Positions 1 through 57,254 of a stretch of 57,254 nucleotides of DNA are shown here, one piece after another. Both the position numbers and the translations under genes were made by a program. Origin of the DNA: an uncultured virus (IMG/VR IMGVR_UViG_3300025277_002331) (taxonomy: Duplodnaviria > Heunggongvirae > Uroviricota > Caudoviricetes); IMG/VR virus record IMGVR_UViG_3300025277_002331, positions 62,001-119,254 of that record. The stretch is one strand, 5' to 3'. The notes under the pieces are model-generated. The model saw only the letters and a list, made by a program, of their open reading frames with translations. It ran no database searches and was not told where the DNA came from. Each line of letters opens with the position of its first letter. Position 1 is the first letter of the stretch.

Positions 1-316
1 CTGCGTGGTTTCTTACATTCTCCAATTCGATTGGAAAATTATACACTCCACGAAGATGTTCTACTGCCTCTTTGTCTTTAAAGTTTTCACCAAATCCTAA
101 GTCGTTTGCTGCGGCAAGTACAGATGATATATCTATTACTGAAGATTCTTCAAATACCTTCTTTAGGCATTTGTAGATTATCTGATTTTCTTCGATAACA
201 AAACTGTCTGACTCTACTATACCGTCTACATCTACAAAGGCATCTATACCATGGGAACATATTCCAGACAGAACCGCCCTTTCTGCCGCCGGATTATGCA
301 ACATGCTTTGCGACAT
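1..316 (-). CDS. Replicative DnaB-like helicase, N-terminal part (runs off window)
   Basis: Manual translation from ATG at 316: MSQSMLHNPAAERAVLSGICSHGIDAFVDVDGIVESDSFVIEENQIIYKCL; AERAVLSG and NQIIY resemble the DnaB N-terminal domain; near recA. Confidence 0.65.
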   Translation of the reverse strand, partial: MSQSMLHNPAAERAVLSGICSHGIDAFVDVDGIVESDSFVIEENQIIYKCLKKVFEESSVIDISSVLAAANDLGFGENFKDKEAVEHLRGVYNFPIELENVRNHA

Positions 317-780
317 TAACCGACACACCTTTCACATACGTAAAAATCCCTCTTAAGGGATGGGCTAACTTTATAACTTTTTTGACACTTACTACACGTT
401 ACATCTGCTTTGATTGACTTCCTTCTGGTTCTAGGAACCGGCGGATTGGCAGAATCATCTATAAGATTTTTTTTATCTTCTGATACAATAGACCCATCAT
501 CAGTCCATTCGTTTTCTCTCTCTCCTCTATAAATCGGTTCAGACCTAGTTCTTCCTCCTGTGGAAGACTGGACCGTCTCTTCGCTTCGGGCCGGGGCTAT
601 GAAATCTTCTTTGTGAGATGAAACAACTTCATCCGCGAGGGGATGTTTTTCCAGTTTAGGCTCGACTTCATCAGAGTTATGTTCTACACTCTCCCCTGTT
701 AAACTTTTAAACCCATCTGCTACGACACTCATGTCGTTTTTCTGAATGCCTTCCCTTATTAAGTCAATGGGACTGCTCAT
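316..780 (-). CDS. Hypothetical protein with C-terminal zinc ribbon
   Basis: CSKC...CERC; overlaps neighbours in an operon-like manner. Confidence 0.6.
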   Translation of the reverse strand: MSSPIDLIREGIQKNDMSVVADGFKSLTGESVEHNSDEVEPKLEKHPLADEVVSSHKEDFIAPARSEETVQSSTGGRTRSEPIYRGERENEWTDDGSIVSEDKKNLIDDSANPPVPRTRRKSIKADVTCSKCQKSYKVSPSLKRDFYVCERCVG

Positions 781-1265
781 GAGTATGCCTTCCTCTTACT
801 TAGTTCTGTTAAAACATCTGCCATCTTTCTGACATCTCTTATTTTTTCCTGAAGTCTATCTACCCTTGCTTGTGCGTGCTTTCTAATTGTTTCTAGTTTT
901 TCTGCAAACGGATTTTGATTAATAATTTGCTGCTGTTTTATATCATGCTTAGTGTACTTGCCATACTGGTCAATCTCTACAGAAACTATTCTTCTTATAT
1001 TGTCTAAAGCAAAGTTTAGCTTTACTATGTTCTGGTTATGCTCGTCTTGCAGGTAGTTAGCATAGCCATGAAGAACATATGATTTATGCAAGCACTCTTC
1101 AGACGTTAACCTAGAAAGAGCCTCTGTAGTAAGATTTAAAGCCTCTGCCGCCTCTAGGTTAAAACCTACGACGTTCAGAGACTTTGAGTTTATGTAGTTG
1201 TCTACAGCTTGTTCGAATTTAGCCAGACGTTCCGATGGCGTTAAGGATTGATTTTCTCCACTCAT
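777..1265 (-). CDS. Helical/coiled-coil protein, possibly UvsY-like recombination mediator
   Basis: Size, helical composition and position between recA and helicase; no diagnostic motif. Confidence 0.35.
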   Translation of the reverse strand: MSGENQSLTPSERLAKFEQAVDNYINSKSLNVVGFNLEAAEALNLTTEALSRLTSEECLHKSYVLHGYANYLQDEHNQNIVKLNFALDNIRRIVSVEIDQYGKYTKHDIKQQQIINQNPFAEKLETIRKHAQARVDRLQEKIRDVRKMADVLTELSKRKAYS

Positions 1266-1653
1266 CTGGACCTTCTCTGTAATCTAGTACCGCCATGTAA
1301 ATATTATTAATACTGCACCATTCTTGTTTGTCTCTGTCCCTAGCCTTTGATTGATAAAAGTCTCTCTTGCTCTTATGGTAAAATTCATTATATGAATAGT
1401 GCTGCTCTCCGTGAACTTCTACTACTAGTGGTCTATCTGGGATAAAGAAATCTGCATATAATATAGAATTTCTAGTCGCAGTCCTTGTACCGGGAAGGGA
1501 AACTTCCTCAAGTATTATAGACCGTGGGAACAGGTCACGCAAGGTCAATCTGGCCAGTTTGTGGGGAGCGGAAGCCTTGCGAGAACGGCGTCGTTTGGAG
1601 TCCTTGGAGAAGTTCCATCCGCGTTCCCTCCCGTCCAACCCGACTACCCTCAC
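1219..1653 (-). CDS. DUF559/Vsr-like PD-(D/E)XK endonuclease
   Basis: ADFFIP...VVEVHGEQHY...RDRDKQEWC motif pattern. Confidence 0.7.
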   Translation of the reverse strand: MRVVGLDGRERGWNFSKDSKRRRSRKASAPHKLARLTLRDLFPRSIILEEVSLPGTRTATRNSILYADFFIPDRPLVVEVHGEQHYSYNEFYHKSKRDFYQSKARDRDKQEWCSINNIYMAVLDYREGPDEWRKSILNAIGTSG

Positions 1654-2744
1654 AGCATCTCCCTGATATCATTCTCAAGAATTTCCATAAGGAAGCTGTT
1701 CCCTTCTAAGAAGTTGTACAGACGCTCCTGTCCTTGAAATTTAAAGAACTTGGTCACTGATTCTATGTTTGATGAGTCAACTTCATTATCAGAAAGAAGC
1801 TTGGAAACAGACGGGTTGATAAGATTCTTCTCTTCTTCTAGAACGAAATCACACTTATACCAAGAGCCAGCTTTTGAAACCAAGCCAAACTCAAGAGCCA
1901 TGTTTATGATTTCTTGAGTCCTATCTATTCCAATTCCGTATTTAATCCAGCTTTGAGCCTCGCCTCCGGGGAACCCACCGGCAGAGGAGCAGAGGACTCT
2001 CCAGTTGACCATCTGACCAATCTGTTTTCCCCCGGCTTCCCAAGGTCTTGTATTCTTTATCTCTAAGTGGGTGTCGACTTGATACCTAATCTTTACGCCG
2101 CTGTCAGCTATCTTAGTTTTTCCATATCCAGTTGTATTGGCAATAAAGTGGGTTATCATTATAATGATACTTTTTTGCCTAGGGACAACATTGCCAAGAC
2201 GCTTGGTAAAGTTACTTAATATCTTAGGTAGCCCTGCTCTAAACTGGCCACTCACTTCGTCCATTAGTTCTCTGGACGGAATTAAAGAAGACACGGAGTC
2301 TATAATCACAACGCAGTTAGGCTCGGCTCTGACATACTTCTCGACTATGTCAAGGTAGTCTTCAGCACTAATTGGTTCATCTTCAGACTCAACGATTTTT
2401 ATTTTTTCTTTTTCAAGGCCCTTGATACCACCAAGGTTCATAGATTTAAGTCTTCCCTCGGCATTAATATATACTATTGGCCTCTCACCATGTTCTTTGC
2501 TTTGACAAGTTGCAGCAAACTGCAAGGCAGTCGTTGTCTTGCCACTCTTTGGGTCTCCAGTGAGTATTACCCAGCTACCTTCCTTTATGCCACCACCCAG
2601 AGCCAAATCAAGCGCCGGTGTAAAAGGAATAACCTCTAGATTTTCGCTTTCATCAAATACGGTAGTTCCACTCCTAACTACCTTGCCGTATTTCTTCATT
2701 ACCTCTCGGGTAGTATCGTCGTTAAAATCTGATGCCTTAGCCAT
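1650..2744 (-). CDS. recA: RecA/UvsX-like recombinase
   Basis: LDLALGGG, Walker A GDPKSGKTT, Walker B VIIDSVSSL, C-terminal KAGSWY and FQGQE. Confidence 0.9.
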   Translation of the reverse strand: MAKASDFNDDTTREVMKKYGKVVRSGTTVFDESENLEVIPFTPALDLALGGGIKEGSWVILTGDPKSGKTTTALQFAATCQSKEHGERPIVYINAEGRLKSMNLGGIKGLEKEKIKIVESEDEPISAEDYLDIVEKYVRAEPNCVVIIDSVSSLIPSRELMDEVSGQFRAGLPKILSNFTKRLGNVVPRQKSIIIMITHFIANTTGYGKTKIADSGVKIRYQVDTHLEIKNTRPWEAGGKQIGQMVNWRVLCSSAGGFPGGEAQSWIKYGIGIDRTQEIINMALEFGLVSKAGSWYKCDFVLEEEKNLINPSVSKLLSDNEVDSSNIESVTKFFKFQGQERLYNFLEGNSFLMEILENDIREML

Positions 2745-3168
2745 CTAGTTCCCTCAGTTTTCCTATCTTCGTTTGTTTTCCGTAAGGTTTCCTTGGTTGA
2801 GATTCAGTAGAGTCTTTGTACTCTTTAGCAGACGAAGACTCTTTTTGTAGCCGGGCTTCTTCTGCCCTAATAAGGTCTTCTAGTCCGGGGAATCTCAGTG
2901 AATATATTTTTTTTCCACGAGCCGTATTGAGAGCAGCGACCACGGCTCTGTCGTCGTGCTTATTTGTAAGACGATTTGCTTCTATGACCTGAAGCTGGTA
3001 AGTTTTTTTCCACTTGGGAGTATTCCAGAACTTATACGCCAAAGAACCTTCATTAGATTTCTCAGCCATCCTTTGGCACATAAGCTCTGCCACATATTGA
3101 GCAGACGTACAATAGTCCCCCGTGGAGGGAGATTTGTACCGACTGCTTTCGCTTCTATTCTTTGTCAT
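2737..3168 (-). CDS. Hypothetical protein
   Basis: 143-aa ORF coupled to recA start. Confidence 0.6.
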   Translation of the reverse strand: MTKNRSESSRYKSPSTGDYCTSAQYVAELMCQRMAEKSNEGSLAYKFWNTPKWKKTYQLQVIEANRLTNKHDDRAVVAALNTARGKKIYSLRFPGLEDLIRAEEARLQKESSSAKEYKDSTESQPRKPYGKQTKIGKLRELDG

Positions 3169-3595
3169 GTCTTGATATTAAACAATCACCTGCGGTAGTT
3201 GCGTTTCTAAGTTCGGCTCCCTCTTTTATAAGTTCGGGAACTTTCCATTTTTCAACACGAAGCATTCCATCATTCAAGGTTCCAACTATATATAATTCAT
3301 TTGTTATATTTGATGTCATAAATGCAGACGCGCCCTTGCAGAAATAAAACCCATCCGCATCTTCTCCGATATCAATTTCATGAGAACGAAAAGCAACTTT
3401 CATACTCTTTATAAAAAGACCCGCGTCTTGACAGTGCTGCTTAAGCCTTATCCAAGCGCTTTCTGGATAAACACCCGGCCTATAGTCATCCTGAAATACT
3501 GTCGTACCGTCAGAAAGAACAACAGACCATATGACACTCTTATCGCAACACTGTCCTAGATATACGTCAGGCTCTGTACATATGCTAGCTGTCAT
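3155..3595 (-). CDS. Hypothetical protein (start probably MTASIC at 3595)
   Basis: The longer ORF-track start overlaps the upstream gene by about 95 nt. Confidence 0.55.
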   Translation of the reverse strand: MTASICTEPDVYLGQCCDKSVIWSVVLSDGTTVFQDDYRPGVYPESAWIRLKQHCQDAGLFIKSMKVAFRSHEIDIGEDADGFYFCKGASAFMTSNITNELYIVGTLNDGMLRVEKWKVPELIKEGAELRNATTAGDCLISRHDKE

Positions 3596-3929
3596 TGTCT
3601 GGCTTAATTTTATGAATCGATTGGCTATGTCTGTTATGCTGTCTGTTCTTGAGATATTCAGGTCTCTTTTCATCAGCAAGCATCGAGGCTTGGGGGGTCA
3701 TAGTAGTAACACCCCTGTCCTCCTTTCTTGCCATCAGATTTCCAACCTTCATACTGCTGTCTTCTTCTGTTTGTTCGGAAGAATCTTCGGGCTGAGTTCC
3801 AATACGGTTTTTGACAATCTTTTCGCTTCTGTTTAGCTCTTCTGCGAGTTCCTTTACTGGTGTATCTAGATGATTGTCTATATAAAATTTTTCTGCCTTG
3901 GTCAGTGGTCCTTTTCTCTTAGACATCAA
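3585..3929 (-). CDS. Hypothetical protein with possible HTH
   Basis: TPVKELAEELNRSEKIVKNRI is HTH-like. Confidence 0.5.
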   Translation of the reverse strand: MMSKRKGPLTKAEKFYIDNHLDTPVKELAEELNRSEKIVKNRIGTQPEDSSEQTEEDSSMKVGNLMARKEDRGVTTMTPQASMLADEKRPEYLKNRQHNRHSQSIHKIKPDNDS

Positions 3930-4254
3930 ACATATACCTTTCTGCTGTGGTTAAAAATCTTCCATTTCTTGTTTTCAGATAAGTCATATAGTTTCTATAT
4001 ACGTTTTCTGAAACTTTTTTCAGGGGAAATTCTATGGAGTTTGCCTTGCTTGCATATGTTCCCCAAGGGTCGAATAGTCGGCCTCTTCCAGTCTTAACAA
4101 AGAATGTAGAGATTCCGGTTTTTCCATTCACTACTTGTTTTGCATAAGCAAGCTTGCTTTTCTCTGAGACTATATCTCCCTTGGTGGTATAGCATGTGGT
4201 TGTTGTAATTTTTGGAAGGTCTTTTTCAAAAGACTTTAGTGTATCTTCATCCAT
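3919..4254 (-). CDS. Hypothetical protein
   Basis: ORF in tightly packed minus-strand run. Confidence 0.55.
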   Translation of the reverse strand: MDEDTLKSFEKDLPKITTTTCYTTKGDIVSEKSKLAYAKQVVNGKTGISTFFVKTGRGRLFDPWGTYASKANSIEFPLKKVSENVYRNYMTYLKTRNGRFLTTAERYMFDV

Positions 4255-4471
4255 CTTCTTTCCCCATGAAATTTCTTATCTGGTTGACAGTATTCTTAAT
4301 GCAATCATACTTGTCGACCCCATCAACCCAGAGAACGAAGGTTTCATCCAGCCCAGACTTCTTTAAATCCTCTGGGTCTATCGTGTCGCCACTGCATTCT
4401 CCCGTTTTCATAACCTCATGCACGCCAAGCTGGCAGTAAAGTATAGCCCTGTGTGGAGCAGAGTTCCCCAT
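4247..4471 (-). CDS. Hypothetical protein
   Basis: ORF overlapping neighbouring start/stop codons. Confidence 0.5.
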   Translation of the reverse strand: MGNSAPHRAILYCQLGVHEVMKTGECSGDTIDPEDLKKSGLDETFVLWVDGVDKYDCIKNTVNQIRNFMGKEDG

Positions 4472-4806
4472 TATTTTTTTCCCTTCTGTATATATCTTTG
4501 TCTTTGTTCTTCGGTCATACTTCTAAGCTCTCTTTGTAGCTTCTTTTTTCCCGGTTTCTTTTCATCTACCTTGTCTCTTTCTTTCCTGTCGTCCAGTTCA
4601 TATCTTCCAAGCTTCTTGGTATTTCTTTCAGCCCAGTGCCCAAGAGTTTGAGGCTCTCCTCTTACAAAGATATGAGGACTTCCAAGAACTCTTTCTAGTT
4701 TATGTCTTCCGCATTCCGGGCATTTCTTTTTCTTCGAATCTTTCATACTCTGTACGATTGTAAATCTGTGTTCACACTCAGAGCATAGATATTCATATAA
4801 AGGCAT
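4471..4806 (-). CDS. FmdB-family zinc ribbon protein
   Basis: MPLYEYLCSECEHRF...KCPECG signature. Confidence 0.8.
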   Translation of the reverse strand: MPLYEYLCSECEHRFTIVQSMKDSKKKKCPECGRHKLERVLGSPHIFVRGEPQTLGHWAERNTKKLGRYELDDRKERDKVDEKKPGKKKLQRELRSMTEEQRQRYIQKGKK

Positions 4807-4807
4807 C

Positions 4808-5005
4808 TTACCTCCCGACAGCCTTCTTTATGTCCTCTATTACAGATTCGCTTTCTTCAGGGTTATCTAGAAGCTCTTCACATTTATTTCTTAAGAAGAG
4901 CAAGTCTTCTGAAAGCGTCTTAACAACATTTCCAGTAAAGACAGAGTGCTTTTCTGTAAGGTCTATAATATTCTCTAAATTTTCTTTAGCCTGAATTTTG
5001 CGCAT
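4808..5005 (-). CDS. Hypothetical protein
   Basis: 65-aa ORF in operon. Confidence 0.45.
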   Translation of the reverse strand: MRKIQAKENLENIIDLTEKHSVFTGNVVKTLSEDLLFLRNKCEELLDNPEESESVIEDIKKAVGR

Positions 5006-5669
5006 CTTCTAGTCTATAAAGGATTGCGGATATAATTCCATGCCTAATAACATCGTCGTCGCCAAGCTCCACTATACCAACCCCGTGCAAGCCACGTAAA
5101 CATGATATGCACGTAGACAGCCCTCCTCGCACACGGCTTGGAAGGTCGGTTTGGTTCACATCTCCATTCACCACCGCTTTTGACTTTCTTCCCAGACGAG
5201 TAACGAACATTTTTATCTGTTCTATCGTGGCATTCTGGGCCTCGTCTAATATAATAAATGAGTTATGAAAGTTTCTTCCCCTCATATATTCTAGAGGACA
5301 AACTTCAAGGACATTATTTTTCTTTATGTAGTCTATGCCACTATTAGATATATATTTAGACATTTCATCCATAACAGGAACTAGGTATGGATGTATCTTA
5401 TCATGAAAAGAACCGGGGAGATAACCTAACCCGCCACCAGACTCAACTATTGGTCGCGTAATTATTATCTTTTCTATCTTTCCAGATAATAAATGCTCAC
5501 AGGCTAGGCCAACACATATAGTTGTTTTTCCGCTACCTGCTGGCCCGGAACATATTGTAACGTCGTTCTCTACTATTGCCCTTATGTATTCAGCTTGGTT
5601 AGAAGTTTTAGGAGATAGACTGTGCCTACTATGAACATGTTTATTAAGTTCTGACTTTGGTTTTTTCAT
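4986..5669 (-). CDS. phoH: PhoH-family ATPase
   Basis: GPAGSGKT, ITRP, LGYLPG, YMRGRNF, ILDEAQN, GDVNQTD. Confidence 0.95.
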   Translation of the reverse strand: MKKPKSELNKHVHSRHSLSPKTSNQAEYIRAIVENDVTICSGPAGSGKTTICVGLACEHLLSGKIEKIIITRPIVESGGGLGYLPGSFHDKIHPYLVPVMDEMSKYISNSGIDYIKKNNVLEVCPLEYMRGRNFHNSFIILDEAQNATIEQIKMFVTRLGRKSKAVVNGDVNQTDLPSRVRGGLSTCISCLRGLHGVGIVELGDDDVIRHGIISAILYRLEDAQNSG

Positions 5670-5678
5670 TTTACCTCT

Positions 5679-6134
5679 TTATTTGCCAGAACTACCGAAA
5701 CCCCCTTCTCCTCTGTCAGTGCTATCCAAATCGTTAACTTCCTCTATCCGAAAGTTTGGTACTTCTTGTATTAAAATTTGAGCTATTTTGTCACCGCGAC
5801 TAATAAAATAAGACTTACTACCAAATGGCCACTCTGTTGTTCCGTAGCCCATATTAGAAATACAGACCTTTACTTCTCCCCTATATCCACTGTCAACCAC
5901 TCCAGCGAATCGGTGCAGCCCCTTTACACCCATAGAAGAACGGTCCCATATTAATCCAGCATAACCATCAGGAATTGCCATAGAGATTCCCGTAGAGACT
6001 AATACGGTCCTTCCCGACCTAATCTCCAAGTCCTCGTCAGAATACAAGTCTATTCCGGCGTCTGTGTCATGAGCTTTTGTGGGTAGTTTGGCTGTCTCAG
6101 TCAGCCTTCTTGCCCTTAGTGGCTGATTTGTCAT
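5679..6134 (-). CDS. dut: Trimeric dUTPase (start MTNQPL at 6134)
   Basis: AGIDLY, RSS, GVVDSGYRGE, KIAQ, RGEGGFGSSG motifs. Confidence 0.93.
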   Translation of the reverse strand: MTNQPLRARRLTETAKLPTKAHDTDAGIDLYSDEDLEIRSGRTVLVSTGISMAIPDGYAGLIWDRSSMGVKGLHRFAGVVDSGYRGEVKVCISNMGYGTTEWPFGSKSYFISRGDKIAQILIQEVPNFRIEEVNDLDSTDRGEGGFGSSGK

Positions 6135-6402
6135 TAGACATCTCCTCGTTGTCTTTTTCCTTCTCCTCTGTAACAAACTGTCCAAAACTTGAAGCACACA
6201 TGGGCATATCGGGAGAGGGGAAGTTGTATCGTCCATTAAAATGGAAAACTTTCCCCTCATGTGCATATGATATGTGGACCATGAATCCTTTCCCAACGTC
6301 TATAGCCTCATTAAGACGCAATACGGTGGCCTGTAGGACTTTGTCACCCTCTGGTGTTCTCTGCATGAAGGGTGGCGTTTTTATATTTTTGGTGCTTGAC
6401 AT
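6097..6402 (-). CDS. Hypothetical protein
   Basis: 101-aa ORF filling the gap between RNR and dUTPase. Confidence 0.5.
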   Translation of the reverse strand: MSSTKNIKTPPFMQRTPEGDKVLQATVLRLNEAIDVGKGFMVHISYAHEGKVFHFNGRYNFPSPDMPMCASSFGQFVTEEKEKDNEEMSNDKSATKGKKAD

Positions 6403-6410
6403 TGGGCTTC

Positions 6411-8594
6411 CTAGATAATTTCACAGGCTCCACCAGCACAGGCAATCTCTTGCTCTGGCGTAGTGTTGTCATGTTCCTCTATGCAATTAGTATACTCTAC
6501 TGCGGTATACTCTCTCTTCATGTCTACCCACTCTTTCCAATTGTAGACATCTTTCATGCAATATGTAAGTCTTTTGATGTCTCCATCCATATACTTTTTG
6601 GCAAACTTTTTGCAGCGCTCAACCCATTCACTTTTTCCGTTGCCTTTAATTCTAGTTCCTACTCCTAACAGTCCGTCACAAGCTGACCATAGGTTATCTT
6701 CCCAGAGGTTAAGTGCAACTTCAATTAACCCGCTAACAAACATCGCGCCGTCGCCGTAGTGCGATACCATTTCGCTGGGAAGATACACCGTCGTGAACGG
6801 TGCTTGCGGATAGTCCTTATCTCCACTCAATGGAAGCAGAGAGACGCCACAAAAATACTTTCTGTTTTTGTAGATAAATTTCTCTACGTCTTCCCATTCT
6901 TCTGGCTTTACATTGATTGTGTTAGACACGTTGTGTTGCAGAAACGGCTTAACACAAAGAGAGTCATTTCTTCCGGTCATGACCCAGTTCTGCTGTGTGC
7001 TTTTTACATATTCCAAGAGACCGATAGCACCAATCTGATTCTTCAATTTAGAACCGGAAGGAACCTCTATGCAAAAGCAGATTACGTCGTCGCTGTCGTT
7101 TGCAGACCAGACCGACTCTTCGCATGCTCTCGGATTTGTTTTCTTAAAGTGTTGATATATATCCTCCATCTTATTAGCCTGTACACGTCTAATATAACGC
7201 TTGGCATGATGAGGATGGATACCAGAACTAGTACCAAGAATACAGCTAGCAGTCCCTTCAGGCTTGACACAAGTAGTTCTAGCTGCTGCATTAATCCCGA
7301 TTTTCTTAGCAAGCTCTCTATTCGTTTTCCTAACAACCCTAGCGCCTTGCTTTTGAATCTCGGGGTCCAAACAGATATCGTGACGCTCCATGATTCCTGT
7401 CATAGAAACACCGAGAAGAGCCTCTCTTCTCAGGATTCTCTCGGTAACTTCTCCCAAGTAGGACATCTTTGAGAATCCAGCTTGTAGGGTTCCAATGATG
7501 GACGCCGCCTTGCAAGATTCAAAGAAATCCTTCTTGGTCTTTATTCTGGCACAGTTGATGGTACTAAGATTGCACGCTTGCCAGCCTGTCTCTCCCGTCT
7601 CTTCGTCTACAGGATAGAGTCCAATCTCAACACATGGGTTTACAATAAGCTCAGTGGAATCTGCCCATACAAATCCCGGTTCTCCGAACTCCTTAACCGA
7701 CTCCATCAATGATGTAAATTGTTCAGGACTGGTCTCACCACGCAGTAAAAGAGCAGAGTTATTAGAACGACCACGTTGAGGATTATCATGAAACCAATTG
7801 CCAGTTTTTGCCAGTGCCATCTCTTTGTCGTCTGGTGAAAAAAGACAAATCGTAGCACTCCTACGTACACCGCCAGAAATAACAGCATCGGCAGCATGCA
7901 TGACCACGTCATAAACATCTATAGGTCTCAGTTTTCTAGTTGAAAATAGCGCATCCTTCAATACTTTATCTAAAACTTTCTTAATATTTGTCAGAGCTTT
8001 TTTCAATGGTTCAGGACCGGGCGCCTTGCCAGAGCTTGAGCTTAGATATGAACCAGCGGGCCTGATTTCAGAGTAGTCAAATGATACTGTTTTGCCCACG
8101 TAGTCTAGAAAAAAATCATCCTGCTGGAAATAGCTGTTGACTAAAACGCCAACGGCGTCAGACCACCCTTCTATTGTGTCTGGAATGGTAAATTTTTTAG
8201 TACCATCCTTCTTCTGAACTAGTTTGGGTAACTTTTCTACATGATGTCTTTGGACGGAGAATCCAGTACCGCAACCACACAAAAGAAGATACATGCATTC
8301 CTGAAAAAACCTCGGCCTATCTACATAGGAGGCTATACAATTGTAAATTCTCGCGTTGTGTTTTAGCACGGGGGAGCCTCCAAACTGGAGGGCACGTTGA
8401 GAACCCAGAACGCGCTTTCTATTCATCATGTCATAAGCCCATTCAATTTCCTCTGGGACAGAGGGGTAGGACTCAAGCATCATCCCTTCAACACGTTCTA
8501 CACTTTCCTTCCACGTTTCTCTTCTTTTCTTTTCGGGAATCCATCTGGCGTATTTACCAACAAAAGTATAGTTCTGTAGCTCCGCTACTGACAT
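6411..8594 (-). CDS. nrdJ: Class II (adenosylcobalamin-dependent) ribonucleotide reductase
   Basis: KYARW, YNC, GCGTGFSV, GGVRRSA, NPCVEI thiyl Cys, CNLSTIN, TCVKPEGT, C-terminal ACAGGACEI; no beta subunit in window. Confidence 0.9.
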   Translation of the reverse strand: MSVAELQNYTFVGKYARWIPEKKRRETWKESVERVEGMMLESYPSVPEEIEWAYDMMNRKRVLGSQRALQFGGSPVLKHNARIYNCIASYVDRPRFFQECMYLLLCGCGTGFSVQRHHVEKLPKLVQKKDGTKKFTIPDTIEGWSDAVGVLVNSYFQQDDFFLDYVGKTVSFDYSEIRPAGSYLSSSSGKAPGPEPLKKALTNIKKVLDKVLKDALFSTRKLRPIDVYDVVMHAADAVISGGVRRSATICLFSPDDKEMALAKTGNWFHDNPQRGRSNNSALLLRGETSPEQFTSLMESVKEFGEPGFVWADSTELIVNPCVEIGLYPVDEETGETGWQACNLSTINCARIKTKKDFFESCKAASIIGTLQAGFSKMSYLGEVTERILRREALLGVSMTGIMERHDICLDPEIQKQGARVVRKTNRELAKKIGINAAARTTCVKPEGTASCILGTSSGIHPHHAKRYIRRVQANKMEDIYQHFKKTNPRACEESVWSANDSDDVICFCIEVPSGSKLKNQIGAIGLLEYVKSTQQNWVMTGRNDSLCVKPFLQHNVSNTINVKPEEWEDVEKFIYKNRKYFCGVSLLPLSGDKDYPQAPFTTVYLPSEMVSHYGDGAMFVSGLIEVALNLWEDNLWSACDGLLGVGTRIKGNGKSEWVERCKKFAKKYMDGDIKRLTYCMKDVYNWKEWVDMKREYTAVEYTNCIEEHDNTTPEQEIACAGGACEII

Positions 8595-9037
8595 CAGTTT
8601 TTCCTGTCTTTTTCTTTTGTAGCATGTCCAGACTCTATCATGATTTCTGATACGTCTTTACCATCTATGAAGATATGTCCCAAAACCCTTCCGAAAGTAA
8701 ACACATCCTTAAGCTCGGAATCTTCACTAGCAGGTATGTGGAGGACAGCTTTTATGTATTCCAGTTTTCCGGTGTCTTCGTTTTTCTCTTCTAACAAAAT
8801 TTCTCTTAAATGATTTCTAGCCGCGATTCCTTTTTTCTTTTCCTCTTTATCTCTAGTTCTAATTTCTGAACACCAGCAATCTTTCAGTCTAACTGTCAGG
8901 GTTCTATGTACGTCTACTATAAGAGTGTCTCCGTCATACACTCTTTTTATTTCTACTTCTGTGGTCCAGCCATTTGGAGGTTGTTTCATTTTTCTTAAAT
9001 GCTTGGGTGGTCCATTATGGAATATTCTAGTTGCCAT
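8594..9037 (-). CDS. Thermonuclease (SNase-like)
   Basis: RVYDGDTL, VRL, FGRVLG, VSEIMIESGHA. Confidence 0.85.
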   Translation of the reverse strand: MATRIFHNGPPKHLRKMKQPPNGWTTEVEIKRVYDGDTLIVDVHRTLTVRLKDCWCSEIRTRDKEEKKKGIAARNHLREILLEEKNEDTGKLEYIKAVLHIPASEDSELKDVFTFGRVLGHIFIDGKDVSEIMIESGHATKEKDRKN

Positions 9038-9042
9038 TACTC

Positions 9043-9507
9043 TTAAAAGAACAGACCGTTCCAGCGACCTGACATATCTAAATATGTAATTTCTAATCCG
9101 TTATCTGTAAGATGTTCATAGACAATTTTGTCTTCCTCTGTTTCTCCATGAGCCTTAGACCCTTTCGGAACATACCATTCTTGAACACCGCTTTGCCACA
9201 ACAGCTTTGCACAATTAGCACAGGGTAGATGTGTAATGTAAGCCTTGTAGTAATCAATCTGTTTCACAACTAGATTACTTATAGCATTAGCTTCTGCGTG
9301 TACAATAAATGGATATTTGTCAGGTCTGGTTGTGGGAAGTCCTTCTTCTTTAACATTAGAACAGAAGCCGTTGTACCCGACTCCAACAACCACGTTAGGA
9401 CTACCGACTATAACGCAACCAACTTTAGTTTGAGAGTCATGACTTCTTACGGAGGCGTAGCGAGCCATGCCCATGAAGTATTCATTCCATGACGGTCTCT
9501 CTGTCAT
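9043..9507 (-). CDS. dCMP deaminase
   Basis: RPSWNEYFM, VGCVIV, GYNG, HAEANAI, PCANCAK. Confidence 0.92.
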   Translation of the reverse strand: MTERPSWNEYFMGMARYASVRSHDSQTKVGCVIVGSPNVVVGVGYNGFCSNVKEEGLPTTRPDKYPFIVHAEANAISNLVVKQIDYYKAYITHLPCANCAKLLWQSGVQEWYVPKGSKAHGETEEDKIVYEHLTDNGLEITYLDMSGRWNGLFF

Positions 9508-9593
9508 TGCTTCGCTTATTCTTTCGGCTGCGGTTTTCTCTTTTTAATCGCTTTTTATCGCGCTTGCTCTTCTTTCGTACTGTTTTTCCCATT

Positions 9594-9935
9594 TTACTTC
9601 TTTAGTATGTGCTTAGCTACAATACTGCCTTTCTGTTTTGGCTTAAGGTTTTTAGGAATAAGACAGAGGTCGTATTCCTGTTTAAGCTGTGATGCTTCGG
9701 AGACTATATCATAGTCCCCCCGAAAGCCAAGACACTTTGCAGCCGCCGCAAAATGGGAATCTCCCCCATCTTTGCACACCTCTGCGATGTTGTCAAGGTT
9801 TGAAACGGTGACCCCTGACTCATCGTGCAGGCTTTTAAATAGCTCTGCGCAAGACAGTGTCTTTTTTCGGCTTTCCGGTGGGACTAGATAATTAACTATC
9901 CTTGTTAGGGGTTCTCCCCAATTTCCTAAAGACAT
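9594..9935 (-). CDS. Hypothetical protein
   Basis: 113-aa ORF with AAGGA upstream. Confidence 0.5.
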   Translation of the reverse strand: MSLGNWGEPLTRIVNYLVPPESRKKTLSCAELFKSLHDESGVTVSNLDNIAEVCKDGGDSHFAAAAKCLGFRGDYDIVSEASQLKQEYDLCLIPKNLKPKQKGSIVAKHILKK

Positions 9936-9944
9936 TTTTTTCCT

Positions 9945-10118
9945 TTAAGAGCTTCTTAGACTGTCACCAACAATCCAAGCACCGCCAATAAGAACGATGT
10001 TATTAACTTGCTCTGGATTAAGGTCTAGGCCGAAGATGTTTGTGGTAGTGACAACAATGCCACCAACAGCGACCCAGAATCTTCTAGACTTTAGTAGTAG
10101 TGCGAACTTCTCAGACAT
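9945..10118 (-). CDS. Small two-TM holin-like protein (57 aa, below ORF-track cutoff)
   Basis: Manual translation MSEKFALLLKSRRFWVAVGGIVVTTTNIFGLDLNPEQVNNIVLIGGAWIVGDSLRSS; KSRRFWVA start typical of small holins; GAGGAG RBS. Confidence 0.65.
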   Translation of the reverse strand: MSEKFALLLKSRRFWVAVGGIVVTTTNIFGLDLNPEQVNNIVLIGGAWIVGDSLRSS

Positions 10119-10158
10119 TGTTTCTCCTCAGTAAAAGGTAATACAAAATCCGTTTCAT

Positions 10159-10485
10159 TTAAAAATCATCCATGGTATATTTATATTCTGTAGTTCTATT
10201 CCCCACTCTGCAATCGGGGCACATCGGAACTCTTTTCCCGTGCATATTGAGATGGTGCTGAAGTTTAAGAACCTCTTGCACCGTAACGCTATCTCTATAG
10301 ATAGCTTGATTATGTACATTTGCTAAAGCAGAGGTTATTGCTGCGGCTTCATGTCCAGCAACAGAGACCGATTTTTGGGGTGGGTTTTCTTCTTTATTTT
10401 TTGATTCAAAATAATATAAAGACAGCCCAATATTGGCCGCTGTGCAAGAAAGAAAAAGCAGCAAGAGATTGGTTGTGGTTTTCAT
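10159..10485 (-). CDS. Membrane-anchored hypothetical protein
   Basis: N-terminal hydrophobic segment, C-terminal CPDC. Confidence 0.5.
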   Translation of the reverse strand: MKTTTNLLLLFLSCTAANIGLSLYYFESKNKEENPPQKSVSVAGHEAAAITSALANVHNQAIYRDSVTVQEVLKLQHHLNMHGKRVPMCPDCRVGNRTTEYKYTMDDF

Positions 10486-11462
10486 CGTAGTGGCTTCTTT
10501 GTGTCTGGAAGTCTAGTATTGTTACTTGAATCTCTGGTTACTGGAAGAACTGGGAATCTCAAACCATCTTTTGTGGGAGCGTTGTTCTTCTCGTTTTTTG
10601 AATTGGAAACTGATGAGCTTCCTTCTGGGCTTAGAGAGAGGACTCCTTTCAGGGAGGGAACCTTTGCATCTGTGTCAATAGCCCACAGAACCCCTTCTTC
10701 CTCGGCGTACTTTCTCATTCTTCTAACCGGTACAATTAGGTTGAAAGTTTCACCGGCTCCTCTAACAAGCATCCCCACATACTGGCCAGCCTTTTCTCCA
10801 GACCTTTCGCTTAGAAATACTCCACCGCCACTAGAACCCGGAAATGCGGTAACTGTTGTTTGGTCAAACACAACTCCGTCACCATTGCCCAAATCAAGAA
10901 CTCTACCAACTTGAGAACAAATTCCTCGCGTCATCGAGTTACTGCCTACTTGGCCTAGTAAAGAGCCGACATGATATAGCTCAGTACCAATAGCCACTGG
11001 CTTGCCTTCATTCTTATAGAAAGTAACAGTCTTATCGATAAAGCCTTTCTTTCTAACCATCAAGAGAGCCAAGTCTTCTCCGTTTTCAGCATCCGAGTAC
11101 TTAATGACCTTGGCTTCCATCTTGATTTCGCCAACACGGCGACCGTCTTCAACTAACTCCTTGACAATCTGAGCATCTTTAAACTCAACAACTGTCTGAG
11201 GTTTGCCATTCTTGATTTCTACCCTGACAGACCTTAGTCCGTCTACTACGTGCGCAGCGGTCCATACAAAGTTGACCTTCTGCTTAACATTGGGGACCAC
11301 TTCAACATCTCGCGTAATAATAACGCCAGAGCCTTCACCGAACCCAGACTTAACCGTAACTGAAACATCCTGTAGATGTTGATACAGTCGATTGTCCTGA
11401 GCGAAGACGCTCGTGGCAAAGATAAAAACAGATAGCAATCCTGTCCAAAAAATCTTCTTCAT
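10482..11462 (-). CDS. Exported trypsin-like (S1) serine protease
   Basis: Signal peptide; triad WTAAHVV, EDLALL, PGSSGGG. Confidence 0.9.
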   Translation of the reverse strand: MKKIFWTGLLSVFIFATSVFAQDNRLYQHLQDVSVTVKSGFGEGSGVIITRDVEVVPNVKQKVNFVWTAAHVVDGLRSVRVEIKNGKPQTVVEFKDAQIVKELVEDGRRVGEIKMEAKVIKYSDAENGEDLALLMVRKKGFIDKTVTFYKNEGKPVAIGTELYHVGSLLGQVGSNSMTRGICSQVGRVLDLGNGDGVVFDQTTVTAFPGSSGGGVFLSERSGEKAGQYVGMLVRGAGETFNLIVPVRRMRKYAEEEGVLWAIDTDAKVPSLKGVLSLSPEGSSSVSNSKNEKNNAPTKDGLRFPVLPVTRDSSNNTRLPDTKKPLR

Positions 11463-11508
11463 CGGAATCCTTCCTCTGTGTCTTTAATTAATAACGGGTT
11501 GAAGTTAC

Positions 11509-12297
11509 TTATTCAACAACCTCACCACCCTGCATACGTCTTTCCAACTCTCTCTGTGGAGTATTGCCATCATTCTCAGCAACGCCGGGAGCAACCGGAA
11601 CGTTAGTCGTTGAGATTGGGCGAAGTTCGTCTTCAGTAAATTCGCCACCTAGAGCAGGATGCTTAATCCATTCGATTGTTGGAATATGTCCAACATCATA
11701 AGTTTCAAAATGGTTCTTTGTCAAGAAGAATGGGGTGCTTTCATCAAAAACTTTTTCGGCTTCAATAACTGGCACGTTGAATAGCTCTACGCACATTAGG
11801 CGATAGCCTTCTCGGAAAAGCTTTTTCATTTCCTTGCCAGTGGCTTCTGACCAGTCATTTGCCCAAGTGTTTTCAGTCAACTGGGAAATGTTGCTCATAG
11901 CCTGTAGGCAAAGCTCAATCCACCTACGACAGTAGTCGTTCTTCACATCAAAGTATCGAACGGGATAAATCTTGAAAGCTCTACGCTCGTGCGTAATGTG
12001 ATGAGCTTCAAGTCTCTCCATGTTATCACGTTTGGTGTTTGTATCAATTAGGTTGCACAAACGAACAAACATATTGTGATGATGCTTTACAGCGCCTAGC
12101 GTCGGGGGACCGGGAACGAAGCAATCAGTGCGAACACTGAAAGCCTGAACATGCTCACCAACTTTTTCAAAAAGTCTGGCCATAGCTAGGTTGTGGGTTT
12201 CCTTGTTGTCGCCAACATTGGGAATCGCCCACTTCACGCCCTGAAACATATAGGGAAGAATGGCGTCGTGAACTGGAATTACTAAATTATCGGACAT
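11509..12297 (-). CDS. Hypothetical protein
   Basis: 262-aa ORF with strong AAGGAGG RBS. Confidence 0.7.
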   Translation of the reverse strand: MSDNLVIPVHDAILPYMFQGVKWAIPNVGDNKETHNLAMARLFEKVGEHVQAFSVRTDCFVPGPPTLGAVKHHHNMFVRLCNLIDTNTKRDNMERLEAHHITHERRAFKIYPVRYFDVKNDYCRRWIELCLQAMSNISQLTENTWANDWSEATGKEMKKLFREGYRLMCVELFNVPVIEAEKVFDESTPFFLTKNHFETYDVGHIPTIEWIKHPALGGEFTEDELRPISTTNVPVAPGVAENDGNTPQRELERRMQGGEVVE

Positions 12298-12319
12298 GTT
12301 TAATACCCTCCTTATGGGA

Positions 12320-14341
12320 TTAGTCGACGTTAAATTTTTCTTTCAATCTTTGTCTAAGTAGCGTGTTAATTTGATTAACAGTCATGGTTTGGTCATCAGT
12401 ATATTCGTTGACTAGTTCTCCAATTATAGTCATGATTTGCTCAGCGGTAACTTTCTTTCTTGTAGCGAAAGGAATGTTAATAAACTGAGGCGGGAGGCCA
12501 TGAGCAGCTACTGGTTGTTGATAGTATGGCGAAGAAACTGGAAGACCGTAGGGAACAAAGCCCGGATTGAGTCCGCTGCTCCCCTCTACTTGATTCTTCA
12601 AGTTTTCATCTATCTCGTAAGTAGTTTGAGGGTTTGGAAGCTCATCTGGCGTCATGACAAACCCGCCATTGGGATGTTCATATTTGTGAAAATGTTCATG
12701 AATATGCTCATGTTTCTTAGATTCACAATCACAGCCATCATCACTATTATACCCCAATCCCTCTGTCTCATTGTCACAATTTTCTTCATTTTCTTCTTCT
12801 TCTTCTTCTTCATCTTTCCTTCGACGCCTTCTTCCAATTCTTCCTAGTACCAAAGGCACTCCATATTTTAGAGCCAACGCCCCAAGGCTCATGCCACCTA
12901 GGGTTAGACTAACGTTTTCTACAGTGTTACCGTTTCCGCCAGTCATATCATCAAGGTAATGTTCTGAGCCTTCGATTAACTTATCCTTTTTGCCAATTAA
13001 AACAAGCAGGTTTTCTATCCTAGAAGAAAGCGAACCCTTTTCGCCTTCAACTCTTCCGAGAAGGTCTTTCAGTCCATTGATTTCGTTTTGAGAACTTGAT
13101 AGGTTCCCAGATACCCCAGACAATTCAGCCTTTAGACTTTCATGCAGGGCTTCTAAATTTGTTAGCTTCTCTTTAAGCTCTACAATCATATCAAGATATT
13201 CTTGACGTTCTTTGTCGAAGTCTGGACCCGGTTCTACAGGACCACCGGGGTCTGGTCTTCCCGGCCAACCATTGAACCCGCCTCCACCATCTGGGGGACC
13301 ACCTCCGGGTGGCTGTGGGTTTGGGTTTGGTGGTGGGCACGGGTTGTTGAATGGACACCAAGGGAAAAGACCTTCTCCGTTATATAGCTCTTTAATCTTT
13401 ATGCCCTTAAAGAAATCTAGACTCTTGCGCATGCTGCCATCTTCAAGAGTTACAATGGGGCAGTACATGAATTCGCCGTTTTTGGTTCTTCTTAGGCCAC
13501 CCTTTTCTGGAATTATGATATGTTCACCCATCCCTTGCTTGCATTGAGGGCAAACCTTTTTCATTCGTTCCGGTTGGGGCTTAGAAGTTTTTTCTTTTGG
13601 GTGGTCGTGGCCATCGCGGACAACTCTGTAAGAAGTTTCGATTGGATGTCCATGACCGTTACCTTCAATAATTTCATAGATTTGTTTAAGAGATAGACCA
13701 GCGCCGTAGTCATCTGGTCCATCGTCTGTCCAAGCGCCATCTCCGACTCGCCAAGCAAGTAAAACACCTATGCGAGTTTGAAGTTCATCCTTTTCATCTT
13801 TGATTAGGACGAGAACGCCACTACCAGATTGACCACCTATTGGAGCAGCGTTAAAGCTTACGACAGCACCGGTATTTCTTATAACTCTACCGTACCAAGC
13901 CATGGCCCACTGTCCGCTTGGACAACCGCCAGCCATAATATAATCGTTTGGCTTGATTTCTGTACCCTTTGGGGCAAGAGGGATAATTCTTGGTGGATAT
14001 CTACCAAAGTATTTCTTTTTTACAGAAATTACGGCTAGGTCAAGAGCAGTGCCATCTTTATATTCGACATATTCAGTCTTAAACGGTAGCATGGCAGACT
14101 TGTAGCCACTCTGAAAAAATTCTACATGCCCTCTTCTGGCGCGGTCTATAACGTGTCCATTAGTTAGAATAAAATACTTATCTTCGTCTTCTGCAAATAC
14201 TGTACCGCTTCCTCTAGCTCCACTTGTACTGACTCTACAAACAGCCTCTAGGGCTTGGTCCATCGTTAGGGGTTTTGCTTCTGCGATGCTAGAAAGCAAC
14301 ACACCCAATCCAAAAACGATTGAGAATATTAGCTTATTCAT
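12320..14341 (-). CDS. Exported trypsin-like serine protease with Pro/Gly linker, coiled coil, TM helix and tail
   Basis: Signal peptide; LTNGHVI, LDLAVI, GGQSGSG; PPPNPNPQPPGGG linker; heptad region; hydrophobic LGGMSLGALALKYGVPLVLG followed by RRRRRK. Confidence 0.85.
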   Translation of the reverse strand: MNKLIFSIVFGLGVLLSSIAEAKPLTMDQALEAVCRVSTSGARGSGTVFAEDEDKYFILTNGHVIDRARRGHVEFFQSGYKSAMLPFKTEYVEYKDGTALDLAVISVKKKYFGRYPPRIIPLAPKGTEIKPNDYIMAGGCPSGQWAMAWYGRVIRNTGAVVSFNAAPIGGQSGSGVLVLIKDEKDELQTRIGVLLAWRVGDGAWTDDGPDDYGAGLSLKQIYEIIEGNGHGHPIETSYRVVRDGHDHPKEKTSKPQPERMKKVCPQCKQGMGEHIIIPEKGGLRRTKNGEFMYCPIVTLEDGSMRKSLDFFKGIKIKELYNGEGLFPWCPFNNPCPPPNPNPQPPGGGPPDGGGGFNGWPGRPDPGGPVEPGPDFDKERQEYLDMIVELKEKLTNLEALHESLKAELSGVSGNLSSSQNEINGLKDLLGRVEGEKGSLSSRIENLLVLIGKKDKLIEGSEHYLDDMTGGNGNTVENVSLTLGGMSLGALALKYGVPLVLGRIGRRRRRKDEEEEEEENEENCDNETEGLGYNSDDGCDCESKKHEHIHEHFHKYEHPNGGFVMTPDELPNPQTTYEIDENLKNQVEGSSGLNPGFVPYGLPVSSPYYQQPVAAHGLPPQFINIPFATRKKVTAEQIMTIIGELVNEYTDDQTMTVNQINTLLRQRLKEKFNVD

Positions 14342-14347
14342 TATAGC

Positions 14348-15004
14348 TTACCAATCTTTTTCGAGGGTGAACTGATACTTAAACAAAGGAGAGCGAGCCA
14401 AATCGGCTGGCGTTGTGGCCGCGTCTGCCAAAAAGGGACATGGGTCTAAGTAATTAATTCGGTAAGCATAGGTTACGGCTGTGCTACACACAAAAACCTC
14501 GTTGGGTTCATCATCTTTGATATTTTGTGGTGCGAGCCTGCAAAAAGGAAGATAGTGTTTTCCAAGCTTGACAAAGTTCTTCCAGCCATAAGGAAGACCA
14601 GTAAGCTTTAACATCGTATCCGTAACGTTTTTTGCAACTCCCGCATCAAATTTATATTCGAGTTGCTTATTTTCGTACTCAACTTTTACGGAACGATTCT
14701 CGTTGTTTTCAGGCCAAGATGAAAATTGATTATAGGATATGAGATTTGATGGTCTAAAAACATCTATGTTATCTGGATGAGTGTCTACTTGTGTTTTAAG
14801 AGACACCGACCTACCTCCGCGAAATTCCCTAAACTCCACGCATTCAATGTTATCCCCATCCCAGTGGGCCATAGCCGCGTGACTATGCACCCCGCTTCCA
14901 TATCTTTTTATTAGCCAGCTTATCAGACCCCTACCACGAAACAGTAAAACATCAGCTTCTTGAACATAGTTGATTGCTTCGTGGTAGGGAACTAGATTAA
15001 TCAT
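14348..15004 (-). CDS. Permuted papain-like amidase (YaeF/YiiX, C92-like)
   Basis: ADVLLFRG, HSHAAM (His first), GLPY, FVCSTAV (Cys later), TTPADL. Confidence 0.8.
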   Translation of the reverse strand: MINLVPYHEAINYVQEADVLLFRGRGLISWLIKRYGSGVHSHAAMAHWDGDNIECVEFREFRGGRSVSLKTQVDTHPDNIDVFRPSNLISYNQFSSWPENNENRSVKVEYENKQLEYKFDAGVAKNVTDTMLKLTGLPYGWKNFVKLGKHYLPFCRLAPQNIKDDEPNEVFVCSTAVTYAYRINYLDPCPFLADAATTPADLARSPLFKYQFTLEKDW

Positions 15005-15324
15005 TACTTTGGCTCTTCTAATTTTTTGTCAATCCTGTCTAATATATCCGCTATTCTTCTTTGGTCACCGACCAATTTTGTTATTACCTGCTGCATATCC
15101 TTCTGAATTTCCGCCCAACTTCTAGGAACATAAACTAATGGAGTTCCATCTACATCACATTTTGACATGACTTCATGCATATCTTTTAACCAATCTCTTT
15201 CTTCGTCCATTAGGACTGACTGTTTTCGAATTGATTTAGTGACAAGAATTTCAATAATCTTTCCGAGTCCTACAACCACTACAACAATAGTCGCCAACAC
15301 TGGAACGGAAAAAATGGATTCCAT
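15004..15324 (-). CDS. Single-TM membrane protein, holin-like
   Basis: N-terminal TM VPVLATIVVVVVGLG then coiled coil; coupled to the amidase. Confidence 0.45.
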   Translation of the reverse strand: MESIFSVPVLATIVVVVVGLGKIIEILVTKSIRKQSVLMDEERDWLKDMHEVMSKCDVDGTPLVYVPRSWAEIQKDMQQVITKLVGDQRRIADILDRIDKKLEEPK

Positions 15325-15345
15325 GATAGACTCTCTCTTTTCAAA

Positions 15346-15383
15346 GAAAAAAGAGGGGACCGGTCAAGCGGCCAGTCCCCTCC
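15346..15383 (-). terminator. Intrinsic terminator
   Basis: GAGGGGAC-TGGCCGCTTGACCG-GTCCCCTC then T-run on minus strand. Confidence 0.75.
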
Positions 15384-15409
15384 TTGGACATGCTAGACTG
15401 CTAAAAAAA

Positions 15410-16081
15410 TTAGCCGTTCTTTGCCGGGTAGTCTGCCTGAGTAGGCGTCTTGCCCGTTTCGAGGTAAGTCAATTCGCCGGGAATCGCTAGGGTCGGGTAC
15501 TCTGCTAGGGCAGTAAGTGCTGACCCACCAGACGAGTCTCGGTAAACTTCGTTGGCGGCAGAGGGATAGGTTGACCAGTTGCCACGTTCCCCAGAAATGC
15601 CAACTGGGTTCCAGTATCGAGCGCGATGAGCAGTAGCGGTTGCTGCGCCATGCTGTCTAAACGTAGTGTTAAGAGCCTTGCGCGTGCCATCGTCGGACGA
15701 CGGGAAGTAGATGGCTGTGTTACTGGTATTGTTGATATAGTCAGACCAGCCTCTAATAATCCAGCCGTTGCCATTCGAGATGGAATGACCAGCGACGCCG
15801 GGTTCAAATGCGATGGTTCCGCTACCCTTGGCAGTCTGAACGCCTGTTACGCCAACCGGAGTCGCCTGAGTTCCGCCATTGATGGCTAAAACTCTTGAGC
15901 GTCTAACCGCGCCGTCGTCGGCGTTGTCACGAAGATTAAAGGTCTTCGTAATGGGGTTACCGGTAGTAACCGTGCTGGCATCTGTGACGCCAATTGCGCT
16001 TCCACCTTCTTTTTGTACTGGAGCAGTGTCTGTGTTGTCTGTGGTGGAAACAACTCTCGTAAACTTTGTACCTACTGACAT
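15410..16081 (-). CDS. Putative virion structural protein
   Basis: Thr/Gly/Ala/Ser-rich with its own terminator; function inferred only from composition. Confidence 0.4.
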   Translation of the reverse strand: MSVGTKFTRVVSTTDNTDTAPVQKEGGSAIGVTDASTVTTGNPITKTFNLRDNADDGAVRRSRVLAINGGTQATPVGVTGVQTAKGSGTIAFEPGVAGHSISNGNGWIIRGWSDYINNTSNTAIYFPSSDDGTRKALNTTFRQHGAATATAHRARYWNPVGISGERGNWSTYPSAANEVYRDSSGGSALTALAEYPTLAIPGELTYLETGKTPTQADYPAKNG

Positions 16082-16168
16082 GATAAAACACCTTTCATAT
16101 GGCGCTTTATTGGTCCTTTTTTTCCTATAATATAGAGTCCAGTCCTAGTATATTATACACCAATTGTA

Positions 16169-16657
16169 CTAGTCGATGATTCTATTTCTGTGGGATTGCA
16201 ATTGTTCCATAGCTTCCTTAAGGTATCTTCTTGCGGTTTCCCTACTGTAATCATTGGCATCGCCAATCTCTTCCATAGTGAGATTATAAAAAAACCTCTG
16301 TTTTACTACCCTTTTTAGCCTTGGACTTAGAGAGTCCACTATATCTAAAAGTTCTACAAGCTCGTAATCCCCGCTATCTCCTAGAAAAGTATCGCAGGTG
16401 AGATACCTTCTACGATTTCTTCTTAGGTAGAGCTTACATTCCCAGTCTATACTGACGTATAGGAAGTTTGAGAACTTTCTCTTTTTTGCGATGTCGTATT
16501 TTTTAAGGGCTTTCCAAAGTCCTATCAGCTGGCATGATTCTATCTCGTCGATAGGCATGCTTCTGTAATATTTCTTTGCCAAAAATCCGAAAACCCTCTT
16601 GGTATCCTCTTTATTAAGAGATACTTCAAAATCTTCTGATGATACTTCCGTGTCCAC
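16169..16657 (-). CDS. Small sigma70-family factor
   Basis: LIGLWKALKKYD...KFSNF (region 2) and LTMEEIG...SRETARR (region 4 HTH). Confidence 0.8.
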   Translation of the reverse strand: MDTEVSSEDFEVSLNKEDTKRVFGFLAKKYYRSMPIDEIESCQLIGLWKALKKYDIAKKRKFSNFLYVSIDWECKLYLRRNRRRYLTCDTFLGDSGDYELVELLDIVDSLSPRLKRVVKQRFFYNLTMEEIGDANDYSRETARRYLKEAMEQLQSHRNRIID

Positions 16658-16666
16658 TTTAAATCC

Positions 16667-17278
16667 TCAGTCATTTGTTAGTAAGATTCCTCCAGACAAA
16701 CTCTTTGCGTGGATATATATAGATAACTTTTGCATGTAGTTTTCATCGTCCTGAGTGTCAGCGCAGACTGAGCTAATTTCTCCATTTGGAAAAATAAATA
16801 TTGCCCAGTGGTTCTTTTTTGATAGTTCTAGCTTTAATCTTTTAATCTCAAAAAGAACATCGTTATCTAAATCCAAACCGTCTTCTTCGTTTTCGTGCTT
16901 TCCTAAAATTTCCCTCTCTATTTCTAGCCTTATCTTTTTAAAATCGAATAGATTTCCGATACCTAGAAAAAACTTATACCTTGTTATTGCCTTAAGGGCT
17001 TCAACACCGTCTATTACTTCTATGGTGCTTATAATTGCCGGGGTTATGTCAAAATTAGTATGACCAACCCAACAATCGAATTGCTTAGACGGGCTTAGCT
17101 TATCGTGAAGCTTGTACATACCCAAGGGTGTAACTACAAGATTTGGAATTCTTTCAGCCAGACCCATGGCTTCAATAATTTCTTCTTCATCTAAGCCTTC
17201 TAGGTTGTAGTTGGAAGCTGCTTCCTGTTCAATTATGTCGTCGTCCCATTTTTCCCACGCTATTAAATTTTCTGACAT
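16667..17278 (-). CDS. Hypothetical protein
   Basis: 203-aa ORF, GGAG RBS. Confidence 0.65.
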   Translation of the reverse strand: MSENLIAWEKWDDDIIEQEAASNYNLEGLDEEEIIEAMGLAERIPNLVVTPLGMYKLHDKLSPSKQFDCWVGHTNFDITPAIISTIEVIDGVEALKAITRYKFFLGIGNLFDFKKIRLEIEREILGKHENEEDGLDLDNDVLFEIKRLKLELSKKNHWAIFIFPNGEISSVCADTQDDENYMQKLSIYIHAKSLSGGILLTND

Positions 17279-17288
17279 GGTCGTACTC

Positions 17289-17696
17289 CTATAGGGAGTT
17301 TGGGAAGATATCTGAGTTAGGATTTAGAGCATCTGTTGGTTTAACTACAGCAGAATTTTCCCCTGCTTCTAGGGCAGCTACTATCAGGAGATAAACACCA
17401 AGGCGCTCTTGTTCTACACATGTTTCTAAAATAATCTTTAGGGTGTCTTGTAGTAAAATGCCAGTATTAACCTGATTTAGAAGTTCGGTGAACGCGGCTA
17501 TGTCTTCTGCTCCGTCGCCAAAAGAACAGGCAACATATGTATATCCATCTCTTAAGACTTGAAACTCTAGGGAGGCAGCAATCTCGTCTTCACTCACGTC
17601 GCCTTCTTCAAGAGATTCGTCGGTTATTTCTTCAGGTGGTTCAGGACTCTCCTCTTTTTTAAATAATTTTAGAAATGTTTGCCAAGATTTCTTCAT
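17289..17696 (-). CDS. Hypothetical acidic protein
   Basis: 135-aa ORF in run. Confidence 0.55.
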   Translation of the reverse strand: MKKSWQTFLKLFKKEESPEPPEEITDESLEEGDVSEDEIAASLEFQVLRDGYTYVACSFGDGAEDIAAFTELLNQVNTGILLQDTLKIILETCVEQERLGVYLLIVAALEAGENSAVVKPTDALNPNSDIFPNSL

Positions 17697-18033
17697 ATCC
17701 TTGATACTTTCCTTCAGTATTCTGGTAAATGGTTACATAGTTCTCCCACCTTCCTTTTTTAATCGTAGACTCTGGTGGAACCATGCAGCAATAATTTATA
17801 TAAATCTCTTCCCCTGTTTTATTTACAGACAAAAGAACCAGTGTTAACCAATCAAAAGAATATCCTAGATATTGTCTAGAAATTTTTTCCAAAGAATGGT
17901 CTATGTCAGAATTTCCAAACACTCTAATGGATGGAATTTCGTTATCTTCTGGAACCAGAAGTTTAAACTGTCCTTTTCCCGAAGTAGAGTAGGAGGTTAT
18001 TCCCAGTCTCGCGCAGACCTTAAATGTGCTCAT
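17659..18033 (-). CDS. Hypothetical protein
   Basis: 124-aa ORF in run. Confidence 0.55.
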   Translation of the reverse strand: MSTFKVCARLGITSYSTSGKGQFKLLVPEDNEIPSIRVFGNSDIDHSLEKISRQYLGYSFDWLTLVLLSVNKTGEEIYINYCCMVPPESTIKKGRWENYVTIYQNTEGKYQGYEEILANISKII

Positions 18034-18046
18034 TGTTTATTCTATC

Positions 18047-18343
18047 TTAAGAAGAAACTTCTACAGCCTCACCCTTATTTGGGTACTGTGGTGACGGCTG
18101 CGGTCCTGCTGGAGTTGGGGAAACTGGAGACTGTGATTGATTTGGCGCAGTTATGGTTTCAAGCATTGAAATACAACTGTCCGCATGTTCACAGTCCTCA
18201 ACAGCTTTTATAGCCTCCTCTACGATATTGGGATGTTCCCCAACACCAACAGGATTTCTTACATAGATGTTTAATCTAGCAATTGCCTCTGCTTTCTTTG
18301 CGGCAAAATGTAGATTGATAGCTTCTAAAATTGGATTATCCAT
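18047..18343 (-). CDS. Conserved-type phage hypothetical protein
   Basis: NPVGVGEHPNIVEE motif, recalled from small proteins of large phages. Confidence 0.65.
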   Translation of the reverse strand: MDNPILEAINLHFAAKKAEAIARLNIYVRNPVGVGEHPNIVEEAIKAVEDCEHADSCISMLETITAPNQSQSPVSPTPAGPQPSPQYPNKGEAVEVSS

Positions 18344-18372
18344 CTTTGTGTTCCTCGATTTATTGCTGACTA

Positions 18373-18585
18373 CTAATCGTGAGCGGCGCAGCAGGGGCAG
18401 TTACCATCGGTACAAGCCTCGACGCAATCACAAGCGCCACAGCAAGTTTCGCACTGACAAACCTTCTCGCCATTTAGAACCGGACACGCATGTCCCATAT
18501 GAAAAATTGGACAGAACTGAAGTCCCCAGCCCATCGCAATACCTACTAATAGACACATCCAGTGATTCTTAATAACGTCTAACAT
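18373..18585 (-). CDS. Small membrane-anchored Cys-rich protein
   Basis: TM segment followed by CQCETCCGACDCVEACTDGNCPCC. Confidence 0.55.
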   Translation of the reverse strand: MLDVIKNHWMCLLVGIAMGWGLQFCPIFHMGHACPVLNGEKVCQCETCCGACDCVEACTDGNCPCCAAHD

Positions 18586-18596
18586 TGTTGACTCCC

Positions 18597-19022
18597 TTAG
18601 TGTTTTTTCTTTTTGTTCTTTTTATATTCAGTCCATTCAGCTTCGTTCATAGGAACACATTTTCCATTCTTCTCAACGTATCCTTCGTTACAATTTGGTG
18701 GATATCCAGCCTTTTCATCGGCGTAGAGTTTGGCAGCCTTGTTTAAAATATGTTCATTGCCCATTGTATCTCTCCTAATAAATACTAAGTTAACACCGTC
18801 TCTTTCGTAAGCTCCCCGCCTATCAAAATAATGAAGCTCATTTGTTTTTGGATTTTTATAAACATACACAGTGATTTTAGATTGGCCTTTGCTTTTCGAC
18901 CACTGACTATGACAAAATGCAACCCTTTGGTCTTGGTCTGGAAAGCTTTTTTTAGATTCGTCACTGGACATGCACCTAGAAACAAAGGCGCTTTTTTCTT
19001 CATTCTTTTGTGGTGAGGGCAT
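18597..19022 (-). CDS. Phage hypothetical protein
   Basis: FVSRCM...QRVAFCHSQW motif; possible second internal start MGNEH. Confidence 0.55.
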   Translation of the reverse strand: MPSPQKNEEKSAFVSRCMSSDESKKSFPDQDQRVAFCHSQWSKSKGQSKITVYVYKNPKTNELHYFDRRGAYERDGVNLVFIRRDTMGNEHILNKAAKLYADEKAGYPPNCNEGYVEKNGKCVPMNEAEWTEYKKNKKKKH

Positions 19023-20085
19023 CTCTAATTTTCTCCGCTGTATTTTCCCATGAAAATTGATTGGCCGTTTTTATTCCCTCTTCGTTCATGGGAAGGCTGC
19101 CAGATTGTTTTGTTCTATGCACAGATTTCATCAATGATGCAACGTAACCAGTTTCTTTATCTGTGAGCTTGGCCCATTGGCCCTGTCCATGAAACCACTT
19201 ACCGTCAAAAGCTTCTTCTGTGTTTTTCACGTTGAGGAGAAGGGTGTTTTTATGGCTGCAAAACTCAGTGTGCCCAGAATAATCTGTGGCTATTACATGT
19301 TTACCACAAGAGAGCATCTCAAGCAACTCCAAGTTCCAGCCCTCTGCGCGGGCAGGAAAAACCCCACAATCTGTCTCTCTCATTATATTATACACATCTT
19401 TTTGCGTGGGTTGTCTGGAAATTATTTTTACCTTTGAACCAAGGGGAGATTTCAAATATAACTGCTCCCATTCGTCATTCTCGCTGTCGCTAAAGAAAGG
19501 GTTTCTGCACATCATCCACAGTTCTACGTCGTCTTCCGGCACGAAGGCCTGATTGAAAGCATCTACGATTAAATCATGCCCCTTTCTTATCTCCCACTTC
19601 CCGCAATTGAAAAAGACAGTTGTTTTTCTGTTTGACAAGTGGGGTTTGAATACTTGCCCGTCAACACCGAGTGGAGCAACGCTAACCACTGGCCGGGAGT
19701 TGTCCCCGACTACTCCATTTTCTATACACACCTTTCTTGCCCAATCAGAGCAAACAATCAAGCTATCTAACTGGGAAAGATGTGATTTCTCTATCTCAGT
19801 GAATGTGTCTAGCTCAAATATAGGAAACCCCGCCCTTAATCCCCGGCCAACAAACTGGCTCATATCATTTTGATGCCATATTCTTAAGCAGGGAGCGTTA
19901 AAGTTTGGCAGTTGATTGTTTTTTATTAATTGTATTATGCTTTGCGTGTCCTCTTGAGGACAATCTACATTTCCCAGTGGCCAAAGGGCAACTCTCCCCA
20001 ATTTAGAAAGGCTTTTTGCAACATTAAGGCCAGTAACACCATATCCAAGCTGGTTTATAGGAGTTATTAAATTAAAGTGTTCCAT
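19000..20085 (-). CDS. Glycosyltransferase family 4 (GT-B)
   Basis: GKWEIRKGHD, FPARAEGWNLELLEMLSCG, FSWEN. Confidence 0.88.
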   Translation of the reverse strand: MEHFNLITPINQLGYGVTGLNVAKSLSKLGRVALWPLGNVDCPQEDTQSIIQLIKNNQLPNFNAPCLRIWHQNDMSQFVGRGLRAGFPIFELDTFTEIEKSHLSQLDSLIVCSDWARKVCIENGVVGDNSRPVVSVAPLGVDGQVFKPHLSNRKTTVFFNCGKWEIRKGHDLIVDAFNQAFVPEDDVELWMMCRNPFFSDSENDEWEQLYLKSPLGSKVKIISRQPTQKDVYNIMRETDCGVFPARAEGWNLELLEMLSCGKHVIATDYSGHTEFCSHKNTLLLNVKNTEEAFDGKWFHGQGQWAKLTDKETGYVASLMKSVHRTKQSGSLPMNEEGIKTANQFSWENTAEKIRDALTTKE

Positions 20086-20155
20086 TTCGTCTCCATATAA
20101 AACTAGCCCGAGACTACACTAGATAGCTCCGGGCCAGTCAAATAGTTTAAGGGAA

Positions 20156-20368
20156 TTAAGAGCAGTAAAGCTCTATAAAATCCCAATCAATATTATTTAC
20201 AACTTCAAGTACACAGCTTCCAATAAAAGGGTGTTGCTTACCGGCCTCTATCGACAGCATTTTTATATGCTGTTTGAGTTCTTTAGTATTTCCTTTTATA
20301 AGATTATATTTGAAATAATTATACGCAATGCTTGTTTGTCTGTTTGGAAATAAATCGTTAGGTATCAT
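20156..20368 (-). CDS. Hypothetical protein
   Basis: 70-aa ORF coupled to upstream gene. Confidence 0.45.
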   Translation of the reverse strand: MIPNDLFPNRQTSIAYNYFKYNLIKGNTKELKQHIKMLSIEAGKQHPFIGSCVLEVVNNIDWDFIELYCS

Positions 20369-20841
20369 TTTCCCGTTCTGTTTCTATAGTGAGAATCAAC
20401 CATTCGTAAACCAGCGGCATAGCTTGGAACATTAGAGGAGAAAGTTATTCCTTTCTCTCTTACATCATAAATTTTAATACTACCGTTTTCTAAAATATAG
20501 ATACAGTCTGCGTTATTAATATTTATTTGCTTTACGTTCTCTTTTCTTTGCGTTAACTGATGATAACCATAAAGAGAACTTCTAAAGGACATGGTGTGAG
20601 GAACGTAAGCAGGACACGCCTGAATAGTCCATCCATGCGGAGTCCAAACCCAGCACATTTGGTTTGGCTGGTGGAAATGGTTGAAGTAAAGCTGAGAGGT
20701 GTGCAAGCGATTGGTTTGTATAGATTCTTCTACATTTTTAATAAAAATCTGAACATCTGCTGCTTGAGTATCTTCAATCGAGAGAAACGGAACGATTGCA
20801 GCAGACAAAACGCCGGTTTTTAAAAAGCTTCTTCTGTCCAT
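20365..20841 (-). CDS. Protein with twin-arginine (Tat) signal peptide
   Basis: MDRRSFLKTGVLSAA. Confidence 0.7.
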   Translation of the reverse strand: MDRRSFLKTGVLSAAIVPFLSIEDTQAADVQIFIKNVEESIQTNRLHTSQLYFNHFHQPNQMCWVWTPHGWTIQACPAYVPHTMSFRSSLYGYHQLTQRKENVKQININNADCIYILENGSIKIYDVREKGITFSSNVPSYAAGLRMVDSHYRNRTGK

Positions 20842-20850
20842 TGTTTTCTC

Positions 20851-21096
20851 CTAATTTTTATAGAAAGACAAGCGGGAAAATTCGTACCTTTTAGGGTCAG
20901 CAAACCCGCTGTCTAATTTTTTTCTGCTAGTAATATAGTACCCGTGTTCGTCCTCTAAGACAACTAGATTTTTATCAGAAAGTTCCTCGGTTTTTTCCTC
21001 GTCAATCATTGAAGAATGACTGCCGTATCTTGAGGGATAGGGATACTTTTCTGATTTTTGTGGTACTACTCTTCGTCTAATCTGTCTAGGCGGCAT
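20851..21096 (-). CDS. Hypothetical protein
   Basis: 81-aa ORF in run. Confidence 0.5.
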   Translation of the reverse strand: MPPRQIRRRVVPQKSEKYPYPSRYGSHSSMIDEEKTEELSDKNLVVLEDEHGYYITSRKKLDSGFADPKRYEFSRLSFYKN

Positions 21097-21553
21097 TCTT
21101 AATCGCCCTCTTAACTGGTTTTACGAAATAGTGACCGATAAATCCTCCAATACGAGACATCCCAAGTGATGTTCTGAGATAGTTCTCAAGTCTCGTAAGA
21201 GGGCAAACCTCTCTTGTGAATGTAACAGTAAGAATAAAACTGTTAACTGGAACCCACATCCATAGAGGGTACATAAAGGGAAGAACAAAGAAGGCCATTA
21301 TATTTACTACTATAATAAACATATGAAATGATACAATTGAGTATAGTATCGCTTTCTTGCAAAGATTTTCTCTCTTTGGCTTTCTCTCGTATAAAGCCTT
21401 CAGCATTTCTAGGCTTACTTTCAGAGAGTCGTTTTCGGTTTTTTGCCCTATCTCTTGTTCTAGACGCGCTGTTAGTTCCCTAGCTTGTTCTTCGTCTAGG
21501 TATTCATCAAGTATTTCAACTATATTGAGAGCTTCATTATTGCTAGTGGGCAT
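21086..21553 (-). CDS. Membrane protein, DUF2784-like C-terminal half
   Basis: Two TM segments then CPLTRLEN..R...GGFIGHY. Confidence 0.6.
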   Translation of the reverse strand: MPTSNNEALNIVEILDEYLDEEQARELTARLEQEIGQKTENDSLKVSLEMLKALYERKPKRENLCKKAILYSIVSFHMFIIVVNIMAFFVLPFMYPLWMWVPVNSFILTVTFTREVCPLTRLENYLRTSLGMSRIGGFIGHYFVKPVKRAIKNAA

Positions 21554-21570
21554 TATTGTATCCCTATTTA

Positions 21571-22431
21571 CTAGGTGTTATTTTCAGGACTGTCTACTAC
21601 TGCCCTTCCCTTCAAGCTTTCCCAGTCCTTCTCCGGCCTAACCATTAGGTTGGTATTCCATGCGCCACTTATTGTATTCGCTTGGATGCACATAGAGTGA
21701 GTCAGATGCATTAAAGCATTTAAGTCCTTGGGGAAACAGCTTCCTCCGAATCCGTAATGTCCATCTGGACCCGGAACCGACCAATGAGAACGTCCCAGTC
21801 TATCGTCGTAGAGAGAGTATTCCAGTACCTTATCGTAATCTATACCTAAACTTTCACAGATTGCATAAATTTCGTTGGCAAAAGATACTTTGACTGCTAA
21901 AAATGTATTGGTTAAATATTTAATCATTTCAGCAATTGTTGAATCAGTTTTTACTATGTCTGCGTCAGGAAATATTCTTGAATAGAATTGTTTTAGTAAT
22001 GTTGTTGCCGGTCTCGGACCACCAAGGATAACACGAGTGGTATTCTTAAAGTCTTCTTCTGCATTTCTCTCTAATAGGAATTCAGGATTGAAGACTATGT
22101 GAGAATCTTGGCATAGGTCTTGTAAAGATTTTGTAGTGTTGGGGGGTACTGTAGACTTGATTGCTATTATATTTTTTCTTCCGGTACTACAGGCTATTTT
22201 TACAACATCTGTAACTATTGATATGTCACAAGAGCCATCTTTATTCATGGGCGTAGGAACACAAACAAAGATAACTTCACAGGCTCTAGACAGTGATTGA
22301 ATGCTTGTGTGGGTAGACTTGTCTACTTGAAATTTATCGTAAGTGTATACATTATAATAATTTTCAAACGTATTACGCAAAGCGCTTCCAACAAAGCCCT
22401 GACCTATTATTCCTACATTTTGTATTTTCAT
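21571..22431 (-). CDS. UDP-glucose/GDP-mannose dehydrogenase family, short form lacking the C-terminal domain
   Basis: GIIGQGFVG, VCVPTP, KSTVPP, FNPEFL, AEMIKY, GFGGSCFPKD. Confidence 0.88.
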   Translation of the reverse strand: MKIQNVGIIGQGFVGSALRNTFENYYNVYTYDKFQVDKSTHTSIQSLSRACEVIFVCVPTPMNKDGSCDISIVTDVVKIACSTGRKNIIAIKSTVPPNTTKSLQDLCQDSHIVFNPEFLLERNAEEDFKNTTRVILGGPRPATTLLKQFYSRIFPDADIVKTDSTIAEMIKYLTNTFLAVKVSFANEIYAICESLGIDYDKVLEYSLYDDRLGRSHWSVPGPDGHYGFGGSCFPKDLNALMHLTHSMCIQANTISGAWNTNLMVRPEKDWESLKGRAVVDSPENNT

Positions 22432-23630
22432 AGCTTGTTTGCCGCTCTGTCTATAAAGACTACCGCCGAGTCCGCGTCTTGCTTTGAAAAGGTCAATGGT
22501 GGTCTAAGCCTAATTGAGTGGGTTCCAGACTTAAGAACAATCATGTCTTCTTGCAATAAAGAAACCATTTGGTCTCTTAGGTCAGGAGTATCTAAATCAA
22601 AAGCAATCATTAGACCCATGCCTCTAACATTAGAAATAATATCCAGATTATTTAGAGCATTTTCAAGATGGCTTCCGACCTCGTGTACGTTATCGACAAG
22701 GTTTTCTTTTTCAATAGCATCTATTATGTGTCCGAATCTAACCATATCAACAATATTCCCACCCCAAGTAGAATTAATCCTACCACTATCATTGAATACA
22801 TTGTGTTCCACCTCGTCTATCCTGTCAGTTGAGCAGAATCCACAGACTTGCGTCTTTTTACCAAAACACATCATGTCGGGAACTATTCCAAAATGTTCAT
22901 AGCACCACATTTTCCCTGTAAGGCCAACGCCAGTCTGAACCTCATCAAATATTAGAATAACGTCGTTATCGTCTGCCCACTTCCTCATTAGGGGGAAAAG
23001 TTCTGGGACAAAATGGTTGTCTCCACCTTCGCCCTGAATAGGCTCAACTACCATTGCGGCCACTCTGTCGTGCATCAATTCCTCTGCGTCCTCAATGCTC
23101 CATATTCTATTCCACTGAAACTTCGGAAACAAGTCTGTTTTTTCCGGCGTAGTGTTTGTCAGTGAGAGGGTGTATCCGGTTCTGCCATGAAAGGCATTAC
23201 CCAAATGAAAAACATCTAGGGTGTTAATGTCTTCGTCACTGGTTATCCCTAGCTTTTTTGCTTTCCAGTCGAACGCTGCCTTTAGTGCGTTTTCTACAGC
23301 TAAAGCACCCCCATCAATGAAAAAATAGTGACTAAAGTCTGGAGTGATGCTAGAAAACTTTTCTACAAATGTAGCATACTGCTCAGTATACATGTCGCTG
23401 TTGGCAATTTTATGCATGGCGACTTCTCCAAGCTCCTGCTTTGCATTTACCAACGCTTTATGATTCCAGCCAAGAGGCTGACTAGCGAACTGTGAATAAC
23501 AATCTAGATACTTGTTTCCATCTAGGTCTACTATCCAAGAACCAGAGCTTTTCTTCTGGTCAACAGCGAGATGAAACCCGTCGACTAGTATATGCTTTGA
23601 TAATCTATCTATAACTGAAGTGTTAGACAT
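22428..23630 (-). CDS. lat: L-lysine 6-aminotransferase (class III PLP, Lat-like)
   Basis: GALAVENALKAAFDWK, AFHGRTGYTLSLTNT, EPIQGEGGDNHF, DEVQTG, FGKKTQVCG, RINSTWGGN. Confidence 0.85.
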   Translation of the reverse strand: MSNTSVIDRLSKHILVDGFHLAVDQKKSSGSWIVDLDGNKYLDCYSQFASQPLGWNHKALVNAKQELGEVAMHKIANSDMYTEQYATFVEKFSSITPDFSHYFFIDGGALAVENALKAAFDWKAKKLGITSDEDINTLDVFHLGNAFHGRTGYTLSLTNTTPEKTDLFPKFQWNRIWSIEDAEELMHDRVAAMVVEPIQGEGGDNHFVPELFPLMRKWADDNDVILIFDEVQTGVGLTGKMWCYEHFGIVPDMMCFGKKTQVCGFCSTDRIDEVEHNVFNDSGRINSTWGGNIVDMVRFGHIIDAIEKENLVDNVHEVGSHLENALNNLDIISNVRGMGLMIAFDLDTPDLRDQMVSLLQEDMIVLKSGTHSIRLRPPLTFSKQDADSAVVFIDRAANKL

Positions 23631-24412
23631 TTTACCGCTCCTCCTGCTTTTATAAACTCCGACATGTCGCAGTAGTTTATTACGTTATCATAAAATACTG
23701 AAGCACAATCTTTAGAGGGAGTTATTATATTTTCACCTATGCAAATGCTATTGCAAACAAATTGTTTTGCAAGACCTTCGCATACATTAACTATATCAAG
23801 ATACTGATTGGTTCTCTGTGATTCATTTAAAAGAGTCTTTAACATCTTGTTTGCAGAACTATTAGAAAAAGCTTTTCTGTAATACACTACTCTGTTTTGT
23901 ATTGGTAGAAAACAGGTGTCCAAATGATAAAATCGAGGGTCTATTAATTCACAGGATGTATAGTCAACATTTAGTGCGGTAGCCACCAATTTGTGAGCAG
24001 CTAGGTCAGTTCTAAAACCATACCCCATAAATAGTATGTCGTTAAAAAATAAAGCATCCCCAGCACCTTCAAAATTAAGATGCTCGGGGATTTCAATGAC
24101 TCTATAATTATTTTTTAGAAACCAGTCTTTGTAATACTGTTTTTCTTTTTGTCTCTCTGGGTGTTTAAAATTGGATAATACAACAGTATTGCCCTTGACT
24201 ATTCCAGCGTTGGCAACAAACACCATGTCTGGAACTTTTGGTTCAGAGCTTATATATACAAGCTCTGCTCCGCATCTTAAAAGCGTATCGTGAAGTAAAT
24301 TCCATTGCTTTTCAGAGATTCGTTGGTCTGGTTTATTGTTTGTATCCATCCAAGGGTTTATTTCATACTCTATCGAGTAGCATGATGGATTGCATAAAAG
24401 TATTTTACTCAT
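23609..24412 (-). CDS. Amidinotransferase-superfamily enzyme, arginine dihydrolase-like (ArgZ/AgrE N-domain type)
   Basis: YEINPWM, PDMVFVANAG, FEGAGD, FYHLDTCF, EFIKAGGAVKCLTL (catalytic Cys). Confidence 0.8.
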   Translation of the reverse strand: MSKILLCNPSCYSIEYEINPWMDTNNKPDQRISEKQWNLLHDTLLRCGAELVYISSEPKVPDMVFVANAGIVKGNTVVLSNFKHPERQKEKQYYKDWFLKNNYRVIEIPEHLNFEGAGDALFFNDILFMGYGFRTDLAAHKLVATALNVDYTSCELIDPRFYHLDTCFLPIQNRVVYYRKAFSNSSANKMLKTLLNESQRTNQYLDIVNVCEGLAKQFVCNSICIGENIITPSKDCASVFYDNVINYCDMSEFIKAGGAVKCLTLQL

Positions 24413-24774
24413 GGCTTCCAGCCGGGTTCAGGTTGCTCTAGTTCTAAATCCTTTGTATAGTCTACTAGTAGCTCCTCTCCTGCAATTATATTCCTTAAAG
24501 TTACCAAGCCCTTGGTAAGGCCATCCGTAACTATTTTACAGTTTTCTCTTTCCTTAGAGTGATTGTATTGATTGTTTGGAGTTAGATTAATCCAGCCGCA
24601 CAAGGCTCCTACATAGTCTACTAATTCCTTATGCACATGTGTCACATGAAGAGTGGTGTCTTTTTCAATATCTGATACAGCAAAAAGTCCCTTGTCATGA
24701 ATTTTGCTATTATTGATTGTAACTTTATCATGAAGAACGCTGTTAATAAAATCTTTTTCTTCCATGAAAAACAT
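24409..24774 (-). CDS. SET-domain protein
   Basis: SKIHDKGLFA, YNHS, NIIAGEELLVDY. Confidence 0.82.
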   Translation of the reverse strand: MFFMEEKDFINSVLHDKVTINNSKIHDKGLFAVSDIEKDTTLHVTHVHKELVDYVGALCGWINLTPNNQYNHSKERENCKIVTDGLTKGLVTLRNIIAGEELLVDYTKDLELEQPEPGWKP

Positions 24775-26285
24775 TACTCGGTCCCAGCTTTCATTCCCTG
24801 TGGAAAGTTCAATGAGTCACCATGATTGACGGTCCACGAAACTTCGTGTGTAACCGCCCTAAAGGTTCTGGCTGCGCTAGGCTGTCCGTTTCCAGACTTC
24901 TTTACTCCTCCAAAGCCAAGATGACTTTCAGCAGCAATGCTACCGCCATTCCAATAGCCAAGGCCAAAGTCGCACTCGTTACGAATTCTTCTAGCAACTT
25001 TAAAGTTCTCCGTAACCACACCTAGAGCAAGTCCATAATCAGTATCGTTGTAAATCCTAATAGCATCATCAATTGTATCGTAAGGAATGATTGATACATG
25101 AGGTCCAAACACTTCTTGTTTGAGATATGGAACATCTCGCCACTCCGTTTGATATACAGTAGGTGTTAAGAACAGGCTGTCTTCTACCTGCTCTCCCATG
25201 AGTAGAACATTTGCTTCTGGGTCTGCGGCAACCATCTTATTGAACCAAACAACTCTATCAAGTTGTTTCTTGTTGATTAGAGGACCGTAAAAAGTGTCTT
25301 TTAAAAATGGGTTGCCGGTTTTGAGGTCTCCGCTCCTGTTAGCAAATTCGTCTGCAAACTTATCATATAGGCTTCTGTGAACAATCAGTCTGCTAGCAGA
25401 CACACAGCGTTGGCCAGATAGTTTGTAAGCGCTGGCCAAGCATGCAGCCATTGCCATCTCATAGTTAGCGTCCTCATGAATAATTACCGCTGACTTGCTC
25501 CCCATCTCACAAGAGCAGGTTTTATGCCAGCTTTCGGCACAGACCTTTCTTATGTGCATTCCCACCTCAGCACTTCCAGTAAAACAAACGTGGTCAACGT
25601 CTTGTCTAATAAGACCGTTGCCAACTCTTCCGTCTCCGTGAACAAGATTAAATACGCCGGGAGGAAATCCCGCATCGTTAAACAGTTCGGCGGTGATTTC
25701 TCCAACCAAGGGAGTGTCTTCACTTGGCTTTAGAATTACAGTGTTGCCTTCTACCAGAGCGGGTGCAGCGCACCAGAAGCCGCCAATAGCAAAAGGAAAG
25801 TTAAAAGGAGCAACAATCGCGACCACACCCTTTGGCTTGCGAAGCATATAGGCGTCTTTTTCAGGTAACTCAGACGCGAGTGCTTCTCCATAAGGCATTT
25901 TCCCGGTGCTGAAAGCGTACTGGGCCATGTGTAGAGCTTCATTTACCTCGGCAATAGACTCGTTGAAAACTTTTCCAGTCTCAAGGGTTATTGCTTCGGC
26001 AATTTCTTCACGCCTTTGTTCAACCAAATTGGCTAGAGTCAGGAAGTATTCAGCCCTTTTTACTCTGCTGTATTTCCTCCATCCCTGAAAGGAGTCTCTT
26101 GCAAACTGGTATGCAGATTCCACCTCTGGAATGCTGGCCTCGGGAAAAGTCCCGACTACTTCACCAGTAGCAGGGTTAATACTATCAAAAGACTCTGAAT
26201 TCTTATTGCAAATAAAGGAACCATTAATATAATGATTTCCAACCATATTTTGTCTGATAATTCCTTGATATGTAGTCATTTGCAA
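24774..26285 (-). CDS. NAD(P)-dependent aldehyde dehydrogenase (semialdehyde dehydrogenase candidate)
   Basis: APFNFP, KPSEDTP, FTGSAEVG, EMGSK, GQRCVS, QEVFGP, FGGVKKSGNG. Confidence 0.92.
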   Translation of the reverse strand: MQMTTYQGIIRQNMVGNHYINGSFICNKNSESFDSINPATGEVVGTFPEASIPEVESAYQFARDSFQGWRKYSRVKRAEYFLTLANLVEQRREEIAEAITLETGKVFNESIAEVNEALHMAQYAFSTGKMPYGEALASELPEKDAYMLRKPKGVVAIVAPFNFPFAIGGFWCAAPALVEGNTVILKPSEDTPLVGEITAELFNDAGFPPGVFNLVHGDGRVGNGLIRQDVDHVCFTGSAEVGMHIRKVCAESWHKTCSCEMGSKSAVIIHEDANYEMAMAACLASAYKLSGQRCVSASRLIVHRSLYDKFADEFANRSGDLKTGNPFLKDTFYGPLINKKQLDRVVWFNKMVAADPEANVLLMGEQVEDSLFLTPTVYQTEWRDVPYLKQEVFGPHVSIIPYDTIDDAIRIYNDTDYGLALGVVTENFKVARRIRNECDFGLGYWNGGSIAAESHLGFGGVKKSGNGQPSAARTFRAVTHEVSWTVNHGDSLNFPQGMKAGTE

Positions 26286-26800
26286 TCCTTGCTTGATTCC
26301 ATGAGATGTTTAACAGAATTTTGACAGAATCCCTTATCACCTCTTTCAATCAATTCGATAATAATTTCGCCTAGGTTTTTAAGTGGTTTGGTAAAAATTT
26401 GTCTCAGGTTGTCTTCTGGACAATCTATAACATCATCGGTAAGAAATTCTACTCCTGCCTCTCTCCATTCTTTAACCCTGCTGTCAATTTCTACAACCTG
26501 ATATGCCATATGATGAACACCACCAACCCCATCCCTCGCTTCAACCCACTGTCCGACTATCGAGTCCTCATCACCGTCAGATATAAATATTTCTGGGGCA
26601 ACATGCCTAAGACCTCCCGGTTCTATGTTAATAACATTAAACATTTTCTCCGGGGGAACCATAGCAATACATTTAGCAGTAGAATTATCATCGAAGACAA
26701 TCTCAAACTCGGTCCCAACTTTATATCCCAATATAGCGGACAAAAAGCTAGCAGCCTCTTCTCTAGATTTTACTCTGTATGCTATATGGTCTAGTCTCAT
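26276..26800 (-). CDS. VOC/glyoxalase-fold metalloenzyme resembling the HPPD C-terminal domain
   Basis: LDHIAY, GGVHHMAY, LRQIFTKP...IELIERG..GF (His-His-Glu metal triad). Confidence 0.75.
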   Translation of the reverse strand: MRLDHIAYRVKSREEAASFLSAILGYKVGTEFEIVFDDNSTAKCIAMVPPEKMFNVINIEPGGLRHVAPEIFISDGDEDSIVGQWVEARDGVGGVHHMAYQVVEIDSRVKEWREAGVEFLTDDVIDCPEDNLRQIFTKPLKNLGEIIIELIERGDKGFCQNSVKHLMESSKDCK

Positions 26801-26802
26801 CT

Positions 26803-27252
26803 TTATGCCTTGATATTGTAAGCAATTCCCTTGCCATCAGTATCTAATTCTTCTATTATTAAATTTCCGTATTTATCTTTATCCTTCAATGCGTCAACCT
26901 CTTTCCATACTTCATCCCAGCCAGATTCATCATCTCCTCTAACTCTGGCCGCTTTGTCGTCAATATAAAGAGCACCGGCTGGCTTTCCCATCCAAGCGCA
27001 GGTGTATTTTACACCATATTTCTCTAACCAATCGGTCCATTCTCTATATCCACGTTCATACTGACGATGTATATTTCCGGTTTCTCTATCCCCATACCTT
27101 GCAGTATACAGGATAATTTCATATCCCATATCGTATAGCTTATTTACTTGCTCTATGCCGTGTTTTAAAGGTCCAGCATTTGCGTAATTGCCACCATTGT
27201 TTTTGTCGGCAATAACCCCATCACAATCTACTATGAGTCTCTTGGTAGTCAT
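26803..27252 (-). CDS. HAD-superfamily phosphatase
   Basis: VDCDGVI, YTAR, GKP...YIDDKA. Confidence 0.8.
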   Translation of the reverse strand: MTTKRLIVDCDGVIADKNNGGNYANAGPLKHGIEQVNKLYDMGYEIILYTARYGDRETGNIHRQYERGYREWTDWLEKYGVKYTCAWMGKPAGALYIDDKAARVRGDDESGWDEVWKEVDALKDKDKYGNLIIEELDTDGKGIAYNIKA

Positions 27253-27269
27253 TACAAAACCTCTCTCAG

Positions 27270-27343
27270 TACCCTCGGCAGGACTCGAACCTGCAACCTA
27301 CGGTTTAGAAGACCGTTGCTCTGTCCTGTTGAGCTACGAGGGC
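27270..27343 (-). tRNA. tRNA-Arg (anticodon UCU)
   Basis: GCCCTCG/CGAGGGT acceptor stem, ACGGT-CTTCTAA-ACCGT anticodon arm, GGTTCGAGTCC T-arm; CCA not encoded. Confidence 0.93.
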
Positions 27344-27349
27344 GCAATT

Positions 27350-27604
27350 CTATGCGCTACCTCTGCCCAAAACGGTCTCAGTTTTAAAAATATGCTCCCC
27401 ACTATGAACTGAATACGGCCTTCTTTCAGAAGGAAATCCCGTTTCAGTAACCATAAAAGTATCGCTAAGATTAACAGACTTATTTATACTGTCATTACCA
27501 AATTGTGCCGATATAATTTTTATTACTTTTAAACAGGCGCCAAAAGGAGTCTTTGATTCCGTTATAATCTTAATGTCGCCAGATTCGATGTAAAATTTAG
27601 CCAT
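27350..27604 (-). CDS. Hypothetical protein
   Basis: 84-aa ORF in run. Confidence 0.45.
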   Translation of the reverse strand: MAKFYIESGDIKIITESKTPFGACLKVIKIISAQFGNDSINKSVNLSDTFMVTETGFPSERRPYSVHSGEHIFKTETVLGRGSA

Positions 27605-27779
27605 CTTTATCCTTATCGGGGTTCCTTATGGGAGTAATCCGCTCTCTATTGTCCCACTGGATTTTTTCTATCTCCTTTTGAAGTTTCCTCTCCTCTCTCT
27701 TGAGAGTTCTTCTTTTAAGGAGCTTCTGTCTAACCCGTTTCTCTCTGGCTTTCTTTTTTTGGTCTCTTTTTTTTGGCAT
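27597..27779 (-). CDS. Small basic hypothetical protein
   Basis: Lys/Arg-rich 60-aa ORF. Confidence 0.45.
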   Translation of the reverse strand: MPKKRDQKKKAREKRVRQKLLKRRTLKREERKLQKEIEKIQWDNRERITPIRNPDKDKDG

Positions 27780-28044
27780 TTGGAAGTTCTTCCGCTGTAA
27801 TTGTTACTTTGTATCTTGTTTCTCCAAACAAATCGCAACCAATTGCGTGCATCACATCTTCAATAGTTGTAAAGTTTGTTCCTAACACACAACCTGTGCC
27901 GCCATCTTTGCCAAAAATTTTGCTTTGAGTTCTGGGTGTAATCTCAGTAAACCTAAAACTGGTTCTAGATATCCCGTCTAGTTTGCAATTAAAGTGAATC
28001 TTTTTGACACTATTTTTCTGGTTCTGTGAAACGTAGTTAGTCAT
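27730..28044 (-). CDS. Hypothetical protein
   Basis: 104-aa ORF with AAGGA RBS. Confidence 0.5.
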   Translation of the reverse strand: MTNYVSQNQKNSVKKIHFNCKLDGISRTSFRFTEITPRTQSKIFGKDGGTGCVLGTNFTTIEDVMHAIGCDLFGETRYKVTITAEELPNAKKKRPKKESQRETG

Positions 28045-28092
28045 TTAGGTGTCCTTCCAAAATTTCCAAACAGTCCAACAAATTAATCATAG

Positions 28093-28427
<335 letters not shown>

Positions 28428-28583
28428 ATTTTATTTAGCGTCTCTCCATAGTAGATAGTTTACTATACCCCAAAGTATGAAGTAATTCGATTCTGATACG
28501 TTTCCATTGAAAATAAAGCTAACCACAGCCGTAATCCAACACAAACAATAAGCAAAATGTAAACAGGTCTTCATCATTTTAAA

Positions 28584-28655
28584 TACCCCCGGTGAGAGTC
28601 GAACTCACGTTACCGCTTTATAAGAACGGCGTTCTAACCGTTGAACTACGGGGGC
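28584..28655 (-). tRNA. tRNA-Ile (anticodon UAU)
   Basis: GCCCCCG/CGGGGGT acceptor stem, CCGTT-CTTATAA-AGCGG anticodon arm, GTGAG-TTCGACT-CTCAC T-arm. Confidence 0.9.
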
Positions 28656-28661
28656 AGTTGT

Positions 28662-28847
28662 CTATAGCTTCTTTGCTATTTCTATAAATTCATCAGAAAG
28701 AAGAACTACTGTTTGTTTAGAAACAGTCTCGGTCCCATCAAACCAAGTTTGAATTATAGATACTTCTTTTTTCCCCGTAGATGTATAGGCTTTAGTTTCC
28801 CAATGGAAATCTCCCATACTCTCGTCACACTTATAAATAAGACTCAC
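28662..28847 (-). CDS. Hypothetical protein
   Basis: 61-aa ORF coupled to aldolase stop. Confidence 0.45.
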   Translation of the reverse strand: MSLIYKCDESMGDFHWETKAYTSTGKKEVSIIQTWFDGTETVSKQTVVLLSDEFIEIAKKL

Positions 28848-29833
28848 AGTTCACCCCATGTAGCGTTACTGCAATCTTTCGCCTTCTTTAAAAGTTGTTT
28901 TTGTGCTTCGTCTTTATGACCAAGCGACCATTGTTTTAGAGCGCTTTTCTGTAGCTCTCTACCGAACGAAAATGTTAAATACCAAGAATGAAACAAATCA
29001 GGAGACTCCTGATTCATAGCATTAAGGTTTTGTACAGACTCATCATTTGGTTGTCCACCACTAAGAAAAGCAATAATAGGAACAGCAGACGGAACCGTTC
29101 TCTTAAAGCAAGCTATTGTTAGTTCCGCAACAACCTCCGGTCGAATTCTTTTTTCATTCTTGTAACCAGAAACCACCATGTTCGGCTTGAGTATAATACT
29201 CTCAAGCTCTACCCTCTCTTTCCATAGTTCATGAAAAACACAGTGAAGACAGTGTTCAGTGATATTAAAGGACTTAAGAGCGCCGTGGTTTCCATCCATT
29301 AGAATTTCTGGTTCTATTATGGGAACTATACCCTCTTTCTGACACTTTTTTGCATAAATAGCAAGAGCGTTAGCGTTTGCTCTTAAGCAATTAACAGTTG
29401 TCTTTGGGGCCAGAACCGTCCTCCACTTGGCGAACTCGGCTCCGAGCCTTTTGTAGCCCCTGAGACGCTCTGAGAGGCCGTCAAGACCCTCTGTGAACCT
29501 CTCCCCCTGCATGTGAGAGTTGTATGGCTTCGCTCCGGTGTCAACCTTGATTCCAAGCGCTATTTTGGAATCAATCAAGGGTTTAATTGTTGCTTCATTG
29601 TTGATAGTTTCATCAAAAAGAATTACCCCGCTTATAAACTCTTGCAGTCCCTTAGTTGAAAAGATTGTATGACGATAATCGTGTCTGGTCTCTGGCGTTG
29701 AGGTTATACTCACTGATTCAAACCGACTCTTTATGGTCGGAATGCTTTCGTCCGCTGCCAATATTCCCTTTCCAAGAACATCCAGCTTAAGTATAATATC
29801 ACTCATCCCCATTGTTATAAATCCCCTGCTCAT
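28844..29833 (-). CDS. Class I fructose-bisphosphate aldolase
   Basis: GKGILAADES, GIKVDTG, TEGLDGL, FAKWR, VPIIEPEI, ILKPNMV (Schiff-base Lys), FLSGGQ, TFSFGR; true start may be 29806. Confidence 0.92.
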   Translation of the reverse strand: MSRGFITMGMSDIILKLDVLGKGILAADESIPTIKSRFESVSITSTPETRHDYRHTIFSTKGLQEFISGVILFDETINNEATIKPLIDSKIALGIKVDTGAKPYNSHMQGERFTEGLDGLSERLRGYKRLGAEFAKWRTVLAPKTTVNCLRANANALAIYAKKCQKEGIVPIIEPEILMDGNHGALKSFNITEHCLHCVFHELWKERVELESIILKPNMVVSGYKNEKRIRPEVVAELTIACFKRTVPSAVPIIAFLSGGQPNDESVQNLNAMNQESPDLFHSWYLTFSFGRELQKSALKQWSLGHKDEAQKQLLKKAKDCSNATWGEL

Positions 29834-30251
29834 GTAAAGAAACTATATCTCCAGTCGAGACTGACCACCAGACCTTATCAATCCCAAGAACGGAAATCAT
29901 ATTCATACACGACTTACACGGCTTGCTATTTTGCAACTCTCCCCTACTGTTTATTCTTAATACTACAACTTTAACAGAATTATCAACATAAATCTTTCCC
30001 CACAGTTTGCTGACTAGGTCTACTTCAGCGTGTAGAAATGGGTAGGTGATTTGCTTTTTGTTGTTGAACCTCTTAGCAAACCACAGAGCTTTCGCGCTTT
30101 GGTTATAAGTGTCGTTCTGGCCTATAGCTAGAAGCCTGCGCTTCTTCCATCCGAAAGCAAAGTGGAAAGCCCGGTAGCCTTTTTTCTTTTCATACGCTGT
30201 TGGGAACAATTGATAGGCAATCTCGATAGAACGGTCTAGGATTTTCGACAT
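29799..30251 (-). CDS. Zinc-dependent cytidine-deaminase-fold protein
   Basis: LHAEVD and KPCKSC zinc ligands. Confidence 0.75.
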   Translation of the reverse strand: MSKILDRSIEIAYQLFPTAYEKKKGYRAFHFAFGWKKRRLLAIGQNDTYNQSAKALWFAKRFNNKKQITYPFLHAEVDLVSKLWGKIYVDNSVKVVVLRINSRGELQNSKPCKSCMNMISVLGIDKVWWSVSTGDIVSLHEQGIYNNGDE

Positions 30252-30658
30252 TGCGGACCCACCCTTTTAGGTGCGTTCCCAAAGAGAGGGGAAGGACCGG
30301 AAGGAGACAAGCTGGATGAGATTCAGAACCGATTTACGCCTGTAAAGAAGCTAATTTGGCTAAATATAACCAACGCACTCGCTTCTTAAGCATAAACCTA
30401 TGGCACAGTCTGGTGGTAAAGACTGCGTGCGCACCCCAATAGGGAGTAATGGCCAAGTCCTTCGGTAACTATTGTTACCTACCTTGTTCCTGTAGCTCTG
30501 CTCTGGTGAACGGTCAAACCTGAGACAGTGACTCAAAGTATATCCCTGAACCCGTTTTTTAGCCGGATACTACAGCAACCATCTAACTAAAGCGCTCTGT
30601 GATGACTCGAACATCTCTGGTAAACCAGCGACCCAATTGCCCAGACCGCTCCACGAGG
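30252..30658 (-). ncRNA. Candidate ~400-nt structured ncRNA
   Basis: No ORF of 60 aa or more in any frame; at least six hairpins; strand inferred from flanking genes. Confidence 0.5.
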
Positions 30659-31036
30659 TTAGTCGCGGAATAGACGAATCCTACCGATGATAGGAACACG
30701 CCTTAAAGCAGGGGGATTAAACAGTCCCTTCCTTCTATGCTGTGGACACAGACAGAAGTTATCATGAAGTGCTTTCCCTGCTTTTCTAAACCCTCTATTG
30801 ACTCCTTTTCCCACCTTCTTAACGAGGCAGAATCCGTCAATAGTTACTAGACTTACTCTCCCCTTTCTCCAAGTAAGAGTGCAGTCACGATGATTGCTTC
30901 TCACCAGAAGTGGGGAAGAAACTACCCTCCACTCTCCGTAACATTCGTCACAGGCGGTTGCCTCACCAATAACAGAGAGTGACAAAATAGCTACACAAAC
31001 ACCAACAAACTTATTCATCAACCTTCTCCTAAACAA
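30659..31036 (-). CDS. Hypothetical exported protein
   Basis: Signal-peptide-like N-terminus, Cys-containing basic body. Confidence 0.5.
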   Translation of the reverse strand: MFRRRLMNKFVGVCVAILSLSVIGEATACDECYGEWRVVSSPLLVRSNHRDCTLTWRKGRVSLVTIDGFCLVKKVGKGVNRGFRKAGKALHDNFCLCPQHRRKGLFNPPALRRVPIIGRIRLFRD

Positions 31037-31408
31037 TTAAAAAGGAGCCACTTCTTCTGTTGCTGCTTCTACGGGTGTCTCAGAGTTACTGCCTGATGTG
31101 TTGGGTCCGAATTGAACATCCTCCGCAACAACTGACACTGACTGACGACGAATATCGTCTTTGTCAGTATACTCTTCCATCTTCAATCTTCCCTTGACTG
31201 CAATATTACGACCCTTCTTGAGATATCTCTCACAGATTTCTGCTTGTGGACCCCAAACAGTCACATCCATAAACAAGGTTTCCTCATTCTTCCCTCGCTT
31301 ATGGTTTGTAGCCATTCTCATTCCACAAACCTTAGTACCTGTCTTTGTCTCTCTTAGGTCTGGGTCTTTAGTAAGATTTCCAGCCAAGACCACACTGTTA
31401 ATGTTCAT
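31037..31408 (-). CDS. ssb: Single-stranded DNA-binding protein
   Basis: NSVVLAGNLTKDPDLR, VWG, YLKKG..IAVKGRL, acidic tail ending EEVAPF. Confidence 0.93.
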   Translation of the reverse strand: MNINSVVLAGNLTKDPDLRETKTGTKVCGMRMATNHKRGKNEETLFMDVTVWGPQAEICERYLKKGRNIAVKGRLKMEEYTDKDDIRRQSVSVVAEDVQFGPNTSGSNSETPVEAATEEVAPF

Positions 31409-31534
31409 TCTTCTTCCTCGCTTTCGTTAGTTTCCTCTTTCGACTCATCTGAGTCTTCTTCTTCATAATCAAACAGTAACAATTGTTTGACCACCCTTTT
31501 TCTCCGTCTCAAAATTAGAACACTGGCCTCCGTA

Positions 31535-31855
31535 TCATATACCCAAAACCTGCTTAATCTTACCTCTCAAAACTTGAGAGTTGCCTCGGTTCGAGGTTGC
31601 TTCGGTTGCATTTGAGACATTCTTAGTAAGTGTTGGTGTCATTCCCAACTGCTTACCAGCTTTAGTTGCTCCGCGCTTGGTCGAAGGGTTTGTTCCCTTC
31701 CCGGCATACCTGCATACGGCTGTGATGGGAGCATACTTTGCACCCCTCGCCTTTCCGTTCTTGGCTACACCAACAATGGTCTTTCCTTCCGTAGACCAGT
31801 TATAAGCCTTTCTAGTTTGAGCCAGCGTCATTAGAAATAGAGTTTCTGTCATCAT
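31535..31855 (-). CDS. Basic hypothetical protein
   Basis: 106-aa ORF with GAGGAGG RBS and upstream TTGACA...TATATAAT promoter-like sequence at 31891-31921. Confidence 0.65.
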   Translation of the reverse strand: MMTETLFLMTLAQTRKAYNWSTEGKTIVGVAKNGKARGAKYAPITAVCRYAGKGTNPSTKRGATKAGKQLGMTPTLTKNVSNATEATSNRGNSQVLRGKIKQVLGI

Positions 31856-31941
31856 TTGTTCCTCCTCGTGAGAACCTGTGGTAATACTCTATTATATAGC
31901 ATATTTTCGGGCCGATGTCAACCAAAATTTCGGAATTTTTT

Positions 31942-32256
31942 TTATGCAAGGACTAGGTATAGTATCAGCAAAACCTGCCCCAGAGACAATGTGTACAGTA
32001 TAATCCACGCCCATTTTCTTTTTAGGTGGTAGAGAAGTACGAGAATTCCCAGCGCCGTTACCGTACCGGCCATTTTCAGGCCCATGAATAGCCCTATCCC
32101 GCCGTCGTCGAGGTCTATGAGCCACGTCCCAACAGGGTTTTGCTCTATGTCTTTTAGTTCGTGACAGTTAGCAACAGCTAAGTATAAATCAAAAGATGAG
32201 GCCATTCCTATAAACAGCCATAGTAACCCATATATAACCGTTTGCCTACTCAACAT
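31942..32256 (-). CDS. Membrane protein, DUF5658-like
   Basis: Three hydrophobic segments, D-L-Y and EQNPVG..LI motif, LKMAGT. Confidence 0.6.
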   Translation of the reverse strand: MLSRQTVIYGLLWLFIGMASSFDLYLAVANCHELKDIEQNPVGTWLIDLDDGGIGLFMGLKMAGTVTALGILVLLYHLKRKWAWIILYTLSLGQVLLILYLVLA

Positions 32257-32473
32257 TGTATTTCTTATAGAAATCTTTTAATCTTGCATGGTTTGCTATC
32301 GCTACTATTTTATCTAAATGTTCTATAGTAATATCTATTTGAGAACAAGATAGAACTTCTTGACCTCTGAATAGATACTGATTAACTGATACGATTCCGT
32401 CTTCCTCAATATAGAAAGCCCTTGTTTGAACATCTATATTTCCATCGGTTGATTCGGATTCGTAGATAAACAT
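32246..32473 (-). CDS. Hypothetical protein
   Basis: 75-aa ORF in run. Confidence 0.45.
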   Translation of the reverse strand: MFIYESESTDGNIDVQTRAFYIEEDGIVSVNQYLFRGQEVLSCSQIDITIEHLDKIVAIANHARLKDFYKKYNVE

Positions 32474-32718
32474 TATTACCTATCCCACAGTAGCCACCCC
32501 AAGCCTAGACCGGCAGAGAAAATAAGAATTTCAAATATAGAAATTAACATCAGGTCAATGATGTCGTACCTTCTTGGATTCTTGTTTCTGCACATTTCTG
32601 GCTCGATGTTGGTTTCATTACCCACTTCTATCCTCTTTTGTATAGTAGTATCTGTTTTTGCTATTTTTCACTCGGTCTTAGCATTTTCCCGACTACTCGA
32701 AAGTGTAAGCTGGACGAT

Positions 32719-33279
32719 TTAGGTAATACTCCTCTTTCCATAGACCTTATCGAAGTCGAAAAACCTCCATCTGTTGTAATGCTCAACTACCTCGTCATTA
32801 TTTACATGATAGAGGTAATCCATTAACTGAAACCAGTTAGTAAACACCATTTCGTGCGGAAGAACCCCAAACATCCAGTTTGGCAACATCTCTTTGCCTC
32901 CTACACACCTTATTAGAACTGGTTTTTTCTGTCCTAGAGCTACAAACATTTCATGATATGACCCACACATATGAACATCTATGTCAAGATTAACAACTAG
33001 GAAGTGTGCTATGTCAACCATTCTAAGGTCGACTGCACATATCGGTTTCATTATATTTGATATAGAATCAAAGTCGCCTTCTTCCTTGTAGGAGTCAATT
33101 GTTTGTCTAGTGTTATGGTCTTCTGTTGCATAGTTACTTGGTTTATCGCATGGGTCTAGTACGCCAACCCCAATGTCTTTTAGTTGAGGGGTTATGTCCT
33201 GTCTCCACTTTACCCCGCCATCGCTAACCCTGTCCATAGGTCCGCATAGGTAACAGGTCATCCCCTTTAGTCTGTTCAT
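32719..33279 (-). CDS. Nucleoside 2-deoxyribosyltransferase-like protein
   Basis: CYLCGPM, WR, LDP, DLRMVD, GSYHE, KKPV. Confidence 0.72.
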   Translation of the reverse strand: MNRLKGMTCYLCGPMDRVSDGGVKWRQDITPQLKDIGVGVLDPCDKPSNYATEDHNTRQTIDSYKEEGDFDSISNIMKPICAVDLRMVDIAHFLVVNLDIDVHMCGSYHEMFVALGQKKPVLIRCVGGKEMLPNWMFGVLPHEMVFTNWFQLMDYLYHVNNDEVVEHYNRWRFFDFDKVYGKRSIT

Positions 33280-33292
33280 TTTCTTACTTTCT

Positions 33293-33333
33293 AAAAAAAA
33301 AGAGGCGCGAAAGTATAATAACCTTCGCGCCCC
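33293..33333 (-). terminator. Intrinsic terminator
   Basis: GGGCGCGAA...TTCGCGCCT followed by long T-run. Confidence 0.75.
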
Positions 33334-33341
33334 GAGTAAAA

Positions 33342-33866
33342 CTATTTTTTCTTGTGAATGAATACTAACAGGTCTTCCACTGATTTGTATTCTTTTGCAC
33401 AGGCAGCCTCCTTAACTTCTTTGGTAGCATCTCCCTTTTTCCATCCTAAAGATACTAAGGCTTCAACAGTTTCGGAGACTATAGTTACATCAGTTTTCAA
33501 TTCGTCTGCAACTAACTTTTCAGATTCCTTTTCTAGAATGTTCTTAGTTACCCAATTACGCGCACTGGCATTTCCCTGTTTAGCTTGTTCAACTGCTTGA
33601 GCGCATATTGTATCCCAATCACTCTCGGAAAGCATCTCTTTATCTTCTTCAACTCCTATTTCGATAGTACCTTCGATTTTTGTTATTGGCTCTAAATTAG
33701 TAGGTTTGCTAAAATTTTCTTGGCACACTACGTCTGTGATAGGTCTCGCAATCCATCCAAAAATTGAACATAATGTTCCATACATTATTCTAGTAATAAA
33801 ACCAAAAATTAAGGCAAATATTAGAAATTCAGGCCATAAACCTAAGTCCATGCCAGTATTTTCCAC
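33342..33866 (-). CDS. Membrane-anchored protein with RuvA C-terminal-like domain
   Basis: N-terminal TM; ETVEALVSLGWKKGDA...SVEDLL resembles RuvA domain III. Confidence 0.55.
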   Translation of the reverse strand: MENTGMDLGLWPEFLIFALIFGFITRIMYGTLCSIFGWIARPITDVVCQENFSKPTNLEPITKIEGTIEIGVEEDKEMLSESDWDTICAQAVEQAKQGNASARNWVTKNILEKESEKLVADELKTDVTIVSETVEALVSLGWKKGDATKEVKEAACAKEYKSVEDLLVFIHKKK

Positions 33867-34684
33867 TAATTACCTTCTGCCTCACTTTCATCGTCTTCAT
33901 GCATAAGAGTGTTCATAAACTCAGCAAACTCTTCTTCGGTCCAAGCCTCGCCATCTTCTCCTCTATGAAGAAGACTCTTAAGCGGACCTTCATAGTCAGC
34001 AATAACCTGATACTCACAAGTGCGAACCTTCTGACACTCGCAATCAGTTGGGACTGACACAACATCCTTGGGGTTTACTTTAACGATGACTACACGGTCT
34101 TCGTTATGCTCAGACCGATAGCTTTCGACGTACTCCAAAGCGCCACAGTGAAGACCATCACTACATCCAATGCCACAGTCATCATTAACCTTACGGCGCT
34201 GCATACTAACAGTTTGACCAACACTATTGTCAATCTGATTAGACCACTTATCCTTATAGTCACTAGTCACAGCCTTGTAAGCAAGGAAGCAACCATCTTC
34301 TGTGATAGGAAGGTTCTTATGCTCAAGGAACGTATACAGTTCTTGAACAGCACGATTACTATGGTTCTCCAAGACGTTAGCCAAGAACTTAATCATAGGC
34401 TCAAAAGGAAAACCATTACGCATCATTCCCATAATGCGCTCGGTAAGACTGTTGTGGATTTCTTCGTCATCATAGCGAAGAATACCATTAGTAACAGTAA
34501 CCTTGCCTTCTGCATAATCTTCGATAGCAGAGGGAATGTCAATCAGTTCGACAATGTTTTCTGCATCGTTGTTAACGATACATTCCTTGATAGCCATGTA
34601 GTTAGGATGGTCATAACCAACCGTAAAACTCTGGTTATCAATAACAATAGTAATCGTTCCGTTTCCGCTGACAATGTAATTCAT
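33866..34684 (-). CDS. rIIB: T4 RIIB-like protein
   Basis: LPITEDGCFLAYKAV, CSDGLH, VKVNPKDVVSVP.D, KVRTCEY. Confidence 0.85.
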   Translation of the reverse strand: MNYIVSGNGTITIVIDNQSFTVGYDHPNYMAIKECIVNNDAENIVELIDIPSAIEDYAEGKVTVTNGILRYDDEEIHNSLTERIMGMMRNGFPFEPMIKFLANVLENHSNRAVQELYTFLEHKNLPITEDGCFLAYKAVTSDYKDKWSNQIDNSVGQTVSMQRRKVNDDCGIGCSDGLHCGALEYVESYRSEHNEDRVVIVKVNPKDVVSVPTDCECQKVRTCEYQVIADYEGPLKSLLHRGEDGEAWTEEEFAEFMNTLMHEDDESEAEGN

Positions 34685-34706
34685 CTCAAACCTTTCTTAG
34701 ATTTAG

Positions 34707-34745
34707 AAAAGGGAACCCTACCAGATACATTCCAGTAGGGTTCCC
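34707..34745 (-). terminator. Intrinsic terminator
   Basis: GGGAACCCTAC...GTAGGGTTCCC then TTTT. Confidence 0.7.
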
Positions 34746-34761
34746 AATCCCACCCTACTTA

Positions 34762-35223
34762 CTATTCACCACCAGTAGATTGAGCCTTTTCGATTTTCTT
34801 ATCGAAGTCAGGCTTTTTGATAACATCGGGCTTAACCGGCATTGGCTTGTCGGTAGGGAACAGTTCTCCCTTTTCCATCTTAACCATTTCTTCAGTCTGG
34901 TTAAGACCGCGCTGGTAGCCCTCGTGCCAAACGGAATGATAGTCCTTCGGATTGGTGAGGTATTCAACAATACCTTCCATCCTACCTTGATTTCTCATCC
35001 CTTCTTCGTTTTCTTGGCTCAACTTATTAAGCATAATGTGGGTAACCTCATCAGCCCACTCTTGGTTGATACCACTACGGGCATCAGACATCTGAACCAT
35101 ATGTTCAAGCCTTGATGTCTTGGACTGTAGGTAAATATTATAGTTTACCAGAGTTGCAATAACAGCGGCCAGTGCGATTGTTGTTTTAGTGTAATTAACG
35201 GTCATCCGATAACATCCTTGCAA
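34762..35223 (-). CDS. Membrane-anchored hypothetical protein
   Basis: N-terminal TM; WHEGYQRG motif. Confidence 0.6.
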   Translation of the reverse strand: MQGCYRMTVNYTKTTIALAAVIATLVNYNIYLQSKTSRLEHMVQMSDARSGINQEWADEVTHIMLNKLSQENEEGMRNQGRMEGIVEYLTNPKDYHSVWHEGYQRGLNQTEEMVKMEKGELFPTDKPMPVKPDVIKKPDFDKKIEKAQSTGGE

Positions 35224-35468
35224 TTAGAGTCCAGTGTTTTCGTCAGTTCTTTTTTGATTGCTCGGTCTACAAGCATTCCTAGCGTAACAAGTTCTTCTGT
35301 ACTTAGTTTTTTAAATGCCTTTTCTAATTTTCTTCTCCTGTTTGCTCCATGAATTTTTTCTATTACTTTTTCGACTACACGTTTTTTACTCATGCGGTCA
35401 GAATCGCTTGTGTTAAACATTCGTTCTTCGTTACTCTTAAGGTCTTTCCCTGCAACATAACTAGCCAC
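35202..35468 (-). CDS. Hypothetical protein
   Basis: 88-aa ORF with GGAG RBS. Confidence 0.45.
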   Translation of the reverse strand: MASYVAGKDLKSNEERMFNTSDSDRMSKKRVVEKVIEKIHGANRRRKLEKAFKKLSTEELVTLGMLVDRAIKKELTKTLDSNCKDVIG

Positions 35469-35524
35469 TTGTTCACTCCTTCAAAATATCACTGTGTTTT
35501 TTTCAACCAACTTAGCAGGTTTAG

Positions 35525-37669
35525 CTACAATGAAGCCTCAACAAGGTCAACATAACGAGCCAGTTCTTCAACCATATCCTCTTCAATTCCGTAATATCTT
35601 TTGGTCATGATTTTAATCAGGGGGTACTTATCAAGGCACGCTTCAAGGTGGGACGAGTGCTTATTCTCAACCTTGTCAGGCAGGGTTCTATAAATCCTGC
35701 ACAGTTGATAAATATCTTCTGCCTTCTTCTCTTCCTGTTGCTTATCATAGTAATCTTTAAGAGCAACAATCTGTTTAAGACCATTATTTTCGGTAGCAGT
35801 CTTTCGAGAAACTTTCTTAAGCTCTTTAATGTCTACCTCAAGATTGTCAAACATATCCCTGACAGACATCCTGTCTTCAATAAGTTGCTTATCTTCTTCG
35901 CTAATACTGTTAGCCACTTTTTGGGCAAGTTGAGTAATATCAACCCACTTACCTTCGAGGCGACTCAGCTTATCGAAGCTGGCTCTATTAGCAACGACAT
36001 TCTTGATGCCGTAAATCTTATCCTTATCAATGTCGTAACCAAGAGCAATAAGATGGTCTACGACTTGACCAAGAGTATCGAGGTCAGGATACATTCCATG
36101 CGTTTGGCTAAGTTCGTAGCGGTCAATCCTTACGAAATAACCACCGTCGTTAAGGTCAATATCAACATCAGACCAGTTGCCACCCTTCTTCCAGCTACGA
36201 GTCCCACCGTTCCATCTGACAACGCTGGTACGTCTTTCTGACGAATCGTAATACCTGTTGCTAATGGGTTTATCAAGGTCTGAGGTCTTACTGATGTGAC
36301 TTTCATCACACCCCACCAGTTCTCGGAACTCAGCAATAGCCTCGTCAGTACCATTTACCTTGTAAACCTTAAACTTACTATCACCATGTTCATACCTACC
36401 GCTAGTGGTATTCTCTTTAACATGGTTCTTAATGCGACTGATTCCGCCGCGCTTAAGGTCGTCAACAAAGATGACGGCACTAGGGTCTATCCGCAGCTTT
36501 GTAACAGAGTCTGTTTGAACTGCTTTCTTCCAACCATCCCTGTAGTAAACTCTAACAACGAGACCTTCAATGTCCCCAATATAAATCTGACTAAACTGGT
36601 TGTCAAACAGGTCAGTGCTGTTCCACTTAATATCTGTAGCCTCAATTACACTAGAGAGTCCACCAAGCAACCCATTATGCCTAGTAAGATTAACATGAGC
36701 AACTCTAGCATCCCAGAGAGTAGCTGCCTCTGAGATAGATTCTTCAGCTACACGTTGAGCCTTTTCTTTAATCTCAGCACACTTTCTAACGATAGATTCT
36801 TTAGTGTGCTTGTTGTAACTGAGAGACTCACGAGACGGAGTAATATTCAGTTCGCCAATATCAAACTGAATAGTAATATTAGTGTTTAGGATTTCACGAG
36901 TTTTTTTGTCGTCGTCAAAGTTATCTCGGTCAATAGGATAGGCAACCTGTCCCATAATAGCAACGGCATGGTAATCAGCATGCCTATCAATTTTACGAAC
37001 AGCCCAACCATCACCTTCGATGATATAGCTTTCCGGCACAATCTCGATAGACTGACCAGCAATCTTCGGAGCGACCTTAAACCACTTATAGAGGTCTTCT
37101 GCCTCGTCTATAAACTCCTGAACATCGTTGTTGTAACCTTCACACTTAACGGGGAAGCTAACCTTCAACCCATTAGGCTCAGAGGTAGCCTGAGTGTTTA
37201 GAAGGGCAAAGACGGGTTCGTCTTCTTCATTCTTATAAGCGGTATAGGTTCGATGCTCACCGTTAAAGAATGACTCGACAGTGAAGCTATCGCTGTATGC
37301 GAAAGGAGACTTGCTCCCTAGACCCATACATCCAACTGCTTCGTTACTATCGGTTCGATTGCTGCGAAAGTATGTTGTATAGAGGTGCATACAGTCGCTA
37401 TGTGAGAGTCCTGTTCCGTAGTCTCTAACTGAAAAAGTAGGTTCCATGTTCGAGGGAAGATGGACTTCAAATTGCTTGTCCCCATTTCCAGCATCAACAT
37501 GAGAATCATACGCATTTGTACTTAGCTCCCTAACTACTGCCCGAACCTTGTTCGAGTATAATTGGTCGGAAAGAATTGAGAATGCTTTGGCAGTCGCTTC
37601 TATTGTATAGTTAGACTGCTCAAAATCCGACGACCTTTCGATTACGTTGACCTTGCCTTGCAACTTCAT
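35525..37669 (-). CDS. rIIA: T4 RIIA-like protein (GHKL ATPase N-domain)
   Basis: LYSNKVRAVVRELSTNAYDSH, VRDYGTGL, GCMGLGSKSPFAYSDSF; upstream of rIIB. Confidence 0.88.
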   Translation of the reverse strand: MKLQGKVNVIERSSDFEQSNYTIEATAKAFSILSDQLYSNKVRAVVRELSTNAYDSHVDAGNGDKQFEVHLPSNMEPTFSVRDYGTGLSHSDCMHLYTTYFRSNRTDSNEAVGCMGLGSKSPFAYSDSFTVESFFNGEHRTYTAYKNEEDEPVFALLNTQATSEPNGLKVSFPVKCEGYNNDVQEFIDEAEDLYKWFKVAPKIAGQSIEIVPESYIIEGDGWAVRKIDRHADYHAVAIMGQVAYPIDRDNFDDDKKTREILNTNITIQFDIGELNITPSRESLSYNKHTKESIVRKCAEIKEKAQRVAEESISEAATLWDARVAHVNLTRHNGLLGGLSSVIEATDIKWNSTDLFDNQFSQIYIGDIEGLVVRVYYRDGWKKAVQTDSVTKLRIDPSAVIFVDDLKRGGISRIKNHVKENTTSGRYEHGDSKFKVYKVNGTDEAIAEFRELVGCDESHISKTSDLDKPISNRYYDSSERRTSVVRWNGGTRSWKKGGNWSDVDIDLNDGGYFVRIDRYELSQTHGMYPDLDTLGQVVDHLIALGYDIDKDKIYGIKNVVANRASFDKLSRLEGKWVDITQLAQKVANSISEEDKQLIEDRMSVRDMFDNLEVDIKELKKVSRKTATENNGLKQIVALKDYYDKQQEEKKAEDIYQLCRIYRTLPDKVENKHSSHLEACLDKYPLIKIMTKRYYGIEEDMVEELARYVDLVEASL

Positions 37670-37707
37670 AGTACCATCCTTTCAAAGAGTTATCCGGTCC
37701 TGCACCA

Positions 37708-37735
37708 ATTTTAACAGAGGGTTGGCGTGTGTCAA
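37708..37735 (-). promoter_or_regulatory. Sigma70-type promoter for rIIA
   Basis: TTGACA-16 bp-TAAAAT. Confidence 0.65.
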
Positions 37736-37745
37736 GAACAAAATT

Positions 37746-38159
37746 TCACTTTTTTAGCTCTTGTTGTGAATCAACTAAATCACTAGACGATTGAATCTTG
37801 GGTCCACCAAGGTTCCAGACTAATTTAACTCCCAACCTTTCACATAGCTCAACTTCTGGAACATTATCATTCTTTCTGTCTCCACCATTACCGAAGTAGT
37901 CAGGTCTTAGTCTCTCAATTGTTTCACATACTGTGCTATCTGAGTCGTCTACTGACACTACTTCCGAGACGCAAGAAAGTCCTTCAAGAATTTCCTTTCT
38001 CTCATCATAAGTCATAAACATATACCCCTTCTTAGAAATTAACCACTCGTCACTATTGAGAATAATAATAACTCTACCAAAAGTAGACGCCTCCTGCATC
38101 ATTCTCAAATGTCCGATGTGTACCGGGTCGAACCCACCGCTCAAAGCTATGGTTTTCAT
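37746..38159 (-). CDS. Cytidylyltransferase-family protein
   Basis: SGGFDPVHIGH, NSDEWL..KKG, NGGDR, QSSS. Confidence 0.85.
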   Translation of the reverse strand: MKTIALSGGFDPVHIGHLRMMQEASTFGRVIIILNSDEWLISKKGYMFMTYDERKEILEGLSCVSEVVSVDDSDSTVCETIERLRPDYFGNGGDRKNDNVPEVELCERLGVKLVWNLGGPKIQSSSDLVDSQQELKK

Positions 38160-38752
38160 TATGCTACCGCCTTTCCTACGAATGTTTTTTGCAGGCTAGA
38201 TAGACCCCCTTGAAGAACCTGACTAACTGCCTGCTTGCTACATCCCCTAATTTGAGCTATCTCTCTTACGCTCTTTCCTTTAAGGTAGTGCATCTTTAGA
38301 TATTTTCTCTGCTTTTCTGTAAGACACTTGTTCTTAAGAACCTTTTGAGCTATTCTTTTCTGTTTAGTGGCCTCTTCCTTTTTGTTGATGTACTCTTCTA
38401 TCGATTCTCTGTGGTCTTCTATTTCTTTTGCTGCGTTTGAATATACACGACCGTCGTTTCCAATCCGTTCTACATCTATAGAAAAATGTGTTGGTCTTTT
38501 TGATAGTCTGTTAAGGGTTCTAAACTCTTTAATGATAGCCCTACGTCCGTAGGTACACCTAAGCGTCACCCTCTTACATCCTCTCGTTGGGTCGAAGTCG
38601 TGTTCTGCTCTCATAATGGCATTTGCTACGTTTGCGATAACGTCATCATCTGTTAGCATCCACATCTGACCCCACCTCCCAATCATTGACCTAGCTTCGT
38701 CAATGTAATTATGGAGAGTTCTTTCCTCAACAGGAGCATCAAATCTAGACAT
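38159..38752 (-). CDS. Sigma70-family factor (second)
   Basis: Region-2-like AEHDFDPTRG and region-4 HTH KSVREIAQIRGCSKQAVSQ. Confidence 0.72.
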   Translation of the reverse strand: MSRFDAPVEERTLHNYIDEARSMIGRWGQMWMLTDDDVIANVANAIMRAEHDFDPTRGCKRVTLRCTYGRRAIIKEFRTLNRLSKRPTHFSIDVERIGNDGRVYSNAAKEIEDHRESIEEYINKKEEATKQKRIAQKVLKNKCLTEKQRKYLKMHYLKGKSVREIAQIRGCSKQAVSQVLQGGLSSLQKTFVGKAVA

Positions 38753-39164
38753 CTTTAATCCTTTCCTTCAATTCAGAAGACGAAAACTTATGCCTTCTCT
38801 TGTTGTAGTAGATTCGTATCCTTTTTTCTTTACACAGTTTCTTTCCAGTAAAGTTCTCTATTGTATATTCCTCTCCTAAGAATCTTATGTTTATTGGTAG
38901 CGTTTTTAGTATTGTCTTTAAATCTTTTTCTGTTTTGTATACTATAATCTCGTCAACATATTTACAGGCTCGTAGCTGTATCTGCCTTTCTACTAGAGAC
39001 TGTATGGGTTTACTTTTCCCATCCCTTTCTAGGCTCGGGTCTATTTGCAACCCGACTATCAAATGTTCGCAATTGTTCTTAGCCTCCTCCAGCATAGCGA
39101 CATGCCCTGCGTGAAGCAAGTCAAAACAGGAGCAGGTGAATCCGATTTTAGGTTTTGGTTCCAT
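38745..39164 (-). CDS. Glycerol-3-phosphate cytidylyltransferase-like (TagD family)
   Basis: CSCFDLLHAGH, LIVGLQ, ER..QL, YVDEI, RRHKFSSSELK. Confidence 0.85.
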   Translation of the reverse strand: MEPKPKIGFTCSCFDLLHAGHVAMLEEAKNNCEHLIVGLQIDPSLERDGKSKPIQSLVERQIQLRACKYVDEIIVYKTEKDLKTILKTLPINIRFLGEEYTIENFTGKKLCKEKRIRIYYNKRRHKFSSSELKERIKDV

Positions 39165-39420
39165 TCTTTTTCCATCCTAGTCTCATTAGTACATTAGATA
39201 TGTCTTGGGCTATTTCTTCAACCCACTCTTCGTCCTTAGACCAATCTGATGCGTGTAGGAGTTCATGAATGACTACCTCTAGTTCTTCTTCACGCTGCAA
39301 ATCTGTTGATATTCTTATCTCTTTTCCCTTAGTGTCTGGAGAGTCACACTCTCCACCAGTAGTCTCATCTAGCTCAATGAATACTAGGTTCCAATATTTA
39401 TTTCCTACTTTTATTCTCAT
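39148..39420 (-). CDS. Small HEXXH zinc-metallopeptidase-like protein
   Basis: GEC...IRI...VVIHELLHA...EEWVE. Confidence 0.6.
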   Translation of the reverse strand: MRIKVGNKYWNLVFIELDETTGGECDSPDTKGKEIRISTDLQREEELEVVIHELLHASDWSKDEEWVEEIAQDISNVLMRLGWKKNGTKT

Positions 39421-39595
39421 CTAACCAAGGAACTTTCTTACCGTTGTGGTCTACTTGAATAAAACCACAACTTTCACACAGGACATTTACTACATATCCC
39501 TGATTTACTTTTTCTTCTGAAATTAATCCAGCTAATCCACACTCGATATCATGTCCAAGCAACTGGTCGTGGCATTCTTGACAAAAGTCAGCCAT
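39398..39595 (-). CDS. Small Zn-binding phage protein
   Basis: MADFCQEC...LCESCG..QVDHNG. Confidence 0.55.
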   Translation of the reverse strand: MADFCQECHDQLLGHDIECGLAGLISEEKVNQGYVVNVLCESCGFIQVDHNGKKVPWLDENKSRK

Positions 39596-40235
39596 TATTA
39601 TTCCTTGCGGTTAGAATAAATGCGTCCATGTAACCCTGTTTGTCTTGGTCAAGTTTCGCAATAGTCCCTGCATTATGCCATAACTGTCTATCGTTAATCA
39701 TAAGCATTTCTTTTGGTTGCAGAGGACAATCAAATATCTGCTTTCCTCCATAAGTTTTGTATACTAGAGCATTTCCCCCGGATATGTTGTATCTGTCTAT
39801 TCCCACTATTGCGATAAAATCATACCCATCCTGATGTATTCCCTCTGGACTAACTTGAGTTCGAGTTACTTCTCCTGAAGTTATAATTCTCATCTGGTGG
39901 ACCTCAATTTCATTATCGGCAGAAAACCCTCCAGACTCCAGAAATTTATCGCACATTTCTAACATTCCCACGCTTCTTACTACATCGTCTTCTATGTCTT
40001 CAAATGTCCTAGACATTCCCCCTTGATGTTTATTGTAATCTTTAGACTGGTTGAATTCCTGTTGAGGAAGTTTGAAATAAGAAAACTCATAAGTTTCGTT
40101 TATCTTTACTCTTGAGTATCTTCTTAGCCTGTATTGCCCATCCAAATGATTAGTCTTAGGAAGCCTATTGAAAGATTCTTTTACGCTATCTACTGACTCT
40201 TGACTAATTTCATCTAATCTTATTTTGCTTCTCAT
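39588..40235 (-). CDS. 2OG-Fe(II) dioxygenase
   Basis: RLRRYS, VHQMRI, SPEGIHQDG (HxD), LWH. Confidence 0.82.
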   Translation of the reverse strand: MRSKIRLDEISQESVDSVKESFNRLPKTNHLDGQYRLRRYSRVKINETYEFSYFKLPQQEFNQSKDYNKHQGGMSRTFEDIEDDVVRSVGMLEMCDKFLESGGFSADNEIEVHQMRIITSGEVTRTQVSPEGIHQDGYDFIAIVGIDRYNISGGNALVYKTYGGKQIFDCPLQPKEMLMINDRQLWHNAGTIAKLDQDKQGYMDAFILTARNNNG

Positions 40236-40447
40236 GTCTTATCCCTATATTCATTATAATAGTAGCATACAAACTCCCAACCTACTAGGCTGTTAAGTTC
40301 CTTTACGGTCTCTGCCATAAAGTATACCAGAGACTTTGTTATCCAATTTCTTCTTATATCTACAGGAACAGTGTAGAATGATATAATTCCATCCAAGTTT
40401 CTTCTATACATTAAATGTATTATTGCTATTTCTTTTGTTTCAACCAT
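40232..40447 (-). CDS. Hypothetical protein
   Basis: 71-aa ORF in run. Confidence 0.35.
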   Translation of the reverse strand: MVETKEIAIIHLMYRRNLDGIISFYTVPVDIRRNWITKSLVYFMAETVKELNSLVGWEFVCYYYNEYRDKT

Positions 40448-41223
40448 TCTCTTATCACGTCTTTTGCAACTGTAAACATTAAGAATGGATTTTCATCAAT
40501 TCTCCTTAAGGAATATTCGTACCAATTTTTACCGAACGGTATATACACTGAGATTTTGTGTTCTTCCTTAACTTTTTCGATGAAAGGAATAACGTGCTTT
40601 ATACCATAAAGAAATTGATACTCTACATCATCTCCCAACCACTGTTTTGCAAGTCTTAGGTCGTGAGTAGCTAAAGCAACCCTGCAACCATTTCTCAAGA
40701 GCCTACTAGCTATTCTGTTAAAATTACGTCTAATCTTCTTATCTCTTTGTATGTCGCCATAGTAAGCACCTTTACAAACTCTGACGTGCATATTTTCCAG
40801 TGTTTTAGAATACTCCAGACTACTGTTCATATTAGCTTGAAGAACACATCCAACTGGATAACTTTCGTTTACTTCTCTTACTATTTGAATAGTCTCGTCA
40901 ATCTTACTCATCCCCTCCATGTCTACGCTTAATTGCTGACAATAGTGGTCTGCCCTTTCGGCAATCTGTATCAGAAAATCTTTATTACAGTCTATATTGG
41001 ATAGTTTTATAGATATCGATGATAACATCGAACCCGATTGGTTTACCAAATCCATATAGCCTTGTAGACTTTCACTACTGGAAGAGGATTCTCCAAGAAG
41101 ATTATAGATTCCCCAAACGCCTTTAAAGTTTAACTTTTCTACTATTTCTTCGGCGTCTGAAAAGTAATCTCCTGCTATGTATTTGTGTGATAGTTTTTTA
41201 ACTATCGGCTTTATTATGCTCAT
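40426..41223 (-). CDS. Monofunctional proline dehydrogenase
   Basis: YIAG, NLLGE, SIKLS, VDME, LQA, RVCKGAY, ATHD, QFLYG, VYIPFG..WY.YS.RR. Confidence 0.88.
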   Translation of the reverse strand: MSIIKPIVKKLSHKYIAGDYFSDAEEIVEKLNFKGVWGIYNLLGESSSSSESLQGYMDLVNQSGSMLSSISIKLSNIDCNKDFLIQIAERADHYCQQLSVDMEGMSKIDETIQIVREVNESYPVGCVLQANMNSSLEYSKTLENMHVRVCKGAYYGDIQRDKKIRRNFNRIASRLLRNGCRVALATHDLRLAKQWLGDDVEYQFLYGIKHVIPFIEKVKEEHKISVYIPFGKNWYEYSLRRIDENPFLMFTVAKDVIREWLKQKK

Positions 41224-41570
41224 TCGCTACTTTGCTGAATCTCCTTGGACAATTCTTTTAAGTCGTCCAATGTAAACTTAGGTTTTTCAGCAACCCCGTC
41301 GCTTGAAGGAATATCTATACCTAATTCTTCTGCACAGTATTTTTTAATCTCTTTTCTTGCTTCTTCTTCTGTTTTATATGGTCCGTAGGAGTTATACATA
41401 ACCTCATCCCAAAAGTACCAACCTTCTTCTCTGTCTTCTGTTGTGGCGTATTCAATATGGTCCCACTCTTTCTTCTCTATCAAGTTTAACTTATCCCTAA
41501 AGCCTTGCTTTTCTTCTTCAGTTAGTCTGATGTATTTATACCAGCACTCTCTTGTTGCCTGACTACTCAT
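41220..41570 (-). CDS. Hypothetical protein
   Basis: GWYFWDE...GPYKTEEEA. Confidence 0.55.
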   Translation of the reverse strand: MSSQATRECWYKYIRLTEEEKQGFRDKLNLIEKKEWDHIEYATTEDREEGWYFWDEVMYNSYGPYKTEEEARKEIKKYCAEELGIDIPSSDGVAEKPKFTLDDLKELSKEIQQSSE

Positions 41571-41607
41571 AGCTCATCAGTTTCTTTTTTAACTTTCGGT
41601 ATTAGCA

Positions 41608-42594
41608 CTATCTCTCTCCGCTTAAAAACCTTCCCACCAACTCCCGGCTTTCTTCTGTCTTAACCAGTTCTATAAAAGCCTCTCTTTCGAGGTCTAATGA
41701 GCCACCTCTGGTTAGACTCAAAGACTTTTTAAGTAATTCAATCGCCCTGTACGGTGATGGGTATTTGTCTCGACTACCAAACATCTTCTTTTGTTTCCTG
41801 CCAACCAAAAACTTCATTACCTTACCAACAGCACACATTTTCCATTTAGAGATTTCTGCTGGCAGAAATTTACTTTCTCTAACCATTTCGTGGTCAATGC
41901 TGTCTATTATATTATATGCCTCTTCATATGCTAATCGTCTGGATATTATTTTATCTACTAGACCTATTTTTAGTGCTTCCTCTGGATACACGTTTCTACC
42001 AGAACAAATAATATCCATAGCTTTTATTGGTGATATAATTCTAGGAAGGCGAGTTGTCCCTCCCCAAGAAGGAACCACTCCTAGTTTTACTTCTGGAAGG
42101 GCAAGTTTAGGTTTGGGAATTGGAGAATACTCTTCACCAACAAACGCTTCTTGCCCTACCATAATTCTTGAGGTACAGGCGAGGGCAAGTTCCAGACCTC
42201 CACCCATAGTAAGACCATTAATTATTGCTACTGTTGGAATCTTAAGGTCTTCAATCCTGTTAAAGAGACTTTGCCCCCTCTTTAGCGTGTAGTCAATTAG
42301 TTCTTCTGGTGCTTCATATGCCCCGGCAATTTCTTTAACGTCTGCCCCAGAGATAAATGTTGACTTACCGCTGCTAAATATTACACCTCTATACCCCTTC
42401 GTTTCTGGATATCCATAACTATACTTTGTGTTTATAATAAAGTTTTCTAAGATATAGTCAAGCTCAGACATTGTTTGAGCATCGAGAATGTTATATGGTC
42501 TCTTTTGGTGATTCAAGCGTACATGGTACACATTTTCTCTATCGTCTGACCATGATGAAACATTATAGAGGGCATTTCCCTTGTGAAGCATCAT
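41608..42594 (-). CDS. Enoyl-CoA hydratase/isomerase (stand-alone FadB/FadJ N-domain type)
   Basis: FISGADV, GGGLELALAC, LPEVKLGVVPSWGGTTRLPR, ALKIGLVD, YPSP. Confidence 0.88.
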   Translation of the reverse strand: MMLHKGNALYNVSSWSDDRENVYHVRLNHQKRPYNILDAQTMSELDYILENFIINTKYSYGYPETKGYRGVIFSSGKSTFISGADVKEIAGAYEAPEELIDYTLKRGQSLFNRIEDLKIPTVAIINGLTMGGGLELALACTSRIMVGQEAFVGEEYSPIPKPKLALPEVKLGVVPSWGGTTRLPRIISPIKAMDIICSGRNVYPEEALKIGLVDKIISRRLAYEEAYNIIDSIDHEMVRESKFLPAEISKWKMCAVGKVMKFLVGRKQKKMFGSRDKYPSPYRAIELLKKSLSLTRGGSLDLEREAFIELVKTEESRELVGRFLSGER

Positions 42595-42599
42595 CTAAC

Positions 42600-45500
42600 T
42601 ATCTCCAAACGTACACTCGTAACACTTATAGACTACGTTAGTTGCTGGTACAAATGCTAGGTAGTCTGTATGTGGCGCAGGAACATAGCATTTATAAGCA
42701 ACTTGTGTCCACTTAGCACATTCTTCACACACAGTCTGACCGTAAATAGGTTCTTTAACACTCATATCTATTTTCCTCTATGGACGGTTATCATCAGAGC
42801 CAAGCATTTCGTTATAGTCCTCATCCGAGAACCCTATCTGTGGGCATTCAACATGGGCATACTTTTCTTTAATCTGCTTAACAAAAGCTAGAGCATCCTT
42901 AAGAGCTACAACAGCCTTCCTTGTAGGTGTGATAGCTTTTTCGTATGCTTCTACTGTGGTACTTTCATCAGGTGCAATTTCTTGCAGAGCATCACAGATT
43001 AGTTTGTCAATAGACCCTAACATAACCTTTGTTCCATAAACACTATCACTCATCTTCAACTCCCTCAATCAAAAATGGAAACGCTTTCTCTAGGTCAGCC
43101 TTAGTTTGAACAACAGCTTCGCCTACTTCTGCGATTGCTCTATGGTCCCAACTGTCATCATTGATAACTTTGTCGGTTGCACATACATCCATATAGGCGT
43201 AAGTAATAGCATCAACTTGTTCACTTGTTAGGCGAGGTGTGTTCGGTGAGTGGTCACTCATCTTTAATCCCCTTTTCCATCTTCCTAAATCTATCTACCA
43301 ACTCCAACCCTTCAGCATGTGCAGCATCATCAAAAACAAAATCTACCCCCGGTTTAGGTGCTATTGGACAGTCAACCAAAGTATGTTCCGTACTTGCACA
43401 CCATGTACACATTGGAGTGTCACTCATCTTCAATCTCCCATTAAACGCTTAACAATATAATCAGCCATCTCAATGTTATCGCAACTACAAACAAACTTCG
43501 GTTGACTTTTACCTTCTACATAAACTTCTGTGCCTTGTCTATAATAGACTCTGGACTCATCTTTATTGCCCATCTTGAACCTTCTCCACAAACAGCTTAT
43601 TATCCTTAACTTCCATGACCACCAGAGTTGTAGGCTTATTCCAACCTAGCTTTTTAATCAAATCTGGGTGGATTTGGAGATACCAACCATCATTACCGGG
43701 GACATTAGGGTGCTTTTTAATCAAAGTCATTATCCTATTTGGATTCGTCATCTTCAACTTCTTTCAAAAACTGTTTCATTGTAATACCCAAATGGTTTAG
43801 GGTAGCATCAATAATAACTCTCCACCAATCAGCAGACTGGTCATAACCACCAATACATTGAGTATTAGCTACCAGTAGGTGATATGGAATAGCACCAGTT
43901 TTTCTACATCTATGACAAAACCTAGAAGACCAAGGTACACCGGGGACACTAAGAACTATTGTCCTGCCCTCGTGCATTTCTTCTTCGCATACTTCGCACT
44001 GTGCTGTTTTGTAGTCTAACTCACTCATCTTTATTCAACTCCTCTGCAATATCTCTATCAATCTGAAAGCTACCATCAACATAATCAGAATCATCAGGCA
44101 TAGGAGAGTCATCTCTTTCTGCCAGTTCAATAGCCTCTTCCAGACTATTAGCCTCAACCTCAAGAGTCCCATAAACTTCCCAACTGCATGGAATCTCGTA
44201 ATACTTACTCATCTTCAATCCTTTTCAATAAGAAAATAAGTTACCGCTAGCCAAGGAAAAGCATCGCTCAATTCTTTCTTAGTCTTATCGCCACCTTCTC
44301 CGTAGGCGATACAGATGGCATTGATTTGTGGCAGACTAAGAGTTCCGTAGATTTGTTTATAGCGTTTTCGTGTCAATACTGGCCCAAACCCTTTATCACT
44401 CATAGTTATTTCCAGTCTTCTGGCATAAGAATATAGCCTGTGACAGCATATTGGCATAACCACTCTGCGCCACAATCCTTACATGTATCTACACAGTGGC
44501 CATACTCTTCATCTCTAAGAAATACATCTCTAGGGTCATCGTTATATGGAACCCAAGATACGTCTCCTTCACAACCGCACTTAGGACAGGCGCGCCAACC
44601 CTTCCTTCTAAATTCTTCATTTGATAAAGGCATAATCAACTCCTCTAACCAAGCCTGTTTTTGTAACGTATAGCTCTTGCATTCTCAGACTTACGATACT
44701 TCTCAACACCCATATCCTCTTTGGCTAACTCTTTAATATCCAACATTTCAGCCATTTGTTTACCTGACTCTGTGAGCCTAAGACTGATTTCTCCGTCTTC
44801 GTTAGTAAATCTTTCAACGATGTCTTTGTCCTCTAATTTATCAACAGCATCCATAAAGTCATCCCAATCATCAAACAATGGTTCACTCATCATTATCTTC
44901 CTTAGAAAGTTCAGCGACATAGCCATCTCCTTTTCTCTTAAGAGCATCGTCGAAGTGGCTAAATGGTCCCACAAACCTATATCCTTCAATTGGATTACCT
45001 TTTACCACTATAAACTTATTCTTCCCATACAGGCAATTAATAGCCTTCTCGTAATGGTACGTCAATAAGTTCTTTCGCCTGTTCATCACTTAGTTCCCTT
45101 TTGTGAAGGTTTCTTGAGCTACAATATCCACACATATATACGTTGATAGGGTAGTAGTTGCCCAAAGGGTCTGTTTGCTGAACATATTGACAGGCGCATT
45201 CCATACATGTTACTTCGATATAGGACATTTTACTTCTCGTGGCCACCCTTAATTGACTTTACCGTAGTTTTCGCAATAGCCTTTAGCCTTCTTCTATGCT
45301 CTTCAAGACCAACCCCACTGGTTGTAAAAGAACCCACATAATTACCTTGACTGTTAGTAATCTTAGACTTCATCTCTCGCATACCGTACCCCGTTGTTAC
45401 AACCTGTGACTTAAGACCTCTAAGTGCAACTTTTGTCTTGTGAACCATAATTAACTCCTTCAATGTAGAAAAACCCCGCCAGACTAAGTAGAAACACAAG

Positions 45501-47138
45501 GGTACGTTAGCCTAGACATTTTCTGCCTGCGAGTAAACATACTTGAAATTAGTCTGACGAGGTTTCGTTTTTTCTAGCAATAGCCTCTTCTTCGCTATTG
45601 AATGGACCCCACAACTGACCACCATAAAAATAGTACCAGCCTCTGCCATCATAGCCAATAGTACCAGATTCGGGGTAGTTGTTTCCATCAAAAGCTGGGT
45701 CCATACGATAATAATCTACGCTCATTTAATGTACCACTGGAATCTCCAGACACTTGCCAACCTTATGGGCATAAGTATCGGCAACCATCTTGTCTCCTGT
45801 TTCATAACGAAGGGGGAAGTGCTTGTGTGTACCCAAACGTCCCTCGTCTGGGTTCTTAGCAAACAGCTTGATAAGGTAGTAAGGCTTATCTTCCTTGTAG
45901 TGCTTCTCAACTTTAACGTAACTGTCAACTTTAGTCTTAGTCATTTTTCGATTCCTCAATGATTTTTGCAAGGTCTGACAAACTGGCCTTCTTAGCAACA
46001 GGCTTCTTTTCTTTCTCCTCCTGCGCTCTTACAGGTTCAATATGAGTGGTTTCAATACTTACCTTTCTCCTTCTTTTTATTCTTGATGTTGCTAATCTAA
46101 TTTTGTATGGTCGTCTTGTTATGGTTTCAACAACTGGGCTAGGATGTTCATCACCCGTAACTGCAATAGTAGTAGTTGAACCGGACAAACCTCCCGGCCA
46201 AATCTGTATTATGTCTAGTTCAGTTTCTCCACAGAAGTTTTCAAATATACCCTCAACCTGCCACTTGCCTTTCATCTTATCTAGACTAACCTTCACCCCA
46301 TCTTTACTCATCCAATATGGACCCTTGCTGACCTTAATCTCATCCCCAATTACTATCTGAATTCTAGGACTCAATTGATAGTGAGGTTCTACAATTCTTT
46401 TTTCAATGTAACCCCAACCATGAGGGTTATCTGGTGTTTTTTCGACTGGCATCCTTGTCCCTTATCCACAGTCTGACCTTGGTGTATTATTAGGGCTTGT
46501 ACCCTCCGTCATCCATCTAATCATCTCGTAGTCTAAATCCTCTAACCATTGTATAACTTCGCTTTCTTTTAGTTCCATTTTCTCTGGTTTCCTTTGTTTT
46601 TGTTTATTTTCTCCCGTTTGCTTGTGAGGCATGATAAGACCTCCAGTTAACTGTAGAACTTGTGTTGATTGTTATTCCTACCAAAAAACCCCCTTATAAT
46701 CCCTATAGAACATACATAAAGAATACAATGAATAACCCATAGAGGGGAAGTAATGACTGACACTGTTTTTTTAGTCAACCACTTCCCTCCACAACAAGTG
46801 ACTATGTGCCCAAAAACCCTGTAAAACAGCAGTGATTAGTGGGAATTGTACCCAATAGTCCCTACAGGCTACGCCTTTGTTTTGCTATAGTATATTTTTT
46901 CTATCTTCGGGTTGCACCTGAGTGTACCCCCCTTGGTCATTTCACAGAAGAAACTGTGAGTAATTTCATGTGTTGGTACACCAGCGTCAGTCATCCCCTT
47001 AGTCCAGACGTTAATTCTCCAGTTGTTATCAAACACGTTGACACAATGTACAGACATAAGGCCCGGCGGCTTTCCCAATCTGTTTAGTATCTTGACCTGA
47101 ATCTTTTCTATTAGTCTATCATCTACTGGCTGGTGCAT
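42600..47138 (-). other. Run of about 18 short, tightly packed hypothetical ORFs
   Basis: For example 42778-43068, 43046-43261, 43735-44028, 44021-44218, 44406-44639, 45037-45246, 45937-46452, 46869-47138; overlapping start/stops with GGAG RBSs, several CxxC zinc ribbons. Confidence 0.6.
43563..43757 (-). CDS. AbrB/MazE-like small DNA-binding protein
   Basis: YLQIHPDLIKKLGW....LVVMEVKDNKLFVEK pattern. Confidence 0.45.
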   Translation of the reverse strand: MKMTNPNRIMTLIKKHPNVPGNDGWYLQIHPDLIKKLGWNKPTTLVVMEVKDNKLFVEKVQDGQ

Positions 47139-47241
47139 TTCATCCCCTTTATTTTAAGTCGTTGTCTACCCTATTGTATCGGCAATTGGCATATAAGTCT
47201 ATACCCCGTTTCCGCTTTTTCCCAAGATTTTCCAGATTCCC

Positions 47242-47269
47242 TTGACCGGGGGATAGTCCCGACTATAAT
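47242..47269 (+). promoter_or_regulatory. Sigma70-type promoter on plus strand
   Basis: TTGACC-16 bp-TATAAT. Confidence 0.7.
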
Positions 47270-47281
47270 GATACACGGGCC

Positions 47282-47750
47282 AAAGTTGCTGACTGACTTA
47301 CATTGGAACAATCTGGTTAAATAAGAAGGGACATAATGCTTTACCAAATTATCCTCGTAGACAGTGAGGGCGATGTTCGTAATGGCGGGCGATACTGTGC
47401 GACTACTACTTCTGACGTTGATATAGAGGCTGATAAGCGCGCTAAGAGGTTTACTGAGGCTTGTGGCAAAGAGGTCAACTGGGCCTTGTCTCTGGAGGTA
47501 GCCGGGTCTCCATGCAGTCCTATACTGACCCCAGAAGTCCTGTGACTTAGGTTAGTATAACTGACTACCGTAAAAGTGCTGACTACCCAACATTAGACCA
47601 ATCTGGATGGCTTAGGAAATACCCCGACTATGCACTAATATACACTCGGATACGCGAAAGTGCTGACTACCTTAAATTAACCGTATCTGGTTTGCTTAGC
47701 AAAGACACTACTTGCTCGGCCTCGAATCTGACCAGACTACGTTAGTATAG
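47282..47750. repeat. GCTGACT(AC) iteron-like repeats
   Basis: Three degenerate copies AAAGT(T)GCTGACT..ATCTGG at about 47282, 47573 and 47657, plus scattered GACTAC. Confidence 0.65.
47336..47545 (+). CDS. Hypothetical protein, only credible plus-strand gene
   Basis: Own promoter at 47242-47269, AGAAGGG RBS, no overlap with minus-strand genes. Confidence 0.6.
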   Translation: MLYQIILVDSEGDVRNGGRYCATTTSDVDIEADKRAKRFTEACGKEVNWALSLEVAGSPCSPILTPEVL

Positions 47751-47798
47751 GGCGTTAGTACAGTTCGCTACTGGAAGATGCTTGCTTTCCGGCGAATC

Positions 47799-47880
47799 GA
47801 CGTAAGTCGTTGGTGTCAAAGGGGTTAGGTCGGCGCGGTAGCGCGCGGACGTAACCTCTTGTCAGATAAGGACTTACGTC
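47799..47880. repeat. 82-bp double-palindrome R1 (inverted orientation)
   Basis: CGTAAGTCGTT-GGTGTCA-AAGGGGTTAGG-20 bp-CGTAACCTCTT-GTCAGAT-AAGGACTTACG. Confidence 0.9.
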
Positions 47881-47896
47881 AACTCTTATACATACC

Positions 47897-47929
47897 AAAA
47901 GAAAAACCCCCGCACGTTGCGGGGGGGTT
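47897..47929 (-). terminator. Intrinsic terminator
   Basis: AACCCCCCCGC-AACGT-GCGGGGGTT then T-run. Confidence 0.75.
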
Positions 47930-48022
47930 GGGGTCAGTCTTTGAGAAGTACGACTAAGCCACTAATGACAAAGCACGCACACAATACTAAGGCGAAAGCC
48001 TCCGATGCTGTGCCGTCCACGT

Positions 48023-49246
48023 TTAGACGAAAACCGCTTCGATTTCCTTCTCAGTGTAAGTATCGGCACGCTTCTTGAGAGCGTCCCAACGGTTCTCGGT
48101 CATTCCAATCAGGTCGCCACCAATCTCGTCGAACTTGACCCAACTGGTGTTGTCCAGAGTTTGACCCGCGCGGGTAACCGCGTTCACGATTCCAAACAGG
48201 TTACGGTCAGTCCGCTCATGCTGAACCCACTGAGTCAGAACCTCAGTCGATTCCTTTTTGCGGAGCTTCCTGTCGGTGCAAACCGCGCCGATGAGATTCT
48301 TCATGGAAACCTCATCGCAGGTATGAACCTTGATGCCGAGGAACCGTTCGATGCCATCCGGCAGCAGCGGCAATTGAGCTTCGATATTCTTCCTGATATC
48401 GGAAGCCAGCCCGTCAAGGTCAATCGTGCCACGGTGAACCTTGGAGATAGATTTCCCTTTGGTCTGTCCCCAGATGCAACCGTTGAGGCAGATAGCCCGA
48501 AAGATGCTGGGCATCTGAGAGACACGCCGCGTTCCGATTTCGCAATTGCCGATTGAAAGCATCCCGCCGTAATCGGTGTCGTCATCCTGCCCGTAGTCGA
48601 TAATCGTATCAGGCAGAAGCACGTTGCCAAAAATGGTGTCAGCATCACCACGCCAGTGGGAAAGCCGACCGCCCGGAAGGATGTTGCTCAACTGCTCAAG
48701 ATACCAGCGGTTGTCAATCGGAGCGTACTTCTCAGTGAGGAAGGCACGGAGCGTTCCGTCCTGATAAGTGCGGAGACGGAAATTCTTGTCCGCATCCACC
48801 CGCCGCAACGCATTCTCGCAAACGGCGACCAGCGTGTCGGCATCCTGTTCGTCCCGCTGGAATCGCTCCTGCCCGTTGTTCTTCTCGGGGTTGGTCATCA
48901 GCGAGTTGAGGAAGAACGTACTTGTGAAAGTAGCCACCCCAAACTGGTTCACGGCGTGTTGCGTTGGCTTGAACTCACGCCCGTCTGCCAACTGCATGAC
49001 GAACTCACCAGCCAGATTGACGGCGGGAGTAATCTGCGAACGGGGAACCATAACGTCCTCGCGTTCTGCAATGCCCTGCTCCAACGCTTCGAGTCCATCC
49101 TCGAACGATTCCGTCTGTGCCCACCAGTCTTTGTGGACGTGCGTATTTTTCTGGAATCCCGCGCCGGTCTGCCCTTGCAGCGTCTGCACGAATGCCCCCT
49201 CGTCCTTGGTGTCGTCGGTCGGTCGCAGCGTCGTGTAGTCGGTCAT
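48023..49246 (-). CDS. DUF932-like protein
   Basis: RAFLTEKYAPIDN, IGNCEIG, FRAICLNG, KVHRG, NLFGIVNAVTRAG. Confidence 0.7.
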   Translation of the reverse strand: MTDYTTLRPTDDTKDEGAFVQTLQGQTGAGFQKNTHVHKDWWAQTESFEDGLEALEQGIAEREDVMVPRSQITPAVNLAGEFVMQLADGREFKPTQHAVNQFGVATFTSTFFLNSLMTNPEKNNGQERFQRDEQDADTLVAVCENALRRVDADKNFRLRTYQDGTLRAFLTEKYAPIDNRWYLEQLSNILPGGRLSHWRGDADTIFGNVLLPDTIIDYGQDDDTDYGGMLSIGNCEIGTRRVSQMPSIFRAICLNGCIWGQTKGKSISKVHRGTIDLDGLASDIRKNIEAQLPLLPDGIERFLGIKVHTCDEVSMKNLIGAVCTDRKLRKKESTEVLTQWVQHERTDRNLFGIVNAVTRAGQTLDNTSWVKFDEIGGDLIGMTENRWDALKKRADTYTEKEIEAVFV

Positions 49247-49286
49247 GTTCTGACCCTTTCAAAAAAAGAAGTGTGTCAACTCACCC

Positions 49287-49315
49287 AGTGTACTCTATAT
49301 ATCGTCCAAAGTCAA
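49287..49315 (-). promoter_or_regulatory. Early-type promoter with CGAT spacer motif
   Basis: TTGACT-TTGGACGATATATAGAG-TACACT. Confidence 0.75.
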
Positions 49316-49353
49316 CCGCCCACTTCACAGGAAACGCCAAGTTTATCAGAATA

Positions 49354-49435
49354 GACGTAAACCGTTGTCAGATAAGGGGTTAGGACGGCGCCCTACCGCG
49401 CGGACGCAACCCCTTGCCACGCAAGGACTTACGTC
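49354..49435. repeat. 82-bp double-palindrome R2 (inverted orientation)
   Basis: CGTAAACCGTT-GTCAGAT-AAGGGGTTAGG-20 bp-CGCAACCCCTT-GCCACGC-AAGGACTTACG. Confidence 0.9.
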
Positions 49436-49450
49436 AATCGCTTGGAAGAC

Positions 49451-49499
49451 AAAAAAATCGGGGCGGTAACAGGCCGTGAGAAACCTGCTACCGCCCCGA
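49451..49499 (-). terminator. Intrinsic terminator
   Basis: TCGGGGCGGTAGCAGG...CCTGTTACCGCCCCGA then T7. Confidence 0.8.
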
Positions 49500-49519
49500 C
49501 AGTAGGAGCGTTTCGCTCG

Positions 49520-49870
49520 CTACGACTGGGCTTCGGCCTCGGCGTCGGCCTCGGCGTCGGCCTCGTCGGCCTTTGCCAGTGCTTTCAGTCCAGCGAGCTT
49601 GGCGAGTTCCGCGATGTTGACGCTCTGCCGTCCTTCGGTCGGCAACTTCGGCAACTTCTCAAACCCGCCGCTGGTCAGCTTGCGGTTGACAGCGTACTGC
49701 CGCTGGATGACGCTGGTCTCTTGCAGGCCAAGCGATTCGGCAATCATCTGATGCGTTCCGATTCGCTTCCCATCGTTGTCCATGAGGGCGGCAACTCGCA
49801 CCCACTCAACCACAAAGTTCTCGTCCGCAACCCGAACACGCTTCTCGCCACTCTTCTTCGCATCTGCCAT
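49520..49870 (-). CDS. Hypothetical protein with acidic AD/AE repeat tail (start MADAKK)
   Basis: GGGAGAG RBS upstream of 49870; own promoter and terminator. Confidence 0.65.
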   Translation of the reverse strand: MADAKKSGEKRVRVADENFVVEWVRVAALMDNDGKRIGTHQMIAESLGLQETSVIQRQYAVNRKLTSGGFEKLPKLPTEGRQSVNIAELAKLAGLKALAKADEADAEADAEAEAQS

Positions 49871-49946
49871 GGTCTCAACTCTCCCGTTAGGGGCCAAAAT
49901 GTTTGCGGGTCACTCGCCCGCTTATTCCTCAACTGCTTATGCTCCC

Positions 49947-49974
49947 ATTATACAAGTGTTATCGGCAGGGTCAA
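49947..49974 (-). promoter_or_regulatory. Early-type promoter with CGAT spacer motif
   Basis: TTGACC-CTGCCGATAACACTTG-TATAAT. Confidence 0.8.
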
Positions 49975-50014
49975 GGTCATTTCTGCAAGGTTTTTTGAGA
50001 ATTCCAGATTCGCC

Positions 50015-50048
50015 CGACTACCTGACTATGCTGACTATGCTGACTACC
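50015..50048. repeat. Tandem CTGACTA(T/C) repeats
   Basis: cgactacctgactatgctgactatgctgactacc. Confidence 0.7.
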
Positions 50049-50105
50049 ACCATGTCCACCGACCCGGCTGGATAAGGTGAAACCTGGGCCTAATTTACCC
50101 TAATC

Positions 50106-50187
50106 GACGTAACTCGTTATATGACAAGAGGTTACGTCGCCGCCCTAGGGCGCGGCCCTAAGTCCTTGCTATTACACGGGTTGCGTT
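50106..50187. repeat. 82-bp double-palindrome R3
   Basis: CGTAACTCGTT-ATATGAC-AAGAGGTTACG-20 bp-CCTAAGTCCTT-GCTATTA-CACGGGTTGCG. Confidence 0.85.
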
Positions 50188-50591
50188 ATATTGTGGTTTA
50201 TGGCTCGCACCGTGGGCTTACCTTCCAGAACATACATCTTAGCCCATTCCGATTCCGTCACCGGGATAGGATACTGGTCATCACACACGCCAGTACGTTG
50301 AATGAACGTATTATGCTTGTACGGGTTATACATCACAAAACAATCGCGGTCGGCTTTGAAGGTGGGAACCTCTGCATTCATTGCAAGGTAGCCCGATACG
50401 CCAGCGTGGACGTTCTTCTTGCCCTCACGCCGCACCCGTGCCTGTCCAGCCTTGCCTACCAGAAACCGACAATCCTTCAGGTGGATATAGTCGGTGTGGC
50501 ACAACACCTTGCCGCTCTGTCTCACACTCCACGTTTGTTTGTGGAGATTCCAGTAGACATAGAGCCGCTTATCATAGTTGATACAGGTCAT
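50172..50591 (-). CDS. Conserved-type phage hypothetical protein
   Basis: VYWNLHK..WSVR, RVRREGKKNVHAGV, YNPYK. Confidence 0.75.
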   Translation of the reverse strand: MTCINYDKRLYVYWNLHKQTWSVRQSGKVLCHTDYIHLKDCRFLVGKAGQARVRREGKKNVHAGVSGYLAMNAEVPTFKADRDCFVMYNPYKHNTFIQRTGVCDDQYPIPVTESEWAKMYVLEGKPTVRAINHNITQPV

Positions 50592-51370
50592 ACCGTCGCC
50601 CCTTGCTTTCTAGAATAACTCCCCTTGCCCTTGAGAGCCTTCAACGCCGTCGCCGCTTCCGTTCCCTTTGGTTGTGTCCCGTGAATCAACAGTGCGAAAC
50701 TCTCGTCCCGCCACGTCGGATTCGCCGCATGGGAATCGTCGTGGTCGATGAACAATCCGAGGTCCACCGCTTCCGCTTCGGAGAACACCACTTGAGCGAA
50801 CCGGAAATCAAAATGCTCAATCATCCAGTCATCCCGCCCACCATATGACGCCGTCAGCACCAGATTCTCGGGAATCTCACTTCTCAGAGCATCCCAATAT
50901 TTCAGGCTTTTGGTGTAGGCGTAGAACAGAACGTCCGGTCGATTATTCGCGAGGTGAATCCACGCCTTGAGATAGTTTTCGTTGAAGAAATCCCCGGCGA
51001 CGTGAATCCGAACAATCCCGGCATTCTCGGGCATCGACTTCCACAATTCCAGATACATCAACGGCCAGTCGTCTTGGTTTTCCTTCAGGGTGTCGTAATT
51101 GTGTTTGCGGAGATTGTATACGTTGGTGTACTGCACCTCTTGCGATGCGGAGAAACAACGGAACTCATTCTTGGGACCGTCTTTAATTGTCCGCTTGCCG
51201 TCGTCACCGACAACCGCTTTCGAGAGACACGCTTCCGCAAACGGGCACGAATAGCCCGACAGCAGGTCGAGGCTGTAAACCTTCCGCCCGTCGTCAAGAT
51301 ACTTGGCGATTGCCCAGCAACTCTCGTTGAGCCGTTCCGTTTTCGCGTTTGCTTTCGACCACTTCAACAT
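50588..51370 (-). CDS. GP88-family protein (start MLKWSK)
   Basis: GYSCPFA..C, CF, VRIHVAGDFF...Y...W, FYAYTKS, NLVLTAS; promoter position excludes the 51406 start. Confidence 0.75.
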   Translation of the reverse strand: MLKWSKANAKTERLNESCWAIAKYLDDGRKVYSLDLLSGYSCPFAEACLSKAVVGDDGKRTIKDGPKNEFRCFSASQEVQYTNVYNLRKHNYDTLKENQDDWPLMYLELWKSMPENAGIVRIHVAGDFFNENYLKAWIHLANNRPDVLFYAYTKSLKYWDALRSEIPENLVLTASYGGRDDWMIEHFDFRFAQVVFSEAEAVDLGLFIDHDDSHAANPTWRDESFALLIHGTQPKGTEAATALKALKGKGSYSRKQGATV

Positions 51371-51404
51371 TCTGTTACCCCTTCTTTTCTGTGTTACGCT
51401 TCCC

Positions 51405-51432
51405 ATTCTACTGTATATATCGGCAATGTCAA
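51405..51432 (-). promoter_or_regulatory. Early-type promoter with CGAT spacer motif
   Basis: TTGACA-TTGCCGATATATACAG-TAGAAT. Confidence 0.8.
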
Positions 51433-51470
51433 CCGACGTACTTCACAAAAAAAGGAATTATGACCAAGTA

Positions 51471-51552
51471 GCCATAACTCCTTATATAACAAGAGGTTAC
51501 GTCGCCGCAGTAGGCCGCCGCCCTAACCTCTGTCAGGACAAGCGTTTACGTC
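51471..51552. repeat. 82-bp double-palindrome R4
   Basis: CATAACTCCTT-ATATAAC-AAGAGGTTACG-20 bp-CCTAACCTCTG-TCAGGAC-AAGCGTTTACG. Confidence 0.88.
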
Positions 51553-52737
51553 GCTGTCGCTTCTGTTGGTTTTTCCAATCTGTCAACGCTATGTCTGTCA
51601 TTGGTTCACCCGTCCAAATATTTAGTCCCTGCTCCCATCTTTCCGCGTAAAGTTCTACATTGGGCGCTCTTTCTTTTGATAGAACATCGTCAGCAGAACC
51701 CCTCGCATCCTTGTTGGTTCCCTTAGTACCGCCCTGTATATATATGTCTTTGTTCTGGATACGTACATTATCCATTATTCAGTCCCCACAAACTGCTCAA
51801 CTCGCAACTCGCTCATCTTGACAAGTGAGAAGCTCTTGATTTCGGTATGGGGAATATCTCCCTCGGGACAATTCACATACTTGGAATCCTGAATTGTGAT
51901 AAACGGGCCTTGCGGACCCCAACCAAAATCCTTCAGTGGGCCGCTACGTCGCTTGTCGTGGTACATAAAGGAAACTTCCGCACCAGTTTGCAACGCCTTA
52001 GTCAAAAGTGGTCTAAGCTGATTCAATGTTGGGCCTGAGATTCTCATATTCCCGTTCCTCATCGTAATAGTAGATGTAACTCCACGCCTGTGCCAACGTC
52101 TCGAAAAAGTCCTCTACAAACTCGTTATTGTCATACAGCGTATACCGATAGGTAATGCCGTCCTGAATGGTCACTCTCTTGTCAAGCACCAGCCCCATGT
52201 CACTAGCAACCCGTGCAACGTCTTCAGTTCTCAACATCTGGTAAATCCCCTTCGTTCATTTCCCTAAGTTCAACATTTCCCCTTGCGTGAAGCGGAACAT
52301 TCTGTGGTCCGACTCCGGCATACCCCGGCGGGGCTTCCCACATCAAGCCCGTACTAATCACGATTTCCCCCTCAATATCTTCTGTGATATGACATGCCGG
52401 GAAGTGTTCCACGGCAGTTTGCCACAATTCGTTAAGCGTCATCGGTCTCGCCCTCTTCTCCGAACATCTCGTGCAATTCGTTAGTCTCACCCTGTGTATT
52501 CAGGCAGTCGTACATCAGGCTCATCATGGTCATGGCATGACAGGTGGAACGCTCGTCCAACTTGAACTCGTTAAGAATGAGACACAACGCTTCCAGCAGG
52601 GGCCGGTTTTCCTTGTGCATCTTCGTCATCATCGCGTGGGTGTACTCATCAATCTTATGACGAGCCTGTGCCCTTCCAAGCGTGGCGATGATGGTCTTTT
52701 CTTCAACAGTCGGCAGCATATCAATTTCCCTTTTCAA
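51533..52737 (-). other. Operon of five small hypothetical ORFs (52432-52737, 52224-52490, 52013-52237, 51775-52062, 51533-51775)
   Basis: Overlapping ORFs downstream of promoter 52746-52773; 51775-52062 has a weak WYL-like pattern. Confidence 0.6.
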
Positions 52738-52745
52738 TCTACCCC

Positions 52746-52773
52746 ATTATAAGGTATTATCGGCCCTTGTCAA
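52746..52773 (-). promoter_or_regulatory. Early-type promoter with CGAT spacer motif
   Basis: TTGACA-AGGGCCGATAATACCT-TATAAT. Confidence 0.8.
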
Positions 52774-52839
52774 CCCCTAACTTTAACGTTTTCGCTGACT
52801 ACAGACCATCCCAGACCTTCAGCCGACTGGAACAGGTGA

Positions 52840-52912
52840 GACACAGGGGCGACGAGCCGAGAGCGAGCGGGGTAGAACGTCTCTCAAAGCTCGCCGCCCC
52901 TTCAAAGTCATG
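52840..52912 (-). ncRNA. Candidate small hairpin RNA A
   Basis: Directly downstream of promoter 52919-52946; stem AGGGGCGGCGAGC/GCTCGTCGCCCCT; no credible ORF. Confidence 0.45.
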
Positions 52913-52918
52913 CCTATC

Positions 52919-52946
52919 ATTATACTCTATATCGGCAAAATGTCTA
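52919..52946 (-). promoter_or_regulatory. Early-type promoter with CGAT spacer motif
   Basis: TAGACA-TTTTGCCGATATAGAG-TATAAT. Confidence 0.7.
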
Positions 52947-52973
52947 GTGCAGCATTAGCTACATTTGGCATTT

Positions 52974-53055
52974 TACGTAAGTCGTTGTGTGGCAAGAGGT
53001 TACGTCGCCGCACTACCGCGCGGTCATAACCCCTTGCTAAACAAGGAGTTATGTC
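52974..53055. repeat. 82-bp double-palindrome R5
   Basis: CGTAAGTCGTT-GTGTGGC-AAGAGGTTACG-20 bp-CATAACCCCTT-GCTAAAC-AAGGAGTTATG. Confidence 0.9.
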
Positions 53056-53060
53056 CAACG

Positions 53061-53610
53061 AAAAAACCCCACTAAGTGCTTCCATGCGTTAGCATCATAC
53101 TACTTAGTGAGGTTTTGAGGCAAGAGGTTGAGGAAAGGGCAACTCCAAACCCACTTGCTTTGTATATGGACGGGTGGGACTTATGTATTACCCACAACTT
53201 TTCGGGGACAGATATGTCCACCCTGTGAAGGGCTTCCCTACTTTGTACCACTTCTAACAGCCTCATCCATTTGGACATACTCTGTTAGATGTGTGCCTTA
53301 CCACCTCTGCCTAGCTTTGGTGTTCGGCCACCGTCCTACCAACAGGGAGCTACCCTGTCAGTGTTTGTTTCGTGTTGTCAAAGAAAGTGAAAAACGGTCG
53401 CGGGGTAAGCCTTACCCCGTAAATCCTAAACTGTCTTACCAATCCTGTCACGTTCATTGATAACCGAAGTTATCTCTGGTTGTGCGAAGAAGGCTTTAAC
53501 TGGACAACCGTCTTTTGCGAGAAGGATACTCTTTGTGGGAACGACCACTTAGAGCCGTCCACCCTTCTCTTTGAGAGACGAGTTACAATTTCTTGTTCCT
53601 TGTCTCTCAT
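53061..53610 (-). ncRNA. Candidate ~550-nt structured ncRNA
   Basis: Bounded by promoter 53617-53644 and terminator 53061-53116; consecutive hairpins including a cUUCGg tetraloop. Confidence 0.55.
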
Positions 53611-53616
53611 GTCCTC

Positions 53617-53644
53617 ATTATACTCCCGAATCGCCGGGGGTCAA
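53617..53644 (-). promoter_or_regulatory. Early-type promoter with CGAT spacer motif
   Basis: TTGACC-CCCGGCGATTCGGGAG-TATAAT. Confidence 0.75.
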
Positions 53645-53672
53645 GGTTTCACTGGATTTTTTTTCGGATTTT

Positions 53673-53855
53673 TCAACCGATGCTCACCGTGATGGTTTTC
53701 GGGGGAGTGCTGCCGAGGGCGTGCTTCTGGACATACAGAGGTCCAATCACAGCCTGACTACCGTCCTCGACTACTTCCTGAAACCGGACGGTGTTCTTGG
53801 TTTCCTTCTCCTGCTCGAACTTCAACTCGTGCTTTTCCATGTCGCCCTCTTTCAA
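53673..53855 (-). CDS. Small hypothetical protein (start probably MEKHEL)
   Basis: KETKNTVRFQE...IGPLYVQK; downstream of promoter 53879-53906. Confidence 0.6.
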   Translation of the reverse strand: MKEGDMEKHELKFEQEKETKNTVRFQEVVEDGSQAVIGPLYVQKHALGSTPPKTITVSIG

Positions 53856-53878
53856 AAGTGGTTTGTTTCAACTCCCCC

Positions 53879-53906
53879 ATTCTATAGTATATATCGTCAT
53901 TGTCAA
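53879..53906 (-). promoter_or_regulatory. Early-type promoter with CGAT spacer motif
   Basis: TTGACA-ATGACGATATATACTA-TAGAAT. Confidence 0.8.
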
Positions 53907-53934
53907 CCCCGCCCTCTACTGTTTTCATCAGATT

Positions 53935-54016
53935 GTCGTAAGTCGTTGTGTGGCAAGAGGTTACGTCGCCGCAGTAGGGCGCCGCCCTAACCCCTTGTCG
54001 CATAAGGAGTTAGTCG
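53935..54016. repeat. 82-bp double-palindrome R6
   Basis: CGTAAGTCGTT-GTGTGGC-AAGAGGTTACG-20 bp-CCTAACCCCTT-GTCGCAT-AAGGAGTTAGT. Confidence 0.9.
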
Positions 54017-54673
54017 TCTTCCATCCCATCGTGTTCGGCCTTCCGGGTCACCTCAAGATGAGCCTGTGCGAATTCGCCCTTCGGCACTTTTACCGCCCAC
54101 GAATGACGCCCGTATGAAATCGTCAGATGCTCGAAGTTGTCAATAGGTCTCGCGTTCCTGTCGCTTGGCATGCTCACGATAGCTCTATGTAGGTTTTGCA
54201 TTATTCTTTTTCCCCTTCCACGAATTCGATGTTGTAATCCGTCTCCGCATCGCCTACGGGGTCTTCCCCGAACATCTTGTCAAAACATTTCCCGCACGTT
54301 CCGCTGATGAGAATTTCCCGCTCATCCGTAGACAGGTACGGCATAGCATCCTGAATCAGTGTCCCGGTTTGCCAACGAAACACGTCGTCGTCGTTCACTT
54401 TCAGGACGTGTGTATCTCCACAGATACGACAGGTTGCTCGCAAGGTATTGTCAGTCAATTTCATCAGTCAATTGCCCCTTCACCAATAAACAGTTCTGCG
54501 TAGAAAATTGCATCCGCCTCATCCGCACAGTCGGCAATCATGTCCATCAGGAAATCATCCGGGCCATCCGCAATTGGCGCCCACACTTCGTACACACTGT
54601 ACCGGGGAACCCAAACAATCTCGACCCCGTCCTGATTCCAAACCAACTCGCCGTGATGAGTTCTGATAGCCAT
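54010..54673 (-). other. Operon of three small ORFs (54464-54673, 54201-54464 zinc ribbon, 54010-54201)
   Basis: Coupled TGATG/TAATG junctions; CRIC...IQDAMPYLS..ERE.LISGTC..C motif in the middle ORF. Confidence 0.7.
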
Positions 54674-54707
54674 TGTCTATCCCCTTCGTTTGCCCTTGTT
54701 ATCCCCC

Positions 54708-54735
54708 ATTATAAGGGTATATCGTCATAGGTCAA
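54708..54735 (-). promoter_or_regulatory. Early-type promoter with CGAT spacer motif
   Basis: TTGACC-TATGACGATATACCCT-TATAAT. Confidence 0.8.
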
Positions 54736-54773
54736 TCCCACGCTGCACCTATTTCGTAGATTTTAGCAAAATA

Positions 54774-54855
54774 GTCGTAAGTCGTTATATAGTAAGGAGT
54801 TACGTCGGCGCGCTAGGGCGTTGCCATAACCCCTTGTCATAGAACAACTTAGGTC
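54774..54855. repeat. 82-bp double-palindrome R7
   Basis: CGTAAGTCGTT-ATATAGT-AAGGAGTTACG-20 bp-CATAACCCCTT-GTCATAG-AACAACTTAGG. Confidence 0.9.
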
Positions 54856-54906
54856 AACACAATACAAAGGAAAGCAAACACAAGCCAACTCCACAACGCT
54901 ACTCTA

Positions 54907-55251
54907 TCATTTAACAATGCCGTGTACCTCACCTGTTTTGCTCCGTTTTACTTTACAGCCTTCCTTGTACGCTTTTACTTTAACTCGCACCTGTCCCCAA
55001 CCATGCCGTCCCCGGTTATATTGGGAGATAAGGTCGAGCAGGTTTTGTGGTCTTACGTTTGAAATTGTCAACCACCTCTTATCGGTAATTTTGTGGACAA
55101 TCTCAAACCCCACAGCAATGACGTTTTTTGGCTTTATCTTTCTTCCAGAGAACTTGTCCACGCCTTTGCGTTTAATGATTCTACGCCTTGCCATCGGTTT
55201 CCACCTTCTTTCCCTTGTCACGACATTCCCGTTTCCACGTTGAGCGGTCAC
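54907..55251 (-). CDS. Basic hypothetical protein (start likely MARRR)
   Basis: Lys/Arg-rich ORF; AAGGTGG RBS before the internal Met. Confidence 0.5.
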   Translation of the reverse strand: MTAQRGNGNVVTRERRWKPMARRRIIKRKGVDKFSGRKIKPKNVIAVGFEIVHKITDKRWLTISNVRPQNLLDLISQYNRGRHGWGQVRVKVKAYKEGCKVKRSKTGEVHGIVK

Positions 55252-55354
55252 AGTAGTTCCACCCCTCGCCCAGCAGAGTCTTCAAAGCCTGATTGTCGGC
55301 GTGAGTGGAATCGGCAACCTTCTTGAACTTGTCGCCTTTACGCAGAATCTTCAT

Positions 55355-55804
55355 CTAGTTGTTCCTGTAGTTAGAGGTAAACTCGTCAGAAAACGGGTCT
55401 TGCTTGGACAGATGGTTCATCATCTTGTTGCCGAGGCTGTTTGGGTTTTTGGTAGCGTCCAGTTGCGAGGCCACATTGATGAAGTCAAGCACCTGCGAAA
55501 CATTGAGGTGTCCACAAACGTCATCGTAGAACGTGTCGCTGTCATCCTCACCGATAGGTCCGGTGAATCCCGGCACGGCAACCCACGACAGGTTACTACC
55601 AGTAATGTAGGCAGCACACTCGGCGGTGTTGGAACCCCAATGGTCGTCGCCGTCAATCGCCTTTTTCGGGGCGTCGAAGGCGGCATTCGACACGTCGCTG
55701 TCGCAGTAGTTGCCCGGACCAAACTGGACGGAAACCGTCACGCCGTTAGGCAAGTCCAGTTGGAACCCCTTGTTGTCACAGATACGCATATCCCTGTCGG
55801 TCAT
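55355..55804 (-). CDS. Hypothetical protein (start MTDRDM)
   Basis: NGVTVSVQFGPGNYC...AECA motif; AGGGG RBS. Confidence 0.65.
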   Translation of the reverse strand: MTDRDMRICDNKGFQLDLPNGVTVSVQFGPGNYCDSDVSNAAFDAPKKAIDGDDHWGSNTAECAAYITGSNLSWVAVPGFTGPIGEDDSDTFYDDVCGHLNVSQVLDFINVASQLDATKNPNSLGNKMMNHLSKQDPFSDEFTSNYRNN

Positions 55805-55929
55805 TCTTCTGCCCCTTCTATTTCCACCACCCAAGTTTATCAGCCAGCCAGCATACCCCTGCCAGCAATATCAATCCTATCAGAAATGTCCCCGGTGTCA
55901 ACCATTCAGGTGGCATTTTACCACTCCTT

Positions 55930-56166
55930 TTATGTCCCTATCACTTTCCAGATTTTGACTCGCTTGTTAATTTTGGCATTGAACCCAACACCACCGCCGG
56001 TCAGGTTGGCGTAGTCAATCGCCACCGGCAAATCCCCCAGCAGTTTTTCATCCCCGAGGTGGATAGTGATGTATTGGTGGTTCCGGTGGGCTGTCAATGG
56101 GACCAACTCGAAGTTGTGTTGCGCGCCCCTGTCAAACAGGTCGCCGTTCTTTGGTTTCTTCTGCAT
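55930..56166 (-). CDS. Hypothetical protein (start MQKKPK)
   Basis: Downstream of promoter 56201-56228 with AAGGG RBS. Confidence 0.55.
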   Translation of the reverse strand: MQKKPKNGDLFDRGAQHNFELVPLTAHRNHQYITIHLGDEKLLGDLPVAIDYANLTGGGVGFNAKINKRVKIWKVIGT

Positions 56167-56200
56167 CGTGTTGCCCTTGGCCCTGTCTTGTATGTTCCCC

Positions 56201-56228
56201 ATTATATACTATTATCGTCCAAAGTCAA
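56201..56228 (-). promoter_or_regulatory. Early-type promoter with CGAT spacer motif
   Basis: TTGACT-TTGGACGATAATAGTA-TATAAT. Confidence 0.8.
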
Positions 56229-56314
56229 ACCTATACTTGAGGAAAATCGCTTGACCGCTGACTTTTGCTGACTACAGACTATCCTAGACTTCCAGCGGGC
56301 TAGACTACCTGATA

Positions 56315-56390
56315 CAAAAGAGGGGCGGCGGGTCAATGTGCGCCAACACTCGCCGCCGCCCCGTGTTCCCCGACTGTTCAATCAAAGAAC
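56315..56390 (-). ncRNA. Candidate small hairpin RNA B
   Basis: Downstream of promoter 56397-56424; stem GGGGCGGCGG/CCGCCGCCCC then TCTTTT; no ORF. Confidence 0.5.
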
Positions 56391-56396
56391 TCCCCC

Positions 56397-56424
56397 ATTA
56401 TATACTAGTATCGACAGATGTCAA
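56397..56424 (-). promoter_or_regulatory. Early-type promoter with CGAT spacer motif
   Basis: TTGACA-TCTGTCGATACTAGTA-TATAAT. Confidence 0.8.
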
Positions 56425-56440
56425 CAAATTCTTTAGCATT

Positions 56441-56522
56441 TCTCTAAGTCGTTATCTGACAATAGGTTACGTCGCGGCCCTAGGGCGCGGTCCTAAGTCG
56501 TTGATATGAAACAACTTAGGTA
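56441..56522. repeat. 82-bp double-palindrome R8
   Basis: TCTAAGTCGTT-ATCTGAC-AATAGGTTACG-20 bp-CCTAAGTCGTT-GATATGA-AACAACTTAGG. Confidence 0.9.
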
Positions 56523-57135
56523 AAGAGAAATGGAACGCCGGGGGTTGGTCACCCCGGAACAGTCACTTGCGATTCGAGACCAACCAGTCTCCCCCCGTAC
56601 AAGCACGTCTGCTCGCTGCCGGGTTAATCCTCGCAAGGGGTTGGGACTGTCGGATATCCCTAAGTTTAAATCCCGTTCCATGTAAGGTACTAGCCCTATT
56701 TATCTCCACCCTTCTCGGGTTTGTAGGCGTGGCTAGATTTACGGCTGAGCCGCTCTGACGCCTCGTTGTTCACCGGTATACACCGGCTACATAAAAGTGC
56801 TGCCCAAGGTGGGATTCGAACCAAACGCTACTAGAACGTTTACGGGGTGAATGAGGTGTGTACACACCCACCTGTATTCGTACAAACACAGGCCCGCCAC
56901 GATACTAAGGCTGTCAGAATTCCCCCAGCGATTGTACAGTCGCTATCAGGGAAAACCCGCCATGCTCATGCCACCGAGCTACAAGGGCTTCACTTGTTTC
57001 AATTGTAAAAGAGCTTGTAAGGTGGAGCGGCTGCCAGTTTCCCGGCCCTACTCCCAGTGTTGTGCCGCGTTTATACCCAGTCGATGGCGGTTAGGCTTTC
57101 ACTTCACCGATAGGGAGCGGCGTTGTTTTGTATGT
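56523..57135 (-). ncRNA. Candidate ~610-nt structured ncRNA with tRNA-like domain
   Basis: Fills the module between R8 and promoter 57141-57168; D-arm-like and T-loop elements; long-range helices; no credible ORF. Confidence 0.55.
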
Positions 57136-57140
57136 CCCCC

Positions 57141-57168
57141 ATTATAGTAGACTATCGACATTCCACAA
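57141..57168 (-). promoter_or_regulatory. Early-type promoter with CGAT spacer motif (weak -35)
   Basis: TTGTGG-AATGTCGATAGTCTAC-TATAAT. Confidence 0.65.
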
Positions 57169-57205
57169 GCCCAGTCGCCACCTATTCCATAATTTTATAG
57201 GAATT

Positions 57206-57254
57206 GTCGTAAGTCGTTGCTATATAAGGGGTTACGCTCGCGCCGTACCGCGCC
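57206..57254. repeat. 82-bp double-palindrome R9 (truncated by window end)
   Basis: CGTAAGTCGTT-GCTATAT-AAGGGGTTACG-CTCGCGCCGTACCGCGCC. Confidence 0.85.

Follow-up and report, generated by a model that had tools for sequence, protein, structure and literature searches.

Paired symmetric sites resembling IHF-type bending sites upstream of early promoters in uncultured phages

The core sites of lambda att and of dif are built of inverted arms around a 7-bp centre, and integron attC sites lie between gene cassettes. Phage SPO1 encodes TF1, a homodimeric DNABII protein with specific sites, and an IHF site is reportedly located upstream of the phage lambda promoter pL. We know of no arrays of paired symmetric sites for the Borrelia DNABII protein Hbb. 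In the parts of the papers available to us, an IHF site occupies positions −75 to −113 of the sigma-70 promoter of E. coli gltBDF (PMC1784095), another lies upstream of the sigma-70 promoter of phage Mu Pe (PMC3820752), and Hbb (PDB 2NP2) is a homodimer that bends DNA by ~160 degrees (PMC2475624). The PeSL cassettes of T4-type phages are, in the accessible parts of their descriptions, units of promoter plus stem-loop (PMC2839356, PMC4122927).

The DNA analyzed here (the window) is a 57,254-nucleotide stretch of an uncultured marine Caudoviricetes virus (positions 62,001–119,254 of IMG/VR record IMGVR_UViG_3300025277_002331). The original prediction described nine 82-bp double palindromes, starting at 47799 to 57206, and all nine were recovered at those starts. 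The 11-7-11/20/11-7-11 geometry holds with no indels in the eight complete copies, and TA occupies the exact centre (positions 10–11) of the 20-bp linker in 9/9 copies, as well as in 22/24 pairs of a near-identical contig. The repeat is real, but its conserved core is 78 bp with two loose bases on each side; the conserved unit consists of two 29-bp palindromic sites with a period of 49 bp. Nor is the array limited to nine copies: the record stops inside copy 9, and the complete array in a 99.95%-identical contig comprises 24 pairs and 5 single sites spanning 16.8 kb. The elements of the window are as follows.

47801..47878, element 1, at the array's left edge; two 29-bp sites with a period of 49 bp; the 140 bp downstream hold no promoter
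49356..49433, element 2, promoter 49315 lies 40 bp downstream
50108..50185, element 3, promoter at 133 bp, beyond a short-repeat block
51473..51550, element 4, promoter 51432 lies 40 bp downstream
52976..53053, element 5, promoter 52946 lies 29 bp downstream
53937..54014, element 6, promoter 53906 lies 30 bp downstream
54776..54853, element 7, promoter 54735 lies 40 bp downstream
56443..56520, element 8, promoter 56424 lies 18 bp downstream
57208..57254, element 9, ends with the record, whole in the 99.95%-identical contig

The single-site pattern with at most two mismatches gave 16 matches, 15 of them inside the array (0.14 expected). When the 119,254-bp record was scanned with a profile, sites scored only within the array block: 17 reached 23–39 bits and everything else stayed at or below 5.4. 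Of the 153-kb genome, all but ~17 kb is covered by the available sequence. The sequence of the elements drifts while their geometry is rigid.

Between the elements lie early modules with the following features, all on the minus strand.

47907..47925, minus, terminator-like hairpin at the end of module 1, directly before element 1
48023..49246, minus, DUF932-like gene, 407 aa, payload (PF06067, E 0.0046, below cut-off; phrog_1362)
49287..49315, minus, sigma-70-type promoter with CGATA spacer motif
49457..49500, minus, terminator-like hairpin directly before element 2
49947..49974, minus, sigma-70-type promoter with CGATA motif
50172..50591, minus, L5 gp82-like gene, payload (PF25735)
50588..51370, minus, GP88-family gene, payload (PF17338)
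51405..51432, minus, sigma-70-type promoter with CGATA motif
52919..52946, minus, sigma-70-type promoter (second at 52746–52773)
53060..53420, minus, structured RNA payload, weakly manA-like; long terminal hairpin directly before element 5
53879..53906, minus, sigma-70-type promoter (second at 53617–53644)
54708..54735, minus, sigma-70-type promoter with CGATA motif
56397..56424, minus, sigma-70-type promoter, consensus 12/12 (others at 56201–56228 and 55874–55901)
56538..56557, minus, terminator-like hairpin directly before element 8
57141..57168, minus, promoter with CGATA motif, perfect −10 and weak −35

Instead of the one or two promoters per interval proposed originally, one to three promoter-like sites were found. 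Terminator-like hairpins do adjoin the element in 4/8 intervals (three by pattern search, one by fold), but terminator matches across the region show no excess (12 vs 10.8 expected). The proposed structured RNA payload stands for 53060–53420 (fold z −3.8) and is weak for 56530–57135 (z −1.65); an Rfam search gave no match at the elements. Small paralogous ORFs recur within the array, and many phage ORFs have no family assignment.

As far as the accessible parts of the PeSL papers go, the two systems share intergenic units that recur where a terminator meets a promoter, a plastic region made up of small orphan genes (here next to sigma-70 early promoters) and, perhaps, occasional recombination between copies. 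In contrast to PeSL, the present element is separate from both promoter and stem-loop, avoids hairpin pairing and has the geometry of a protein site; the PeSL terminator lies within the repeat, whereas here the repeat does not pair and the terminators are separate, adjoining it in half of the intervals. PeSL phages are T4-type, while this phage carries a PolIII-type replisome along with a RecA gene.

The elements look like they sit upstream of the earliest promoters, on the same helix face. The strict promoter pattern was found on one side of 111/347 pairs and on both sides of none (0/347); it was absent from 236/347, and none lies within 140 bp of element 1 or of several inner copies. Distances from the site to the CGATA motif cluster at 29, 39, 50 and 61 bp, a ladder that a second method reproduced. 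With a period of 10.5, phasing is strong in this phage (Rayleigh R 0.95, n=11) and persists across the clade (R 0.69 with a non-redundant n=90, and 0.67 once the main peak is left out). Since the pairs are phased upstream of promoters, we read them as host-borrowed transcription architecture and not as cut-and-paste recombination sites. The IHF sites of gltBDF and Mu Pe, in the accessible parts of their descriptions, likewise have AA-N4-TTR, lie ~66–90 bp upstream of the start and depend on the face of the helix. The present sites, which are predicted, differ from them in being fully mirror-symmetric, in lacking a good WATC, and in forming rigid pairs repeated 24 times in one region.

Each 29-bp site is best read as one fully symmetric IHF-type bending site, with AA-N4-TTR flanking TT-N7-AA on both sides. 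In each site, 9 bp separate the TT step from the AA step on either side of the 7-bp centre, and these two steps may correspond to kink points, as judged from their register on the lambda H' site. Kinks in IHF-type complexes are spaced 9 bp in the parts of the reports available to us (PMC2475624, PMC5829579). Among 106 half-sites AA-N4-TTR, a consensus taken from the accessible part of 10.1101/382655, is matched at 98–100% per position, in line with the IHF resemblance proposed originally, and the profile of 481 sites from relatives has the same symmetric form and is nearly devoid of information in its middle. The WATC that stands 5' of AA in the E. coli IHF consensus is poorly matched (94/27/5/51% per position), with at most one mismatch in only 27/106 half-sites, but better in the 41-, 50- and 58-bp lineages. 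The four arms attributed earlier to a multimeric protein are better read as two sites for one dimer each. A homodimer of the Hbb or TF1 kind would read both arms alike, which would explain the symmetry. Unlike SPO1, these phages yielded no DNABII gene (PF00216, 0/9 records, and none with a dedicated profile), so that the HU/IHF-like phage gene sought was not found.

Dyad symmetry and helical phasing would fit any dimeric activator, and the weak WATC half and the numerous ORFs of no family leave room for a protein of another fold, host or virion-delivered, in the same position and role. We consider such an activator improbable: the 29-bp footprint is informative only at AA, TT and TTR, as in bending sites recognized by indirect readout, and the motif also occurs in several bacterial phyla, at tRNA and integrase junctions and before an HU gene.

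The same layout of inverted arms, 7-bp centre and location between gene cassettes recalls att, dif and attC, and the original prediction considered that the elements might be core sites at which a tyrosine recombinase, phage-encoded or host XerC/D-like, shuffles cassettes. Besides the 11-7-11 layout, the bacterial single copies at tRNA ends, with two beside integrase genes, speak for this, as does the left break in the comparison of L347 with the full array, which maps to no definite position and might fall in site 1. Yet no cognate phage enzyme was found: PF00589 (tyrosine integrase) was absent from 16 phage records, 8 of them complete, and from one further search (0/1), and PF00239 and PF01797 gave 0/5 records each. 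The centres are not shared, with 14 different 7-mers among the window's 17 sites and 24 among 53 sites, and the arms pair less than expected by chance (0.375 vs 0.551 in the window; 0.394 vs 0.584 in the full array). Differing 7-mers, arms that avoid pairing and the absence of a tyrosine integrase from the 16 records thus argue against a recombinase core. Among the contig joints listed from four runs, none was a same-strain joint at an element; those listed look like other phages meeting at shared motifs. Mini-circles were not visible in the contigs. With module order mostly conserved and the sole mappable crossover outside the 7-bp centre, we regard recombinase cores as highly improbable.

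Related candidates were likewise rejected. As to a hairpin or cruciform, in the 49- and 53-bp lineages arms and linkers show no more complementarity than controls; fold energy shows a genuine linker hairpin in the 58-bp lineage. An integron attC site is disfavoured by a complementarity of arms and linkers that does not exceed chance and by the lack of a PF00589 match. REP/RIP (BIME) repeats with a RAYT do not fit sites confined to one block, with PF01797 in 0/5 records; nor are these scattered host REP, for the phage sites are paired and bacterial copies are rare, single and hairpin-like.

Two modules are swapped in 2/16 arrays. The elements might be kept mainly as PeSL-like homology seams at which a phage RecA-like protein gains, loses or reorders early cassettes. 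The crossover of a 1030-bp tandem duplication maps to a 45-bp patch that directly adjoins site 2, and 40% of gene adjacencies (154/387) survive across an element, against 62% (1536/2488) within a module; the recurring paralogous ORFs, the two arrays with swapped modules and the RecA gene are also in keeping with this. However, module order is kept in 14/16 arrays, breakpoints show only a weak excess, with 5/22 lying at most 50 bp from a site (9% expected) and 1/22 inside a site (4% expected), near-identical genomes differ by a 325-bp gene indel situated 80 bp away from the element, and homology requires the reverse of what is seen, a rigid geometry combined with drifting sequence. We find this main role quite improbable. 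Occasional use as seams for homologous recombination would be a by-product, because elements and flanks are repeated.

The element family is widespread in uncultured phages, and its sites are restricted to one 7–22 kb block per phage genome listed. Of the 48 loci with a DUF932-like gene, 13 have 0–1 sites; the DUF932-like protein had no match among 50,697 phage records. In the search for cultured relatives, array DNA gave one 61-bp hit and RecA only hits of ~27%. Our literature search, which took in few subscription papers and no supplements, returned no description of this element. The pair period is constant within a lineage and varies from 41 to 64 bp between lineages, in and out of helical phase, so there is no single universal shape; the commonest periods, 52–53 bp, place the two bends in phase. 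The three-dimensional estimate for the elements is a toy model. Contig depth in run X5 (27 left of the array vs 41–54 inside) suggests a long terminal repeat covering the array block.

Confinement to one block, its suggested repetition, the in-phase 52–53 bp periods and the pairs and triples without a promoter would all suit a mainly structural role, in which the first-entering terminal repeat is folded into a loop array by ~50 sites for host protein; the array would aid DNA entry, shield the DNA or soak up host protein, with promoter phasing secondary. This seems unlikely to us, as the distance between pairs (0.25–3.7 kb) tracks gene content with no fixed period, and such a role would not need strict promoter phasing. 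A broader and speculative version, to which we give rather low credence, would make the terminal repeat a sequence-programmed phage chromatin: ~50 high-affinity sites would recruit host homodimeric IHF during entry into a chain of paired U-turns that ratchets entry, shields the first-injected DNA, drains the host's architectural protein and places all early promoters on an open face at once.

A DNABII protein of E-x-R type, aligned to R42/E44/R46 of IHF-beta, was found in 6/6 planctomycete genomes listed, and the alpha-type motif in none of 42 planctomycete loci read. The roles of these residues are described in 10.1101/057489. Symmetric sites numbered 21 in 13/61 planctomycete genomes (4 in the control) and 3 in 3/61 gammaproteobacterial genomes (9 in the control). 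In the 93 bacterial loci with a site, the site falls at the 3' end of a tRNA/tmRNA in 12, next to an integrase gene in 2 and upstream of an HU gene in 1. We infer Planctomycetes to be the host group, with the R42/E44/R46 clamp also present in 12 of the best 30 loci of the DNABII survey. E-x-R proteins occur too in Verrucomicrobia, Treponema, Fibrobacter and Bacteroidota, the phage promoter pattern in only 1/61 planctomycete genomes, and aldolase clusters, used for host look-up, most often in Pseudomonadota; tmRNA tag (non-diagnostic) and sequence, promoter pattern, sigma-factor homologs and aldolase did not settle the host.

The original interpretation is thus partly supported: its architectural or activator branch gains from the promoter phasing, the symmetric IHF-type profile and the DNABII proteins of the presumed host group. 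We put at roughly 0.6 the probability that a host IHF-type homodimer boosts and insulates the early promoters via paired bends, as read from sequence. Each palindrome would be the place where a homodimeric DNABII protein, probably the IHF-beta-like protein of a planctomycete, docks on double-stranded DNA, with the mirrored AA-N4-TTR arms read by two identical subunits and the AA and TT steps serving as two kink points. The GC-rich linker would keep the two U-turns at a lineage-fixed distance. Lying after one early transcription unit ends and before the host-type promoter of the following one, with the start ~66, 77 or 88 bp downstream of its promoter-proximal site, which keeps a constant helical face, the bent complex would most likely both boost and insulate each promoter, in the first-used and probably terminally repeated part of the genome.

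To our knowledge, the IHF sites used by known phages number one or a few, while dozens of bending sites are predicted here. If this reading is true, a host nucleoid protein underlies the early program of a large uncultured phage clade, and a recognition sequence and homodimer mode are predicted for the IHF-beta-like protein, so far uncharacterised, of Planctomycetes and related phyla. The element itself would mark the early region and probable terminal repeat of these phages at the sequence level, and it gives a hint of their host.

The nine copies of the element were found to consist of two 29-bp sites set 49 bp apart, with zero indels and with TA at the linker centre in 9/9 copies, as originally predicted. 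The site consensus is cgTAA-N4-TT-N7-AA-N4-TTAcg. This single-site pattern has 16 matches in the window, 15 of them within the array (0.14 expected by chance). The profile scan of the 119,254-bp record, proposed along with the prediction, separated 17 sites at 23–39 bits from a next best match of 5.4. GC content climbs from about 0.41 to 0.49–0.56 where the array lies. The record is that of a phage: it carries genes for RecA, RNR, PhoH and a polymerase of the PolIII type, three sigma-like genes, one tmRNA and a large block of glycan genes. Besides the sites, a second motif of GACTA-type short repeats is concentrated towards the two ends of the array and within certain modules (the intervals between elements). 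These repeats may be signals for packaging or end processing; the copy number of the 9-bp unit at window 50030 differs between the near-identical genomes compared.

Window 47280–47750, 50018–50050, 52795–52820 and 56267–56310, and the array's far end: GACTA-type repeats
G000:C1, about 20–51 kb, and window 19000–42600: very large block with glycosyltransferase, methyltransferase, sulfotransferase and NeuB genes, and also proline dehydrogenase, aldehyde dehydrogenase, class III aminotransferase, aldolase and tmRNA

The complete repeat block was recovered by a metagenome scan as loci L370–L382 of one 153-kb contig, which is 99.95% identical to the record across 17,260 bp and runs on beyond the end of the window, so that the array extends further than the window shows. 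This full array spans 16.8 kb and holds 53 sites, grouped as 24 pairs with a 49-bp period and 5 singles, with a central TA in 22/24 linkers; past it transcription changes strand, and a terminase gene lies about 7 kb further. In sequencing run X5 the depth was 27 for the contig left of the array vs 41–54 for seven contigs inside it; runs X15 (6.7 vs 8.0–12.8) and X16 (3.3 vs 5.8–14.9) were noisy and showed the same direction. On these contig mean depths, the simplest reading is that the array region is a long direct terminal repeat.

In viral contigs, a variable-gap pattern gave hits in at least 184 stretches. The pair period is constant within a genome and differs among lineages (53 bp, 136 pairs; 52, 24; 50, 23; 58, 18; 48, 11; 41–42, 13), and among the matches listed the sites are confined to one block per genome (10 records). 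No cultured relative was found. At 13/48 loci carrying a DUF932-like gene there were 0–1 sites; relatives with this gene but without sites may use other hosts or boundary elements.

DUF932-like gene, sites absent from the fetched flanks: L275, L277, L278, L280, L281, L306, L310–L313, L315, L320

When 481 sites were aligned, information was concentrated at TAA, TT, AA and TTA, the centre being almost empty. Because the variable arm positions pair below chance in this phage (window, 0.375 vs 0.551; full array, 0.394 vs 0.584) and linker self-complementarity does not exceed controls in the 49- and 53-bp lineages, the phage sites are best described as putative duplex protein sites rather than hairpins. 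In the 58-bp lineage (L132–L138), unlike those two, the linker forms a genuine hairpin capped by tetraloops (−6.9 against −2.8 in fold energy).

The proposed resemblance to IHF sites holds in part: AA-N4-TTR is present in each half-site at 98–100%, while the WATC part is poorly matched (consensus from 10.1101/382655). DNABII proteins (IHF/HU type) introduce two kinks into DNA, at steps separated by 9 bp (PMC2475624, PMC5829579). The TT and AA steps within the site have this same 9-bp spacing and, by comparison with the lambda H' site, are candidate kink points. In E. coli IHF, residues R42/E44/R46 of IHF-beta form the clamp on the TTR side (10.1101/057489; for TTR, 10.1101/382655), and a homodimer bearing a clamp of this type would prefer TTR on both sides. 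A protein with such a clamp was found in 6/6 planctomycete genomes listed, and the alpha-type motif was absent from 42 readable planctomycete loci (12/18 in one set and 30/30 in another). The phage-borne HU/IHF-like gene that had been suggested as a search target was not detected in 9 phage records, nor with a custom profile across about 136 of 153 kb of the 153-kb contig. We infer a planctomycete host; neither the tmRNA nor the promoter pattern, the sigma homologs or the aldolase settled the question.

The strict single-site pattern occurred in 83 stretches of species genomes, the 80 named ones including 25 from Planctomycetota (7 from one assembly), 14 from spirochaetes, 9 from Verrucomicrobia and 4 from Fibrobacter. 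In planctomycete genomes a looser pattern gave 21 sites (13/61 genomes; reversed control, 4), and in gammaproteobacterial genomes it gave 3 (3/61 genomes; reversed control, 9), both sets including their centre genome, chosen for carrying the site. At 12/93 bacterial loci scanned the site lies at a tRNA or tmRNA 3' end, two of the 12 adjoining an integrase gene, and one bacterial site is located upstream of an HU gene. Such contexts are consistent with sites of the IHF type. In contrast to phage sites, the single bacterial copies show self-complementarity (0.886 vs 0.686) and may also act as hairpins. The palindromes at tRNA/tmRNA ends are possibly IHF-type att-flanking sites doubling as terminators.

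Single near-perfect palindromes directly 3' of tRNA/tmRNA: L208, L212, L213, L227, L230, L233, L239, L241, L256, L262, L269, L403

All payload genes are on the minus strand and are read from sigma-70-type promoters whose 16-bp spacer contains a CGATA motif, near-invariant across the clade. The exact phage promoter pattern occurs in 1/61 planctomycete and 0/61 gammaproteobacterial genomes.

56397–56424: example of the promoter with CGATA spacer
53164–53360 (−): weak match over the full length of the manA RNA family (E 0.0013), its 25 bits falling short of the 55-bit cut-off; folding of the region is well supported (z −3.8)
56530–57135 (−): stretch driven by a promoter but lacking a convincing ORF, with many counterparts in other marine contigs; fold z −1.65 only; locus L383 has an additional 76-aa gene at its start

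The −35 box lies 18, 29, 30, 40, 40 and 40 bp from the nearer site in six window copies, so that these sites are centred near −66, −77 and −88; in one copy the distance is 133 bp. Among 347 pairs, a promoter was detected at one side in 111, at both sides in 0 and at neither in 236. Site–promoter distances are periodic at 10.5 bp in this phage (R 0.95, n=11, p 5e-5), periods of 10–12 being about equally good in this set. For the clade R was 0.69 in 90 non-redundant cases and 0.67 after removal of the main peak, with p-values inflated by relatedness; an independent profile returned the same distance ladder. In its presumed working the element was likened to IHF-assisted promoters: at E. coli gltBDF, IHF acts from a similar position, −75 to −113 (PMC1784095), and it also acts on the early promoter of phage Mu (PMC3820752). 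In position the element resembles PeSLs, the promoter plus stem-loop cassettes of T4-type phages (PMC2839356, PMC4122927), but membership was rejected on the stem-loop.

The original prediction also considered recombination sites that shuffle cassettes. The recombinase search it proposed found no tyrosine recombinase (PF00589) in 16 records, 8 of them complete, and no PF00239 or PF01797 in 5 records each; 24 distinct 7-mers occur among 53 sites. With no enzyme found and overlaps that differ, membership among recombinase sites was rejected. Of 22 breakpoints in the 53-bp lineage, 5 fall no more than 50 bp from a site (9% expected) and 1 falls inside one. L383 carries an extra 325-bp gene with ends that fall in short stretches of homology, at 80 bp from element 9. 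In the full array the crossover of a 1030-bp tandem duplication, possibly an assembly artefact, maps to a patch of 45 bp immediately outside site 2. One element of locus L347 differs in its linker and in its second site and has about 100 extra bases, its left break being unplaceable, and two short-unit repeats vary among near-identical genomes. Module order is the same in 14/16 arrays with both marker modules and swapped in 2/16, which counts against shuffling. Elements come and go within gene runs otherwise conserved, and gene adjacency is retained in 62% of cases within modules vs 40% across elements; the gene calls were crude, and 26 representatives stood for the 36 arrays.

No description of the paired-site element was found in the literature, supplements aside, so that, as the original prediction had it, the element is apparently undescribed; it is real and widespread. 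Taken together, the recombinase searches, the 7-mers, the breakpoints and the module order indicate that the elements serve now and then as seams rather than as a machine for shuffling.

Follow-up and report, generated by a model that had tools for sequence, protein, structure and literature searches.

An uncatalogued non-coding RNA array with an expanded tRNA mimic in the last cassette of an uncultured phage record

What kind of RNA is encoded by a promoter-led stretch of some 610 nt at the end of a phage contig, and what might it do for the phage? A sequence-only reading of the region had proposed one large RNA, possibly a relative of GOLLD and ROOL, containing an expanded tRNA-like domain. 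The locus belongs to an uncultured virus of the Caudoviricetes (IMG/VR record IMGVR_UViG_3300025277_002331). The window, meaning the whole stretch of DNA analysed (57,254 nt), is the final 57 kb of that 119,254-nt linear record, the completeness of which is estimated at 79%. The array fills the final cassette, and the end of the window coincides with the end of the contig. Elsewhere the window encodes rIIA and rIIB, a recombinase, a ribonucleotide reductase, PhoH, a sigma factor, a tmRNA and two tRNAs, the last three lying together at 27269-28656 on the minus strand as tRNA-Arg(UCU), a full tmRNA with the tag AEKQFALAA and tRNA-Ile(UAU). No close relative was found among GenBank phages, whose nearest proteins are less than 60% identical, and blastn of the array against these phages returned 49 records, all chance-level matches of 24-30 nt.

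The array is real, non-coding and uncatalogued in Rfam. It is very probably built as a row of RNA modules that fold separately, led by an early-type promoter. The array of the window has five modules, M1-M2-M4-M5-M6, mostly joined by short A/C-rich linkers; the names M0 to M7 were coined in this analysis. The features of the cassette are as follows.

57191..57253, unstranded: palindromic cassette repeat of ~86 nt, upstream copy, truncated where the contig stops; family D3, with 8 copies at 47.8-57.25 kb
57141..57168, minus strand: predicted sigma-70-type promoter, -35 TTGTGG at 57168-57163, N16 spacer, -10 TATAAT at 57146-57141; family D7
57064..57121, minus strand: M1, a hairpin of 58 nt; its 15-nt apical loop and its A-rich bulge do not vary
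57017..57057, minus strand: M2, 41 nt, a predicted small pseudoknot with a GAAA hairpin, judged by eye
57003..57014, minus strand: candidate boxA-like element before M4, pattern G[CTA]TCTTT[TG]ACAA
56795..56995, minus strand: M4, from an alignment of 15 variants, pair counts and model R1; no CCA
56689..56791, minus strand: M5, whose core does not vary and whose side hairpins do; CUAGCC and GGCUAG probably form a pseudoknot
56531..56680, minus strand: M6, a 150-nt multibranch RNA closed by UGGAACG/CGUUCCA
56523..56557, minus strand: terminator-like hairpin and U-rich tail at the end of M6, of a kind that the scan found twice against 3.3 expected by chance
56445..56530, unstranded: palindromic cassette repeat, downstream copy; repeat family D1

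From 47.8 kb onwards the window consists of cassettes, each bracketed by the palindromic repeat of ~86 nt and a promoter whose spacer is 16 nt long. About nine copies of the repeat, with promoters, flank small uncharacterised ORFs, Gp88 and an L5 gp82-like gene at 47794-57253, and this zone is a PeSL-like shuffling zone. The PeSL cassettes of T4-type phages (PMC2839356) likewise bracket non-essential cargo with a repeated strong promoter and a palindrome that drive shuffling. The window has this layout around variable cargo; the likeness is functional. The two appear to differ in sequence, and here the cargo consists of RNA modules that are shuffled more finely, at linker repeats of 2-5 nt. 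At the border of the zone, short repeats containing CTGACTAC (family D5) occupy 47283-47740, where GC content steps from ~0.40 to 0.52; they are a possible origin or genome end. The cassette next to the array (56250-56397, minus strand) has no ORF; its perfect promoter leads into a boxA-like stretch, then a GC-rich hairpin and a U tail, and it may encode a further small RNA.

The promoter that the sequence-only reading had placed ahead of the region stands. TTGTGG-N16-TATAAT at 57168-57141 belongs to the cassette-promoter repeat family D7, and the promoter directly precedes the first module, whichever module that is, in 17 of 20 pattern-matched loci, two of the misses being incomplete contigs. 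It is missing from the list of the consensus scan because its -35 box is weak; three sister promoters with the same 16-nt spacer score 11-12 out of 12 in that scan. Transcription of the array would start near 57135.

Relatives of the array were found by several routes. In a metagenome scan, with patterns guided by differences seen in RNA-library contigs, 18 of 70 loci proved true relatives by blastn and 52 were dropped as chance matches. IMG/VR added L118, L119 and eight M1 loci, two of which are the same contigs as L118 and L119, and a protein-led search yielded modules in one of 16 loci (L119). Rows outnumber independent samples, since L080 shares 99.7% identity with the window and three pairs of loci (L082/L058, L088/L102 and L115/L107) duplicate each other across the array. 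Other IMG/VR patterns recovered no relatives: none of nine loci with the D-arm pattern, none of eight with the anticodon-arm pattern, and none of 30 with the T-loop pattern was related to M4 (for the T loop, beyond the 3' 20 letters; these matches were mostly plain tRNA genes), and two further patterns had no matches. Among 45 loci in GTDB genomes none carried M4 beyond the leader, so these genomes offer no hint of the host.

The Rfam comparison proposed with the sequence-only reading places no family on the array. All 4227 families, among which we take ROOL, OLE and Y RNA to be included, gave only two chance-level matches (E 3.7 and 9.1) in 55800-57254; the modules of related loci, 11 in one search and 6 in another, gave none. 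The tRNA model RF00005, the tmRNA and other covariance models, and the intron and ribozyme families of Rfam had no match on the array. Some modules may be among the 8,495 candidates of PMC10690425 (Fremin 2023). Two contig identifiers were absent from the three supplements of that study that were searched, and its main table may omit contigs.

The relatives show that the row is not a unit. Among 11 loci with at least 300 nt upstream and at least 480 nt downstream, nine architectures occur; the other nine rows were excluded as too short. Relatives add M0, a 34-nt pseudoknot whose second stem is changed on both sides in L119 (by eye), or M3, a 55-nt long hairpin, or they drop M1 or M2. M6 has given way to other modules in L088, L090, L096, L115 and L118, the substitutes among relatives being M6b, M6c, M7 or a true tRNA-Asp. 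The tRNA-Asp ends the row in L088, L096, L115 and L118, 4 of 19 relatives, and in L119 it and M7 each stand alone behind promoters of their own. M4 is accessory: complete G006 has one copy, and complete G001, which carries M0, M1 and M7, lacks both M4 and M5. More distant phages have M1 with other neighbours, or M7 alone. The modules span 34-243 nt, each is present in single copy, and no helix was seen to connect one module with another. Of the six deletion junctions inspected, four coincide with linker repeats of 2-5 nt (for example TACAA, CAC and ACA) and two have no repeat. In L093 a window-type promoter is separated from M1 by an additional ORF, another promoter and M0, so the form in the window looks like a deletion product. 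Given that modules are gained, lost and replaced separately, the array is unlikely to be one large RNA, and the proposal of a single ~610-nt RNA of the GOLLD/ROOL type is not supported.

Other parts of the sequence-only reading fared better. All the strings it had quoted lie on the minus strand as it had placed them, and the helix closing M6 (56680-56674 with 56537-56531) and the U-rich tail (56530-56523) are borne out. The region is also non-coding, as had been proposed. ORFs of 42-98 aa overlap it, and there is no shared reading frame because module insertions of 40, 42 and 65 nt and M4 lengths of 210-213 nt disrupt any common one; protein coding was rejected. That the minus strand is structured holds on comparative evidence, folding energy being only modestly above chance. 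The whole array has a folding z of -1.91, with none of 20 shuffles as good; the single modules range from -0.94 to -3.16, and the tRNA-like part of M4 has -0.28. The non-chance evidence for the predicted structure is comparative. Pair types (14 G-U versus 1 A-C) favour RNA of the minus strand, though the helices were chosen on that strand.

M4 is the expanded tRNA mimic of the row. Its parts, all on the minus strand, are listed here.

56995-56991 with 56799-56795, minus strand: outer helix of 5 bp, into which the acceptor continues
56988-56982 with 56808-56802, minus strand: acceptor stem of 7 bp
56979-56964, minus strand: D arm, from the alignment
56963-56907, minus strand: lengthened anticodon arm, from the alignment
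56927..56944, minus strand: apical hairpin of the anticodon arm, its loop with UGUACA, GUAC at 56937-56934; in 14 of 15 variants
56900-56898 with 56811-56809 (provisional) and 56822-56821 with 56813-56812, minus strand: split T stem, from the alignment
56820-56814, minus strand: T loop, from the alignment
56823..56897, minus strand: 75-nt multibranch insertion beside the T loop, with three hairpins
56892-56871 and 56868-56855, minus strand: GUAC-loop hairpins of the insertion, the first 95.6% paired with 2 both-side pairs
56841-56823, minus strand: third hairpin of the insertion, its loop starting CUAG in the window and CCGG in others

The tRNA-like elements seen from the sequence alone, an acceptor 5' strand with D arm at 56988-56964 and a T loop with acceptor 3' strand at 56822-56801 (5 of 7 pairs, two U-U), are both present. 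The helix that had been drawn between AGGTGGG (56873-56867) and CCCACCT is not supported and was rejected: the strands are complementary in the window, but over 15 variants only 74 of 105 cells are paired. The M4 helices of the alignment are 93.2% paired in the 15 distinct variants, against 35-53% with slid partners. The covariation score is 0.149 versus 0.094, with none of 500 shuffles as high, and cells with both-side change exceed all 500 shuffles. The two pair-level counts, on which kinship among the variants has the least inflating effect, are no higher than in shuffles: pairs with both-side change number 8 versus 6.2 (58/500) and further pair types 19 versus 19.4 (397/500).

The acceptor stem is fully paired, with both-side changes, in 12 of 15 variants; the D stem is paired in all 15, with one both-side change, and changes at position 8 (tRNA numbering) go together with those at a base of the D loop. 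Pairing is lost at 27-43 in 11 of the 15 variants and at 31-39 in 13. Only 2 bp close the T loop, ahead of which 75 nt are inserted, and there is no uninterrupted 5-bp T stem. An alternative outer T stem with 56900-56898 is paired in 65 of 75 cells. Pair 50-64 is U-U in 10 of 15 variants (A-U in 3, U-A in 2) and L139 has U-U at two of three outer T-stem positions, so the outer T stem is proposed provisionally. In the 13 long variants that were parsed the anticodon arm measures 57-59 nt, and in L118 it has 15 nt, against 17 nt in a canonical tRNA; its apical loop has 3, 7 or 8 nt (3 in L118, 8 in most variants). The third insertion hairpin is replaced by a 49-nt arm in L082/L115. The letters of the elbow, the D-loop GG and the T loop UUCGAAU, are kept; the anticodon arm and the T-side insertion vary freely. 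The tRNA-mimic domain of the earlier reading is upheld, since acceptor stem, D arm and T loop are retained across M4 variants. A diverged copy is that of L139, which model R1 detects at 91 bits. Its M4 has new acceptor letters and new stems in both insertions, with the D arm, T loop and UUCACCCCG junction unchanged, and its own MFE fold is the same cloverleaf (z -2.13).

ARAGORN, also when run with introns, made no tRNA call at the array, and none at M4 in 18 of 18 related loci. The lengthened arm, the 75-nt insertion at the T loop and the absence of an encoded CCA make M4 a mimic and not a decoding tRNA; judged from its sequence, M4 appears unable to decode in its present form. A conserved Tyr anticodon was considered and rejected: the window group has a similar loop, but L139 pairs those letters and the L118 loop has 3 nt. 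Literature searches turned up no tRNA mimic bearing so large an insertion next to its T loop.

The remaining modules have comparative evidence of their own. M1 shows both-side change in 7 of 16 predicted pairs among 11 variants, around its invariant loop, and was present in 8 of 8 IMG/VR pattern matches with differing neighbours. M2 is identical in 11 loci including the window and absent from L090, L096, L049, L115, L117 and L118. M5, which has the lowest folding z of the modules (-3.16), starts 3 nt behind M4 in 17 loci. In 18 of 18 complete copies it lies 3' of a tRNA-like RNA (not a true tRNA), and in L142 a compact M5 (46 bits) follows a different expanded tRNA-like RNA. M6 occurs in 7 loci, 5 of them distinct, with both-side change at four pair positions among five variants that form essentially two haplotypes. 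The boxA-like 12-mer precedes M4 in 20 of 21 loci under a pattern defined after seeing the sites, and the genome holds 3 matches to it versus an estimated ~2 by chance. The site in the window agrees with 10 of 11 letters of the E. coli consensus and that in L090/L096 with 10 of 11 of the B. subtilis consensus, both as printed in PMC13753749.

Pieces of the array also occur in contigs of marine RNA libraries from four studies (X1, X6, X7 and X10). These contigs come from 4 of 13 listed runs and show no strand, level or ends, and DNA is a possible source. Both X7 contigs lie inside the array; X10 and X6 have array pieces and one piece each on a flanking gene, and X1 contigs cover the array and flanking genes. 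Most pieces come from relatives and not from the window strain. The both-side changes of M6 recur in an X7 contig. Where an X7 contig passes window 56532, M6 runs on into an ACACA linker and then into different sequence; M6 is therefore not always the last module. Splicing was rejected as the cause of a 110-nt joint in an X1 contig in favour of a diverged L139-type copy: ~107 letters are unplaced at the joint versus 108 in L139, and the acceptor changes match L139. In X7 and X10, contigs continue without a break across the anticodon extension into the T-side insertion, and no joint removing either M4 insertion was found in the four libraries, the contigs of which can miss rare forms.

How does the array compare with known systems? 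It works like several of them without membership in any: T4 RNAC/RNAD, manA, GOLLD/ROOL, type III antitoxin arrays and theta ribozymes. The closest are T4 RNAC/RNAD and manA. PMC3014915 and PMC9697503 describe RNAC (species 1) and RNAD (species 2) as stable small phage RNAs with no assigned role, transcribed with tRNAs, and in this the array may resemble them. RNAC shares its T loop with M4, as part of a tRNA T arm, but has an intact T stem where that of M4 is split; with filters off, R1 scored at best 7 bits on the T4 region L188, with only T-loop fragments on RNAC. RNAC and RNAD sit in a tRNA cluster and are classed as late, whereas the array has its own early-type promoter and exchangeable modules.

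Like M4, manA (RF01745) is marine, phage-borne, ~190 nt long and furnished with a T-arm-like 3' hairpin, but its model has no match at M4. It was described as a 5' UTR riboswitch candidate in PMC2864571, whereas no ORF follows inside the array. A manA-like RNA does occur in another cassette of the window (53164-53360, minus strand), after the ORF at 53676-53855, with 25.2 bits (E 1.5e-4) against a cut-off of 55.2, and has homologues in L096, L118, L135, L138 and L139. In cyanophage S-CREM1, wcaG, manA and abiF lie within 0.9 kb, according to PMC9964418.

GOLLD and ROOL are phage-borne, ornate RNAs near tRNAs, as is the array; the palindromic loops of M4 may be a counterpart of their palindromic kissing loops, and GOLLD can carry tRNAs in its linker (bioRxiv 10.1101/2024.12.08.627333). 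They are single RNAs with conserved cores, whereas the array is a row of optional modules, and the best GOLLD (RF02032) score in the genome, outside the array, is 8.5 bits versus a cut-off of 150. Type III antitoxin arrays share with M0 and M2 small pseudoknot-like units, A-rich linkers and a non-coding transcript. They consist, however, of tandem copies of one 34-36-nt unit, whereas the modules here all differ, and no internal repeat family, antitoxin family match or adjoining toxin gene was seen at the array. Theta ribozymes are structured RNAs directly 3' of phage tRNAs (PMC10879173), and M5 lies 3' of tRNA-like RNAs.

The reading that we favour, at a probability of roughly 0.4, is that the modules are accessory early decoy RNAs against host RNA-handling or defence proteins, the array being an accessory early non-coding operon. 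Host RNA polymerase would transcribe the row early, and the boxA-like site would recruit Nus factors so that the untranslated RNA escapes Rho. Host nucleases would cut or trim at the linkers and leave stable modules, each serving as decoy or sponge to some RNA-binding protein of the host. M4 would tie up proteins that recognise the tRNA shape, either tRNA-cleaving defence nucleases or tRNA-sensing regulators, and strain-to-strain shuffling of modules would track the defences of each host. Phages keep host-interaction functions in accessory, strain-variable cargo under strong early promoters (compare PMC2839356). A decoy role is favoured because the array is cargo of this kind and phage RNA decoys exist, pseudo-ToxI being the precedent (PMC5086642). 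The nine architectures in 11 loci, the linker repeats at deletion junctions, the pairing and covariation of M4, the G-U excess, the cloverleaf of L139, the accessory nature of M4, the cassette zone and the RNA-library pieces count in favour. A decoy for an anticodon nuclease should retain the 7-nt anticodon loop; most M4 variants have 8 nt there and L118 has 3, which counts against that target. The pair-level counts that do not exceed shuffles, the weak outer T stem, the limits of the RNA-library contigs and the contrast with the tandem units of type III antitoxins weigh against the reading as well.

Conservation of elbow and acceptor beside a free anticodon arm would also suit a processing or stabilising scaffold, in which M4 serves as tRNA-shaped punctuation that attracts RNase P together with 3' nucleases. 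M5 would then work on the 3' end of the tRNA-like RNA before it, perhaps cleaving itself as theta ribozymes do. The true tRNA-Asp at the end of four rows fits such a role, as does the position of M5, with invariant core letters, behind even the unrelated tRNA-like RNA of L142. It is nevertheless an unlikely explanation. L139 has M4 without M5, and punctuation has no need of three conserved GUAC loops. An HDV-like fold for M5 was rejected, since the strand forming the pseudoknot sits within the loop of the inner helix (by eye, against the HDV layout), and M5 matches no Rfam ribozyme family. M4 would also make a poor RNase P substrate, given its 75-nt insertion at the T loop and the additional helix on its acceptor end.

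The loops of M4 raise the possibility of self-assembly. Palindromic loops, three with GUAC and one with CUAG or CCGG, might pair between M4 copies to form an RNA-only oligomer, as in OLE, GOLLD and ROOL. GUAC occurs in all three loops in 15 of 16 variants, including L139 with its replaced stems, and in two loops of the short-arm variant. The switch from CUAG to CCGG exchanges one palindrome for another, a sign used for intermolecular kissing loops in bioRxiv 10.1101/2024.12.08.627333. We rate such assembly as distinctly improbable, as three GTAC arise by chance in 7.85% of composition-matched shuffles, the CUAG/CCGG change amounts to two haplotypes and perhaps one event in a loop missing from L082, L115 and L139, and repeated identical loops suit a multi-site protein sponge equally.

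Two further readings are each quite doubtful. One promoter and one terminator-like end, the constant order M0-M1-M2-M3-M4-M5 where modules are present, and the adjoining of M4 and M5 could reflect one large RNA with optional domains, GOLLD/ROOL-like. Any module can be missing, however, M4 even from a complete relative; modules stand alone elsewhere, no helix joins them and GOLLD has no match. Alternatively, the array could be mostly neutral cargo or DNA-level elements, with degenerate tRNA relics and palindromes spread by cassette recombination. The many palindromes and the weak folding z-scores of M4 are consistent with this, as is the acceptor of the window, one of three variants among the 15 with two U-U mismatches, which combines the 5' strand of one paired haplotype with the 3' strand of another and so looks recombinant. 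Neutrality accords poorly with compensatory changes in M1, M4, M5 and M6, the G-U bias to one strand and invariant loop and junction letters beside replaced stems. That M4 is an intron-containing tRNA gene, both insertions being spliced out to give a working tRNA, is highly improbable: the 3' 20 letters match ordinary phage tRNAs and one RNA contig skips 110 nt, but that skip is the L139-type copy, the X7 and X10 contigs are unbroken, no intron family matches, no constant anticodon remains after removing the insertions, and these (~45 and 75 nt) are smaller than self-splicing introns need to be.

Returning to decoys, a more ambitious form can be outlined, though it is unlikely to hold. The array would be an RNA-only counter-defence kit, a pool of RNA folds dealt out per strain like anti-CRISPR genes, with M4 as a multivalent mimic that clusters through its GUAC loops and M5 as a new ribozyme or aptamer class for tRNA-like 3' ends. 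On this view the phage group would keep, in promoter-led arrays, a dozen or more unrelated, uncatalogued folds (M0-M7 and several in L119, L135, L138, L139, L141 and L142), with no fewer than three distinct expanded tRNA mimics among them. The mimic of L142 (2600-2858, minus strand) has a Leu/Ser-type D arm, an intact T arm, ~65 nt in the anticodon loop and its own promoter, with the compact M5 next. The third (L119:14268-14430, plus strand, also after M1 in L135/L138) is ~165 nt long without an Rfam match, and has an acceptor-like stem with both-side changes, a UGCAAAU-type T loop and an encoded CCA end.

Further putative RNA modules adjoin M1 and M4 in relatives. Uncatalogued ACAA-linked modules, partly common to both loci, lie upstream of M1 at L139:5690-5960 (plus strand) and L141:70-330 (minus strand), and L139 has a small module after M4. 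Also upstream of M1, L141:345-440 (minus strand) holds three tandem ~25-nt units, each a small stem with an A-rich tail, in a type III antitoxin-like layout; a related unit follows M1 in L140. The true tRNA was located as follows.

L088:2097-2171, L096:2342-2415, L115:2084-2157 and L062:3620-3693: tRNA-Asp(GUC)

It has U at position 37 in every copy printed (L088, L096, L115, L062, L118, L119 and L139). U37 is unusual in tRNAs and possibly an escape from anticodon nucleases.

To our knowledge, stable tRNA-like phage RNAs have been without an assigned function since T4 RNAC and RNAD were described. Several uncatalogued folds come with the array, together with a tRNA mimic enlarged by a long insertion on its T-loop side, and natural variation has already done the dissection of its modules in close relatives. 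Given that modules are present or absent singly in these relatives, that stems are swapped while loops are kept, and that the RNAs are of a size that can be synthesised, this old question of function becomes testable.
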